Of a DNA stretch of 64,000 nt, positions 1 through 64,000 are shown in pieces. The translations under genes and the position numbers were made by a program. How positions within the stretch are numbered: position 1 is the stretch's first letter; each line of letters begins with the position of its first letter. The stretch covers positions 73,658,001 through 73,722,000 of the forward strand of contig NC_086108.1 of assembly GCF_963921235.1 (NCBI RefSeq). The letters are read 5' to 3'. This DNA is from Mobula hypostoma (taxonomy: Eukaryota). The notes under the pieces are model-generated. The model did no database searches, was not told the DNA's origin, and was given only the letters and a program-made list of their open reading frames with translations.

Positions 1-260
1 AATCTCCACCATGCTTATCCTCAGCACCCTTCTAATCATTCCATCTTAATTTTGATCTTCAGCACACATAACCCTCCACCATCCTGTTACCAACCTCCAT
101 AAATTATGCCTATTAATAATTCATATGCAAGCAATTACAGCAAAAATGAAAAATTATCATGCTCATGTCAATCAATAATGATGTAAAGGATTCTAACACA
201 AACAGAATTAAATACGCAGAATTACTATGGTGACGATTTCAGCTTTTTGGGGAACAATAC

Positions 261-397
261 CTGTCTTGGCCATCTTTTGTTTTACTCTTCTTATTCCTCC
301 TTGCCATCTTTGACTTGTGTGTAGATCGCCGAGCTGGCCCAACCTTGATTGATGTATTCTCAAAAGGAGTTGTTGATATTGAAACCTTGTTTCCACT
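261..397 (-). CDS. MAST2: MAST2 exon ([45 protein letters not shown])
   Basis: aatag|AGT acceptor, AG|gtattg donor, 137 nt. Confidence 0.94.
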
Positions 398-825
398 CTA
401 TTCATTGGAAAGATTTGATTTTATTTTTGTATCATTGACTTTAATTTTAAATACACATTATTCTACATTACGCACTGACATCGGTTCAGAGATTTAAATG
501 CCACAACATTGTAAACATCTTAAGATACTGTTACAAGAAATGTAGTCCAAAACAATTTCTAAACATTTTATATAAATTTTGATTTCAGGTATTTTTAAAC
601 CATTAAAAAATTCGAATCAATCCAGTTGGCCAAATTTTGATACTGACATATACAGTTTAATACTAACTGTACAATTTCCACAGTGCAGTCCTTTTTCATT
701 CATGCAGAGTAGTAAAACAAAGACTACCTGGTTATTGGAGAGCTATAGTTTTCAAACAAAGTGGTAGCTCTAACAACATAAGAAAATGGCAGGAGTCAGC
801 TACCTGCTGGAAATATCTTTCTAAA

Positions 826-1065
826 GCTACAGTGGAGCGTGTATCAAGCTTCAAATTCCTTGGCGTCCCCATTTCCGAGGATCTCACCTGGTCCCTGAAC
901 TCCTCCATCCTGATCAAAAGGGCGCAACAGCGCCTTTATTTCCTGTGGAGCATAAAGAAAGCTCACTTCTGTCCCAGGATACTGACGGACTTTTACCGCT
1001 GTACCATTGAGAGCATACTCACCAACTGCTTCTCAGTGTGGTATGGTAATTGTCCCGTATCGGGA
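826..1065 (+). mobile_element. Rex1/Babar-type non-LTR retrotransposon fragment (post-RT C-terminal region)
   Basis: VERVSSFKFLGVPISEDLTW...KRAQQRLYFL...FYRCTIESILT...VWYG, characteristic of this clade. Confidence 0.75.
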
Positions 1066-1067
1066 CA

Positions 1068-1316
1068 AGTAAGCCTACCATGTCGAACCTTGTCAAATGC
1101 CTTACTAAAATCCATGTAGATCACATCCACTGCACTGCCCTCATCTATATGCCTGGTCACCTCCTCAAAAAACCCTATCAGGCTTGTTCGACACGATCTG
1201 CCCTTCACAAAGCCATGCTGACTGACCCTGATCAGACCATGATTTTCTAAATGCCTACAGATCCTATCTCTAAGAATCTTTTCCAACAGCTTTCCCACCA
1301 CAGATGTAAGGCTCAC
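1068..1316 (-). mobile_element. CR1 LINE RT fragment
   Basis: SLTSVVGKLLEKILRDRI...QHGFVKGRSC...YMDFSKAFDKV; nearly identical to ~17115-17360 in the opposite orientation. Confidence 0.9.
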
Positions 1317-1579
1317 ATTATCTATAAAACATTGTGCATCATGCTAAATCAAAAGAAAAATGCCAAAACCTGCTAAACAAACATTAAAAATTAAAGAGGG
1401 GGTAAAAATTATTTATCACCTTTGTAATTACTGTGCTAACTTTCTTCTGGTGCGATACTATATATTACCTTACCAACTCACCCATTTTGTGGATGCAGAA
1501 AATATGAAGATTTACCAGAATAAATACCCCCTCTTTCTGTAAGGTCTAACAGTATGGTAAAATTTCAATAGACCAAACC

Positions 1580-2690
1580 AAAATGAAGAGAAAAGAGAAT
1601 TCAAGGTAAGTCATGGAAATTATAACAGAAAAGCACAAGTCTGGAGAAGGGTATAAGACCATCTCAAAGGAACTGAACATACCTTAGACCTCAGTGCAGT
1701 CCACCACACTGCCCAGGTCAGACCATCCCTCTAAACTTAGTCATGGAGAGGAATGGAACTTGTAAGAGAGGCTACTATAATGCCAACAGTCATTCTCATT
1801 GAGTGACAGAAGTCAGTGGCTGTAACTGGAGATGAAGTTCATGTCTCCACAATCTCCAAGACCTTGTACAAAAAGGGTATTTATGGAAGAGTGGCAAGGA
1901 AAATATCCTGGCTAAAAAAAAAATGCACACCCTTGCCCATTACGACTTTGCAAAGTGTCACTTAGAAGATACTGTAAGGATGTGAAAGAAGGTCTTGTGG
2001 TAACACAATCCCTGCTGTAAAGTATGCTGGTGGTAGCATCATGCTATGGGGAAGCTTTTCAGCATCAGGGACTGGAAATCTAGTCAGGATTGATGGGAAG
2101 AAGAATGCTGCTAAATACAGAGAGATCCTAGATAAAAACCTGCTAGCCTCTACCAGAAAGCACAAACTGGGGAGGAAGTTCATCTTTCAGCAGGACAATG
2201 ACTTGCCAGAGTAACCATGGAGTGATTTCAAATGAAGAAAATTTATGTCTTTGAGTGGTCCAGTCAGAGCCTGACCTTAACCCAATTGAACATCTCTGGC
2301 AAGACCTCAAGATTGCTGTCCACAGCCACTCTGAGTGCCTCACCAACTAACCTGGCAGAGCTTGAGCAATTTGCAAGGAGGAATAGTCACGTTCTGCAAA
2401 GCTAATAGAGACTTATCCAAAAGAACTACTGACTATAATAGCTGCAAGGGGCAATTCAACTAAGTACTGAGCAAAGGGGGGGGGGGGGTTCATACTTTTG
2501 AACTGCTGACATTTCAATTTTTCAATTTTTAGATTTTATGCTTTACAATTTTCCCTGTTCTTTGAGTTCTACTGTGAAAAAGCAGCATGTGATCCACAAA
2601 CAAAAATTCTCAGTTAAATTGATCAAAATCCCAGGATATAATATTTATGTGAACAAAGGGTTGGGGACTGAATACTTTTATAAGTCACTG
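1580..2690 (+). mobile_element. Tc1-like DNA transposon remnant (degenerate transposase, right end intact)
   Basis: [35 protein letters not shown] and a frameshifted SPDLNPIEHLW-like motif; ends ...cactg|TA. Left boundary approximate. Confidence 0.85.
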
Positions 2691-2725
2691 TAGGTCATTA
2701 CAGAATTAGTCTCATGAATCTGTTT

Positions 2726-3298
2726 TAAGACCATAAAACCATAAGATATGGGAGCAGAAGTAGGCCATTTGGCCCATCGAGTCTGCTCCGCCATTCAATC
2801 ATGGGCTGATCCAATTCTTCCAGTCATCCCCACTTCCCTGCCTTCACCCTATACCCTTTGATGCCCTGTCTAATCAAGAACCTATCTATCTCTACCTTAA
2901 ATACACCCAATGTCTTGGCCTCCACAGCCACTCGTGGCAACAAATTCCACAGATTGACCACCCTCTGACTAAAGTAATTTCTCCGCATCTCAGTTCTAAA
3001 AGGATGTCCTTCAATCCTGAAGTCGTGCCCTCTTGTCCTAGAATCTCCTACCATGGGAAATAACTGCCATATCTAATCTGTTCAGGCCTTTTAACATTTG
3101 GAATATTTCTATGAGATCCCTCCTTATTCTCCTGACTAAAAGGAAAACAGCCCAAGAGTTGCCAGACATTCTTCATCTGGTAACCCTTTCATTCCTGGAA
3201 TCATTCTTGTGAATCTTTTCTGAACCCTCTCCAATGTCAGTATAACCTTTCTAAAATAAGGAGCCCAAAACTGCACACAATACTCCAAGTGTGATCTC
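2726..3298 (-). mobile_element. CR1 LINE 3' end
   Basis: [12 protein letters not shown] and RTRGH...FSQRVVNLWN motifs; short tandem-repeat tail (taagaccata). Confidence 0.9.
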
Positions 3299-3871
3299 AA
3301 CTGGCTCTTTTGACAGGCTCTTTCATTGTTCCAATGGAAGTTAATTCCAAAATGCTCTCTTTTACTCTTTTCCATTGATGCTACATGGACTGTTAAGTTG
3401 ATTACTTATTTGGTGTCATTTCTTAAACTAGTTTGGCTTTCAGACTAAGATTTCTTAAAACTGAGTGTTAAAGCAGACGTTATATATTAAAGTCGTCCAC
3501 AACCATCATTTTTAGAAACAATTCAACATCTACAAAACAATGGATTATCAGCAATGATCTAGCTCTCCAGGTGGAGATGCCACCTAAATATCGTTCTTCA
3601 AATTTCACACCAGGTAATGATAGTTGTAGAGAAACACAAAAGGGAGACAGGCCCTTCAGCCATCTAGACTAACACTATTTTTCCTCTTGCACCCCATTTA
3701 TTTCCTCTCACTCCATTTCTCCTGGCAGCCACCTGCAGCAGTCAATGAACCTAACGTCCAACATTCAGGAGGAATCCAAATCACCCAGGGGAAGCCCACA
3801 GAATCACAGTGAAAGTGCAGGAGCGAAGCAGAAAACAAATTACATACGTGTTTTCTGAAAGTGTGCATTAC

Positions 3872-3994
3872 CTTTAATATGAGTTCCACCACCTCTGTGT
3901 GCACTAGACCGTGGACAGGTTCTCCATTTACATGAGTTATCAAGTCTCCAGCACGTAGGCCAGCATCGTGGGCAGGTCCATCACTCTCAACATG
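3872..3994 (-). CDS. MAST2: MAST2 exon, PDZ C-half ([41 protein letters not shown])
   Basis: ctgcag|CAT acceptor, AAG|gtaatg donor, 123 nt. Confidence 0.96.
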
Positions 3995-4123
3995 CTGCAG
4001 TACAAAGAAGGCGCACAAGATGAAAGGAGGATACAGCACACCAGTCTGAAGAGGACAAAACCAAATAGATGTTCCCATTTTATATGCAACATAGCAGTTA
4101 CTTACTCAGTAAAATCTACTTAC

Positions 4124-4350
4124 CCAGACCATATGGTGAACAGTAAAGATATCACTCTCTCCCATGTAAACTCGGATAGCACGAAGCGTAAACCCATATT
4201 TTTTCCCAGCTCTGTGGATAATGATTGGAGGTTTCAAATTGCTTACTGCTGGAGAAAAATCTCGGCTTGGTGAAGAATCCCGTGAAGATGGATTGGATGA
4301 TAAAGAACGTGGTGACATAGGGCTAGCTAAAGGAGAACCAATATGATGAT
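4124..4350 (-). CDS. MAST2: MAST2 exon, PDZ N-half ([16 protein letters not shown]...[36 protein letters not shown])
   Basis: atatag|AT acceptor, TGG|gtaagt donor, 227 nt. Confidence 0.95.
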
Positions 4351-4575
4351 CTATATAAACAAAGGATATAAAAGTAGTTAATTTGTAAGGTTTATTCCAA
4401 GTTTCACCATCAAAAAGTAGTTTATCTCTTGGGGGTACACAATATTCAACTAACTATTTTATGTACCATTACAAGTGAACACATCAATCTCCATCAATCT
4501 TTATGTAGAATTAACTTAAATAAGAATCTATTTAAAAGTATTTCAATGTTTGCCGTAAAGGGCTTTAAAATACAA

Positions 4576-6712
4576 ACAAGAGAAAATATGCAGATGCCAG
4601 AAATCCAAGCAACACACACAAAAGGCTGGAGAAACTCAGCAGGCCAGGCAGCATCTATGGAAAAGAGTAAACAGTCAATGTTTTGGGCCAAGACCCTTAA
4701 TCAGGATTGGAGAAAAAAGATGAGAAGTCAGAGCAAGAAGATGGCGGGAGGGGAGGAAGAAAGAAAAGGTAATCGGTGATAGGTGAAACCAGGAAAAAGA
4801 GAGAAAGATGTGCTTGGTGGTGGAATCCCATTGGAGATGACAGAATTTACGGAGAATTATGTGCTGGATGTGGAGGCTGGTGTGGTGGTAGGTGAGGACA
4901 AGAGGAACCCTGTCTCTTGTGGGGTGGTGGGAAGATGGGGTAAAGGCAGACATGCACGAAATGGAAGAGATGCAGGTGAGGGCAGCGTTGATGGTGGAGG
5001 AAGGGAAGCCCCTTTCTTTGAAGAAGGAGGATATCTCCTTAGTTCTGGAATGAAAAGCCTCATCCTGAGAGTAGATGAGGCAAAGGTGGAGGAATTGAGA
5101 GAAAGGGATGGATTTTTACAAGTAACAGAGTGGGAAGAGGTATAGTTGAGAGAGCTGTGAGAGTCCGTGGGTTTACAATAGGCATCAGTAAATAAGCTGT
5201 CACCAGAAACAGAGACGGGGGGAAGGTGTCAGAAATGGACCAGGTAAATTTGAGGGCAGGGTGGAAGTCGGAGGCAAAGTTTATGAAGTCAACCATCTCT
5301 GCATGGATGCAAGAAACAGCACCAATGCAGTCGTCGATGTAGGATAGGAAAATTTGGGGAGTGATACCATTGTAGGCTTGGAACATAAATGATTCCATGT
5401 AGCCAACAAAAAGGCGGGTTTAGCTGGGACCTATGCAAGTACCCATGCCTACACCTTTTGTTTGAAGGAAGTGGGAAGAGCCAAAGGAGAAACTATTGAG
5501 AGTGAGGACCAGTTCCACCAGACGGAGGAGAGTGGTGGTGGAGGGAAACTGGTTGGATCTGGTGTCCACCAGACAGAGGAGAGTGGTGGTGGAGGGAAAC
5601 TGGTTGGGGTCTGGTGTCCAGAAAGAAACGGAGAGCTTTGAGGCCTTCCTGATGGGGGATGGAGGTATGCGGGGACTGGACTAGGGTTGCCAACTGTCCC
5701 GTATTAGCCGGGACATCCCGTATATTGGGCTAATTTGGTTTGTCCCATATGGGATCGCCCTTGTCCCGTATTTCCCCCGCTAAGGTAGAGCATTCCTATG
5801 AAATCACTTGTAAGCTGAAATGGCGTAAAGCACAGAAGCAATTACCATTAATTTACATGGGAAAAATTTCTGAGCATTGCCAGACCCAAAAAATAACCTA
5901 CCAAATCATACCAAATAACACATAAAACATAAAATAACACTAGCATATAGTAAAAGCAGGAATGATATGATAAACACACAGCCTATATCAAGTAGAAATA
6001 ATGTATGTACAGTGTATCAGAATTGGGAAGATTAAGCCAAACCGATTTGTAGAAAAAAATCGGCACATACACGCATGCGCATACAGGTGTCCGCGCAAGG
6101 CTTCATGGTCATGGTAGTCTTTCTTGGGGTAAACACAAGTGTCCCGTATTTGACTGCTACTTTTGTCCCTTATTTGGGAGTGAGAAAGTTGGCAACCCTA
6201 GACTGGATATCTATAGTGAAAATAAGATGACTGGGGCCAGGAAACTTGAAATCATTGAAAAGATCAAGAGTGTGTTAAGTATCATGGATGTAGGAAGGAA
6301 GAGACTGAAACAGAGGGATAGAACTGAGTCGAGGTATGCAAGTTCAGTGGGGCAGGAACAAGCTGAAACAATGAGTCTACCAAGCCAGGCAGGTTTGTGG
6401 ATCTTGAGTAGAAAGTAGAAACAGGTGGTGCGTGGTAAGGGAGCTATGAGGTTGGTTGTAGTGGATAGGAGATCCTCAGAGTTAATAAGTTGGGTGATGG
6501 TGTGGGAGACAATGGCCTCGTGCTCCTTTGTGGGGTCCTGTTCGAGGGGTAAGTAAGAGGTGGTTACAGCTTATAGTTGTTGTCTGGCCTCTGCAAGGTA
6601 AAGGTCAGTTTGCCAGACTACTACTGCACCCCCTTTATCTGCAGGTTTGATGGTGAGGTTAGGATTAGTGCGGAGAGAGTGAAGAGCAGTGCACTGGGAA
6701 GGAGTGAGGCTT
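4576..6712 (-). mobile_element. Penelope-like element (RT region plus terminal repeat), interrupted by a hAT MITE
   Basis: GVGMGTCIGPS, YIDDCIGA and RVPLVLTYH motifs; terminal repeat shared with the other PLE copies; 51-bp tandem duplication at 5514-5619. Confidence 0.85.
5682..6200. mobile_element. hAT-type non-autonomous DNA transposon (MITE), 519 bp
   Basis: 14-bp perfect TIR TAGGGTTGCCAACT/AGTTGGCAACCCTA; 8-bp TSD GACTGGAC/GACTGGAT (1 mismatch); the PLE sequence resumes across it. Confidence 0.9.
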
Positions 6713-7257
6713 GAAAATATGTTTGTTTTACAAGTGGGATCAATAGCACAATGTGGTACAGAACTGTCTAATAGTCAGTTTTACCCCAGGCTATTCCAAT
6801 AACATGCAATACCACAGAAGAAGAGTGATGGCAAAATATTTTAGGAGCTGGAAATCTTTGTGGTATTATTGAATGATCTTTGAAACATTTTTAAATATAG
6901 TTTTTATTTGGAGACTTTGAGAATGAGCATTCAAACCTACATATTAACAGAAGAAAAATGTATTATTTCTTGTGAAGCTGAAACAAGTCAGAACTTGCTG
7001 AACTGAATAACTGAATAATGTTTTATTTAAGAGGGAAGAAAAAATTAGAACGAGTTACAAGTTGAACAAGCAACTTGGGGAGAATGTGATCATAATATTT
7101 CACTTTCTTTTTGTCAGTTATGTTGGAACATCTGAGAGTCTGTAGCGTAAACTGATCATTTGAAATACTATTACATATCAATGGGAATTTCATTGCATAT
7201 ATTCAAAACTATCATTCATCATAATAGAATACAGAGGAAATGTTAAGTTAAAAACTA

Positions 7258-8425
7258 AGAAGAGAAAATCTGCAGATGCTAGAAATCCGAGCAACACACA
7301 GAAAATGCTGGAAGGAACTCAGCAAGCCAGGCAGCATCTACGGAAAAAAACACAGTTGACCTTTTGGGCCGAAACCTTCAGCAGAGTCGGAGAAAAAAAT
7401 GCTAAGGAAGTGGGGGGGGGGGGAGGGGGGAGGGGAGAGAGAACCAGCAAGTGATAGATGAAACCTGGAAGGGAAGGTATGAAGTAAAGAGCTGGGAAAT
7501 TGATTGGTGAAAGAGGCAGAAGGCCATGGTACAAAGAAGGGGGAAGGAGCACCAGAGGGAGGTGATGGGCTGGCAAGGAGATGAGGTGAGAGAGGGAATA
7601 GGGGATGGGAAATGGAGGGGTAGAGGTTTGAGGGGCCTTACTGGAAGTTTGAGAAATCAATGTTCATGCCACCAGGTTGGAGGTTACCCAAATGGAATAT
7701 AATGTGTTGTTCCTCCAACCGAAGTGTGGCCTCATCACAACAGTGGAGGAGGCCATGGATGGACATATCGGAACTGGAATGGAAAGTGGAATTAAAATGG
7801 GTGACCACTGGGAAATCCCGCTTGTTTTGGTGGGTTGATGGTAGATGTTCGGCGAAGCGGTCTCCCAACCTACGTCGAGTCTCACCCATGTACAGGAGGC
7901 CACACCAGGAGCACCGAACACAATAAGTGACCTCAACAGGCTCACAGGTGAAGTGTTGCCTCAGCTATCAGAACTGTTTAGGGAGGTGTAGGTGCAGATG
8001 TAGCACTTGCTCCGCTTGCAAGGGTAAGTGCCAGGAGGGAGATCAGTGGGGAGGGACAAATGGACAAGGGAGTCGCGTAGGGTGCAAACCCTGTGAAAAG
8101 CAGAAAGTGGGAGGGTGGAGGGACGGAAAGATGTGCTTGGTGGTGGGATATCATTGGAAGAGGCGGAAGTTTTAAAGATTCATGCGCTGAACGGAGGCTG
8201 GTGGGGTGATAGTGAGTACAAGAGGAACCATATTCCTGGTAGAGTGGTAGGAGGATGGGGTAGGAGCAGACGTGCATGAAATGGAAGAGATGCGATTGAA
8301 GGTGCGTTGATGGTGGAGGAAGGGAAGCCCCTTTCTTTGAAAAAGGAGGAAATCTCCATAATCCTAGAATGATAAGCCTTATCCTGAGAGCAGGTGCAGT
8401 GGAGATGGAGGAATTGTGAAAAGGG
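7258..8425 (-). mobile_element. Penelope-like element 3' part with GIY-YIG endonuclease
   Basis: YCVRCSWCGLLYMGETRRRLGDRFAEHL...HFN...LEEQHIIFHLG; terminal repeat at 7258-7390. Confidence 0.88.
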
Positions 8426-8619
8426 GAGGAAAACTTGAGCATGTTTTACTTCTCCATGTTTTGTAAGCTGAAATCCTAATACATTGTTTCATTGCTCACT
8501 CTGTCTCTTCCCTAATTTAGTCATCTCTGCAAAGGATCGAATATTTAAAATTGTTGATTCTAGAGTCGATAAACAATTTAATACCAAGGTTCTTTCAGGT
8601 CGTCCAGCTTAATCCTCAC

Positions 8620-8835
8620 CTGAAGGGATCATAAGGGACAAGGCAGTTGCAGAAGCTGATTTGATCACTTTATTGACAGGCCTGGAGGTCCGCTTCTCAG
8701 TTGATTCTCCAGATAATAGCCTGTGTCGAGCTCTGCGGGCTGCTAGGTCACTGATTGCTTTTGGAGTCGAAGAGTCTGATCCCTCTGCACTGTTACTGCG
8801 AGATCTCTGATCAGATAGGTCAGCAGTGCTGCTGG
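8620..8835 (-). CDS. MAST2: MAST2 exon ([12 protein letters not shown]...[49 protein letters not shown])
   Basis: ttccag|CC acceptor, G|gtgagg donor, 216 nt. Confidence 0.92.
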
Positions 8836-8974
8836 CTGGAATACAAATTAAAGCTACTTAACAGTGGCACAGATTATGCAGCCAATGACAAATGAATGAC
8901 ATCTGCTTTTCATTGATTTAACAGCTAAAATCAGTATACACAAACTACAGCATCTACTTGTGTGGACAATACTC

Positions 8975-9990
8975 GAAGTGTGGTCTTTATAGAGCTGCAA
9001 TATTACCTCCTGATTCTTGAACTTAGTCACCTGACTACTGAAGGTTAAATACCTTAACCACACCCTATCAATCTGTGCTGCAATTTTGGACCCCAAGATC
9101 CCTCTGTTGCTCCACACTATTCAAAATCCTACTTTAACCCTATATTCTACCTTCAGGTTCAAACTTAAAGTGAATCACTTCACATTTTTCCAGAATAAAC
9201 TCCACCTACTACTTGTCTGTTCAGCTCTGCATCCTATCAATGCCCTGTTGTAAACTACAACAACCTGCTACACCATCCACAACACCACAAACCTTTATAT
9301 CATCTGCAAACTTACACTTTCACTCCTCATCCAAGTCCCACAATTATCCCTATTATCTTCCTTGAACAATGGAACAACTTTTATTATCTTTTAATCCTGT
9401 GGTTCAACTTCTATGACCATGGAAGATGCAAAGATCATTGTCAACACCCCAGCAATCTTTTTCCTCATGTCCCGTAGTAACCTAGGCTACATCCCATCTG
9501 CCCTGGAGTGCTGATGTTTTTCAGAAGTTCCAAAAGATACCTTTTTCTTAACCCCAACATGTTCCAGAACATAAGTCTGTTCTACCCTGACATCAGATTC
9601 TTCAAAGTCCCTCTCCCTGGTGAACACTAAAGCAAATTTTCATTAAGGACCTTCCCTACTTCCTCCACATCCAGGTACATTTCCCTCCTTATCCCTGAGC
9701 AGTCCTAATTTGGCACTAGTTATCTTCATGTTCTTCATGTTGTGTAGAACAGCTTGGGTTCTTTTTTCCTAATCCTACTCATCAAGATCTTTTCATTTGC
9801 CTTTCTAGCTCTCCTGAGTCCCTCCTTAGGCTCCTTCCTGTCTACTCAAGAACCCTGCCTGAACTTTACTCCCTAAGCATTAAGTATGCTTTCTTCTTCC
9901 TCTTGACTAAATGTTCTTCCGCTCTTGTCAAACATGGCTCCTTTACCCTACCATCTTTCCCCTGTCTCAGTGGGACAAACTTACCTCGAA
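8975..9990 (-). mobile_element. old, internally deleted CR1 fragment
   Basis: Degenerate matches to the CR1 at 14735-18457; boundaries approximate. Confidence 0.7.
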
Positions 9991-10165
9991 CATCATGCAA
10001 GTGGGCACCTTTAATTTCACCTGGCCAACACCTGATTTCATGACCACATTACATAGTGACTCATAATACCCTCAGTACTAAAGATGAGCATTAAATGCAG
10101 TCATCTAATATCAGGTTGATTATTGATCAGATAATCTTTAAAGCATTTTCACTTATGCACGTTAC

Positions 10166-10446
10166 CTGTCAAAGTCGAGCTGCTGGTATTACTCATTGTT
10201 GAGGGAGGTGTGGCAGGGATAACATCCACTTGCAGAGTAAGGTCTTTCTCAGTAGGCTGTTCTGGAATAGTTAAGGACACTTCCTCTCTTGTCCTGGTAG
10301 CTTGTTGCTTCTTTCCTTCTTCGTCTCCATATATAGAAAAGCGTGGCATCTCTATTAGAGTTGAACAACGGCGTCTCACTGTTAGCGGAGGGCTCGAATC
10401 ACTTTCAGTGTGGGAAGATTCTGATAATGACATGCGTTTTCTGATA
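10166..10446 (-). CDS. MAST2: MAST2 exon (IRKRMSLSESSHTESDSSPPLTVRRRCS...SSSTLT)
   Basis: ttcag|T acceptor, G|gtaacg donor, 281 nt, phase 2 to 1. Confidence 0.9.
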
Positions 10447-11444
10447 CTGAAGGAAGATAGATAGTTGGAGAGGTTGTGAGGAAACCATACATTAGTCATT
10501 AAAATTATCTACGTTATTGCTTTTTTCATAGCATACAACAGTCGTATCAAGATAATTAGCCTAATCTAGTAATGCAATACCATTAATTAGGCGAAACTAC
10601 TCATTATTTAATGTAAGCACTTTCATTTAACTATTGGAATGTATAGCAAATGCATGGTCTTCAAAGATTCTAATGATGTGAGGATTATTTAATTGGAACC
10701 CTAAATTATATACATTTTTGGAAAAACAAAGAATGAGAAAATACAAAACTTTCGTGATTAGAGACGACATGTTCCTTCATGCTGCATTTATTTATGCATT
10801 TGCTAGAGATGTTTTACTAAACAAAAAAATAGACAAAGCAGCAATATGAGTATTGATAACTGTGTGATAAAAAATACTTTTCTAGCCAATATATATTCCC
10901 AAGGGATGCCACAACTATTGCCAATTGATAATAGTGAGTGGCTATCCAAGTCTCCAACGAGAATATATCAAAACAATTGCATGAATGATAATCAACAATG
11001 TATCCATATGGTGCTCTGAGACAAACATGAGTGGACAACTCTCTATTCAAGATTTTTGATAAAACTTCCAATATACTTTAGGGAATTTTATCGTGTTAAG
11101 GGCACTAAATATATATGTATGTACTTTATCAATGCTGGAAGAGCTCCTTGGACAATTGCTGGTTCTGCATCTCATTATGCTCTTTGTGGAGCACTTCCCA
11201 CTTATCATTTTGTATTACATCCATTAGTAGATCTGTCTGGTCTACTGTTATAACTCTGCCTCCTTGCCTTGAAGCCAACCTGAGTGATATCAAGACCATT
11301 TAACAGATTTGTGAATTACATAATGAGAATGTGCAGAAAGCTCAGTAGGCTTGGCAGCATTTGTGGGGGGAGAAACAACAATTCAGAAAGAATTGAAGTA
11401 TACACTTTATTTCCCTCCCCACAAATATCATATGAACTTTTAGT

Positions 11445-11945
11445 ATAGAACAGGAGACAGTACAGCACTGGAACATGTCCTTCAACCCATGATCTCTGTG
11501 CCAAACACAATGCCAACTTCAACTTAGTAAACCAAAATTAAATTAAAACTTTGTCCTGCACAACACCCATATTCCTCCATTCCTTGCGTATTCATGTGTC
11601 AATCTAAAAGCTTCGCAAATGTCACTATCATATCTGCTTTCACCACTACCCCTGGCAGCCTTATTCAGGCACCTGCCACTCTGTGAAAACTGGCCACGCA
11701 CATCTTCTTTAAACTTTCCTCCTCTCAAATTAAATGCACGCCTTCTTATATTTGACATTTCCCCCTGTAAAAAAGATTCTGACAATTCATAATTTCATAA
11801 ACTTTTATCAGTCTTCCCTCAGCCCAATCTCTTCTTACTAGCTGATACAGTTTAATCCAGGCAGCATCCTGGTAAACTCCTTCTATACCCTTTCCAAAAC
11901 TTCCATATACTCCCTATAATGGGAGTGACCAGAAATGCACACAAT
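11445..11945 (-). mobile_element. old CR1 3' fragment
   Basis: RGGKFKEDVRGQF-like C-terminal motif and CR1-type 3' UTR. Confidence 0.7.
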
Positions 11946-12310
11946 AATTTATTAATATTTTCTTATTATCTTTGATCCAGTGATCAATTGAACTTTTATT
12001 CATCACGTGGGAAAAGGCTGAATGTCTGACAATTAGTAGTTTCCCAAGGACTGATCCCATCTATTTCATTAGTACAATGTGCATGGCCATCATTTATTGC
12101 CCACACATGCCCTTGAAAAGATGCTATTGGGTCATCTTCTTGAACCATTGCAGTCTACTGGTGGAGAAGTTTCATGTTTTGGACCATGTGTGAATGCAGA
12201 AAGAGCGATACATTTCCAAGTCATGAACGTGGTAGTGATCATGGTTTTGGGAGATGTCATATGAGCGCCCTACACAAGTAAATCTACTGCAACTTGTAGA
12301 TGACACACAT

Positions 12311-13142
12311 TGAGGTGGAGCGAAGTTAAGATGGCACTGAATAGCAACTCATTTGATTGCATCTTCGGAAACAGCTCTATTTCCATCTTTAATATCTTTA
12401 TTTTTTCCTTTCAGGGTTCTTTTATAGACCCTGACCTGGAGTTACACGCTGACTTCGGTTCTTTGCAGGAATGGGACCTATTCTCAGAGTTTCAGGACCG
12501 GCCGTTGTTCAGCACACCAAGGGTTTGGCCCGAGAGTCCGGTTTGGATTTGGAAGCCTAAGATCTTGGGGCTCTGGAGACGGGCGGATCGAGGGTCAGTG
12601 TAACGGCAGGAGACCCATATGTCATTGGGAAGTCAGAAAATCTACTGCTGTGGGCCCGAAGACCCGGGATCTTAGCGACCTTCAGGCACAGATCTCGAAA
12701 AAAGCGACATAACAGACTTCTAACATCATAAACCACCGAATTGTTTGTTATGTCTCCCTGCTCACTGGGAAATGGAGACACCTCCTTTTCCCTCATTAGG
12801 GAGAGAGAGAGCCTGTGGGATGTCAAATCCCGGGTGAAACAGGAAGTCTTTGGGGTAACTGCAAGTCTGTGTCTTTGTTACTGCTTTGCTCACACTGAGT
12901 CTTTGGTTGTGGTACCGATGCTTACTTTTTTTTTGCCGTTGGGGGGAGAGAGTATTGTTGCTCGCTGCCACTTATGCGTGGGAGGGAGGGGAGCTAGGGG
13001 GGGCTTTGGAGTTCTTACATTAAACTGTTGTTCATTCTTTGAGCACTCCTCTGTTTTCATGGATGTTTGTGAAGAAAAAGCACTTCAGGATGTACATTGT
13101 ATACATTTCTCTGTCATTAAATTGGACCTTTGAACCTTTGAA
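12311..13142 (+). repeat. unclassified ~800-bp non-coding interspersed repeat with (CCTTTGAA)n tail, copy 1
   Basis: Collinear with 19728-20522; shared blocks include tttcagggttcttt...gaccctgacctggagttac and ttagggagagagagag. Confidence 0.8.
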
Positions 13143-13971
13143 GCCAGGTTTGGAATGAATGTTTAAGGTGGTGAACTAGGTACCACTCTAGCAGACTGGA
13201 TGGTGTTAAGCATCTGTGTTATTGGTGCTGGTCACACCCAGGAAAGGAGACAAAATGCCTCTGACTTGTGCTTTCTATTTGATGGAGAAACTCTGGGGTG
13301 TTAGGAAATGTGTCATTACCTATAGAGCCCACAACTTCTGACTTCTTGTAATCACATTTCCAAAGTTACTCCATTTGAGTGTCTGGTTAATGGTGAACCC
13401 ACGAATATTTATGGAGGGGATTTGGTGATGATATGACCACTGCATGGATTTGATTATGTGGTTAGACATTCTCTTGTTATTGATGGTCACTGCCTTGCAC
13501 ATTTGAGGTGCAATTGTACTTAGTATTTTTCTGCCAATACCTGAATGTTATCCTGATTATATTACATAAAAGGTATGGACTGCAGTGTTATGTTCTTCAC
13601 TGCTTTATCCAAGTGCTGTTCAATTTGAAGGAGCACTAATTCATCCGAGGACAGTTAGTGATAATTAGGAGGACATTTTCTTGTTCATTTTTGACATGTC
13701 ATCATACTTAACGAGACTGCAGACAATGTGATACTCTCCTGCCCATAAAACTTGATTTTGTCCAACGTTCTTAAAATCATTGACTGTCCAAGTCACCTAA
13801 CATTTGTTTTAACTGAATCCCACTAGTAATGTTACTGAGACACAATCTGATCAGTCCCAAAGGTGATCATTCAAGATAGACATTTCTGTAAACAAGCACT
13901 AACCAATCATTTTCGGACTGAGGTGACAGTTTATTTATTCCCCTCAGTTTAACAGTAGGCGGCTAACTCAC

Positions 13972-14135
13972 ATTTCAGGAGAGCCAATTATCCAGCTCCT
14001 GTCCCGTGTCTTCAGGCCACTAAGCCCATCCAACCTGTCTACCCTGTCCTCCTTCTCTTCACTGAAGCTGCGTTTGGTTGGAGGGGGTGTTTTTTTCTCT
14101 TCGTGAAGTGAAAGCCGTTCCATGCTACTGTAAAC
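13972..14135 (-). CDS. MAST2: MAST2 exon (VYSSMERLSLHEEKKTPPPTKRSFSEEKED...RDRSWIIGSPE)
   Basis: ttttag|GTT acceptor, AT|gtgagt donor, 164 nt. Confidence 0.95.
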
Positions 14136-14609
14136 CTAAAAGATCAGGAATTTTATCAGTCATTGCACCTCTGAGAACAAAGGACATTAGTTTTAAATTA
14201 AATTTTGCAGGACCTCAAAATAAAGCTTTAAGACAAGCACCATCATTCAGTTAAAAATATATCCATCCTATATTTAACAATAACTTAGCCCCAGAAGAGC
14301 AAATTTCTTTATTTCCTTATCATGCACAACTATCTTCCAATTTTCAAGTTAAATATTATGAGTTTACTCTTTCTTACTCAGTGCAACATTCCAGCATGCC
14401 CACACCCCTCACTGATACCATATGGAGACAGAGGGACACAGGGATATTTTTGGCCTGAAGAGTTGTGGCCCACCAGTAATAAAGCTGAGAAGTAGCAATA
14501 GTGAGAGGAACCATTACTCCCAAAATCCCCAAAAACTCTGATGACCAGCAAAATACCCCACTTTGCCTGACTGTCGAATACTCGAATGTTCTTGACAATG
14601 AAGCATTTA

Positions 14610-14674
14610 TAGTACTGTGCAAATGTTTTAGGCATATGTATTGCAAGGGTGTCTAAGACTTTTGCACAGTACTG
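14610..14674. mobile_element. tiny palindromic Tc1/mariner-type MITE
   Basis: AGTACTGTGCAAATGTTTTAGGCA...TGTCTAAGACTTTTGCACAGTACT inverted repeat; degenerate second copy at ~18518-18623. Confidence 0.65.
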
Positions 14675-14734
14675 CATATTATGTCTTTCTAGTTACCTAA
14701 TAACACTTAATAATACTGAGCTAATACAAAAGTC

Positions 14735-17700
14735 AGGAGACAGGTAGCTGGGTGACTGTCAGGAGAGGGAAGGGGAATGGAGAGGGAAGGGGAATAGAGA
14801 GAAAGAGCAGAGCACCCCTCCGACCGTTCCCATCAACAATAAGTGTACCATTTTGGATACTGTTGGTGGGGACGACCTACCAGGGACAAGTTGCAGTGGT
14901 TGCGTCTCTGGCACCGAGACTGGACCCTCAGCTCAGAAGGGAAGGAGGGAAAAGAGGAGAGCAGTAATGATAGGGGATTCGATAGTTAGGGGGACAGATA
15001 AGAGGCTCTGTGGAAGAAATCGAGAATCCCGGATGGTCTGTTGCCTCCCTGCTGCCAGGGTCCGCGATATCTCAGATTGAGTTCTCAGTATTCTCAAGAG
15101 GGAGGGTGAGCAGCCAGATGTCATGGTCCATGGAGGGACCAATGACGTGGATAGGAAGGAGGAGGAGGTCCTGCAAAGAGAATTTAGGAAAGTTGGTAAA
15201 AAGTTACAGGACAGGACCTCCAGGGTTGCAATCTCAGGATTGCTACCTGTGCCATGTGCTAGTGAGGCTAGAAATAGGAAGATAATGCAGCTGAGGAGTT
15301 GGTGCAGGAGGGAGGGCTTCATGTTTCTGGACAATTGGGCCTTGTTCCAGGGAAGAGGGGACTTGTTTCGATGGGATGGGTTGCACCTGAACTGGAGGGG
15401 GACTAACATCCTTGCGGGGAGGTTTGCTAGTGCTGCACTGGGGGGCGGGGGGGGTTAAACTAGATTTGTAGGGAGAGGGGAACCAGAGTGTTAGAGCAGA
15501 TAGTGAGGTGGAGGAGGATAAAGGTCATGCGAGAACTGCAAGTATAGTGCATGGAGTAAAGCCAGACCTAACATATAAAGAGGCTTTGAGGAAAGAGAAG
15601 CAGAATAAAGGGTGTAAAGGTAGTAAGGTAGAAAGGCTAAAATGCATGTACTTCAATGCAAGAAGCATCAGGAACAAAGGTGATGAACTGAGAGCTTGGA
15701 TACATACATGGAATTATGACATAGTGGCCATTACAGAGACTTGGCTGGCACCAGGGCAGAAATGGATTCTCAATATTTCTGGATTTCAGTGCTTTAAAAG
15801 GGAGAGAGAGGGGGGACAGGGGAGGAGGGGTGGCATTACTGGTCCGGGATACCATTACAGCAACAGAAAGGGTGGGTAATGGAGCAGGATCCTTTTTTGA
15901 GTCAGTATGGGTAGAAGTCAGGAACAGGAAGGGAGCAGTTACTCTATTGGGGGTATTCTATAGGCCCCCTGGTAGCAGCAGAGATACAGAGGAGCAGATT
16001 GAGAGGCAGATTTTGGAAAGGTGCAAAAATAACAGGGTTGTTATCATGGGTGACTTTAACTTCCCTAATATTGATTGGCACCTGATTAGTTCCAAGGGTT
16101 TAGATGGGGCAGAGTAGGATTCCTGTCACAGTACGTTGACAGGCTAACTAGGGGGAATGCCATACTAGATCTAGTATTAGGTAGCGAACCGGGTCAGGTC
16201 ACAGATCTCTCAGTGGGTGAGCATCTGGGGGACAGTGACCACCGCTCCCTGGCCTTTAACATTATCATGGAAAAGGACAGAATCAGAGAGGACAGGAAAA
16301 TTTTTAATTGGGGAAGGGCAAATTATGAGGCTATAAGGCTAGAACTTGCGGGTGTGAATTGGGATGATGTTTTTGCAGGGAAATATACCATGGACATGTG
16401 GTCGATGTTTAGGGATCTCTTGCAGGATGTTAGGGATATATTTGTCCCAGTGAGGAAGATAAAGAAGGATAGGGTGAAGGAACCATGGGTGACAAGTGAG
16501 GTGGAGAATCTAGTCAGATGGAAGAAGGCAGCATACATGAGGTTTAGGAAGCAAGGATCAGATGAGTCTATTGAGGAATATAGGGTAGCAAGAAAAGAGC
16601 TTAAGAAGGAGCTGAGAAGAGCAAGAAGGGGGCATGAGAAGGCCTTGGTGAGTAGGGTAAAGGAAAACCCCAAGGCATTCTTCAATTATGTGAAGAACAA
16701 AAGGATGACAGGAGTGAAGGTAGGACCGATCAGAGATAAAGGTGGGAAGATGTGCCTGGAGGCTGTGGAAGTGAGTGAGGTCCTCAATGAATACTTCTCT
16801 TTGGTATTCACCAATGAGAGGGAACGATGACGGTGAGGACAATATGAGTGAGGTTGATGTTCTGGAGCATGTTGATATTAAGGGAGAGGAGGTGTTGGAG
16901 CTGTTAAAATACATTAGGACGGATAAGTCCCCAGGGCCTGACGGAATATTCCCCAGGCTGCTCCATTAGGCGAGGTAAGAGATTGCTAAGCCTCTGGCTA
17001 GGATCTTTATGTCCTCATTGTCCACGGGAATAGTACTGGAGAATTGGAGGGAGGGGAATGTTGTCCCCTTGTTCAAAAAAGGTAGTAGGGATAGTCCGGG
17101 TAATTATAGACGAGTGAGCCTTATGTCTATGGTGGGAAAGCTGTTGGAAAAGATTCTTAGAGATAGGATCAATGGGCATTTAGAGAATCATGGTCTGATC
17201 AGGGACAGCCAGCATGGCTTTGTGAAGGGCAGATCATGTCTAAAAAGCCTGATAGAGTTCGTTGAGGAGGTGACCAGGCATATAGATGAGGGTAGTGCAG
17301 TGGATGTGATCTGTATGGATTTTAGTAAGGCATTTGACAAGGTTCCACACGGTAGGCTTATTCAGAAAGTCAGAAGGCATGGGATCTAGGGAAGCTTGAC
17401 CAGGTGGATTCAGAATTGGCTTGCCTGCAGAAAGCAGAGGGTTGTGGCGGAGGGAGTACATTCGGATTGGAGGATTGTGACTAGTGGTGTCCCACAAGGA
17501 TCGGTTCTGGGACCTCTACTTTTCGTGATTTTTATTAACAACCTGGATGTGGGGGTAGAAAGGTAGGTTGGCAAGTTTGCAGATGACACAAAGGTTGGTG
17601 GTGTTGTGGATAGTGTAGAGGATTGTCAAAGATTGCAGAGAGACATTGATAGGATGCAGAAGTGGGCTGAGAAGTGGCAGATGGAGTTCAACCCGGAGAA

Positions 17701-18457
17701 GTGTGAGGTGGTACACTTTGGAAGGACAAACTCCAAGGCAAATGGCATGATACTTGGTAGTGTGGAGGAGCAGAGAGATCTCGGGGTACATGTCCACAGA
17801 TCCCTGAAAGTTGCCTCACAGGTAGATAGGGTAGTTAAGAAAGCTTATGAGGTGTTAGCTTTCATAAGTCGAGGGATAGAGTTTAAGAGTCGCGAGGTAA
17901 TGATGCAGCTCTATAAAACTCTGGTTAGGCCACACTTGGAGTACTGTGTCCAGTTCTAGTCGCCTCACTATAGGAAGGATGTGGAAGCATTGGAAAGGGT
18001 ACAGAGGAGATTTACCAGGATGCTGCCTGGTTTAGAGAGTATGCATTATGATCAGAGATTAAGGGAGCTAGGGCTTTACCCTCTGGAGAGAAGGAAGATG
18101 AGGGGAGACATGATAGAGGTATACAAGATATTAAGAGGAATATATAGAGTGGACAGCCAGTGCCTCTTCCCCAGGGCACCACTGCTCAATACAAGAGGAC
18201 ATGGTTTTAAGGTAAGGGGTGGAAAGTTCAAGGGGGATATTAGAGGAAGGTTTTTTACTCAGAGAGTGGCTGGTGCGTGGAATGCACTGCCTGCGTCAGT
18301 GGTGGAGGCAGATACACAAGTGAAATTTAAGACTACTAGACAGGTATATGGAGGAATTTAAGGTGTGGGGTTATATTGGAGGCAAGGGTTAAGGGTCGGC
18401 ACAACATTGTGGGTCGAAGGGCCTGTACTGTGCTGTACTATTCTATGTTCTATGTTC
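14735..18457 (+). mobile_element. near-full-length CR1 LINE (ORF1 SGNH esterase; ORF2 APE endonuclease + RT), inactivated by stops and frameshifts
   Basis: ORF1: IGDSIVRG, VHGGTND, DGLHLN. ORF2: [55 protein letters not shown]. (TTCTATG)n tail. 5' zinc-finger part absent. Confidence 0.95.
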
Positions 18458-19623
18458 AAAGCTAAGTACACATAGTTCTGTTTCCCAATCATCTTCCTAT
18501 TTTAACCAATATATGATACAGTGCAAAAGCCTTTGGCACCCTAGCTATCTATATATCTATCTACATCTACATACATCTATATATATGCGTGTGCCTTAGA
18601 CTGTTCTGTATTGTAGTACTGTACAATCACAGTTCTGTATAAACAATTAATAGTGAAGTAAATGACATAAAAACTTGCCAAGTAACTAAAAGAATCTTTA
18701 AAAAAATGTATAATTTTTTAAAATCCTTTTTTTCCCCTCAAGCCCAACTGCTGCTTCAGTCAAATGGATATTTAATCTAAAGCAGTTTCTGAGCAGTCAA
18801 TCCCCAATGTAAAATCTGGGAATCTCGGCAAATTCCCACTACTGCCTCTAACTGTGGACACTACACTTCTCACAGTAGGAAATTTAAATTTCCAGCATTT
18901 ATTGGCAAGATACAGGATATTGCCTACACATAAATGTACTAACTTACAAAATATAAGATAAAATTATAAAATCCTTATTATTTTTGCTCTGTTAAAAGTG
19001 CTTGCCAATATTTTATTAAGAACATGTTTGTAAACTGAATAAAGTATAGATAAAGTTCATACACAAGTCTCAAATTACTGTTAAAGCAGTTGTCATTTTA
19101 AATACTGACCCGCACTTTTACATGTTTTGTGTGTGCTGGGAATGCTGAGTGTGCTTCGTGATTAATTATAATTTAACCTTCTTGCAAAGAACTTTACAAA
19201 GCACTCTAATCACTCCACTCCATGTTATACTGCAATAGAAGGTCAGTTCTGATCTTTATATAAAATGGAATCCTTCTACCTTTCCAGAGAATAAGGATTT
19301 CACAGCATTTTATTTTTGCAATACTTGACATGGCAATATAAAAGCTGATTCAGTTTCCAACAATTTTCTAAAATAATTATTAAGAGAAGCATATTCTGAC
19401 CTTTTTAGTGAATGCTCCTTTCACCAACTGAATCTCATTGATTTACTTACAAAGAAATGCACTGTACCTTAAAGAGCAATGCCATTGTTGTGCACAGTAA
19501 AATTCACATTCAAATGAAAATCCAACTAATATGTCTTTAACATTGTTAATTAAAATTGTGATGTTGACAAAATTTGATGCTTTTTTACCCCTAAATACTG
19601 AAACAGGATCCTTATTAGATTGA

Positions 19624-21500
19624 CACACACAAACACAGCAGGTCAGGTGGCATCTATGGAAGTGAATAAACAGTCGGCGATTTGGGCTGAGACCTTTCAT
19701 TGGGACTGGAAAGGAAGGGGGGAAAAGGAGGAGGCGCTTAGGAGACAATGATGCCTAACAGTGACTCTTTTGTTTCCATCTTCAGAAACAGCTCTATTTC
19801 TATCTTTAATATTTCTATTTTTTCCTTTCAGGGTTCTTTTGAAGACCCTGACCTGGAGTTACATGCTGACTTCGGTTCTTTACGGGAATGGGACCCCCTC
19901 TCGGGGTCTCACAATTGGCCATTATCCCATATACCAAGGACGTGACCTAGAAGATTAGCTCACCTTTGGAGTTTTGGGATTTCTTGGCTCTGGAGCCGGG
20001 CAGACTCAAGGTCGTGGGAGTACACGGAAGATAAAAAGCAGCAAGCTGGCTGCTGGCTGTGTGCCCAGAGACCCGAGTTCTTTGGGCACAGAGCTCGGAA
20101 AAAGCGATGTAACATACTTTTAACATCGTAAATCAGCCAGTTGTTTGTTATGAGTTGCTCCCCTCTCACTGCGAAACGGAGACACCTCTTTTTCCCTTAT
20201 TAGGGAGAGAGAGAGAGTCTGTAGTATGTCGAATTACCGGGCGAACAAGTAGTCTTTGGGGTACTGCAAGTCTGTGTCTTTATTGATGCTTGCTGCACGC
20301 TTGAGTGCTTGGTGGAGAGTGCTGATGAGGGGGATCGTTGGTTTGCTGCTGCTTATGTGTGGGCGGGGGAGCTGGGGGGGCTTTGGGGTTCCAACATTTA
20401 ACTATCATTCATTCTTTGGGGCACTCCTCTGTTTTCATGGATGCTTGCGAAGAAAAAGCATTTCAGGATATATATTGTATACATTTCTCTGACATTAAAT
20501 GTACCTTTCAAACCCTTTGAAAAGAAGCCAGAACAAGAAGGCGCAGGGGGGGAAGAGGTCAAGCTGGAAGGTGACAGGTGAAGCAGGAAGATGAGGGAGG
20601 GAGGATGAAGTGAGAAGCTGGAGGTGAAAAGTGGAAAAGACAAAGGCAAAGAAGGAATCTGCTGGGAGAGGAGAGTGGACCATGGGAGAGAGAAAAGGAG
20701 AAGAGACACCTGGAAGAGGTGACAGGCAAGTTAAAAGAAGAGGTAAGAGGCCAGAGTTGGAAATGAAAAGGGGGAGGGGAAAATAATTACTGAAAGTTGG
20801 AGAAATTGATGTTCATGTCATCAGGTTGGAGGTTTCCCAAACAGAATATGAGGTGTTGCTTCTCCAACCTGAGAGTGGCCTCATGGTGGCAGAAGAGGAG
20901 GCCCTGGATCGACATGTCGGAATGGGAATGGTGATAGGAACTGAAGCGGTTGCCCACCAGGAAATCCTGCTTTTCGTGGATGAAGCTGACGTGAGCAACA
21001 AAGCAGTCCCCCAATCTATGCTGGGTCTCACCAGGTCACACTGCAAGCACTGGGTAGAGTTGACAACCTCAAAAGATTCACGTGAAGTGTTGCCTCACAT
21101 GGAAGGACTGTTTGGGGCCCTGAATGGAGGTGAGGGAGGAGGTGAATAGGCAGGTGTAGCATTTTGGCCACTTGCAGGGATAAATGTCAGGAAGAAGATT
21201 AGTAGGTAGGACAATGGACAAGGGAATCACGGAGGAAGCCATCTCTGCAAAAGGTGGAGATTGGATGGGTTTTGGGGGTGGGGAGTGGATGGAGGAGTAA
21301 AGATGTGTTTGATGGTAGGGTCCCGTTGAAGATGGCGGAAATTGCAGAGAATTACATGTTGGATGTGGAGACTCATGCTGTGATAGGAGAGGACGAGGGG
21401 AACTCTATCCCTGTTAAGGCAGTGGGAAGACGGGGTGAGCATGAATGGCCAGGAAATGGAGGAGATGTGGGTGAGGGCAGCATCTATGGTGGAGGAGGGG
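19624..21500 (-). mobile_element. Penelope-like element 3' part, interrupted by the 800-bp repeat
   Basis: GIY-YIG C-terminus (LRLEKQHLIFCLGNLQPDDMNINFSNF), RDRVPLVLSYH, terminal repeat. Confidence 0.85.
19728..20522 (+). repeat. unclassified ~800-bp interspersed repeat, copy 2 (nested in a PLE)
   Basis: Collinear with 12311-13142; the PLE sequence resumes after the cctttgaa tail. Confidence 0.8.
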
Positions 21501-21795
21501 CAAACCAAGTTTGTTACACTGAACTTTGGAATTATGTGATTGGAAATGAGTTAAACTGAACTTTTAGGAACAGGCAAATATTTTTAATACTCTGTTTGAT
21601 TAAAACCTCACCACCCTAGTTCTTAGCATATTTCTCAATTTCTCTTCACAAACATATCTCCCTGTCACTTGTCTACAATTTACACGATGTGGTTCAAAAG
21701 TGATCATTAATGAATTACAATACTGAATTACAACAACACTGAAAAAGAGACCTTGCAGTAAACTTCACATTCATTAATTTAGATATTGAAGTTAC

Positions 21796-21905
21796 CTTGC
21801 TGAATCTCGGTGAACACGATGAGAACTGCTTAATTTCTACATGGTCATCATCATTGGTGTCATCTTCTTCATCAGAATCAAGATGGTGGTACCTGTCTGA
21901 TCGGG
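21796..21905 (-). CDS. MAST2: MAST2 exon ([37 protein letters not shown])
   Basis: catag|CC acceptor, AAG|gtaact donor, 110 nt. Confidence 0.95.
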
Positions 21906-23114
21906 CTATGATAAAAAAAAAATGGGAACTAATTCACTGTTAACAAATTGTCATCATTCCACGTATCAGTTCAATTAAAAACTTCGTGAGGGTAACACGA
22001 CACACCACGTATAATTATCAGATATAAGTACTGTTTGAAAGTAATGGACCACATCATATCAGCAACAAAAGGAGATGGTAAAAATGAGTTTCAACCTAAA
22101 AGCTACACATTTAACTGCTTTTAGTGTTTTTTTTTCTTCAGACTGTGTGCATTAGATTTTTGCTTAACCTAAGATACAGATGTCAGTTGTCTAACTGGTG
22201 CATACTAGTTACAATGGGGTGGCAAACTTGAACACTTAAACTCAATGTAGACCAATTTCCAGCAAAAGTTTACATTCTTCTTTTGGTACTGTTTTGTCCT
22301 GCTTGACCTCTATGAGCTGGAAGATTGAAAAGGACCATTTGAGCAGTTATTTCAAATTCAAACCAAAATAATAGGGAGAAAACATCTCTCTGCTTTTTAC
22401 AAAAACAGTGAAATAAGAATTACGCAAGTTGCAGGTTCACAGGTCAATACTACTAATAAAGTTACAGCAATAAACGACAGCAACTGTTGAAACGCCAAGA
22501 CCAATGGATGATATTCCATTTTACATGCAGCACATCCTTAACCTCAACAAATCTTTAACTTCTTCAAAGAAGGGCGTTTGATTTTAGTGCATCTAGTGAG
22601 CATAAATGGCAACAAAAAAAGTGGCTGGAAAAATTACTATTCTTGTCACAAGAAGGTTGTAAAATAATAATCAATCAAAAACATGAATGGGTGATGCTTG
22701 TGAGGTTGAACAAAAATTTTCAGATGCTGGAATCTGGAATGACACACAAAAAGCTGTTGGAAATCAGATCAGGTAGGATCTATGAAGGGGAAGTGCTGTG
22801 TATCCTCGATTAATGCTGCCTGACCTACTGACTTCCTCCATGTTTCCAAGGTTGCTTAATTTCATCTGTGAATGTCAAAACTGCTTCCTCTGATTTCAAT
22901 ATCTTTAATTAACAAGTTACTCCAAGAAACATGTGCACTCAGTAAGTTAAATTATTGGGTAACAATGTTAAAATGTAATCTAGAAATATCAATTATAAAT
23001 TTTGGTTAATATGTGTAATCAGCCAAGAGGAAATGAAACAATAGGAAACAATGAAGGATTTTAGTTAAGATTTTAGCTTTCAACCCAAGCTCCAGGTTTC
23101 TAAGCACTACTTAC

Positions 23115-23237
23115 TATCAAAGTAACTAGTGTCATCTTCCGACTCAAGCTGAGGAATAAATTCTGCCTTCTGACGCAGCAGAGTATTCCAATCCAAATCT
23201 GAGAAGAACCGATGCTGCTTAACTTCATAAGCACTTC
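23115..23237 (-). CDS. MAST2: MAST2 exon, kinase end and AGC C-tail ([41 protein letters not shown])
   Basis: cttag|GA acceptor, A|gtaagt donor, 123 nt. Confidence 0.95.
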
Positions 23238-23720
23238 CTAAGAAGAAAACAGATTTATGCCGATTCAAGTACACCTGTCACAATTCCATATTACACACTT
23301 CACAACCCTATAGCCTCTCTCTCAAGTCGTGACCACGTTTCATTATAATACAAAAAGTTAATATATTGTGGCAAATTTATCTATAATAAGCAAATACACA
23401 CATATCACATATAAACAGTACATAGGCATGCACTCATACTTCAATAAATCTTCAGTCAACAAGTAATAAGATTGCAATATTGAAGGCTAATCATCAACGT
23501 CTTTAGAAAGAAGAGCAGGAATGATAATACCACAAGAGGACTAAGAGGAAGGCAGACAGTGTGAGGCAACTGATATGCACTTAAAAATTCATAGCTTTTG
23601 ACTTCACCTAAGGCTATGATACTCTGTGTTCACATTCAAGAATTTTAAATACTAGTTCATTAGAATTTCACAGGCATTCTTAACAATGACGATATTTCGA
23701 ATGTACATGCTCATCATTAC

Positions 23721-23822
23721 CTGTACCCAGCCGTTCTAATGGATTTTGCCTGAGCAATTTTGAGATGAGGTCTTCAGCATCAGGTGGCAAAGCTTCTTCT
23801 CCATCAGGCCAAGCTATCTGAT
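23721..23822 (-). CDS. MAST2: MAST2 exon (DQIAWPDGEEALPPDAEDLISKLLRQNPLERLGT)
   Basis: cacag|AT acceptor, G|gtaatg donor, 102 nt. Confidence 0.95.
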
Positions 23823-26621
23823 CTGTGCATTGAAGTAAGTAGTTAACAATGCAAGTTTATATGAACATAGTATTATGAACTGCAATATCTAATTTAAAAA
23901 CTGCAACAAATTAAATCAATCAAACCACAAATTCCCCTGGCTTTTAGTTCTCAGAATGATCAGTCCAGTACTTTATCTTATCTTTTGTCCAATAAATATT
24001 TTAAGTGTTATTTGTATATACTGATTAATATCCGTCTAAAAAGATAAAACCAACATGCTTCTGCCACTTTTCTGAGGAAATATTCCAAAATTCCTACATT
24101 GCTGTATGTAGAAAAGATCCTGTGAATGTCATCTGTGTTCTTTTATTCACACTTTGCTTCAGAAGTTGCAATGAATCACAGAATGGGTACAATACAGTAG
24201 ATTGCTATTCAATCTGCTTCTTTGCACCATCAATCTAGTCAGTCCCACTCCCTTACTTGTTCCAAATGATCCTGCAAATTGCTTCTTTTGAAATATCTTT
24301 CCAGATCCATTTTAAATACTGTAATTCAATCTGCTTTAACTGCTGGGCTCTGGCAATACATTCCAGACACTAATCACTTGCTATATAAAAATATTTTTCT
24401 TTGTGTCACTTTTGCCAGTCATCTGCATTCTTTATTGCCTGGTTCTTGACCCCTCTGCCAATGGAAATTATTTCACTTGGTCCTCTCTGTCAGTATATTT
24501 TGTGATTATAGACACCTCTATCAGATTCCCTTTACAACCACCTCTGTATTCAGGAGAATAACTATATAACTAAATTCCCTGATCCCGAGAATAATGCAGC
24601 AAACAGAAAATGCCTGAAACATCAGATCAGGCAGCAGCTGCAGAAAGAGAAACAGAGTTAATGCTCTAGCTCAATGTTCCCTGATCAGAACAGAAAAGTG
24701 CTGATTTTGTGACTGTTTTTCAATCTTATGTTGAGACTTGTTGAGGCCAAAGAGAGAGAGATCAGAGTGGGAGTGGGATGCAGGAGTGACAGGGGAGTTC
24801 CACAATTTCAAGTAACTTGTTTCCTCTATTTATATCAGAACTGGCCAATTCTGCTACAAGGATATTTATCTGTAATATAAATTCAGAATTCTCCTTCCAT
24901 TGACATTGCCTGATTTGTTGGACATTTTCAATATTCTCTTTTGGTATCAGATCTCTAACACAGCTCTGAACTGCATTGTACAGCTTTTTCAAGTCCTTTT
25001 GTTTCTCCTCTCGTTAACTGCCCTCAATGATCTATTCATCAGAAGGCTTCATAAACAGCATTTCACCATGGCAACCCTGGCCTTATCCTATTACTCCTAG
25101 TATTACCTTTGTTCTGCCCATTGCTCCTTTACACGCACTCTGTAGCTTTAGACTATTTTCCTCCTTCTTAGTTCTGTTCAAGAGCCTTTGACTCGAATCA
25201 TCAACACTTATTCCACCGATACAGCCTTGACTGCTGATTTCCACGACCTGCAGTTTTTATATTTTCAGCCGTTTGGTAAATCCCTTCAGCACTCTCTAGA
25301 GATTTTATATTTTTCCTGAAATCTGCTATGAAATGCACCAGCTATGGCTGAATTGGTGTTTTATAAATTGACATTATGATTTCCTTGTTTCCATACTCTA
25401 TTCCTGAATTTAAAAAGCTCACAGTACAATAAGCTATTTAAATAACTTCTTAAATTGCCTTGTTTATATAGCCACTTCTCATTCTTTCTATGAAATGTAA
25501 CGCTTCACATTTCTCAGCAAACATTTTAATGTTATCTGACTAATCAAGGAGGCAGCAGGCATCTCCCTGAAGTCTGTAACTGTTTTTGCTTGGAGTTCTC
25601 AATTCTTACAAAGAAAGGGAGTATCTATGGTTGTGTTGAAAGCATTGAAACAGAGCCTAAATGGCAATATTCTGGAATTATCTGATAACACATTATATTT
25701 TCTTTTTAAATACTGAGGAAATGATCAGCTTACAACATTGAAAATAAAGTTGTAAAGTATAGAAATAAATAAAAGCCAGTTTTTCTTCCAGCATCTGGGA
25801 GAAGTGTTGGAAATTTTTGCTGAACTCAGTCATGATATTTAGTGACAGGTTCATGCAAGATTTCTACTTTATTTACTATAAAAAAACATTTTTCCAACAG
25901 AGCCCAGTTTACGGAGTTACTGTTCCCGACTGCTGACTCTACTGCTCCACTGTGCAGCAGAACTTCATCCATGGATTTAGCCCTGAATTCCATTAGTTGG
26001 CAAAGACCTGTTTAGATCTGCCTTGAAACCTTATAGTATTTAGAGTTACCATTTCACAACCACAATGCTAATACGCTCCGATACTTCCAGAAAACAAAAG
26101 ATGCTGATGCATTTCGCATTTACTTTTGCTACCTTTAATTTCTAAATAGGATTATGTGCATAATTTTCTTATATGGCAGCAAAACTTACACATCTAATTG
26201 TTTCCAAAGGTTTAATCTACTCTCAGCTTCTTGTTTTCAAGACAGGGAACTTTCTTCATGAGAAATTCCCTTAAGCTCTAGAATCACTCTGCTCGGTTCT
26301 TTAAAATAATCTGTTAGAAACTAACCAAATATCGGTAGAGTTAGAGAATATTATTTTCTGAAACTGAGAGTTGTGTGGCTGGAAATTGCACTAATGGTAT
26401 TAGTGACTGTGTGGTAACTGTGCCCAAATTTAGCAATGAATTAGAAATGTGAAGGAAATGGAAATAAATGGATGAAGCGCAGGGTAGGCACATATGAACT
26501 TTGACCAACTGTGTGAAACAAGAGTGATTTAACCCATTTCTAAATTGCAATCCTATATAAACGGTGCTGAATGCTATTTCTAGAACATTGTTTGATGTCC
26601 TGTGTAAAACTCTAATAGCTA

Positions 26622-26915
26622 TTCAAAGTTCAAAGTAAATTTATTATCAAATTTTTATGTTTAAATTTATATGTCACCATATACACTCCTGAGATTTATT
26701 TTCTTGCAGGCATACCCAATAAATCCATAATAGAATAATAACCATAATAGAATCAATGAAAGACCTCACCAACTGGGAGTTCAACCAATATGCAAAAGAC
26801 AACAAACTGTGCAAACACAAATAATAATAACAATAATAATAATAAATAAGCAAGAAATATTGAGAACATGAGATGAAGAGTCCTTGAAAATGAGTCCTTA
26901 GGTTGTGGGAGCATT
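26622..26915 (-). repeat. 3' end of an interspersed repeat (tail ttcaaag on + strand); related copies near 56545-56700 and 57375-58000
   Basis: Shared aaatttattatcaaa...gtcaccatata...tgagatt(c/t)attttcttgcagg block. Confidence 0.65.
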
Positions 26916-27650
26916 ATTATAATACACAGCAGAAATCGCTAGACATATAGCCCTGAAGGAAATATAAACGACTGGCCTTTGAGAACTTTCCTAACTTTCA
27001 TGTCTTAAGCCTTCCCTCTCTTTCTGTGGGATACATATAAAAGTCTCCGTCCCTCAACTCTTCTTTTCATACTCAAAAAAATTGCTCTTGTAGCCTTAAG
27101 GACAGAATTTGGAATTGAATTATCTCAGCTAACCAGCCCTTCATGTTTTGTGTCAGAACTGACCAGATCTGATGTAAGTTTATCTACCTGTAATAATAAC
27201 TTAGTTTTTGCTCTCCAAAGAAGCTGTCTAATCTGCTAAGCATTCTCTTGTGTTTCAGAATTCAGGCAACAATACAGCTTCTGCACCGCAGTTTCAGCAT
27301 ATTTTTGCACTAAATGTCCTTACTCATCTGGTGGAAACATCGTATAACATGGACGGGTCTTGGTCTTGACAAACATTCACTTTGTCCTCTGGACACCACA
27401 CATGCTTTGCAACTTGAAATCCACTTATTTTTTTTCATTTTCTGATGGAGAGTCGTTGACCTGAAATGTCAGTTGTATTTCTCTCTCCATTTATGCTGCA
27501 TGACTTGCTGAATATTTCCTGCACATACTTTTTAATTTTAGAAAGAGTAGGATCTCTCTAGAATGATAATGCGCAATAGAAAGGGATGCTGAAGTCTACT
27601 TTAGTATTAATATCCTGGATAAAGGAAGCAGTTCAACATTATAGGATTTA

Positions 27651-27908
<258 letters not shown>

Positions 27909-28319
27909 TCAGGAAATACATTTCTCAATGATATTTTAAAACCAGTTTTGTAAGCGTCAAGTGGCGAAGCAAATGGAGTTTTCACTTGGATGAGTCTTTC
28001 ATGTGATAAAGCGAAGTTTTAGAAGATTCGATAATTATACTAAAAGAATTTAATCAAAGAGTATTTGATAAAAGTCACCTGGCAGTCAGGATTAAGGATC
28101 TATGATCATTTGAAAACTTGACTGACCAACACAAAATGCAACAATGAAGTACCAAGCTGAAAATGTCCACTGATCATTCATTTCCCAACATCAAGTTAAT
28201 GGGAAACTTCATGCTCATCTTTAATATCAAACTACTTTGAAATCTTTTTTTCTTTACAAAATTCCTTCATGAATACTTTACTTCAGAGCTCCCCAGGAAA
28301 AGGAACAAACGTGAGATCT

Positions 28320-29105
28320 ATATAGATCAGGTTAATGTGCTGGATCATGCTGAGATAGTGTCGCAGCTTCTGAAAAACATTAGTATAGATAGACCTCTGG
28401 GCCAGACAGGAGATACCCCAGGTTATTAAGGGAAGCAAGGGAAGAGATTGCTGGGGCACTGACAATGATCTTTGCATACTTCCTGACCACAGTGGGATAG
28501 CAAATGTTATTGTTATTCAAGAAAGGTATAGGGATAATTCCAGAAATTATAGACCAGTAAATCTTATTTTAGTGATAAGCAAAGTATTGCGGAGAATTCT
28601 TAGATATAGAATTTATGAGTATTTAGAGAAGCATAGTTTAGAAAATCACGACTTTGTGAGAGACAGATCATGCATCATGAATCCAATTGATATGGACTTC
28701 ATATGACATTTGACAAGTTCTCCATAGTAGACTCAATCAGAAAGTCAAGAGGCATGGGATCTATGGTAATTTGGCTACATGGATTCAGAATTAGCTTGCT
28801 CACAGCAAGTAGAAGATGGAGCCTGGAGGCCAGTGACAAGTGGTGTTCTGCACTGACCCCAAGACCACTGCTCTTTGTGATCTTCATAAACGACTTGAAT
28901 GAGGAAGAGGAGGGGTGGGTTAGCAAGTGTGCAGATGACATGAAAGTTGGTGGCATTGTAGAAGGTTGTCAGAGGCTATAACAGAATATAGACAAGATGC
29001 AGAACTGGGCAGAGAAGTGGAAGATGGAATTCAATCCGGAAAAGTGTGAAATGATACACGGTAGAAAATGAAACTTGAAGGTAGGATGCAAAGTTAATGG
29101 CAGTA
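28320..29105 (+). mobile_element. old CR1 RT fragment
   Basis: [11 protein letters not shown]...SKCADD; degenerate PGPD and NYRPV motifs. Confidence 0.8.
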
Positions 29106-29871
29106 TGCAAGAACAAGGGCATACCACAGACTGATGGATAAATTCATTTACAGTTATTGTTCTGAATACTCAATGTCATCTGTTGGCTCTACCAATCGTT
29201 GCAGTACTTTTAAATAGGCAAGTATTGAAAATGGTATCAAGTCCCATCATTCTTGAATTTAACAGACTTGCTTCATTAAGTACACTGTCTCAAGTGCAAC
29301 AGTAGATTAAAAGTAAAAAAAAATTTTTCAAGTTATGCTACTGAAATATACAGACTCTGAAGTCAGTAGCAAATCCGGTTTAATGCCTGCACAATAAGAA
29401 TACTGCCACCCCCCGGCCCATCTGCTACTGTGCTCCATTATTGGAATCCACATGGAGAGCAGCGGCAGACCAGCACCTTGTTGAGATTCTCCAGCATTTA
29501 TATTAAGATACTGCATTCTGATCCTGTGCCAGGTTATACCTGATGCAGGATCCGCTTGACCAATGATTTCAATAAGAACTGAATAACATGGAGAAAAAAA
29601 GAGGAAAAGACATGGAAAATACCTTTTTTTTAAAATTATGTTGTTTGTTTATTTAATTGAGTTTTAAGATGCATTTTACCATCTTGCTAATGGTTTTTAA
29701 TGTTTTTTTGTAATTGTTTTAAAAAGCTCCGTTCATCCAAGATGTTCAGAAATATTTGAAAACTGTGACAATTTTGAAAATTATCTTTGCCAGTTTTCAA
29801 AACATCCAGAGAAATTTACAGGGGAAAGCTTGCGGAGGTTTGCCAAAATAAGGCCTTTCTACCATTGACAA

Positions 29872-31515
29872 ACAAGAAAATTTGCAGATGCTGGAAATCC
29901 AAGCAACACACACAAAATGCTGGAGGAACTCAGCAGGCCAGGCAGCATCTATGGAAAAAAGTACAATCGATGTTTAGGGCCAAGACCCATAGGTAGGACT
30001 GAAGAAAGAAAAATGAGGAGCAGATTTAAAAGCTGGGGGGAGGGGAGAGAGAAACACAAGGTGATAGGGTGAAACCGGGAGGGGGAGGGGAAGGGGAAGT
30101 AAACAGTTGGGAAGTTGATTGCTGAAAGAGCTACAGGGCTGTAGAAGGGGGAGCCTGATAGGAGAGGACAGCAGGCATGGAAGAAAGATAAGGGGGGGGG
30201 GGAGCACCAGAGGGAGGCGATGGGCAGGCAAGGAGATAAGGTGAGAGAGGGAAAAGGGGACGGGTACTGGTGGCGTGGGGGGGGGTGGGTTTACCAGAAG
30301 TTTGAGAAATCAATGTTCATGACATCAGGTTGGAAGCTATCCAGACGGAATATAAGGTGTTCTTCCTCCAACCCGAGTGTGGCCTCATCACGACAGTAGA
30401 GGACGCAATAGATTAACATATCGGAATGGAAATACGAAGTGGAATTAAAATGGGTGGCCACTGGAAGATTCGGCTTCTTCTGGCGGACAGAGTGCAAGTG
30501 CTCGGTGAAGCTGTATCCCAATCTGTGTCGGATCTCATCGATTTTCAGGAGACCACACTGGGAGCATTGGACACAGTTATATGAACCCAACAGACTCATA
30601 GGCGAAGGACTGTTTAGGGCCTTGAATGATAGTGAGAGAGGAGGTACAGCACTTGTTCTGCTTGCAAGGATATGTGTCAGGAGGGAGATCAGTGGGGAGG
30701 GACAGATGGATAAGGGCATTGCAGAGAGAGCAAGCCCTGTAGAAAGCAGAAAGAGTGGAGGAGGGAAAGATGTGCTTGGTGGTGGGATCCTGTTGGAGAT
30801 GGCGGAAGTTCCAGAAAATTATGTGCTAGACACGGAGGCTGGTGGGGCGGTAAGTGATGACAAGAGGAACTCTATCCCTGGTAGGGTAGCGGGAGGATGG
30901 GGTAAGAGCAGACAGGCGTGAAATGGAAGAGACGTGGTTGAGGGCAGCCTTGATGGTGAAGAGATGCCCCTTTCTTTGAAAAAGGAAGACACCTCCTTTG
31001 CTCTGGATTGAAAAGCCTCATACTGAGAGCAGATGCAGTGGAGATGGAGGAATTGAGAGAAGGGGACAGCATTTTTACAAGTAACCAGGTGGGAAGAGGT
31101 ATAGTCCAGGTAGCTGTGAGAGTCCATGGGTTTATAACAGACATCAGCACATAAACTGACTCCAGAGACAGAGAGATCAAGAAAAGGGAGGGAGGTGTCA
31201 GAAATTGTCCAGGTAAATTTGAGGGCAGGGTGGAAGTTGGAGGCAAAGTTGATGAAGTCGATGAGCTCAGCATGGATGTAAGGAGCAGCACCAACACGGT
31301 CGTCAATGCAGCATAGGAAGAGTGAGGGTCAGACACCAGTGTAAGCTTGGAACATAGACTGTTCCATGTAGCTGGCAAAAATGCAGGCATAGCTGGGACC
31401 CATGTGAGTGCCCATGGCTACACTTTTTGTTTGAAGATAGTGGGAGGAACCAAAAGAGAAATTATTAAGCGTGTGGACAAATTCCGCTAGACAGAGGAGA
31501 GTGGTGGTGGAAGGG
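29872..31515 (-). mobile_element. Penelope-like element (RT C-half, GIY-YIG, terminal repeat)
   Basis: VAMGTHMGPSYAC, SHSYLDYTSSH, FTEHL...HFN motifs. Confidence 0.88.
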
Positions 31516-32278
31516 AAAAACATTCCTTGAAGTAAGATTAATTTTTCAGCTAATGTAAGACCAGGGTAGAATACAGCCATAGTTAATAATTGATGAATGC
31601 AACTTAAAAAAATACTGACACAGCAGAAGAGTAGTTTTACTAAGGCAAATCATCAGGTAATTATTATGAATCCCCGAGGATGCTTGAAAATTATGCACAC
31701 TTGCGGACTTCCTAAATATAACAGGGAATTTATGCCAAATTATTGAACAGCTTTGTGTCATTACTACAAACTGAGTTGAATCTCTCATAATTATTGCACT
31801 TAACACATTGAAAGGTCATTCAGTCTTTGACTTAGACACACACACACACACAGAGGAAGGAAAAATAGTTCTCAAATGCTCTATTTTCTTATCCATAATG
31901 CTACTGTCTTGAATGGTAAAACAAGAAACACGTCACATATTAAGATTATAGGGTCTATGATATCTTTATATGTATGCGATAGTTGTTTTATTCTACGGAT
32001 TGTTTAAATTTACAAATGACCAGTAGTGATTTCTATTTTACTGCATACAAGCAAATTGTGGACTTAGTTTGAAAGATATTGTGTGAAAGAAATAGGAAAT
32101 GCTTTTTATCCACATTCATTCTACCTGTCAGCAGCGCACCATTGCTCCCATGTGTACCATCTACAAAATGCATTGCAGAATTGCTTCAATCCGATTTCAA
32201 GAGCACTTCTCCAGCCCATTATCTCAACTATCAGAAAAATAAGGCCAGTAAGCACCTGGGATCAAGAATATCAATAGA

Positions 32279-33294
32279 AACATAGAAAACCTACAGCACA
32301 ATACAGGCCCTTCGACCCACAGAGTTGTGCCGAACATGTCCCTACCTTAGAAATTACTAAGCTTACCTATAGCCCTCTATTTTACTAAGCTCCATGTACC
32401 TATCCAAAAGTCTCTTAAAAGACCCTATTGTATCCGCCTCCACCACCGTTGCCGGCAGCCCATTCCACGCAATTACCACTCTCTTGAGTAAAAAACTTAC
32501 CCCTGACATCTCCTCTCTACCTACTCCCCAGCACCTTAAACCTGTGTCCTCTTGTGGCAACCATTTCAGCCCTGGGAAAAAGCCTCTGACTATCCACACA
32601 ATCAATGTCTCTCATCATTTTATACACCTCTATCAGGTCACCTCTCATCCTCCGTCACTTCAAGGGGAAAAGGCCGAGTGCACTCAACCTATTCTCATAA
32701 GGCACACTCCCCAATCCAGGCAACATCCTTGTAAATCTCCTCTGCACCCTTTCTATGGCTTCCATATCTTCCTGTAGTGAGGCGACCAGAACTGAGCACA
32801 GTACTCCAAGTGGGGTCTGACCAGCGTCCTATATAGCTGCAACATTACCTCTCGGCTCCTAAATTCAATTCCACGATTGGTGAAGGCCAATACACCGTAC
32901 GCCTTCTTAACAACAGAGTCAACCTGCACAGCTGCTTTGAGTGTCCTGTGGACTTGGACCCCAAGATCCCTCTGATCCTCCGCACTGCCAAGAGTCTTAC
33001 CATTAATACTATATTCTGCCATCATATTTGACCTACCAAAATGAACAACTTCACACTTCACTCCGTCTGCCACTTCTCAGCCCAGTTTTGCATCCTATCA
33101 ATGTCCCTCTGTAACCTCTGACAGCCCTCCACACTATCCACAACACCCCCAACCTTTTGTGTTATCAGCAAACTTACTAAGCTATCCCTCCACTTCCTCA
33201 TCCAGGTCATTTTTAAAAATCACGAAGAGTAAAGGTCCCAGAACACATCCTGAGGCACACCACTGGTGACCGACCTCCATGCAGAATATGACCC
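32279..33294 (-). mobile_element. 5'-truncated CR1 with TSD
   Basis: LVRPHLEYCAQFWSP; (atagaaac) tail; 9-bp TSD ATCAATAGA at 32270-32278 and 33295-33303. Confidence 0.92.
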
Positions 33295-33671
33295 ATCAAT
33301 AGATTCTCCTTCAAGTCACAATCTCATTTGACGTGTTCATAGAATGGCACTCATTCTTTGTTACTGGATCTAAATGCTAGAGTTACCACTCTGAATTACT
33401 GCTGTTCTTCTGGTAAAACCCTTCAGATGACAGCAGTAATTAAAAGAGGTAACTCACCAGTACCATTTTGAAAGCAATTAGCGACTTCTAGATTCACAAA
33501 TGATTTAGTCTTCAAAAGTAGTCTTTACTACCAACTAATATTAAATCAGAAAGCAATGAGTTACTTAGATTGTGATTACTTAAATTTACTTATGAGTCGC
33601 AATAAGATTAATACCAACTGTATTTGTCAGCAATCCATTCACAAAAAAGTCAGCAATGACAGCATTTTTTA

Positions 33672-33851
<180 letters not shown>

Positions 33852-35799
33852 TCAAGTCAATAACAGAGACTATTTAAACAGCTCAGGCTTTGTGATGAAT
33901 TATATGGCTGCCAAAACATTTTCAAAAATCAAACTCTCTAGAAAGTTCTATAAATAAATTGCTTGTAATTTGAGTTTTCCACAGTATTAAGTTTTGGAAG
34001 TGTATACATCAATAATACTCAGATGGAAGTGAATTCAAGGTACTAACTTAATCTGACTTTGAGATGTTTGCTCAAAACACTTCAGATACTTTATGAGCAA
34101 CAGACTACTGTAATTGAAATAATTATTTGGTTATTAGTGGTATGCTTTACAGGTGGCCATTTTATGATTATATTATAAACAATTTTTTGAATACAGCTCC
34201 TTGACATATGCTATCCTAAAAGTAACTTGGATAACCTTAGTTTAAGCACTGACTTTTTAAGCGTCTTGTTAAATACTGGGCCAATTAATAGCCAAATATA
34301 GACAAAGGTGAGTGTAACATACAATCATCGAGCTCACTTTTAAACAAATTAGAAATGAAAGAATAACTTCATTTATGTACAGCTCTGTGCCAGAGAAAAT
34401 ACACATAAAACTTAGCATGGATTGAAATTAACAAATCTCACACATATTCAAAATGATCAGATTGTTGCTGAGTTAAAGAATGGCAGATAAAATATTGAAA
34501 GTACAAAAGGAGAAACTTGGGTATGTGGTCTAAGTACCTTCAAACATTATGTATGGCTGTTCAGTAATTGGTACTGAAGACTCTGGAAAGGATTTAGCAG
34601 CTATGCATTGAAGCTTGCCATCCTGAGGCTGTAGTCAACAACGCTAGTCAACCACTGTGTTATAATAAAGATTATGACGAAATACATTTTTTTCCTGAGC
34701 TTCCCAAATTTCTGAAAAGATTGTCTTTGTTATAAATTGTTATGTCATTTTGGACCTAACTTTACAGGCCAAGACAGCGAAATGAGGTGATGGCAAGTCT
34801 AGCACTTTGGGCAATGGATGGAGAAGGAAGAGAGAAGGAAATCCATCAGATTCATTCAAAACCAAGTGGGGAGAATTAACAAATAATCAAGGGGCCTGGC
34901 AAATACAGCAAAAAATGATGTCAGTAGCAGTCAGAGTGAAAGAAAGTCAAAAAAGGATAGAGGAGAGTAGAGAAATAAAGAGCTAAGAAAAAGAAAAGAC
35001 TAAAAGACTTGTGGTATGTCAATACTGTCATTTATGGATTTTCTGTATTAATTTGCAACTGAATATAAATAAAAAATTAGATAAATATCTTTTGCTTCGA
35101 ATAAAAGTAAATTATTTTTACTTTTCGGTATTATAAGAAAAATAATCAGATTCTAATGAATACTTCATTTCATTTCTGTTTTACAAAATGAAATCAATTT
35201 TCCCAGCAGCTGACAGATTGAGAAGCTAGCAACAAGAAGAAAATATTGGCCAATACACCAGGAGAATTCCCCAGTTCAAACTTAAATAATAGAATGCCAA
35301 TGCCTGCTTAATGTCTCATTAAAAAGACAACATCCTCTAATGTTGTAATACTTAGTACTTTTCTGAACTGTCAAATCTGGAATGGGAACTCCAGTAAGAG
35401 GTGAGACTGTTTGCACTGACCATGGCTATCACACAAGATCACCACTTATTTTTTGGTTTACAATAATACTCCTAAATAGAACTCACAATATGGTAAATTC
35501 TGTTTATTAGCTTGTAACTAAGATAATACAATCTATTGTATTATAAGAGCTAGCATATATACAAATTAAAATGTCAAAAAACCCTTTCCTCATGGATGCT
35601 GCTTGACCCTCAACAATTTGTTTAATGTCAGTGATAGAGAGGGTTTGCATGTTATATTGATGTCAACTGGTTTACAAGTTGTTATTCACAACTAAATCAA
35701 CAAATCAAGAAGACATCTAACATGCAAGAAAAACAAGCACTTCAGACATAGGTTGCAAGTCTAGAAGAAAACAATAAATTCAAATTCAAGGATTCATAC

Positions 35800-35938
35800 T
35801 TGTCTGGCTTGAGGTCTCGATGAACAACACCATAATTGTGCAGATATTCTAAAGCTAGTACAGTTTCTGCAAAATACATCCTGGCCATTTCAACAGGCAG
35901 AGCACCAATATTCTTCAGTAAAGTTGCACAGTCCCCAC
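35800..35938 (-). CDS. MAST2: MAST2 exon, catalytic loop ([11 protein letters not shown]...VHRDLKPD)
   Basis: catag|GT acceptor, AA|gtatga donor, 139 nt. Confidence 0.96.
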
Positions 35939-35981
35939 CTATGGTACAAAATGTAAATATAAAGGACATGATTATAGAGTA

Positions 35982-37310
35982 ACGATAAAATTGTCAGATG
36001 CTGGAAATCCAAAGCAACACACACAAAATGCCGGAGGAACTCTGCAGGCCATACAGCATCTATGGAAAAGAGTACAGTTAATATTTCAGGCCGAGATCCT
36101 TCAACAGGACTGGAAAGTAAGGGGGAAGGAGTCAGACTAAGAAGGTGGGGGAGGGGAGGAAATAGTACAAGAATGCAAATAGGAAGTAGAATTGAAATGG
36201 GTGGCCACCAGGAAATCCCTCTTTTTGTGGTGGACGTAGCAGAAGTGCTTGACGAAGTGGCGCCCCAATCTATGTTAGATCTCACCTACACACAGGAGGT
36301 CACGCTGTGAGCATTGGATGCAGTAGATGACCTGAATAGACTCTTAAATGAAGTGTTACCTCACCTGGAAGGACTGTTTGGGGTCCTGACTGATAGAGAG
36401 GGAGGAGGTGTAGGACAGGTATAGCACTTGTTCTGCTTGCAATGATAAGTATCAGGAGGGAGATCAGTGGGGAGGGATAAATGGACAAGGGAGTCATGTA
36501 GGGAGCAATCCCTGCAGAAAGCAGAAAGCGGGGGAAGAGAAAGATGTGCTTGGTGGTGGGATCCTGTTAGAGAGGGTGGAAGTTCCAAAGAATTATGTGT
36601 TGGACATGGAGGCTAATGGGGTGGTAAGTGAGGACAGGAGGAACCCCATCCCTGGTGTGGTGATGGGAGGATGGGGTGAAGGCAGATGTGCGCGAAATGG
36701 AAGAGATGCGGGTGAGGGAGCAAAGCTGGTGGAGGAAAGGATGCTCCTTTCTTTGAAGGAGGAGGACATCTCAGTTGTTCTGAAATGAAAAGCCTCATTT
36801 GACAGCAGATGCAGCAGAGATGGAGGAATTGAGGTAAGGGAATGGCATTTTTACAAGTGACAGGGTGGGAAGAGGTATAGTCTAGATAGTTGAGAGAGTC
36901 AGTGGGTTTGTAAAAGATATCAGTAGATGGTCTGTCTTCAGAAATGGAGACAGAGAGATCGAGAAAGGGGAGAGAGGTGTCAGAAACGGACCAAGAGAAT
37001 TTGAGGGTGGAAGCTGGAGGCAAAGTTGATGAGCTCAGCATGGGTGCAGGAAGCAGCACCAATGCAGTCATCGACATAGTGTAGGAAGAGTTGGGGAGTG
37101 ATGCCAGTGCAGGCTTTGAACATGGACCCTTCTATGTAGCCGATAAGAAGACAGACATAGCTGAGACCTATGCGAATTCCCATGGCTACACCTTTGATTT
37201 GAAGAAAGTGGAAGGAGCCGAAGGAGAAATTGTTGAGGGTGACGACTACTGTTGCCAGATGGAGGAGAGTGGTGGTTGGAGGAGCAACACCCTATATTTT
37301 GTCTGGGTAT
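35982..37310 (-). mobile_element. Penelope-like element, internally deleted
   Basis: YVDDCIGA, LPFLDLSV, YKPTDSLNYLDYTSSHP; ends ~45 nt from a MAST2 acceptor. Confidence 0.88.
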
Positions 37311-37635
37311 GTCTGCACCGGCCATCAACTATCCATTTCTTCCTCATTTTCCACTACTTCTATTAAAATTCTCCAGTAGTCAACATTACTTATGAAGGCA
37401 CAAAGTACTGATGGATGACAGGAATCATGGTGTTGAAAGATGTACTTAACAGATGAGCTGTTGTAACACTACTTGGCAGGGCGGGTGGGAACCAGAGGGG
37501 GAAGAAACACTAAAAGGCATCCAGGTTTAGGTATGTTGAAGAAAACAAAGAGAAAGGGGATGGAAATAGTGCAGGATAACAGCAAAGGTAATGATAAGGT
37601 GTATCAGAAAGGTACACAAACATAATAATGTAGTA

Positions 37636-38130
37636 TAGTGGATTCTGGTTAATTGGGACACATGGGACCGGTACATTTTGACCCAATTAAGTGGCTGCCC
37701 CAATTAGTCAAACTTTCATGGACATAGTTAAAAAGGAATAAAAAAACACAAAATGATGAACAAATTACGCATTTAAATGAAATACAGAACAAATCAGAAC
37801 ACTACCAAGAGTATTACAGTACTATAAAAACATGTATTAGTTCCTAATAGTTATCAATGTAGGAATTCATTCCGTACACACAACGAACAAAATCACCACT
37901 TAGTGTAGATAATGGACTGCCTGAATATAATGCTATCAATGATTGCATCCTTCAAATCTTCACTTTCACTGTAACATTCAAGATGATTGTCATTAGATAC
38001 CTTCAAATTCTTGAAGTAGTGAAATAGTCCCATTTTCACTCCTGACCATTTCTGGCATCTGCAAGCCTGAATGCTTGAAACCGCCGTGAGAAAAACAGTT
38101 CTAGAATTGTCTTAATGCTTATTTCTTGCC
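37636..38130. mobile_element. probable pogo/Tigger-type DNA transposon fragment
   Basis: Tigger-like terminus (ta)tagtggattctggttaattgggacac...; no partner TIR seen. Confidence 0.45.
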
Positions 38131-38264
38131 AACCAATGGGGCTGAAAGGGATAATAAATCAGCCATGATGGAATGGTGGATCAGACTTAATGGGTCGAAT
38201 AGTCCAATTCTGCTCCTATGTCTTATTGTCTAAAATCAAATTACAAAGGTAGCCTTGGAATGAT

Positions 38265-38665
38265 ACATAGAAACATAGAAGAACATAGAAAACCTACAGC
38301 ACAATACAGGCCCTTCGGCCCACAATGTTGTGCCGAACATGTCCCTGCCTTGGAAATTACTAGGCTTATCCATAGCCCTCTATTTTTCTAAGCTTCATGT
38401 ACCTATCCAAAAGTCTCTTAAAAGACCCTATCGTATCCACCTCCACCACCGTTGCCGGCAGCCCTTTCCACACATTCACCACTCTCTGAGTAAAAAACTT
38501 ACCCCTGACAACTCCTCTGTACCTACTCCCCAGCACCTTAAACCTGTGTCCTCTTGTGGCAACCATTTCAGCCCTGGGAAAAAGCCTCTGACTATCCGAG
38601 TTCACTCAACCTGTTTTCATAAGGCATGCTCCCCAATCCAGGCAACATCCTTGTAAATCTCCTAT
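38265..38665 (-). mobile_element. CR1 3' end (same subfamily as 32279-33294)
   Basis: Near-identical 3' UTR and (catagaaa) tail. Confidence 0.9.
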
Positions 38666-38959
38666 GCATTTTGAGGAACTAAACAGGGTGCAGCCAATTA
38701 CAGATGTCGTGCAGAATTAATGATCTCATGGTTAAGGATTCACCGGAAAGAGTGACCCTAACATTGTAGAACTACAAGTTCAGTCTGAGAATGAGAAACT
38801 TGGGACTGAAACAATTGTCATAAAATTGAGATTGTTTAGAAAACCATAGTACAATCATGCAGTTAATCAAGTTTTATGAAAAGGAAATTGATGAAGGGTC
38901 TCAGTTCGAAACATCGACTGTTTTCTCCTCTCTGTAGATGGTGCCTGACTTGCTGAGTT

Positions 38960-40690
38960 AAGACAACAAGATATAGGAGCAGAATTAGGCCATTAGGCCA
39001 ATCGAGTCTGCTCCACCATTTCATTATGGCTAATCCAATTTCCCTCTCAGCCCCAATCTCCTGCTTTCTTCCCTGTATCCCTTCATGCCCTACCCAATCA
39101 AAAATCTATTAACCACTGCCTCAAATATACATAAAGACTTGGCCTCCACAGCTGCTTGTGGCAAAGAATTTCACAGATTCGCTACTCTCTGGCTGAAGGA
39201 ATCCCTCCTTATCTCCATTCTAAAAGGAGACCCCTCTATTCTGAAGCCGTGTCATCAGGTCTTAGACTCTCCCAGCATAGGAAACATCACCTCCACGTCC
39301 AAAGATCTCCCGCCATAGGAAGCATCACCTCCACGTCCACTCTATTGAGGCCTTTCACCATTCGATAGGTTTCAATGAGGTCAACCCCCCATTCTTCCGA
39401 ATTCCAGTGAATACAGCGAGCCATCAAGCGCTCTGCATATGACAAGCCACTCAATCCGGAAGTCATTTTTGCGAACCTCTTTTGAACCCGCTCCGGTTTC
39501 AGCACATTCTTTCTTTCTTTCTTTCTTTTTTTTTTTAATTTTATTTTTATTTGGATAAGAAGGGGCCCAAAACTGCTCTCAAAACTCCAAGTGAGGCCTC
39601 ACCAGTGCATTATAAGATCCCAACAGTATATCCTTGTTTTTATATTCTAGTCCTCTTGAAATGAATGCTAACATTGCATTTGCCTTCCTCACCACAGACT
39701 CAACCTGCAAATTAACCTTCAGGGAATTCTGCACAAGGACTCCCAAGTCCCTTTGCATCTCTGTTTTTTGTATTTTCTCTCCATTCAGAAAACAGTCAAT
39801 CCTTTCATTTCTTCTATCAAAGTGCATGACCATACACTTCCCGACACTGTATTCCATCTGCCATTTCTTTGCCCATTCTCCAAATCTGTCTAAGCCCTTC
39901 TGTAACCTCTCTACTTCTTCAAAACTACCTGTCCCTCCTCCTATCAGGTGTAGCACCTTGTCAAAGGCCTTCTGAAAATCCAAGTACACAACATCAACTA
40001 ACTCTCCTTTGTCTATCCTGCTTGTTACTTCTTCAAAGAATTCCAACAGATTTGTCAGGCAAGATTTTCACTTGAGGAAACCATGCTGACTACGGCCTAT
40101 TTTATCATGTGTCTCCTAGTACCCTGAGACCTCAATCCTTAGCAATCAATTCCAACATCTTCCCACCGACCGAAGTCAGACTAACTAGCTTAGGGTTTCC
40201 TTTCTTCGGCCTCTCTCCCTTCTTGAAGTGACATTTGCAATTTTCCTGGCTTCTGGAACATCTAGTGATTCTTGAAAGATCATTACTAATGCCTCCACGA
40301 TCTATTCAGCCACCTCTTTCAGAACTCTGGGGTGTACACCAACTGTTCCAAGTGACTTATCTACCTTTAGACCTTCCAGTTACCCAAGAACCTTCTCTCT
40401 AGTTATGGTAATTTCATACACTTCATGCTCCCTGACACTTGGAACTTCCACCATACTGCTAATGCCTCCACAGTGAAGACTGATTGATGTAAAATACTTA
40501 TTCAGTTTATCCGCTATTTTGTTGTCCCCCATTACTACTTCTCCAGCATCATCTTCTAGTAATCCAATATTTACTCTCGCCTCTCTTTCACACTTTACGT
40601 ATCTGGGAAAAAACTTTTGGTATCCTCTTTAAAGTTACTGGCTAGCTTACTTTCATATTCTATCTTTACCTTCTTAATGACCTTTTAGTT
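38960..40690 (-). mobile_element. CR1 ORF2 fragment with deletions
   Basis: VDVVYLDFQKAFDKV, LVRPHLE, CR1 3' UTR. Confidence 0.88.
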
Positions 40691-40819
40691 TCTCCAACAT
40701 TTTGTGCATGCTGCTCAAGATTCCAAGCAAGTGCAAAGTCTCATGTGTTTATAATAAATTTGTTAGGCATTTTTCTGAGGAGGAACCTGTAAATATGGTA
40801 TGTTTGAATTTCCAGAAGG

Positions 40820-42279
40820 ATGGGTTTTCATTAGGTTCTATTTGAGGGACTCCACTTCCCTTTGATTTTTCTAAATTGGACAAACATATGCATAACCCAA
40901 TAGTTAAATATACTCTTCGAATATGGTTTCAGTTTTGAAAATTTTTTGGATTGAATCTATTTATTTTAGCAAGCCCTGTTCTATTCAATTTTTTCTTTCA
41001 ACCCTCTTTTTTGGATCAAGCCTATCTAATCTGGAAAACTAAAGGTATAATATGTTTTTCTGATTTATTTTTGGATAATTGTTTTATGTCTTTTGAACAA
41101 TTATCTAATAAATACAATTTACCTAGATCCCATTTCTTTAGATACTTACAGATTAGAAACTTTTTAAATACTGTTCTTAGCACCTTTCCGATTTCATATT
41201 CATCGGATATAATGGAAAGAATTCTAGATTTAAGTCCTTTTCAGAAAGGTTTAATAGCAATTACTTATAATATGACTATGAAAAAAAATCCAGATGTATC
41301 GAATTCAATTAAGAACGACTGGAAAAGGGAACTTAAACTTTACCTATAGAGAAATGGCAAAACATTTTTCAATTAGTTAATTCTTCCTCTATATGCGCTA
41401 AACATGCGTTGATACAGTTTAAAGTAGTGCACAGGGCTCACATGTCCAAGGATAAATTAGCTCATTATTACTCTCATATAAATCCTGTATGTGATAGATG
41501 TCATTCTGAGATAGCTTCATTAACTCATATGTTTTGGTCATGCCCTTTGCTGAAGAAATACTGGAATGATATCTTTGATATTATTTCAACTGTTTTGAAT
41601 ATTGATTTACAACCTCATCCTATCACTGCAATCTTTGGTTTACCAATGATAGAACAACACTATCTGACCCCCTCAACTTGTCGGATGATTGCTTTGTTAC
41701 ACTAATGGCTAGAAGATCTATATTATTGAATTGGAAAGAGATTAATCCTCCTACTACATTTCAATGGTTTTCTCAAACTATGTCTTGCTTAAATTTAGAA
41801 AAAATTAGAAACGCCAATTACGACCCTTATATTAAATTTTGAAGAGATTTGGAGACCATTTATTCAATATTTTCATATGATGTAACTTGACCTTTTCCAA
41901 TTCTATTTTGTTACTCCATATTCGGGGAGAGGAGCGGAGTTAACGACACTAATGGTATTATCTGAGGTATTATAACAGCCCATTCTTTTTCTTTTTTTTT
42001 CCTTAGTTTAGTTTAGTTTTCTTTTAATTGGTTTAGATTTTTTTTTCTTTTGGGGTATAATGTTTTTTCTTTTTTCATGATATTTTTATATTTTCACCTT
42101 ATATTTTCCAATATCATATTTGTATTTTTTGAGATTTTGGAAGGCTCATCAATTATGTATCAATTGAGCTCATACTTGCATAAACTATTTATCAATAATG
42201 TAATCCCAATTTCTCTGTATCTATTTTTTATAATGCTTATGATGCTGAAATTAATAAAAACATTTAAAAAGAAAAGAAA
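40820..42279 (+). mobile_element. 5'-truncated L1 (LINE-1 clade) retrotransposon
   Basis: ORF2 C-terminal CCHC knuckle CDRCHSEIASLTHMFWSC; FFRYLQIR; T-rich 3' UTR, AATAAA and A-rich tail; 14-bp TSD GAATTTCCAGAAGG at 40806-40819 and 42280-42293. Confidence 0.92.
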
Positions 42280-42536
42280 GAATTTCCAGAAGGCATTCAA
42301 CCAGGTGGCACATGAGAGGTAAATATACATGACAAGTGCATGTGAGATTAGGGATGATATATCTGCATAGATAGAGTAGTACAAATTATTATATAAACAG
42401 AGTGAAAGCATAAAATGCTGTAGTAAATGAAAAATAAAGGGTTGAAGGTACAGCAGGCATTTACAAAGTCTATTGCAAAGGCTTAGTAGGTTTGTACTAT
42501 AAATAGTGAAACTTGGTATAATAAGAGGTGATTTTG

Positions 42537-44985
42537 ACAATAGTGACAATAGACAATAGGTACAGGAGTAGGACATTTGGCCCTTCGAGCCAGCACCACC
42601 ATTCACTGTGATCATGGCTGATCATCCACAATCATTACCCCATTCCTGCCTTCTCCCCATATCTCTTGACTCCATTATCATTAAGAGCTCTATCTAACTC
42701 TTTCTTGAAAGCATCCAGAGAATTGGCCTCCACTGCCTTCTGAGGCAGAGCATTCCACAGATCCACAACTCTCTGGGTGAAAAAGTTTTCCTCAACTCCA
42801 TTCTAAATGGCCTACCCCTTATTCTCAAATTGTGGCCTCTGGTTCTGGACTCCACTGACATCGGGAACATGTTTCCTGCCTCTAGTGTGTCCAATCCCTT
42901 AATAATCCTATATGTTTCAATCAGATTCCTTCTCATTCTTCTAAATTCCAGTGTATACAAGCTCAGTCGCTCCAATCTTTCAACATATGACAGTCCCACC
43001 ATCCCGGGAATTAACCCCGTGAACCTCCGCTGCACTTCCTCAATAGCAAGAATGTCCTTCCTCAAATTTGGAGACCAAAACTGTACACAATACTCCAGGT
43101 GTGGTCTCACCAGGGCCCTGTACAACTGCAGAAGGATCTCTTGCTCCTATACTCAACTCTCCTTGTTATGAAGGCCAGCATGCCATTAGCTTTCTTCAGT
43201 GCCTGCTGTACCTGCATGCTTACTTTCAGTGACTGATGAACAAGGACACCAAGATCATGTTGTACTTCCCCTTTTCCTAACTTGACACCATTCAAATAGT
43301 AATCTGCCTTCCTGTTCTTGCCACCAAAGTGGATAACCTCACATTTATCCACATTAAACTGCATCTGCCCACTCACCCAACCTGTCCAAGTCATCCTGCA
43401 TTATCTCAACATCCTCCGCACATTTCACACTGCCACCCAGCTTTGTGTCATCTGCAAATTTGCTAATGTTACTTTTAATCCCTTCATCTAAATCATTAAT
43501 ATACATTGTAAATAGCTGCGGTCCCAGCATCGAGCCTTGCAGTACCCCACTGATCACCTCCTGCCATTCCGAAAGGGACCCGTTAATCGTTAGTCTTTGT
43601 TTCCTGTCTGCCAACCAATTTTCTATCCATGTCAGTACCCTACCCCCCCAATACCATGTGTGCTCTAATTTTGCCCACTAATCTCCTATGTGGGACCTTA
43701 TCAAAGGCTTTCTGAAAGTCCAGGTACACTACATCCACTGGCTCTCCCTTGTCCATTTTCATAGTTAGATCCTCAAAAAATTCCAGAAGATTAGTCTAGC
43801 ATGATTTCCCCTTCGTAAATCCATGCTGACTCGGACCGATCCTGTTACTGCTATCCAAATGTGCCGCTATTTCATCCTTTATAATTGACTCCAGCATCTT
43901 CCCCACCACTGATGTCAGGCTAACTGCTCTATAATTCCCTGCTTTCTCTCTCCCTCCTTTCTTAAAAAGTGAGATAACATTAGCTACCCTCCAGTCCTCA
44001 GGAACTGATCCTGAATCTATAGAACATTGGAAAATAATTACCAATGCGTCCATGATTTCTAGAGCGACCTCCTTAAGTGCCCTGGGATGCAGACCATCAG
44101 GCCCTGGGGATTTATCAGCCTTCGGTCCCATCAGTCTATCCAACACCATTTTCTGCCTAATGTGAATCTCCTTCAGTTTCTCCATTACCCTAGGTCCTCC
44201 GGCTACTATTACATCTGGGAGATTGTTTGTATCTTCCCCAGTGAAGACAGATCCAAAGTACCTGTTCAACTCGTCTGCCATTTCCTTGTTCCCCATAATA
44301 AATTCACCCATTTCTGTCTTCAAGGGCCCAACTTTGGTCTTAACTAATTTTTTCCTCTTCACATACCTAAAGAAGCTTTTACTATCCTCCTTTATATTCT
44401 TGGCTAGCTTGCCTTCGTATCTCATCTTTTTGCCCCGTATTGCCTTTTTAGTTATCCTCTGTTGCTCTTTAAAAGTTTCCCAATCCTCTGGCTTCCTGCT
44501 CATCTTTGCTATGTTATACTTCTTCTCTTTTATATTTATACTATCCTTGACTTCCCTTGTCAGCCACGGTCGCCCCTTACTCCCCTTAGAATCTTTCTTC
44601 CTCTTTGGAATGCACTGATCCTCCACCCAGAAATTCCCAGAAATACCTGCCATTGTTGTTCCACTGTCATCCCTGCTAGGATATCTTTCCAGTCAACTTT
44701 GGCCAGCTCCTCCCTCATGGCTCCATAGTCTCCTTTGTTCAACTGCAATATTGACACTTCGATTTTCCCTTCTCCCTCTCAAATTGTAGTTTAAAACTTA
44801 ATCATATTATAGTCACTACCTCCTAATGGCTCCTTTACCTCGAGTTCCCTTATCAAATCCGGTTCATTACACAACACTAAATCCAGAATTGCCTTCTCCC
44901 TGGTAGGTTCCAGTACAAGCTGCTCTAAGAATCCATCTCGGAGGCAGTCCACAAACTCCCTTTCTTGGGGTCCAGTACCAACCTT
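42537..44985 (-). mobile_element. 5'-truncated CR1 (most of ORF2)
   Basis: 285-aa ORF with KSPGPDGLHP and QHGFTKGKSC; SKFADDTKLGG; (acaatag) tail. Confidence 0.93.
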
Positions 44986-44989
44986 CTTG

Positions 44990-45420
44990 CAACATACAGT
45001 AGAAGCTCCTGAATGGTCATGTCATGGCTCTGTCTGTCTAAGTAGACAATGGATGCGCCTGTTCCGGGGTGCAGACCTGGGAGATAAATATGGAGATCCT
45101 AGGCCGCCCAGACATCAAGATCCCCCTCTCGGCCTCGCGGATGTGGCCCAAAGGAATGCAAAGCAGTACATCTGGCATCAGCTTGGCTGCAGGAGCTGCC
45201 GGGAGGTGACATGATACGTCATCCAACCGTCTTAGGGGTGCCACTCTGGATTTGTGTAGGGTTTACTCCTTAGCCTTCTCTTCCCCCGAAGATACCCACA
45301 AAGCAGTGGGATCCGTAACCCTGGATAGGGGCCCATACTGGGTACTGTCAGCTGGAGCCAGCTGAGCCCGGGACTCGTGTAAGGCAGGGTCATCACGCCC
45401 TGTAGTAGTGACTTATGGAG
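44990..45420 (-). mobile_element. GC-rich repeat resembling the 5' region of a HERO-like non-LTR element
   Basis: Recalled similarity only (ggagtaaaccctac...cacctcccggcagctcctgcagccaagctg...gaggccgagagggggatcttga); sharp composition change from flanks. Confidence 0.4.
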
Positions 45421-45831
45421 CCACTACCCAAATAGTACTGACACAGTAAATACCAAGGGGACATTTTCTTGAGTGAGGGTGACTAGAATTACAGAGCATA
45501 GTTCCAGAATCGAGGTTTGCTCATTTTGACAGAGATGAGGAGAATGCTCTTTTCTCAGAGGATGATGGAATTTCAATTGTCTTAAATCCCAAAACATGGC
45601 AGAGATGGATTACTGAAAATATTCAAGATGGAGATTGATAAGGCATTTTAACTACAGAGGTGTATAGGGACATGGAAATATGGTTTTGAGGCCCAGGTTA
45701 GATCAGGCATGGTGTGATTGATATGGTGGAACAGGCCAATTGGCCCCCTTTAGGTGTTTATTTCTTAGGTTAGCATGGTTAATACTGAGGAAGTTAACCT
45801 ATCAATAAACACTTACTTCAATAGTGAGAAC

Positions 45832-46570
45832 GTTAAGAACATAGAACATAGAAATTTACAGCACATTACAGGCCCTTCGGCCCACAATGTTGTGCCGATG
45901 ATGTTCCAGAGACCAACTAGAATTTCCCTAGGGCATAGCCATCTATTTTTCTAAGCTCCATGTACCTATCTAAGTGGCTCTTAAAAGACCCTATTGTATC
46001 CGCTTCCACCACCACAGCTGGCCAGTGCATTCCACACATTCACCACTCTGTGTGAAAAACTTACCTCTGACATCCCCTCGGTACCTGTTTCCAAGCACCT
46101 TAAAACTATGCCCCCTCATGTTAGCCATTTCAGCTCTGGGAAAAAACCTCTGGCTATCTACTCGATCAATGCCCCTCCTCACCTTATACAGTACACCTCT
46201 ATCAGGTCACCTCTCAATCTCCGTTGCTTCAAGGAGAAAAGGCCAAGTACACTCAATCTATTCTCATAAGGTATAACCTCCAATCCAGGCAACATCCTTG
46301 TAAATCTCCTCAGCACTCTCTCTATAGAATCCACATCCTTCCTGTAGTGAGGTGACCAGAACTGCACACAGTACTCCAACTGGGTCTGACACGGACCCCA
46401 AGATCTCACAGATCCTCACACTATCAAAAGTCTTAACATTTATATTATATTCTGTCTTCAAATTGGACCTACCAAAATGAACCACTTTACACTTATCTGG
46501 GTTGAAGTCCATCTGCCACTTCTCAGTCCAGTTCTGCACCCTATCGGTCCCACTGTAACCTCTGACAACC
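45832..46570 (-). mobile_element. CR1 3' fragment
   Basis: [15 protein letters not shown]; (agaacat) tail. Confidence 0.9.
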
Positions 46571-47941
46571 TTTGTTTTGAAAACTTTCAACGATGTCTTC
46601 TGTGAACCCAGTCATCCCCAATAAGTAATTAGCCATTTTTTCACCAAACTGATCAACATCAATGAAATTCTACTGTAACTAACTATAGCTCTAAATTTTA
46701 GTATTTTTGATGTTACAAGCAAAATACATTGAGATATATGAATATTTCACTTCAGAATACAAGTTAAAATAAAAGTATCTGTCAAGAAAAATTATATAGA
46801 GCAATCCAAAGAGATTTAGACAGAATTTCAAAGAAAATCACAAGTATAAGCACTTGCCCATTCTGTGGAACCAATTACCTGGAATAACATTAATGGAAAG
46901 TGTATTGATATAAGTTTGCATACCAATCTATTTTAAATCAGACATACCAATCTTTGTTAAGATTTGGAACTTACATAAACACTTGAAAGACAGAAATCCC
47001 CTTTTCTGCACATACAATAAGTTCCATCTGTCATTTGCTAAGAATACATTGTGTAAACAATCAATAATTTTCAAAGAAATTTGCTTGTTGAAATAACAAT
47101 GTGATCTGTGATCAGACATCAGACAGAAAATATACCAGACATAACCAAGGTCCTATTCTGCACAGCAAGCACATTGTGACTCGGAATGAGTTGCTAAGCA
47201 AGAAAAAGAAATTTACAGAACATATCTGATGAGAAATAATTTGATCCAATTTCATGGGCAGTGTGGAGAAATCGCAATAACAATAGATCACTTGATCCAG
47301 CCAGATGCTAAGTGTGTCCATTGGCTTAGCCTTGCAGGATTCATTGATGGCAGGCGATTCAGAAGATTGATTTAATATCTATTTCCACAAATAGGACCAA
47401 TAAGATAATTCATTAAACATCAAAACAATAATTAAGTCATGGTTACTTTAAGCAAGAATAATCAAGCTAAGTTTCATGCCTTCCCACTGCAGTCAAATGT
47501 TAAATGATATTCACAGCCAAATGGCCAGAATTCTGAAATCATAATGATACTGAAATGAACAATGCTTGTTATTATTGCACAGGAAAGGTGGCATAAAATT
47601 TAAGATTTCCATGCCTGCATAGATTAAACCTAAATGCAAAACATCCGTCAATGATTCACAGTTTAAGCTGTTGATCTTCTTTATTCAAATCAGTTAAAAT
47701 TGTGCTGAATTTCCGGCACTTATGAACGATCCCAAAATGAGGATTTACAGCATGGACAGCTTGAACCAAAAGGATTACTTCTGTCCTGTGAGACTCTAAA
47801 ACACCACTATAGTTAAGGGAAACAGGGAATTATGGAAAATAATATTTTGACAACAGGATCCTCTAGTGGAGGCATAAATAAGAACAAGTTTTTAAAAAAT
47901 TACACTTAAACTCAAACAATTTCCTCAAACAAGCAACTTAC

Positions 47942-48150
47942 CTTCAACATATTCAATCACCATACAAAGATGTCGTTTTGTCTCAAAAGAGCAGAACATG
48001 CTTACAACAAAAGGGTTTTCTGCAAAGGTCAGGATATCTCTTTCAACAAATGCTTGTTGGATTTGGTTCCGTAGAATGAGATTCTGCTTGTTAATTTTCT
48101 TCATAGCAAACCTTTGTCGTGTTTCCTTATGTCTCACAAGATGGACCGCT
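47942..48150 (-). CDS. MAST2: MAST2 exon, kinase N-lobe ([29 protein letters not shown]...IEYVE)
   Basis: ttatag|A acceptor, G|gtaagt donor, 209 nt; catalytic Lys in AMKK. Confidence 0.96.
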
Positions 48151-48423
48151 CTATAAGATATGTGTACATTGTACCAATTACTTACTCTTGCAACAAGAGG
48201 AGCAGAACAACAATTCTATTATCAGAAGCAACAGCAGTTAGCAAAGGAAGACTAGTAAAATGGTAATGTTCTTTAAAGGTTAGCACGTTACCTAGGATTG
48301 CGATAAGCATAGGACAGTTAATTATTTAATCAAAGATTGACATTTTCATTAAATTAGTTAACTGTTCAGTAGATGTAATGAATGACTTAAATAATCTTGA
48401 ATAAGCAGCATATTTGAATCAGT

Positions 48424-48627
48424 AACACACAACAAAGTTGCTGGTGAGTGCAGCAGGCCAGGCAGCATCTCTAGGAAAAGGTAGAGTCGACATTTCCAGC
48501 CGAGACCCTTCGTCAGGACTAACCGAAAGAAGAGCTGGTAAGAGATCTGAAAGTGGGAGGGGGAGGGGGAATCCAAAATGATAGGAGAAGACAGGAAGGG
48601 CCCCCTCCTGTCTTCTCCTATCATTTT
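48424..48627 (-). mobile_element. short PLE terminus with hammerhead-like core and fold-back end
   Basis: Minus strand AGTC-CTGACGA-AGGGTCTCGGCTG-GAAA-TGTC-GACT; 22-bp inverted repeat at 48575-48627. Confidence 0.8.
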
Positions 48628-49307
48628 AATGAGGCATATATATGATCTTCCACCAACCATACTTGCCGGAAGCCATCATCAAAAGAGGGACAGAAATGTA
48701 TGCATTTAAATGTTTTGGGTGTTTCATTTTGTATACCCTCATTAAAAATGCTTTTGTTTACTGCAGAACCCAAAGCAAAACTTTTTTTTTTACTGTTGCA
48801 GATTGTTAAGCATACTGTATCTAAATGATGGCCAACTCAATTGAAACTTTAATTTTCATCCTCAGTGAATACAAGGTAAAAAATCCCTTGGTCCCTAAGA
48901 GATTATGTTGGTTTGTATAGATTTGTGTCTATTTTATGGTTATGTGTATTCTTTTCAGATTGTGGAATGACAATAGACACATTTTAGTTCCATCATCTGG
49001 GCTGGGCTCCATAGGGGATTCACTAGATACAAAACCTACTGTGATTTCACAGAGGATAGTTCAAAGTCTTGAGTGTTGGTGTTAGTCTCCTATAGCTTTT
49101 GCTATTTATGTTCATATTTTTGAAGTTGCAGTCACCTGGGAAGAGTAAAGGGGAACCTTCACTTTAACTGCATTGCCTTACTGTTCAAGTCGGAGTCCTC
49201 TGACAATGTGATAAGTACTCACCAATCAGGAGTAAGTCTTTATTTTATAAACAATGGAAAGAGAGAATGGATCACCAAACTTTCTGTTAAAGAATGAAAT
49301 TCTTTAC

Positions 49308-49393
49308 CCATAGGCTCCATTGCTAATCAGCTTTAGGTTTTCAAAGTCTTCCTCGCATGGGGTTTTCTTTGTGTTAAATGTAGCACCACGACC
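49308..49393 (-). CDS. MAST2: MAST2 exon, kinase start with Gly loop (GRGATFNTKKTPCEEDFENLKLISNGAYG)
   Basis: ttcag|GGT acceptor, GG|gtaaag donor, 86 nt. Confidence 0.95.
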
Positions 49394-51896
49394 CTGAAAT
49401 CAATCACAATTAAACAAATCTGATATTCCGTCATCAGTTAACTATGTGTATTATGAAGGCACTGTATTCAGAAAAATGTGTTCAATATGTTTTACATAAA
49501 TAAAAGATGAGGCTATTAAAGACAAAGTAACAAAGTCAAGTGTAAAGTAATGAGTATTTTTGAGAGATAAATGGTGCAAAAGATTAGTGGTGGTTTACTG
49601 AGAAATGTAAGTTCTGAAAACATTATCAACTCTCTTGCAGTATGTATAATTTTCCTCTGCAACTGAAAACTCTGCTGATGATGTCACAGACCGGATCTTA
49701 TTTTAGTAACTTTACACTGCATGTCACAAAATAATAGCCATTTTCCTGGAGGCGTCCTTGTTTTTCCTCCCTTAAATACAAGGGACCTTGACTTTAATGC
49801 GGATGTTAATAACTGCCTAAGGAAAACCATTGATCTGGCTGGACCACAAAACACAATCAGGCTGTACTCTTCCGCAATCAGACTGCTTAGAATTCCAGGA
49901 TCATTCTTGCTTCCTTAATTCCTGCGAAGCACCTTCCCAAACCCTTCTCCCTTGCCTTATTCATTCCTATGTGTACATGCAAAGAACACAAACTTTTCAC
50001 CAAAATTGAGACAATCCATTTACTTGCCTCTGGCATTCTCCTCCCTCCTTTACCACTGGGATGAAATGTTCTCTAGGATCTCACTCATTTTATCCATCAG
50101 TGCGTATCATTGAATGCAGTCTCCCAATGATCATCATGTTTATGAGAACTAATACCTTTTCATTTACCCTACTCCTTTTATAACAACCATCCTCATTACT
50201 TTCCCGAGCACAACTTTTTTTGGATAAAATTAATAGTTCCTTCTCCCGTTACTACCCCTTTACCTTCAAATCAACATCATCACCACTTTAAACAATAAAA
50301 ACCTTTTGATTCCCTCTTTCTTGCAAAAAAAATCCCTTCCATTTTCAATCACACTCTCTTTTCCATACTCCACAATTGAACGTTCTCTCACCTCCTAAAT
50401 CCATGCCTATCTTCCCATGTTTGAATTTCTTAAGTTTCCAACCTTCCACATTGCAAAAATGGTTACTTTCCACACAGTTCACAAATTAAATCCTATATAA
50501 ATGCAGTTAAGTAACTGAACCTCATTATCCTTCTTACCCTGTCTAAGGTATAGCCCATAATGTTCATCCATCATTATGCAGTTGAAAAAGACTCCACTCA
50601 CTAAGGTCTATTCTTATCAATCATCATGGACAGTGAACAATATGCAAAGGGTTTCTCTTGCTGCTACTACACTATTCCAAATCATATTTTTAGGCCCCTC
50701 CTATCCTGCCAGCTTTGGTGAGGTCAACTGAAAATGAAGTGACATGCGGATAATACCCACATCTACATTACTAAAGACTCTCACCCATTTTCTAATTCTA
50801 AATTACCAGATTCCAAGTCTGATATATAGTACTGGGGAAGCAGAATTTTTCTGACTAAATTATTGTGATAGTTGAGGTCACTGTCTTCTGTCCCCACCAC
50901 AATCTCTGCTCTCTCGCCACTGATGTCGTTCCTCTCCTTGGTAACATAGTTGACCTGAAGATAAGCTTCCATCCACATATTTGTCCCATAATAATTTTTA
51001 CCTCAGTACGATTGTCCTATTACCTTCTCCACCTACTGCAGCCAATCTGCTTTTGAAATGATTAGTTATCTAAAGTCTGAACTACTTTAATATAATCTTG
51101 GACAACCAATTTAGCTCACTGGTAACCTATTTATTTAAAACTGGCAACACTATAACCAGCTCATAAAGTTCTGTTCATTTAGAATCAAAAACAGGTTTAT
51201 TATCATTGACTTCTTTGACATAAATTTTATTGATTCGTGGCAATTGAGTACAAAGACATAAAAATAACTAACACTTACAAAATTAATAAATAGTGCTAAA
51301 TAAGAGATTAACAAGGTGGTGTTCATGGGTTCATGGACTGTTCTGAAATCTGATGGCTGAGGTGGGGGAAAGCTAAAACATTGAGCATTGTGTTCAAGGC
51401 TCTTGTACCTTCTCCTCAATGGGAGTAATAAGAAGAAAGCATATCTCAGATGGTGAGGGTCATAGAAATGAGTGTTCTTTAGCCCTGAGCTTCATATTAG
51501 TTTTTAGTTAAATTCATATCCTTGCTTTCATCCATGAACTCACTCTAACAACCTCATTTAGCCGTACAATGTTCCAAGTTATCTGCTCTCATTCAAACTT
51601 ACCCGTCCGTGTCATTCTGCTTTTAAGTTCTACATATTTAGTGATGGTGTCTTTCATTACTGATACTTTAATGTTACAGTAAGGAGCATAATTATAAGTG
51701 CTAGGTTATAAGTTACATATAAAGAGAAAATATATAATAACAGCTAAAGGGTTCAACATTCTTTGCAGTGAAAGCCATTGTAAAAAAAAATACATAACAT
51801 GCTACCGGGTACGTTAATTTAACTTGGGGAAACCGTTTGCCACCTTATATTTGGAAGTAAAATAGTGTACTCTTTGGTTTGATCAACAATACTCAC

Positions 51897-51964
51897 TTCT
51901 AGAGAATCATCAGTTTCTGGGGGCTCTGTACTGCCACTGTCATAGCTGGTTAACTGGGCCATTT
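51897..51964 (-). CDS. MAST2: MAST2 exon (EMAQLTSYDSGSTEPPETDDSLE)
   Basis: accag|AA acceptor, GAA|gtgagt donor, 68 nt, phase 1 to 0; absent from the ORF track. Confidence 0.92.
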
Positions 51965-52315
51965 CTGGTCAAAACAGAACAAGTACCAAGTAATGTTTGC
52001 ATCACGAAAAGACAGGAAGAGTATAAGTGGCACATTTTGAAATCTTAAGATTCAACAGGAGGATGTACAAAGTTAAGTTAATTAAAAACAATTATGGAAT
52101 GAACTCTGATTTGTAGTTGCAAATCTATAGCATACATAACCATCTTTTATTTCAGGAAAGTGAAAATTTGGAAGTCGCTTCAGCGAACGTCAAATAATGC
52201 CATGTAAATTGGTAAATTAAAATCTGAGATTGACAGATTAAGAGATATAGAACAATTTAAGTGGATTTATTAAATTAGGTCACAGACTGTCTATAATCTT
52301 ACTGAACACTTGTAG

Positions 52316-52424
52316 AATACACCTTCTGGTGCTACTTGGACACATCTTCAGTGATGAACCCGGGGTCATAGGGTGTTTCGGGTCCTTAATCATCAGACAA
52401 CCTCGACCAGGCGACTGAACAGCC
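52316..52424 (-). mobile_element. short repeat resembling a HERO-like non-LTR element 3' UTR
   Basis: Recalled similarity: gtcgcctgg..gagg.tgtctgatg...gacccgaaacaccc.atgacccc.gg.tcatcactga.gatgtgtcc. Confidence 0.45.
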
Positions 52425-52595
52425 TAGTTTATCCGTATGATCCTGGACTCGATCGGCCAAATGGCCTAATTCTGCTCATATATCTTGTAGTCTTACTTAA
52501 TTCAATCATTACAATTTGCTCTTTCATACTTAAAGTACATGAACTCAGTACTCCAAGATCATTATTTGTACCAACAATCTAAGAATTCGCTTGTA

Positions 52596-54189
52596 CAGGT
52601 GTCCCCCGCTTTTCGAACGTTCACTTTATGAAACCTCACTGTTACGAAAGACCTACATTAGTACCCTATTTTTGCTTTCAGAAGGTGTTTTCACTGTTAC
52701 GAAAAAAATTCAGCGTGCGATAAAAAATCAGCGCGCAAAAAAATCAGCCGTGATAAAAGGCAGAGCGCGCCCCGAGCAGCCGCTGTCCCCCAGATTCTCG
52801 CCAGCATTGCTTAAACACGAGCCTGTGAGCAGCCGTTTGCAAGATGAGTTCTATGGTATCGGAAAAGCCTGAAAGAGCTCGTAAGGGTGTTACACTTAGC
52901 GTAAAACTAGACATAATTAAGCGTTTTGATCGTGGTGAACGAAGTAAGGACAACATGAGTTTGGTTTGTGGAAGTTGACGAAGATGATGTTGAAGAGGTT
53001 TTGGAATCCCATCACCAAGAACTGACAGATGAAGAGATGATGCAATTGGAAGAAAAAAGGATAACAATCGAAACCGAATGAGTAATGATAAAGTACGACT
53101 TTAATTTTGAAAGGGTACGTCAGTTTAGGGGATATTTGCAGGATGGTTTGAGTCCTTATTAAAGAACTGTGTGATAGAAAAATACGCGAGGCTCAGCAGT
53201 CAAGCAAGCCTTCCACATCAGCCACAGCAGACGACGAACCTCCTTTCGACATCGAGGCGGGCAGTCATAGGAGAAGATGAGCTGCCTGCTCTAATGGAAA
53301 CAGGCAACGAGATGACACCCCAGTGTCCCACCACCCCAACCCCCAGGCCACGGACAGATACCGATTCGCGGCGAATGCAAAGGTAGCCGGGAGGCACACA
53401 GCACATCTTTAAGAAAAAAGCTGAAATAAATATGCTAATTAATTAGGTGCCACTGACACGTAATTGTCGGCCCAGATCAGAGACGACGCAATCTGAAATC
53501 GGCACTGATCTGGGCCAACAATTACGGGCGGCACCTAATTAATTAGCATGTTTGTTTCGGCTTTTTTCTTAAAGATGCGCTGTGTACCTCCCGGCTACCA
53601 CTGGACCCCTGCGTTCTTCGCGGCAATGTATCGTTCAGCGGCCTGGAGGGTAGGGGCCACTGCATCACCCAAACTCCGACGACTCAGTCTGACACCGTCA
53701 TCCATGTGCTCGGCAAGCTATCTTCCCAATTCCCGTAAGTGATACTACACTGTACATACATTATTTCCACTTTATATCGGCTGTGTATTTTTACGTGTTA
53801 TTTGGTATGATTTGGCAGCTTCATAGCTTAAAGGTTACTGGAGAGCGCTTGCGCGTGTTTTTGCCAACAGCGCTTGCGTGAGATTTTCTGCCGACAGTGC
53901 TTGCGTGAGATTTTCACTCCGGAGAACAGTTCAGCAATGATTGTGGAAAAGTATTTCTACTTTATATAGGCTGTGTATTTATCATATCGTTCCTGCTTTT
54001 ACTATATGTTACTGTTATTTTAGGTTTTATGTGTTATTTGGCAGGATTTGGTGGGTTATTTTTGGGTCTGCGAACGCTCACAAAATTTTCCCATATAAAT
54101 AAATGGCAATTGCTTCTTTGCTTTACGACATTTTGGCTTACGAACTGCTTCATAGGAATGCTCTACCTTCGGATGGCGGGGGAAACCTG
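52596..54189 (+). mobile_element. Tigger/pogo non-autonomous DNA transposon
   Basis: TA|CAGGTGTCCCCCGC ... GCGGGGGAAACCTG|TA termini; N-terminal HTH remnant MVSEKPERARKGVTLSVKLDIIKRFDRGE; long internal palindrome. Confidence 0.88.
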
Positions 54190-54232
54190 TACTGAGCAAG
54201 CCATTCTACCCTTTTCAGTAAGATGTACTTAC

Positions 54233-54365
54233 CCTCCAAGGGATCTCTGGTGAGCCCCAGCTGACTGATAATATAGCGTGGGATATCAGATTTGATTCCT
54301 TGTCCTTCTTTAGCATGGCCTTCAGCTGCTTCCAATAAATGATAAAATTCTTCAGGATCAAACTC
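54233..54365 (-). CDS. MAST2: MAST2 exon, end of DUF1908 region ([44 protein letters not shown])
   Basis: ttctag|GAG acceptor, G|gtaagt donor, 133 nt, phase 0 to 1. Confidence 0.95.
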
Positions 54366-54869
54366 CTAGAAAACAAAAAAAAGTTTGTTTCAGTTGGAAG
54401 AAAACTATAAACTCATTTTATCTTCTACCTTTTCACAAACTTTCCTGGGCAATGAAGCCCAAAGAGCATTTGAGACGTCATTCTATTTGATACAGAGCTT
54501 AGAAGAACAGAAAAAAAAATCAAGAATACAAAGCATGAACTTGCAACAATTTGGAAGCATATATTGCGGAAGCAAATGGTTTGTATTTATTTACCACATT
54601 TCCTCTGTTATTATTAATGATATCTTTAACATGCATTCTATTCCTACTGAAAATATTGAGTGCTTAAGAAAAAAATACTTATCTAGAACTGAATTTCAAA
54701 TGTAATTTTGTCCAGAAGATCCAGAAGTTACACCTTAACCATAATAGTGGGACCAACATCCTTCCTGGGAGGTTTGACAGCACTGTTGGAAAACTTTCAA
54801 CTGAGTTGGTAGGAGAGGGCAGCTCATTTTTCATTCCCCAGATGCTTATGTTCTAACATTAGAAAACCA

Positions 54870-55412
54870 TAGTCAGAAGTCACCTGGAGTAGTGTGTGCA
54901 TTTCTGGTCACCTCACTACAGGAAAAATATGCTAATGATGGACAAGATTCAGAAGATTCACCAGCTTGTTGTCTGGCATGAAGCAGTTCAATTGTGAGGA
55001 GAGACAGGAGAAGCTAGGTCTTTTCCCCTGGAGCAGAGGAGGTTAACAAGAAGCATACTGAAATATTTAAAACTCTGACATATGGATAGGGTAGACTGCA
55101 GTAAACTTTTTCTTAAATCAGAGGCAGATAAAACTAGAGGACAAGGATTTAGAGCAAGGGGGAAGAGATTTAGAGGGGATAGAGGAGGTAGTCAGAGAGC
55201 AGCAAGTTCCTGGAAAGCACTGAGTGAGAGAATGGTTAAAGCTGAGTTAAAAGCAGGCAGCATTTAAGAATGCCCAGATGAACACCTAGGGTGCCTCAAC
55301 ATAGAAGGCTACGGCTTCTATAATACTGGGTGATGGCAAATGGAAGGATGTTCACAAGTTGGCATGGACGAATTGGGCTGAATGAGCCATTGCACTCTTT
55401 ATGATTCTATGA
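54870..55412 (+). mobile_element. old CR1 3' end
   Basis: [17 protein letters not shown] and TRGQGFR motifs; (attctatg) tail. Confidence 0.75.
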
Positions 55413-55539
55413 CTCTTAAGTGTTAAGAAGAATATCAGATATCAAAGGAACCAAACTGGAATCTCACAATAAACATAGCCCAACAGGACCTGAAAAAAAT
55501 ACAAATGTATCTCATTGATAATGAGCTGTCAAAATGGGG

Positions 55540-55941
55540 AAGATATGTGATCTAAGTGACTTTAACTGTGGAATGAATGTTGATGCCATTGTTGAGTATC
55601 TCAGAAGCTGCTGATCACATATGATTTTCATGCAAAGCAGTCCCCAGAGTTACAGAGAATGGTGTGAAAAACAAAAAAATCCAGTGAGTGGCAGTTCTGT
55701 GGGCAAATCACCTTGTTAATGGGAAAGGTCATCAGAGGAGAATGGCCAAACTGCTTTAAACTGACAGGACAGCAACAGAAATAATCGCATATTATAACAG
55801 TGGAGTGCAGAAGGGCATCTCTGAGTGCACAACACGTTGAACCTTGAATTGGATGGAATACAGCAGCAGAAGACCACGAGCATATGGTCAGTGGCCATTT
55901 TATAATGTACAGGAGGTACCTAATTGAGTGGCCACTGAGTG
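55540..55941 (+). mobile_element. Tc1-derived non-autonomous element fragment
   Basis: DLSDF...ISEAAD-like N-terminal remnant; right end gtggccactgagtg|TA. Confidence 0.6.
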
Positions 55942-57464
55942 TATTTCTGGATATGCAGTGTAAACAAAATGGCACATTGCACTGACTCCACATTGCTAGA
56001 ATAAAATCATTCTAAGTATAGCAGCACTAGAACGGTTAAAGCTTTGTGTGTGTAACCTCACTTTACAACTTCCTGACTCATGACTTGTACTATTATTCAG
56101 CAAGATGTGATGCAGTATGTCATAGTTCATAATTTCCTTACCTTGCTATATTGGAGAGTGCAGAGTGCAACCTGGTCTGAATAAATCTCTGGAGAAAGGA
56201 CTTAACTTTCAACACTTGTTTACATTTTCTCATGGAAATTAGCTTCATTTACATTCCTTTAATTCACAAAAGGTCTTCATTAAGCACTTCGTAGAACGTT
56301 AAGATGAAAGGAGAGTTATTGGTGCCAACATTGTCACTTTTTTTTTTGAAGTTAACAAGGAGCTTGCTGCATATTTTGTCTTTATTTTTGATGGAACACT
56401 TAACACTATGAATAGTCAAAACCCTCTTTGCCATGAGGAGGTAATAATCTGTTCCTTAAACCAACAACCTTTCTATCATTACCGGGATCAACAATTCTCA
56501 AATTCCTGCCTGAGTTTGTAATAATGCAGCTGAAACTAGCTGCTCAAAGTGCAAAGTAAATTTATTATCAAAATGCTTAAATGTCACCATATACTATGTT
56601 GAGATTCATTTTCCTACGGACATTTATAGTACAAAAAATACAATAGAATCAATTAAAACGACACACAAAAACTGACAACAACCAATATGTAAAATACATT
56701 GTTGCATGATATTTCATCATAGTTTTTTATCTCTACTCTCCTTTTCCAACCAAAAATACAAGGCACAGTAAAATACTTAATGAGAAGTAAATTCTGTAAA
56801 ACATACCAGTTTGAATGGAATTGATAACATGCATGTTATATGTATTGTGTGCTGGATTTAAAAAGTATTATTTTGATAAACCACACCAATACATACAGAG
56901 TATTCAGTACCAATCAGTGTGCTGTTTCTCCAAGGGGATACAGTAGTACTTCCAAGGAAAATAATTAGCAAATGTTTTCAGTAAAACAACATATTTCTAA
57001 AACTAAAACTTTAAAAATCACTTTCTCACAATTAAGTAACAAAGTTTTTTAGACTCCTCTCAGTGTTCTTCAACCAGATACGAAAAGAATTGCCTGCCAT
57101 TACGTCTTGTGGTTATTGTTAAAACAGAAAAGGCAGAATGCCATGCTGTAACTCAATCAATATATAGTCTTACATCGGAAAAATAAATTACAATCAGTGT
57201 TATTTTTCAACAAACCACGAAAGATCAGCCAATTTATTATCATTTATTTCCTGTTCTCCTGAAATTCTAGTTTTTCCAGACAATGGACAAACTGAGAAAA
57301 CCAATGGTAGCTGGATATCACTGACAGAAAGCTGTACTTCCAAACAAGTGCTTCAGGGCAGTACAGTGTTAATTGTTAAAATTTATTATTAAAGTTGTAT
57401 ATGTGCCGTATATAACCTTGAAATTCATTTTCTTGCAGACATTTACACAGCAATAAAGAAATAC

Positions 57465-57935
57465 TGGGTTCTGGTACTAAATGGTTGCCGGCCGCTCGAG
57501 GTTAGTCTGGTGAGGAGGGTGTGAGGACACCCAGCAGGACTGAAAAAACAAGACCTGACGAAGGGTGGATGAGCTCCTTGTGAGCCAACAGCGATCTTCC
57601 GTGGAAGAGATTAAAGCCTCACCTCGAATCTACGAATCGTATGCTATGCACCTAGTTAGAAGCGACATGATGAACTTGGGCGCTGCACCGTGTGCCTGGA
57701 CCTGCCCAAGGCCTCCGCCTAAGGAAGGGCTGAGCTTGAAGAAACGGCTGTGGCTGGAGGCCAACACGGCCTCGGGCTCGAGTTCGGCAGGGGTGGCGGC
57801 GGCAGGTGGTGCCAAGGCGGCCAGCGAGAACAAACTGGAGGAGAGGCTGTACTCAGTGCTGTCGCAAGATCGAAGAAGATGGAGGTGCATAGCCGCCAAC
57901 CCCAGATTCGGGATAGCACCCACTGACTGACTGAC
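57465..57935 (+). mobile_element. RTE-derived short non-autonomous retroelement carrying a captured gene fragment
   Basis: 10-bp TSD AAAGAAATAC at 57455-57464 and 57936-57945; (ACTG)3 tail; RTE C-terminal-like VRSDMMNLG...QDRRRWR split by the insert. Confidence 0.75.
57682..57862 (+). pseudogene. ZFTRAF1: circularly permuted 181-bp fragment of ZFTRAF1 (CYHR1) coding sequence
   Basis: 57721-57862 reads ...KKRL...[12 protein letters not shown] and 57684-57716 reads [11 protein letters not shown]. Joining 57862 to 57682 restores [22 protein letters not shown], which I recognise as CYHR1/ZFTRAF1. Confidence 0.85.
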
Positions 57936-58003
57936 AAAGAAATACAGTAGAATTTATCAATAACTATACATCAGAAATACCGACAAACAACCAATGCAAA
58001 CTG

Positions 58004-58175
58004 TACAGTGTTAACATTGCTGCTCCACAGATCCAGAGATCTAAGTTTGATCCTGACCTTGGGTTCCATCTGTGTGGAGTGCACAGATTCACCCTATGAG
58101 CATATGTTCTTCCCTTGCTCTCCATCCACATGCCAAAGATCTGCTGGTTATTAAATTAATTAGTTACTGCAAACT
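58004..58175 (+). mobile_element. degenerate tRNA-derived V-SINE-like element
   Basis: B-box-like gtttgatcc, followed by tctgtgtggagt... and ccacatgccaaaga V-domain-like blocks. Confidence 0.55.
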
Positions 58176-58387
58176 GCCCCTCACAGTAAGAAAAATCTGT
58201 GTTGGGGAATGGAGGGGCGAAGAACAGGAACTGACAGGAATGTGAAAGGAATAATGAATTTTGCAGAGATGGTGGAGATGGGAACATTGAGCAGAAGTAC
58301 CCACTTCTGCACAGTATGATTTTATGGTTTTAATTAAAAAATATCTCATTAAGCATAAATAACAGAGAATTGCATGCCAATGTATAA

Positions 58388-58521
58388 ACAGAAGAGATTC
58401 CGCAGATGCTGGATATTTAGAGTAACATAAACAAAATGCTGGAGTAACTCAACAGGTCAGACAGCACCTTCTGAAATGAATTTTCAGTTGATGTTTAGGG
58501 CTGAGACTGTTCATCAGGACT
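58388..58521 (-). mobile_element. solo PLE terminus
   Basis: Same terminal repeat family; degenerate hammerhead core. Confidence 0.75.
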
Positions 58522-58523
58522 CA

Positions 58524-58525
<2 letters not shown>

Positions 58526-58572
<47 letters not shown>
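58526..58572. repeat. (CA)n microsatellite
   Basis: About 23 uninterrupted CA units; a shorter run lies at ~31836-31852. Confidence 0.98.
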
Positions 58573-58573
<1 letters not shown>

Positions 58574-58685
58574 TATATATAGCTGCTAAATATAATGTCT
58601 GCAACAGGAACTATACTGGAGAATAAGCAAATTTCCTTTGCCCATCTTCACACAAGACACAGAAAACAACCTGGAAGCAGTGCAG

Positions 58686-58914
58686 ACACGAGGAATTCTG
58701 CAGATGCTGGAAATTCAAGCCACATACATCAAAGTTGCTGGTGAACGCAGCAGGTCAGGCAGCATCTCTAGGAAGAGGTACAGTCGACGTTTCAGGCCAG
58801 GACCCTTCGTCAGGTTAGTCCTGACGAAGGGTCCCAGCCTGAAATGTCGACTGTACCTCTTCCTAGAGATGCTGCCTGACCTGCTACGTTCACCAGTAAC
58901 TTTGATGTGTGTTG
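58686..58914. mobile_element. fold-back PLE terminus with a hammerhead core on both strands
   Basis: 93-bp arms 58722-58814 and 58820-58912, loop TTAGT; 15-bp direct repeat CTGGAAGCAGTGCAG at 58671-58685 and 58915-58929. Confidence 0.9.
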
Positions 58915-59379
58915 CTGGAAGCAGTGCAGGATGACAGCAACAATATGGATGAGATGCTAAAAGAAATTATCATTAGTTTTTTCAAAAAAAAAGCTTTAGC
59001 AAAATTTCTAAACCTGGCACCTTGCTCCTTTATCTTTTCTGTGGCTTCTTACACAATCACAACTCGAAAAGTGTGCTGAGACTCTATCAATAATTGGGCC
59101 AATCTCTCTCCTCATGTCCTATGCCTTCTTAATCATCCACCCAATTCATCACACTGCCTTCAGGAACCTGTGTAGCACACACATCAAAGTTTTCTGTTTC
59201 TGTGTACTTGTGCATTTCTAGCCTGTTTATCCTCTGTAAATTACCTTACATTTCAACGCATTAAATTTATTTGGCAGAAATTCACCCCAATTCATTGATA
59301 TTTTCCTGCAGCTTATACTTTTCTTCCTCATTCTCTACTACTGCAAATCTCAATTCAAGTTCTTCATCAATATCTTCAT

Positions 59380-60440
59380 CCTAGGAATCAACCTTGAACT
59401 TTCTCTGCACTGCCTCCAAATCAAGCACATCCTTCCTTAAAAACGGAGACTAAAACCATATATTGTCCCACTAATGCACGCTAAAAATGCATCAAACCTT
59501 CCATACTTTTAAATTCTATGACCTATGCCATCAAGGCCATTTCTCCACTAATCTGTTTCCATAAACTAACCTGTTTCATGAACTAGTTTTCTAATTTCCT
59601 TGGAAAAACTATTTGTTTTTCTTACATTATATTGTATCTGCCAGCTTCTTCCGACTTGATCTTTGCATTGTTTGTCTGTGTCCTCAGCACAAATTGCTAT
59701 TCCAGTTATTCTTGTATCAGCAGGGAATTTGACTACAGTGTGCTCAAGTACAAGTCATTATAAATAGTTGAAACTCCAACACTGATGCATGTGACATCCC
59801 AATAGTTACCACTTTTGCAAATCTGTTTGACCTATTTACTGTAATTGTTTGTTTGCATTTGTTCACTGATCAATCATTTAGCCATGCAAATATCCCCTTC
59901 ATTTCCACCAAAGCTCATACATCCTTAAGTCATACAGTATTCCATTTCACCTTGCAAAATGCCTTCTGGAAATCCTAAGATACTATACCCAATGCACCCT
60001 CATTATCCAAGATGTTCATGATATCCTCTAGAGACAAGCAAATTTGTCAAGCACAATTTCCCTTTGATAAAATCATGCTGGTTGTTTCAAGATGTTCTAG
60101 ATGTACTACCATCATCTCCTTACAAATGATTTCAGCTAAGCAAACAGGTCTAGTTTTACATGTTGTCTACCTCCCTTCTTGAATACCAGTGCTACATTTG
60201 TCATTTTGTAGTCCTCTGGGATTCTCTAGAATCCAACAAAGTCTTGTAAATCACAGCTAAGCATCTATTATCACTGCTGCTACTTCCTACAATAGCCATC
60301 AGGTCTATGATCTTGTCAGCATTTATCTCCACAAACCCTAAAGTTATACAGTAATCATTTCGGTAGCACCTTATCAAATGCCTTCTGGAAATCCTAATAT
60401 ATTAAGCCCAATGCTTCCCCATTAACCAACATATTCATAC
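59380..60440 (-). mobile_element. very old CR1-like RT remnants
   Basis: Two DFQKAF-type blocks (~59950 and ~60370) and QHDFIKGKLCLTNL. Confidence 0.6.
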
Positions 60441-60479
60441 ATCACAGGTCAGTGACGAACTGACCTTCACCTTGCTGAA

Positions 60480-61010
60480 GACAGGCAGCAGGTCTCAGAC
60501 ACCTTGAAAAGGAAATTTTCTGGGCTATTCAGAAAATTGTCTCTGATACCATTACCAGCAACACCATCTTGTCCACTGCCACCAAACTCGCAGTTCCATT
60601 ACACCACACTGCTCATTTCTAACTCCTACCCAAGATCCATAAAACTGACTGCCAAGGTAAGCCCATTGTCTCTGCCTGTATCTGCACCACTGAACTCATA
60701 TCCACATATCACAATTCCATTCTATTCCCCCCTAGTTCAGCCTCTTCCCGCCAGCAACTGCAAAACTTCACGTTCTTGATGTCCTCAACAAATTTCAATT
60801 CCCTGGCCCTGTCAAGCCTCATTTTCACCAGTTGTCCAATCCCTAGACACTTCTATCCCCCATCAAGAAGGCCTTAAAGCTCTCCACTTCTTGATCAACA
60901 AAAGATCCAACCAGTTCCCTTCCATTACCTCCTCCTCCGTCTGGCAAAACTGGCCCTTGCTTTCAACAACTTCACCTTTGCTCCTCCTACTTTCTCCAAA
61001 TTCAAGGGAT
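60480..61010 (+). mobile_element. old PLE RT fragment
   Basis: TSIPHQEGLKAL block, homologous to ~5630-5670 of the first PLE. Confidence 0.65.
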
Positions 61011-61013
61011 AGC

Positions 61014-61352
61014 TGCATTTTGCACACCACAGTCCCAAGGAATCACAGGATTGCTTGGAGGCAGAGAGAGTTTAAAAGAAGCCAGTGTGGGCAGTCAGCA
61101 CATTTTGCATGCAACAGTCCTGAGAAGACACCGGATTGCTTGGAGGGAGAGAGAGCTTCAAAGAAACAAACCGGGGCAGTTGGCACATTTTTGCATGTCA
61201 ACGGACTGCTTGGAGGTAGAGAGAGCTTAAAAGAAGTGATCAACAGCAGTCAGCACATTTTGCACGCCATTGAAACACCAGATTGCTTGGAGGGAGAAAA
61301 AATTTAAAAGAAGTGAGCGGGAGCAGTTGAAACACTTTGCATGCCACAGTCA
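61014..61352 (+). repeat. diverged tandem array, ~4.5 units of 70-85 bp
   Basis: Recurring cattttgca...gattgcttggagg.agagagag.tt.aaagaa, anchored at ~61016, 61101, 61186, 61256 and 61334. Confidence 0.85.
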
Positions 61353-61539
61353 TGAAGTAACATTGAACTGCGCATAAATAGGCACTTGGCAAGGATCAAT
61401 AAAAAACAATTAGGTTTAAGAGGAGTGACCATTGTGTAATTAGGCCAATGTTGAATTGGGGAGTAGAGGCTTTGGTTCATTGAGGCTTGGTGAGGAGATG
61501 GTATGTCGTAGGTACATTTATTTATTCTTTCTTTATTTA

Positions 61540-63320
61540 TTAGACATTTAGAATAGTGGGAATATCAGACAGGATACTGGAATTCTCCTCTTGCGGAATG
61601 TGGGAAGGTAGGGAGACCTCCAGTGTCCTTGACAACTACACTTGCAAGAAGTGTACACAGCTGGAGCTTCTAACAGACCATGTTATGGAGTTGGAGCTGG
61701 AACTCCGGATCAATCAAGAGGCTGACAGTTTGACAGGCAGGACACACAGGAAGGAACAACACTGGTAACTAAGTGATGGTCAGGAGAAGAAAAGAGGATA
61801 GGTAGCTACAGCAGAGAACCCCTGTGGCTGTTGCCCTCACCAACAGATATACCACCTTGAGTACTATTGTGGGGAATGTTCTAGCAGTGGAAAGCCACAG
61901 AGAGTCAGGTGTCTGGCTCTGTGGCTCAGAAAGGAAAGGGGGAGAAGAGACAAACTGTAATGATGGGAGACTCAGGGGAACACAAAGAATGTTTTGTTAA
62001 CTAGACTGAGATTTCCAGATGGTTTAGTGCCTCCAGATGCCATAGTCAGAGACACCTCGGAACACATCCACAGCACTTTTAAGTGAGCAATCAGAGGTTG
62101 TGGTTCACATCAGTATCAATGAAATGCGTGGGAGGGGTAATGAGGTTGTGCAAAATGAGTTCAGAGAGTGAGGTGCTAAGTTAAAGGACAGGATCACCAG
62201 GGTTGTGACTCAGGATTGTTATCTGTGCCATGTGCCAGTGAGTCTAGAAATAGGAAGATCATATCATTTAACACATGGTTAAGGAGTTGGTGCAGGAGCA
62301 AGAGCTTCAGATTTTTGGATCATTGTGCTCTCTTCCAGGGAAGCTGGAACCTGTACAGAAGGGAAGGTTTGCACCTGATCCAGAGGGGGAACTAATATGC
62401 AGTGGGAAGGTTCGCTAGTATTGCACAAGAGGATTTAAACTAGAGTTGAAAGGAGATGGGAACCAGAGCACCAGAAGATAGTGGAGTAGTTGTGCAGAAA
62501 GATGCTGTTAAAACTACATACAAAGTCAGGAAGTGAAAGATTGAGCATGGTGGGACTAATGTTCTGAGCTGCGTACATGTCCACGGAAGGAGTATTGTAG
62601 GAACGGCAGATGAGCTTAGGGCATGGATTAGCATGTGGAATTATGACATTGTAGCCATTAGTGAGATGGTTGCAGGAGGGGCAGGACTGGTAGTTCAATG
62701 TTCAGGGGTTCCATTGTTTTAGACATGATAGAGTGGAAGGAAATAAAGGGGGAGGGGTGGCATTACTAGTCATGGAAAATGTCACGGCAGTGTTCAGTCA
62801 GGTCAGATTGGAGAACTTGCTTGGTGAAGCTTTATGGGTAGAACTGACTATGTTGATAGGATTAAATTACAGACCAGCCAACAGTGTGCAGGATTTAGAG
62901 GAGCAAATTTGTCGAGAGATCGCAGACTGTTGCAAGAAACATAAGGTTGTGCTAGTAGGTGATTTTAACTTTCCACGTATTGACTGGGACTCTCATACTG
63001 TAAAAGGACTGGATGGGACAGAGTCTTTCAAATGTGTTCAGGAAAGTTTCCTTTATTAGTATGTAGAATTCCGAACTAGAGAGAATGTGATACTAGATCT
63101 GTAGGGAATGAGAAAAGTCAGGTGACAGAAGTCTGTGTAAGGGGACACTTTGCATCTAGTGATCATAGTGCCATGAGTTTCGAAGTAATTATGGAGAAGG
63201 ATATGTCTAGTCCTTGGATTGAGATTCTAAATTGGAGAAAGGTCAATTGTGATGTCATCAAAAAAATTCTGGCAAGTGTGACTGGGACAGGTTGTTTTCT
63301 GGCAGAGGTGTACTTGGTAA
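61540..63320 (+). mobile_element. CR1 5' half (ORF1 zinc finger and esterase, ORF2 endonuclease), degenerate
   Basis: SSCGMWE...YTCKKCTQLELL; GGGVALLV, GDFNFP, SDH motifs. Confidence 0.85.
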
Positions 63321-63324
63321 ACAG

Positions 63325-63680
63325 AACGCAGTTCTGAGAATTTCTATGTAATGAACGGAAGTTAACAAAAAATTTTAAAACTCGGCATAAAGTGAAAAAT
63401 GAAAACCTCGACCGTATATTGTCAGTGTCAGAGTGAACGTATACAGCTTAACAGTATGCTGATCATGAAACAAGCAAAGATCTGTCACAACAAACTGAAA
63501 ATTGAAGGAAATTGTCAATATTCAGCAGGCTGATTGCAAAAATTTAAGAAAAGGCACTGCATTCAATTTTAAAGCATCTGCAGATCACGAAGCTGCAGAG
63601 AAATTAATTGATGAGTTTGCCAAGATCATCACTGATGAAAATCTAACCCCAGAACAAGTCTACAATGCTGATTGTTTTTA
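63325..63680 (+). mobile_element. Tigger/pogo (CENP-B-like) transposase fragment
   Basis: KFKKRH and ASADHEAAEKLIDEFAKIITDENLTPEQVYNAD motifs. Confidence 0.8.
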
Positions 63681-64000
63681 TATCTTACAAAAAACCCAAA
63701 CAAAAAGTAGAGTACAAATACAGTGCAGTGTAACACTTTAATCAAAACATGGCATTGTAAGTGGAGATTGAAAGCCTGCGGTTGTTTGTTGTTGTTCAAC
63801 AGCTGATTCAGGTATTCTCCTGATGCTGCTTTGCTGCTTTTGTTACCCTGCACATGTTCTATGTTCATTATATTAATGGTATCTAATAGTTTTTACAGTT
63901 AACTACACCAGTGTGATGAACAAATGTTATACAAAGACTGCTTACTGGTCGCACATAAATTCAGAATCAGAAGTGATGGTGATCTCAAACAATCTCATTA

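Follow-up and report, generated by a model that had tools for sequence, protein, structure and literature searches.

A circularly permuted ZFTRAF1 exon fragment within a dispersed LINE-derived element of Mobula hypostoma

The window, the whole stretch of 64,000 nucleotides from Mobula hypostoma (contig NC_086108.1) that we analyzed, contains at positions 57465-57935 a copy of a composite element flanked by a 10-bp target site duplication. At full length (~575 bp), the element consists of the 5' part of a putatively RTE-type LINE, two pieces of the host gene ZFTRAF1/CYHR1 in the order B and A, and the terminal ~70 nt of that LINE at its 3' end, such that ~2.9 kb of the LINE ORF interior is replaced by a 178-nt permuted filler. 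The head corresponds to the LINE 5' UTR and first ORF codons and has ~100-, 7-, and 10-nt deletions in comparison with the LINE; over ~200 nt it differs from the autonomous LINE by three substitutions and small indels. In the window copy most of the 5' hairpin is lost, and in-frame ATGs of the head are found at 57646 and 57667. The features are as follows:

57455..57464, + strand: 5' target site duplication, 10 bp, identical to 57936-57945
57465..57501, + strand: remnant of the element's 5' end, including ~18 nt at the start of the fold-back arm (57482-57499), from direct reading and comparison with full-length copies; the remainder of the ~120-nt hairpin is deleted
57502..57681, + strand: head, LINE 5' UTR and first ORF codons with the 7-nt and 10-nt deletions, from alignment to autonomous copies
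57682..57721, + strand: segment B, 40 nt from exon 1 of ZFTRAF1, 39/40 identical to the parent exon (L016)
57722..57862, + strand: segment A, the 138 nt that precede B in the parent, starting EEGPSSKKRPRLE, plus a private 3-nt insertion
57863..57935, + strand: last ~70 nt of the LINE with the C-terminal QDRRRW codons, stop codon, and GACT-repeat tail, from the match to the LINE 3' end
57667..57930, + strand: chimeric mini-ORF of 87 codons, opening at the LINE ATG and closed by the LINE stop
57936..57945, + strand: 3' target site duplication

A pattern search for the unpermuted A|B join, allowing at most one mismatch, found a single site in the 3.48 Gb genome, and a control pattern gave 0 matches. 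This site (L016) corresponds to the first exon of a ZFTRAF1 gene with four exons on G000:C5. When translated, the exon matches ZFTRAF1/CYHR1, most closely that of rays and skates (76–86% to five cartilaginous fishes), and three further ZFTRAF1 exons lie 91–158 kb downstream on the same contig. Altogether, the four coding-exon matches of the parent gene extend across 158 kb (G000:C5:227933278-228091328), the first intron being ~91 kb. Sequencing runs from two coded organisms, consisting of assembled contigs, contain most of the sequence words of the parent exon. Exon 1 is a coding exon and ends in CAG|gt after ...KASVYQ. Both the gene identity and the exon end at VYQ had been given correctly in the initial annotation, which had described the block as an exactly circularly permuted, 181-bp coding fragment inside a retroelement. 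We searched for possible donors among ZFTRAF1 retrocopies and paralogues but found only the one four-exon gene; the other 98 of the 102 scored matches span the A region alone. No tandem duplication, which the initial annotation had named as grounds for rejecting its claim, and no LINE remnant was found in 45 kb of the parent locus.

In the parent the order is A (138 nt) followed by B (40 nt), and in the window B precedes A. The two intervals abut exactly, occupying positions 1376-1513 and 1514-1553 of the reverse-complemented L016, with no base gained or lost. The circular permutation of ZFTRAF1 exon 1 is thus confirmed, and with it the predicted swapped-order match to one contiguous exon interval, the circle-like topology, and the placement within a retroelement, with LINE-derived sequence on both sides of the filler. 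The family majority is identical to the parent at 136 of the 138 positions of A and at 175 of 178 over the whole filler, the remaining three positions differing. The captured length is 178 nt rather than 181: the higher figure counts the 3-nt insertion within A, which among 16 aligned copies is found in the window copy only. The novel B|A join, earlier placed near 57717-57721, is at 57721|57722. The filler is in sense orientation to the LINE, lies wholly within exon 1, and has 71% GC and 20 CpGs, and its segment B ends 4 nt short of the splice donor of exon 1. A junction inherited from a parent once 6 nt shorter upstream of A is excluded by the presence of (E/Q)LEEG in all five cartilaginous-fish orthologues aligned.

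As all 16 aligned copies carry the permuted filler, the fragment is not unique to the window locus. Of 1,335 candidates, 40 were scored and 39 of these were other copies with 91–93% identity. The B|A junction pattern had 430 exact matches across many contigs and the control pattern none, and the 8-nt spacer was identical in all of the 100 junction matches listed. To correct for copies that lack the exact pattern, we used copies chosen independently of it, 17 of 27 of which match (5 of 12 in a stricter subset), and estimated a family size of ~680–1,030 copies. Together with the mutations private to each copy and the 175/178 identity to the parent, the 430 junction matches against 0 for the control refute an assembly artefact or chance resemblance, explanations to which we give virtually no credence.

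We aligned 55 rows from 53 loci, having dropped four loci that repeated a place already held. The aligned rows show variable 5' truncation and the GACT-repeat tail, and a flanking direct repeat of at least 9 nt is present in 20 of them. Mean divergence is 6.0% (3.2% at non-CpG sites) and the relationships are near star-like, with independent point mutations in each copy and nearly all variable columns being CpG sites. At one non-CpG site the LINE state is retained in 12 of 52 copies with the junction unchanged, a hint of an older sublineage. A 6-nt tandem duplication immediately precedes the B|A join in L110 and in L111, which are on different contigs, and at L009 two element copies (568-996 and 1411-1830) are placed head to head ~400 bp apart.

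These data show that a nearly single master lineage spread to ~700–1,000 sites by target-primed reverse transcription via the 3' tail of the partner LINE. The element has a LINE-derived 5' part, a 3' end identical to the LINE including the microsatellite tail, and no endonuclease or reverse transcriptase of its own, and it is multicopy with target site duplications and 5' truncation. The window locus is therefore a retrotransposed copy of a nonautonomous bipartite LINE derivative and not the integration site of a circle. The capture happened once, in the master element, and the reintegration of a small circle at the window locus, proposed in the initial annotation, is replaced by retrotransposition with a 10-bp target site duplication. 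A search of a full-length copy against Rfam found no family at cut-off, and a Pfam search of the window fragment gave 0 families. We rejected a SINE with a small-RNA head (tRNA, 7SL, or 5S), as the head is fully explained by the LINE 5' UTR and its fold-back.

No protein-level selection was seen on the mini-ORF, synonymous changes numbering 314 in comparison with 322 ± 13 expected, and the frame is shifted in 17 of 53 copies. With substitutions appearing neutral and a third of the copies frameshifted, a function of the copies is not indicated. Stop gains in the mini-ORF numbered 12, against 24 in a class-preserving shuffle (P = 0.007; 55 rows, with copies partly picked by exact patterns).

The partner LINE was characterized from both of its ends. 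A tail pattern leaving out the last base of the filler had 110 matches, of which we examined 20: 18 were LINE 3' ends with this tail and 2 were copies of the element. Over 62 nt of the 3' end, the majority sequence of the family equals that of the LINE. The start of the LINE ORF is present at 35 loci, and one near-full-length but broken copy (L038) has endonuclease (Pfam E 6e-11) and reverse transcriptase (E 2e-15) domains within one broken ORF. By its single ORF, C-terminal AQDRxxWR, and repeat tail, the LINE is putatively RTE-type; an Atlas neighbor carries the name "Craniofacial development protein 2". Divergence of the head is 4.4% in the LINE (22 copies) and 3.8% in the element (47 copies), so that both spread at about the same time. 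In 8 of the 24 head-bearing LINE loci (L114, L117, L119, L120, L123, L130, L134, and L136), the 5' part has the opposite orientation to the 3' part, a pattern like that of twin priming. At one of these (L119:1383-1582), the head is broken within 3 nt of the head|B breakpoint of the element; the site may be one favored for breakage or priming, or the proximity may be due to chance.

Other repeats are present in the window. Positions 58714-58920 contain a ~207-bp self-complementary repeat, 89.9% identical to its own reverse complement and related to a repeat family abundant elsewhere. Open frames at 43796-44692 (−), 39579-40067 (−), and 16090-16830 (+) resemble fragments of other LINEs, presumably CR1-like; the first has a weak match to RVT_1 below the cut-off and the last has none.

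Full-length copies of the element start with an inverted duplicate of segments of the LINE 5' UTR, giving a fold-back with a ~41-bp stem. An example is L002:1255-1400 (z = −4.9); the window copy retains a remnant of the fold-back at 57482-57499. Within the stem, 11 of the 18 positions where the LINE majority has A read G, as opposed to 0 of 56 elsewhere in the head (P = 8e-9, Fisher's test). The A>G changes are found on both arms; the stem segments have five other substitutions, and a further AAA run at the stem edge reads GGG. Arm 1 keeps TTTT opposite the GGGG of arm 2, indicating that the changes postdate the duplication and arose independently on each arm. In the family, the G states are close to fixation. 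Such A>G changes result when double-stranded RNA is A-to-I edited and then reverse transcribed. The ADAR-like signature argues strongly that the 5' fold-back of the master was A-to-I edited as RNA and reverse transcribed, and that the edits were then fixed in the family.

The joins of the filler provide the closest record of the capture itself. The LINE and the parent share no bases at head|B or at A|tail, both of which are blunt joins. The B|A join as found has a repeat of 0 nt and needs one T>C change, and the microhomology that the initial annotation had anticipated at the fragment ends is thus missing. The AG that opens A could equally be the last two bases of the exon after a 2-nt loss. 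Read this way, the captured molecule would be a 180-nt circle bounded by a cryptic AG and the donor, with an AGG repeat of 3 nt; a 3-nt repeat with a shift of 0–4 nt allowed occurs in 31% of random pairs, and the putative cryptic acceptor is weak, with 9/19 pyrimidines and a rank of 9th to 11th among 36 AGs. The 2 nt are restored in none of the copies found: a search for spacers above 8 nt had two matches, both of them 6-nt tandem duplications. Similarly, no empty head–tail precursor was found in the genome with exact patterns, which can miss diverged copies, and no filler-bearing copy lacks the 10-nt head deletion, the single match being a LINE copy. The 10-nt and 2-nt losses sum to 12 nt and, if both are undone, all four parts are in their native frame, an observation made post hoc.

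On balance, the filler was probably captured at the RNA stage. Our weighing of the mechanisms is a judgement and not a computation. The sense polarity, the wholly exonic origin, the nearness to the splice donor, the blunt joins, and the replacement of the LINE ORF favor capture from RNA, and the exact abutment of A and B implies either that a circle was opened at one point or that a molecule was cut once and neither piece was lost. The reverse transcriptase of the LINE would have begun at the tail of the LINE, switched without homology to ZFTRAF1 exon-1 RNA (or followed RNAs ligated beforehand), copied it, and then jumped to the LINE 5' part. As template, the enzyme could have used a small circle, making exactly one turn, or a molecule with a single cut whose two pieces were copied in swapped order; either would explain why B starts where A ends. 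The master would additionally have gained the 5' fold-back of LINE UTR sequence. Of the RNA routes, the likelier is a nonspliceosomal circle or a cut 5'-exon RNA, which among all the mechanisms weighed comes fairly close to an even chance. According to the parts of the literature that we draw on, non-LTR reverse transcriptases jump between templates in vivo or copy preligated RNAs (PMC3414825; PMC8857657), and for the R2 SIDEs DNA recombination is deemed likelier than template jumping (PMC3414825). An RNA-stage history of the family is supported by the fixed A>G changes of the stem and by the frequent rearrangement of the LINE (8/24 inverted). On the other side, no intermediate has survived, and the 178-nt size and the CpG-island origin would also fit a microDNA.

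A back-spliced template would be a special case of capture from RNA: a 180-nt, 60-codon circRNA joining the exon-1 donor to the cryptic AG within the same first exon, with 2 nt lost later. The LINE reverse transcriptase would then have copied the circRNA for exactly one turn, leaving the LINE N-terminus, B, A, and the LINE C-terminus originally in their native frames, and the resulting master would have been A-to-I hyperedited in its 5' fold-back and amplified about a thousandfold. The initial annotation had argued against back-splicing as the junction falls short of the exon end, and asked whether the fragment ends are splice sites. The argument is not decisive, as the join is 4 nt before the donor and the AG may be the last two bases of the exon; B does end close to the donor, though not at the donor itself. 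Closeness to the donor and the native frames after restoring 12 nt support back-splicing, whereas the lack of any copy with the 2 nt, the poor pyrimidine tract, and the frequency of such repeats by chance speak against it, and we regard it as unlikely.

An origin from DNA, as a microDNA-type eccDNA, had been suggested by the initial annotation. A circle of ~178–180 bp from the CpG island of exon 1 would have been opened once and end-joined into a broken LINE missing ~2.9 kb, which then became the master. The exact abutment is expected from a circle opened once, the size is inside the 100–400-bp microDNA range and the exon of origin has 71% GC and lies in a CpG island, in line with a review of microDNA (PMC9527254), and the 3-nt AGG repeat would be present if the circle was 180 bp. 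The terminal repeat is 0 nt at the junction as found, however, and a lossless opening and two blunt joins are required. A DNA circle also leaves to chance the sense polarity (1 in 2), the wholly coding-exon origin, and the end 4 nt from the donor, a position that by our estimate a random end within an island of ~700 bp would take in ~1% of cases. The size and origin noted earlier thus stand, but the sense polarity, the exonic origin, and the ORF replacement point more to an RNA stage; a microDNA is possible though rather less than likely.

Neither a circle nor a single cut would be needed if the filler arose by two independent template switches during DNA repair or from a tandem duplication of exon 1 that was later lost, the abutment being coincidental. 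The LINE family does rearrange often and, for LTR elements, chimeras with multiple switches are reported (PMC5131818, as far as drawn on here). By our inference, however, the exact abutment would be a ~1-in-100 coincidence under independent switches, and a lost duplication is opposed by its absence from 45 kb of the parent locus and by the single native A|B join genome-wide. We consider such origins very improbable. Insertion of the LINE into exon 1 and twin priming were rejected as causes by reasoning, as a wrong order of parts or an inversion would be expected.

With the parent gene, the partner LINE, and hundreds of daughters in one genome, every junction is readable to the base, and the family is a natural record of a LINE derivative acquiring host sequence. 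The exact permutation and blunt joins bear on the question of whether small RNA or DNA circles get written into vertebrate germlines, and the fixed A>G pattern suggests that RNA editing became heritable sequence. If the back-splice origin were true, a single element would hold a germline record of first-exon back-splicing, of a LINE reverse transcriptase copying a circle for one turn, and of ADAR edits passed on by inheritance. In practical terms, the presence of ~1,000 decoys of ZFTRAF1 exon 1 will mislead gene annotation as well as the calling of circRNA and eccDNA in this genome. Our searches of the open-access literature turned up neither this family nor any report of a permuted exon within a bipartite LINE or of a fold-back with fixed A>G edits.

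The closest known systems each share a part of this architecture; the comparisons are with those aspects that the cited sources were drawn on for. The bipartite nonautonomous LINEs of the RTE, Ingi, Vingi, and R2 groups (RTESINE1/2, WALLSI3, MAR4_MD, RIME, and NARTc; Kojima 2018, PMC5786205) similarly consist of a 5' part and the extreme 3' end joined by an internal deletion, have a microsatellite tail, are mobilized in trans, and outnumber their partner, but here the interior is replaced by a permuted host coding fragment and an A>G-edited fold-back is present. In R2 SIDEs (PMC3414825), LINE ends surround a foreign middle of similar size (in R2Dwi_SIDE, a 197-bp center of unknown origin), and template jumping and recombination are the two origins proposed; here the source and permutation of the filler are identified and the ~1,000 copies are dispersed, whereas R2 SIDEs are targeted to rDNA. 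The circRNA-derived pseudogenes, notably the 33 copies of circRFWD2 with flanking LTR sequence (Dong 2016, PMC4897178), are alike in their noncolinear gene sequence, lack of poly(A), location inside retroelement sequence, and many copies. CircRFWD2 joins annotated exon ends (exon 6 to exon 2), while our join is within a single first exon in a non-LTR carrier, with B ending 4 nt short of the donor instead of the junction lying exactly at a donor and an acceptor. In chimeras of LTR-mediated retroposition (Tan 2016, PMC5131818), a piece of host mRNA likewise replaces the internal ORF and the chimera retrotransposes again; those are flanked by LTRs and show microsimilarity at 25 of 29 junctions, in contrast to the LINE flanks, zero microhomology, and permuted piece found here. 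Finally, translocation through microDNA or circular intermediates (PMC9527254) resembles our case in the size, the exon and CpG-island origin, and the permuted order on reinsertion, but differs from it in that the element has no terminal microhomology, has LINE breakpoints 2.9 kb apart, and was amplified by retrotransposition.
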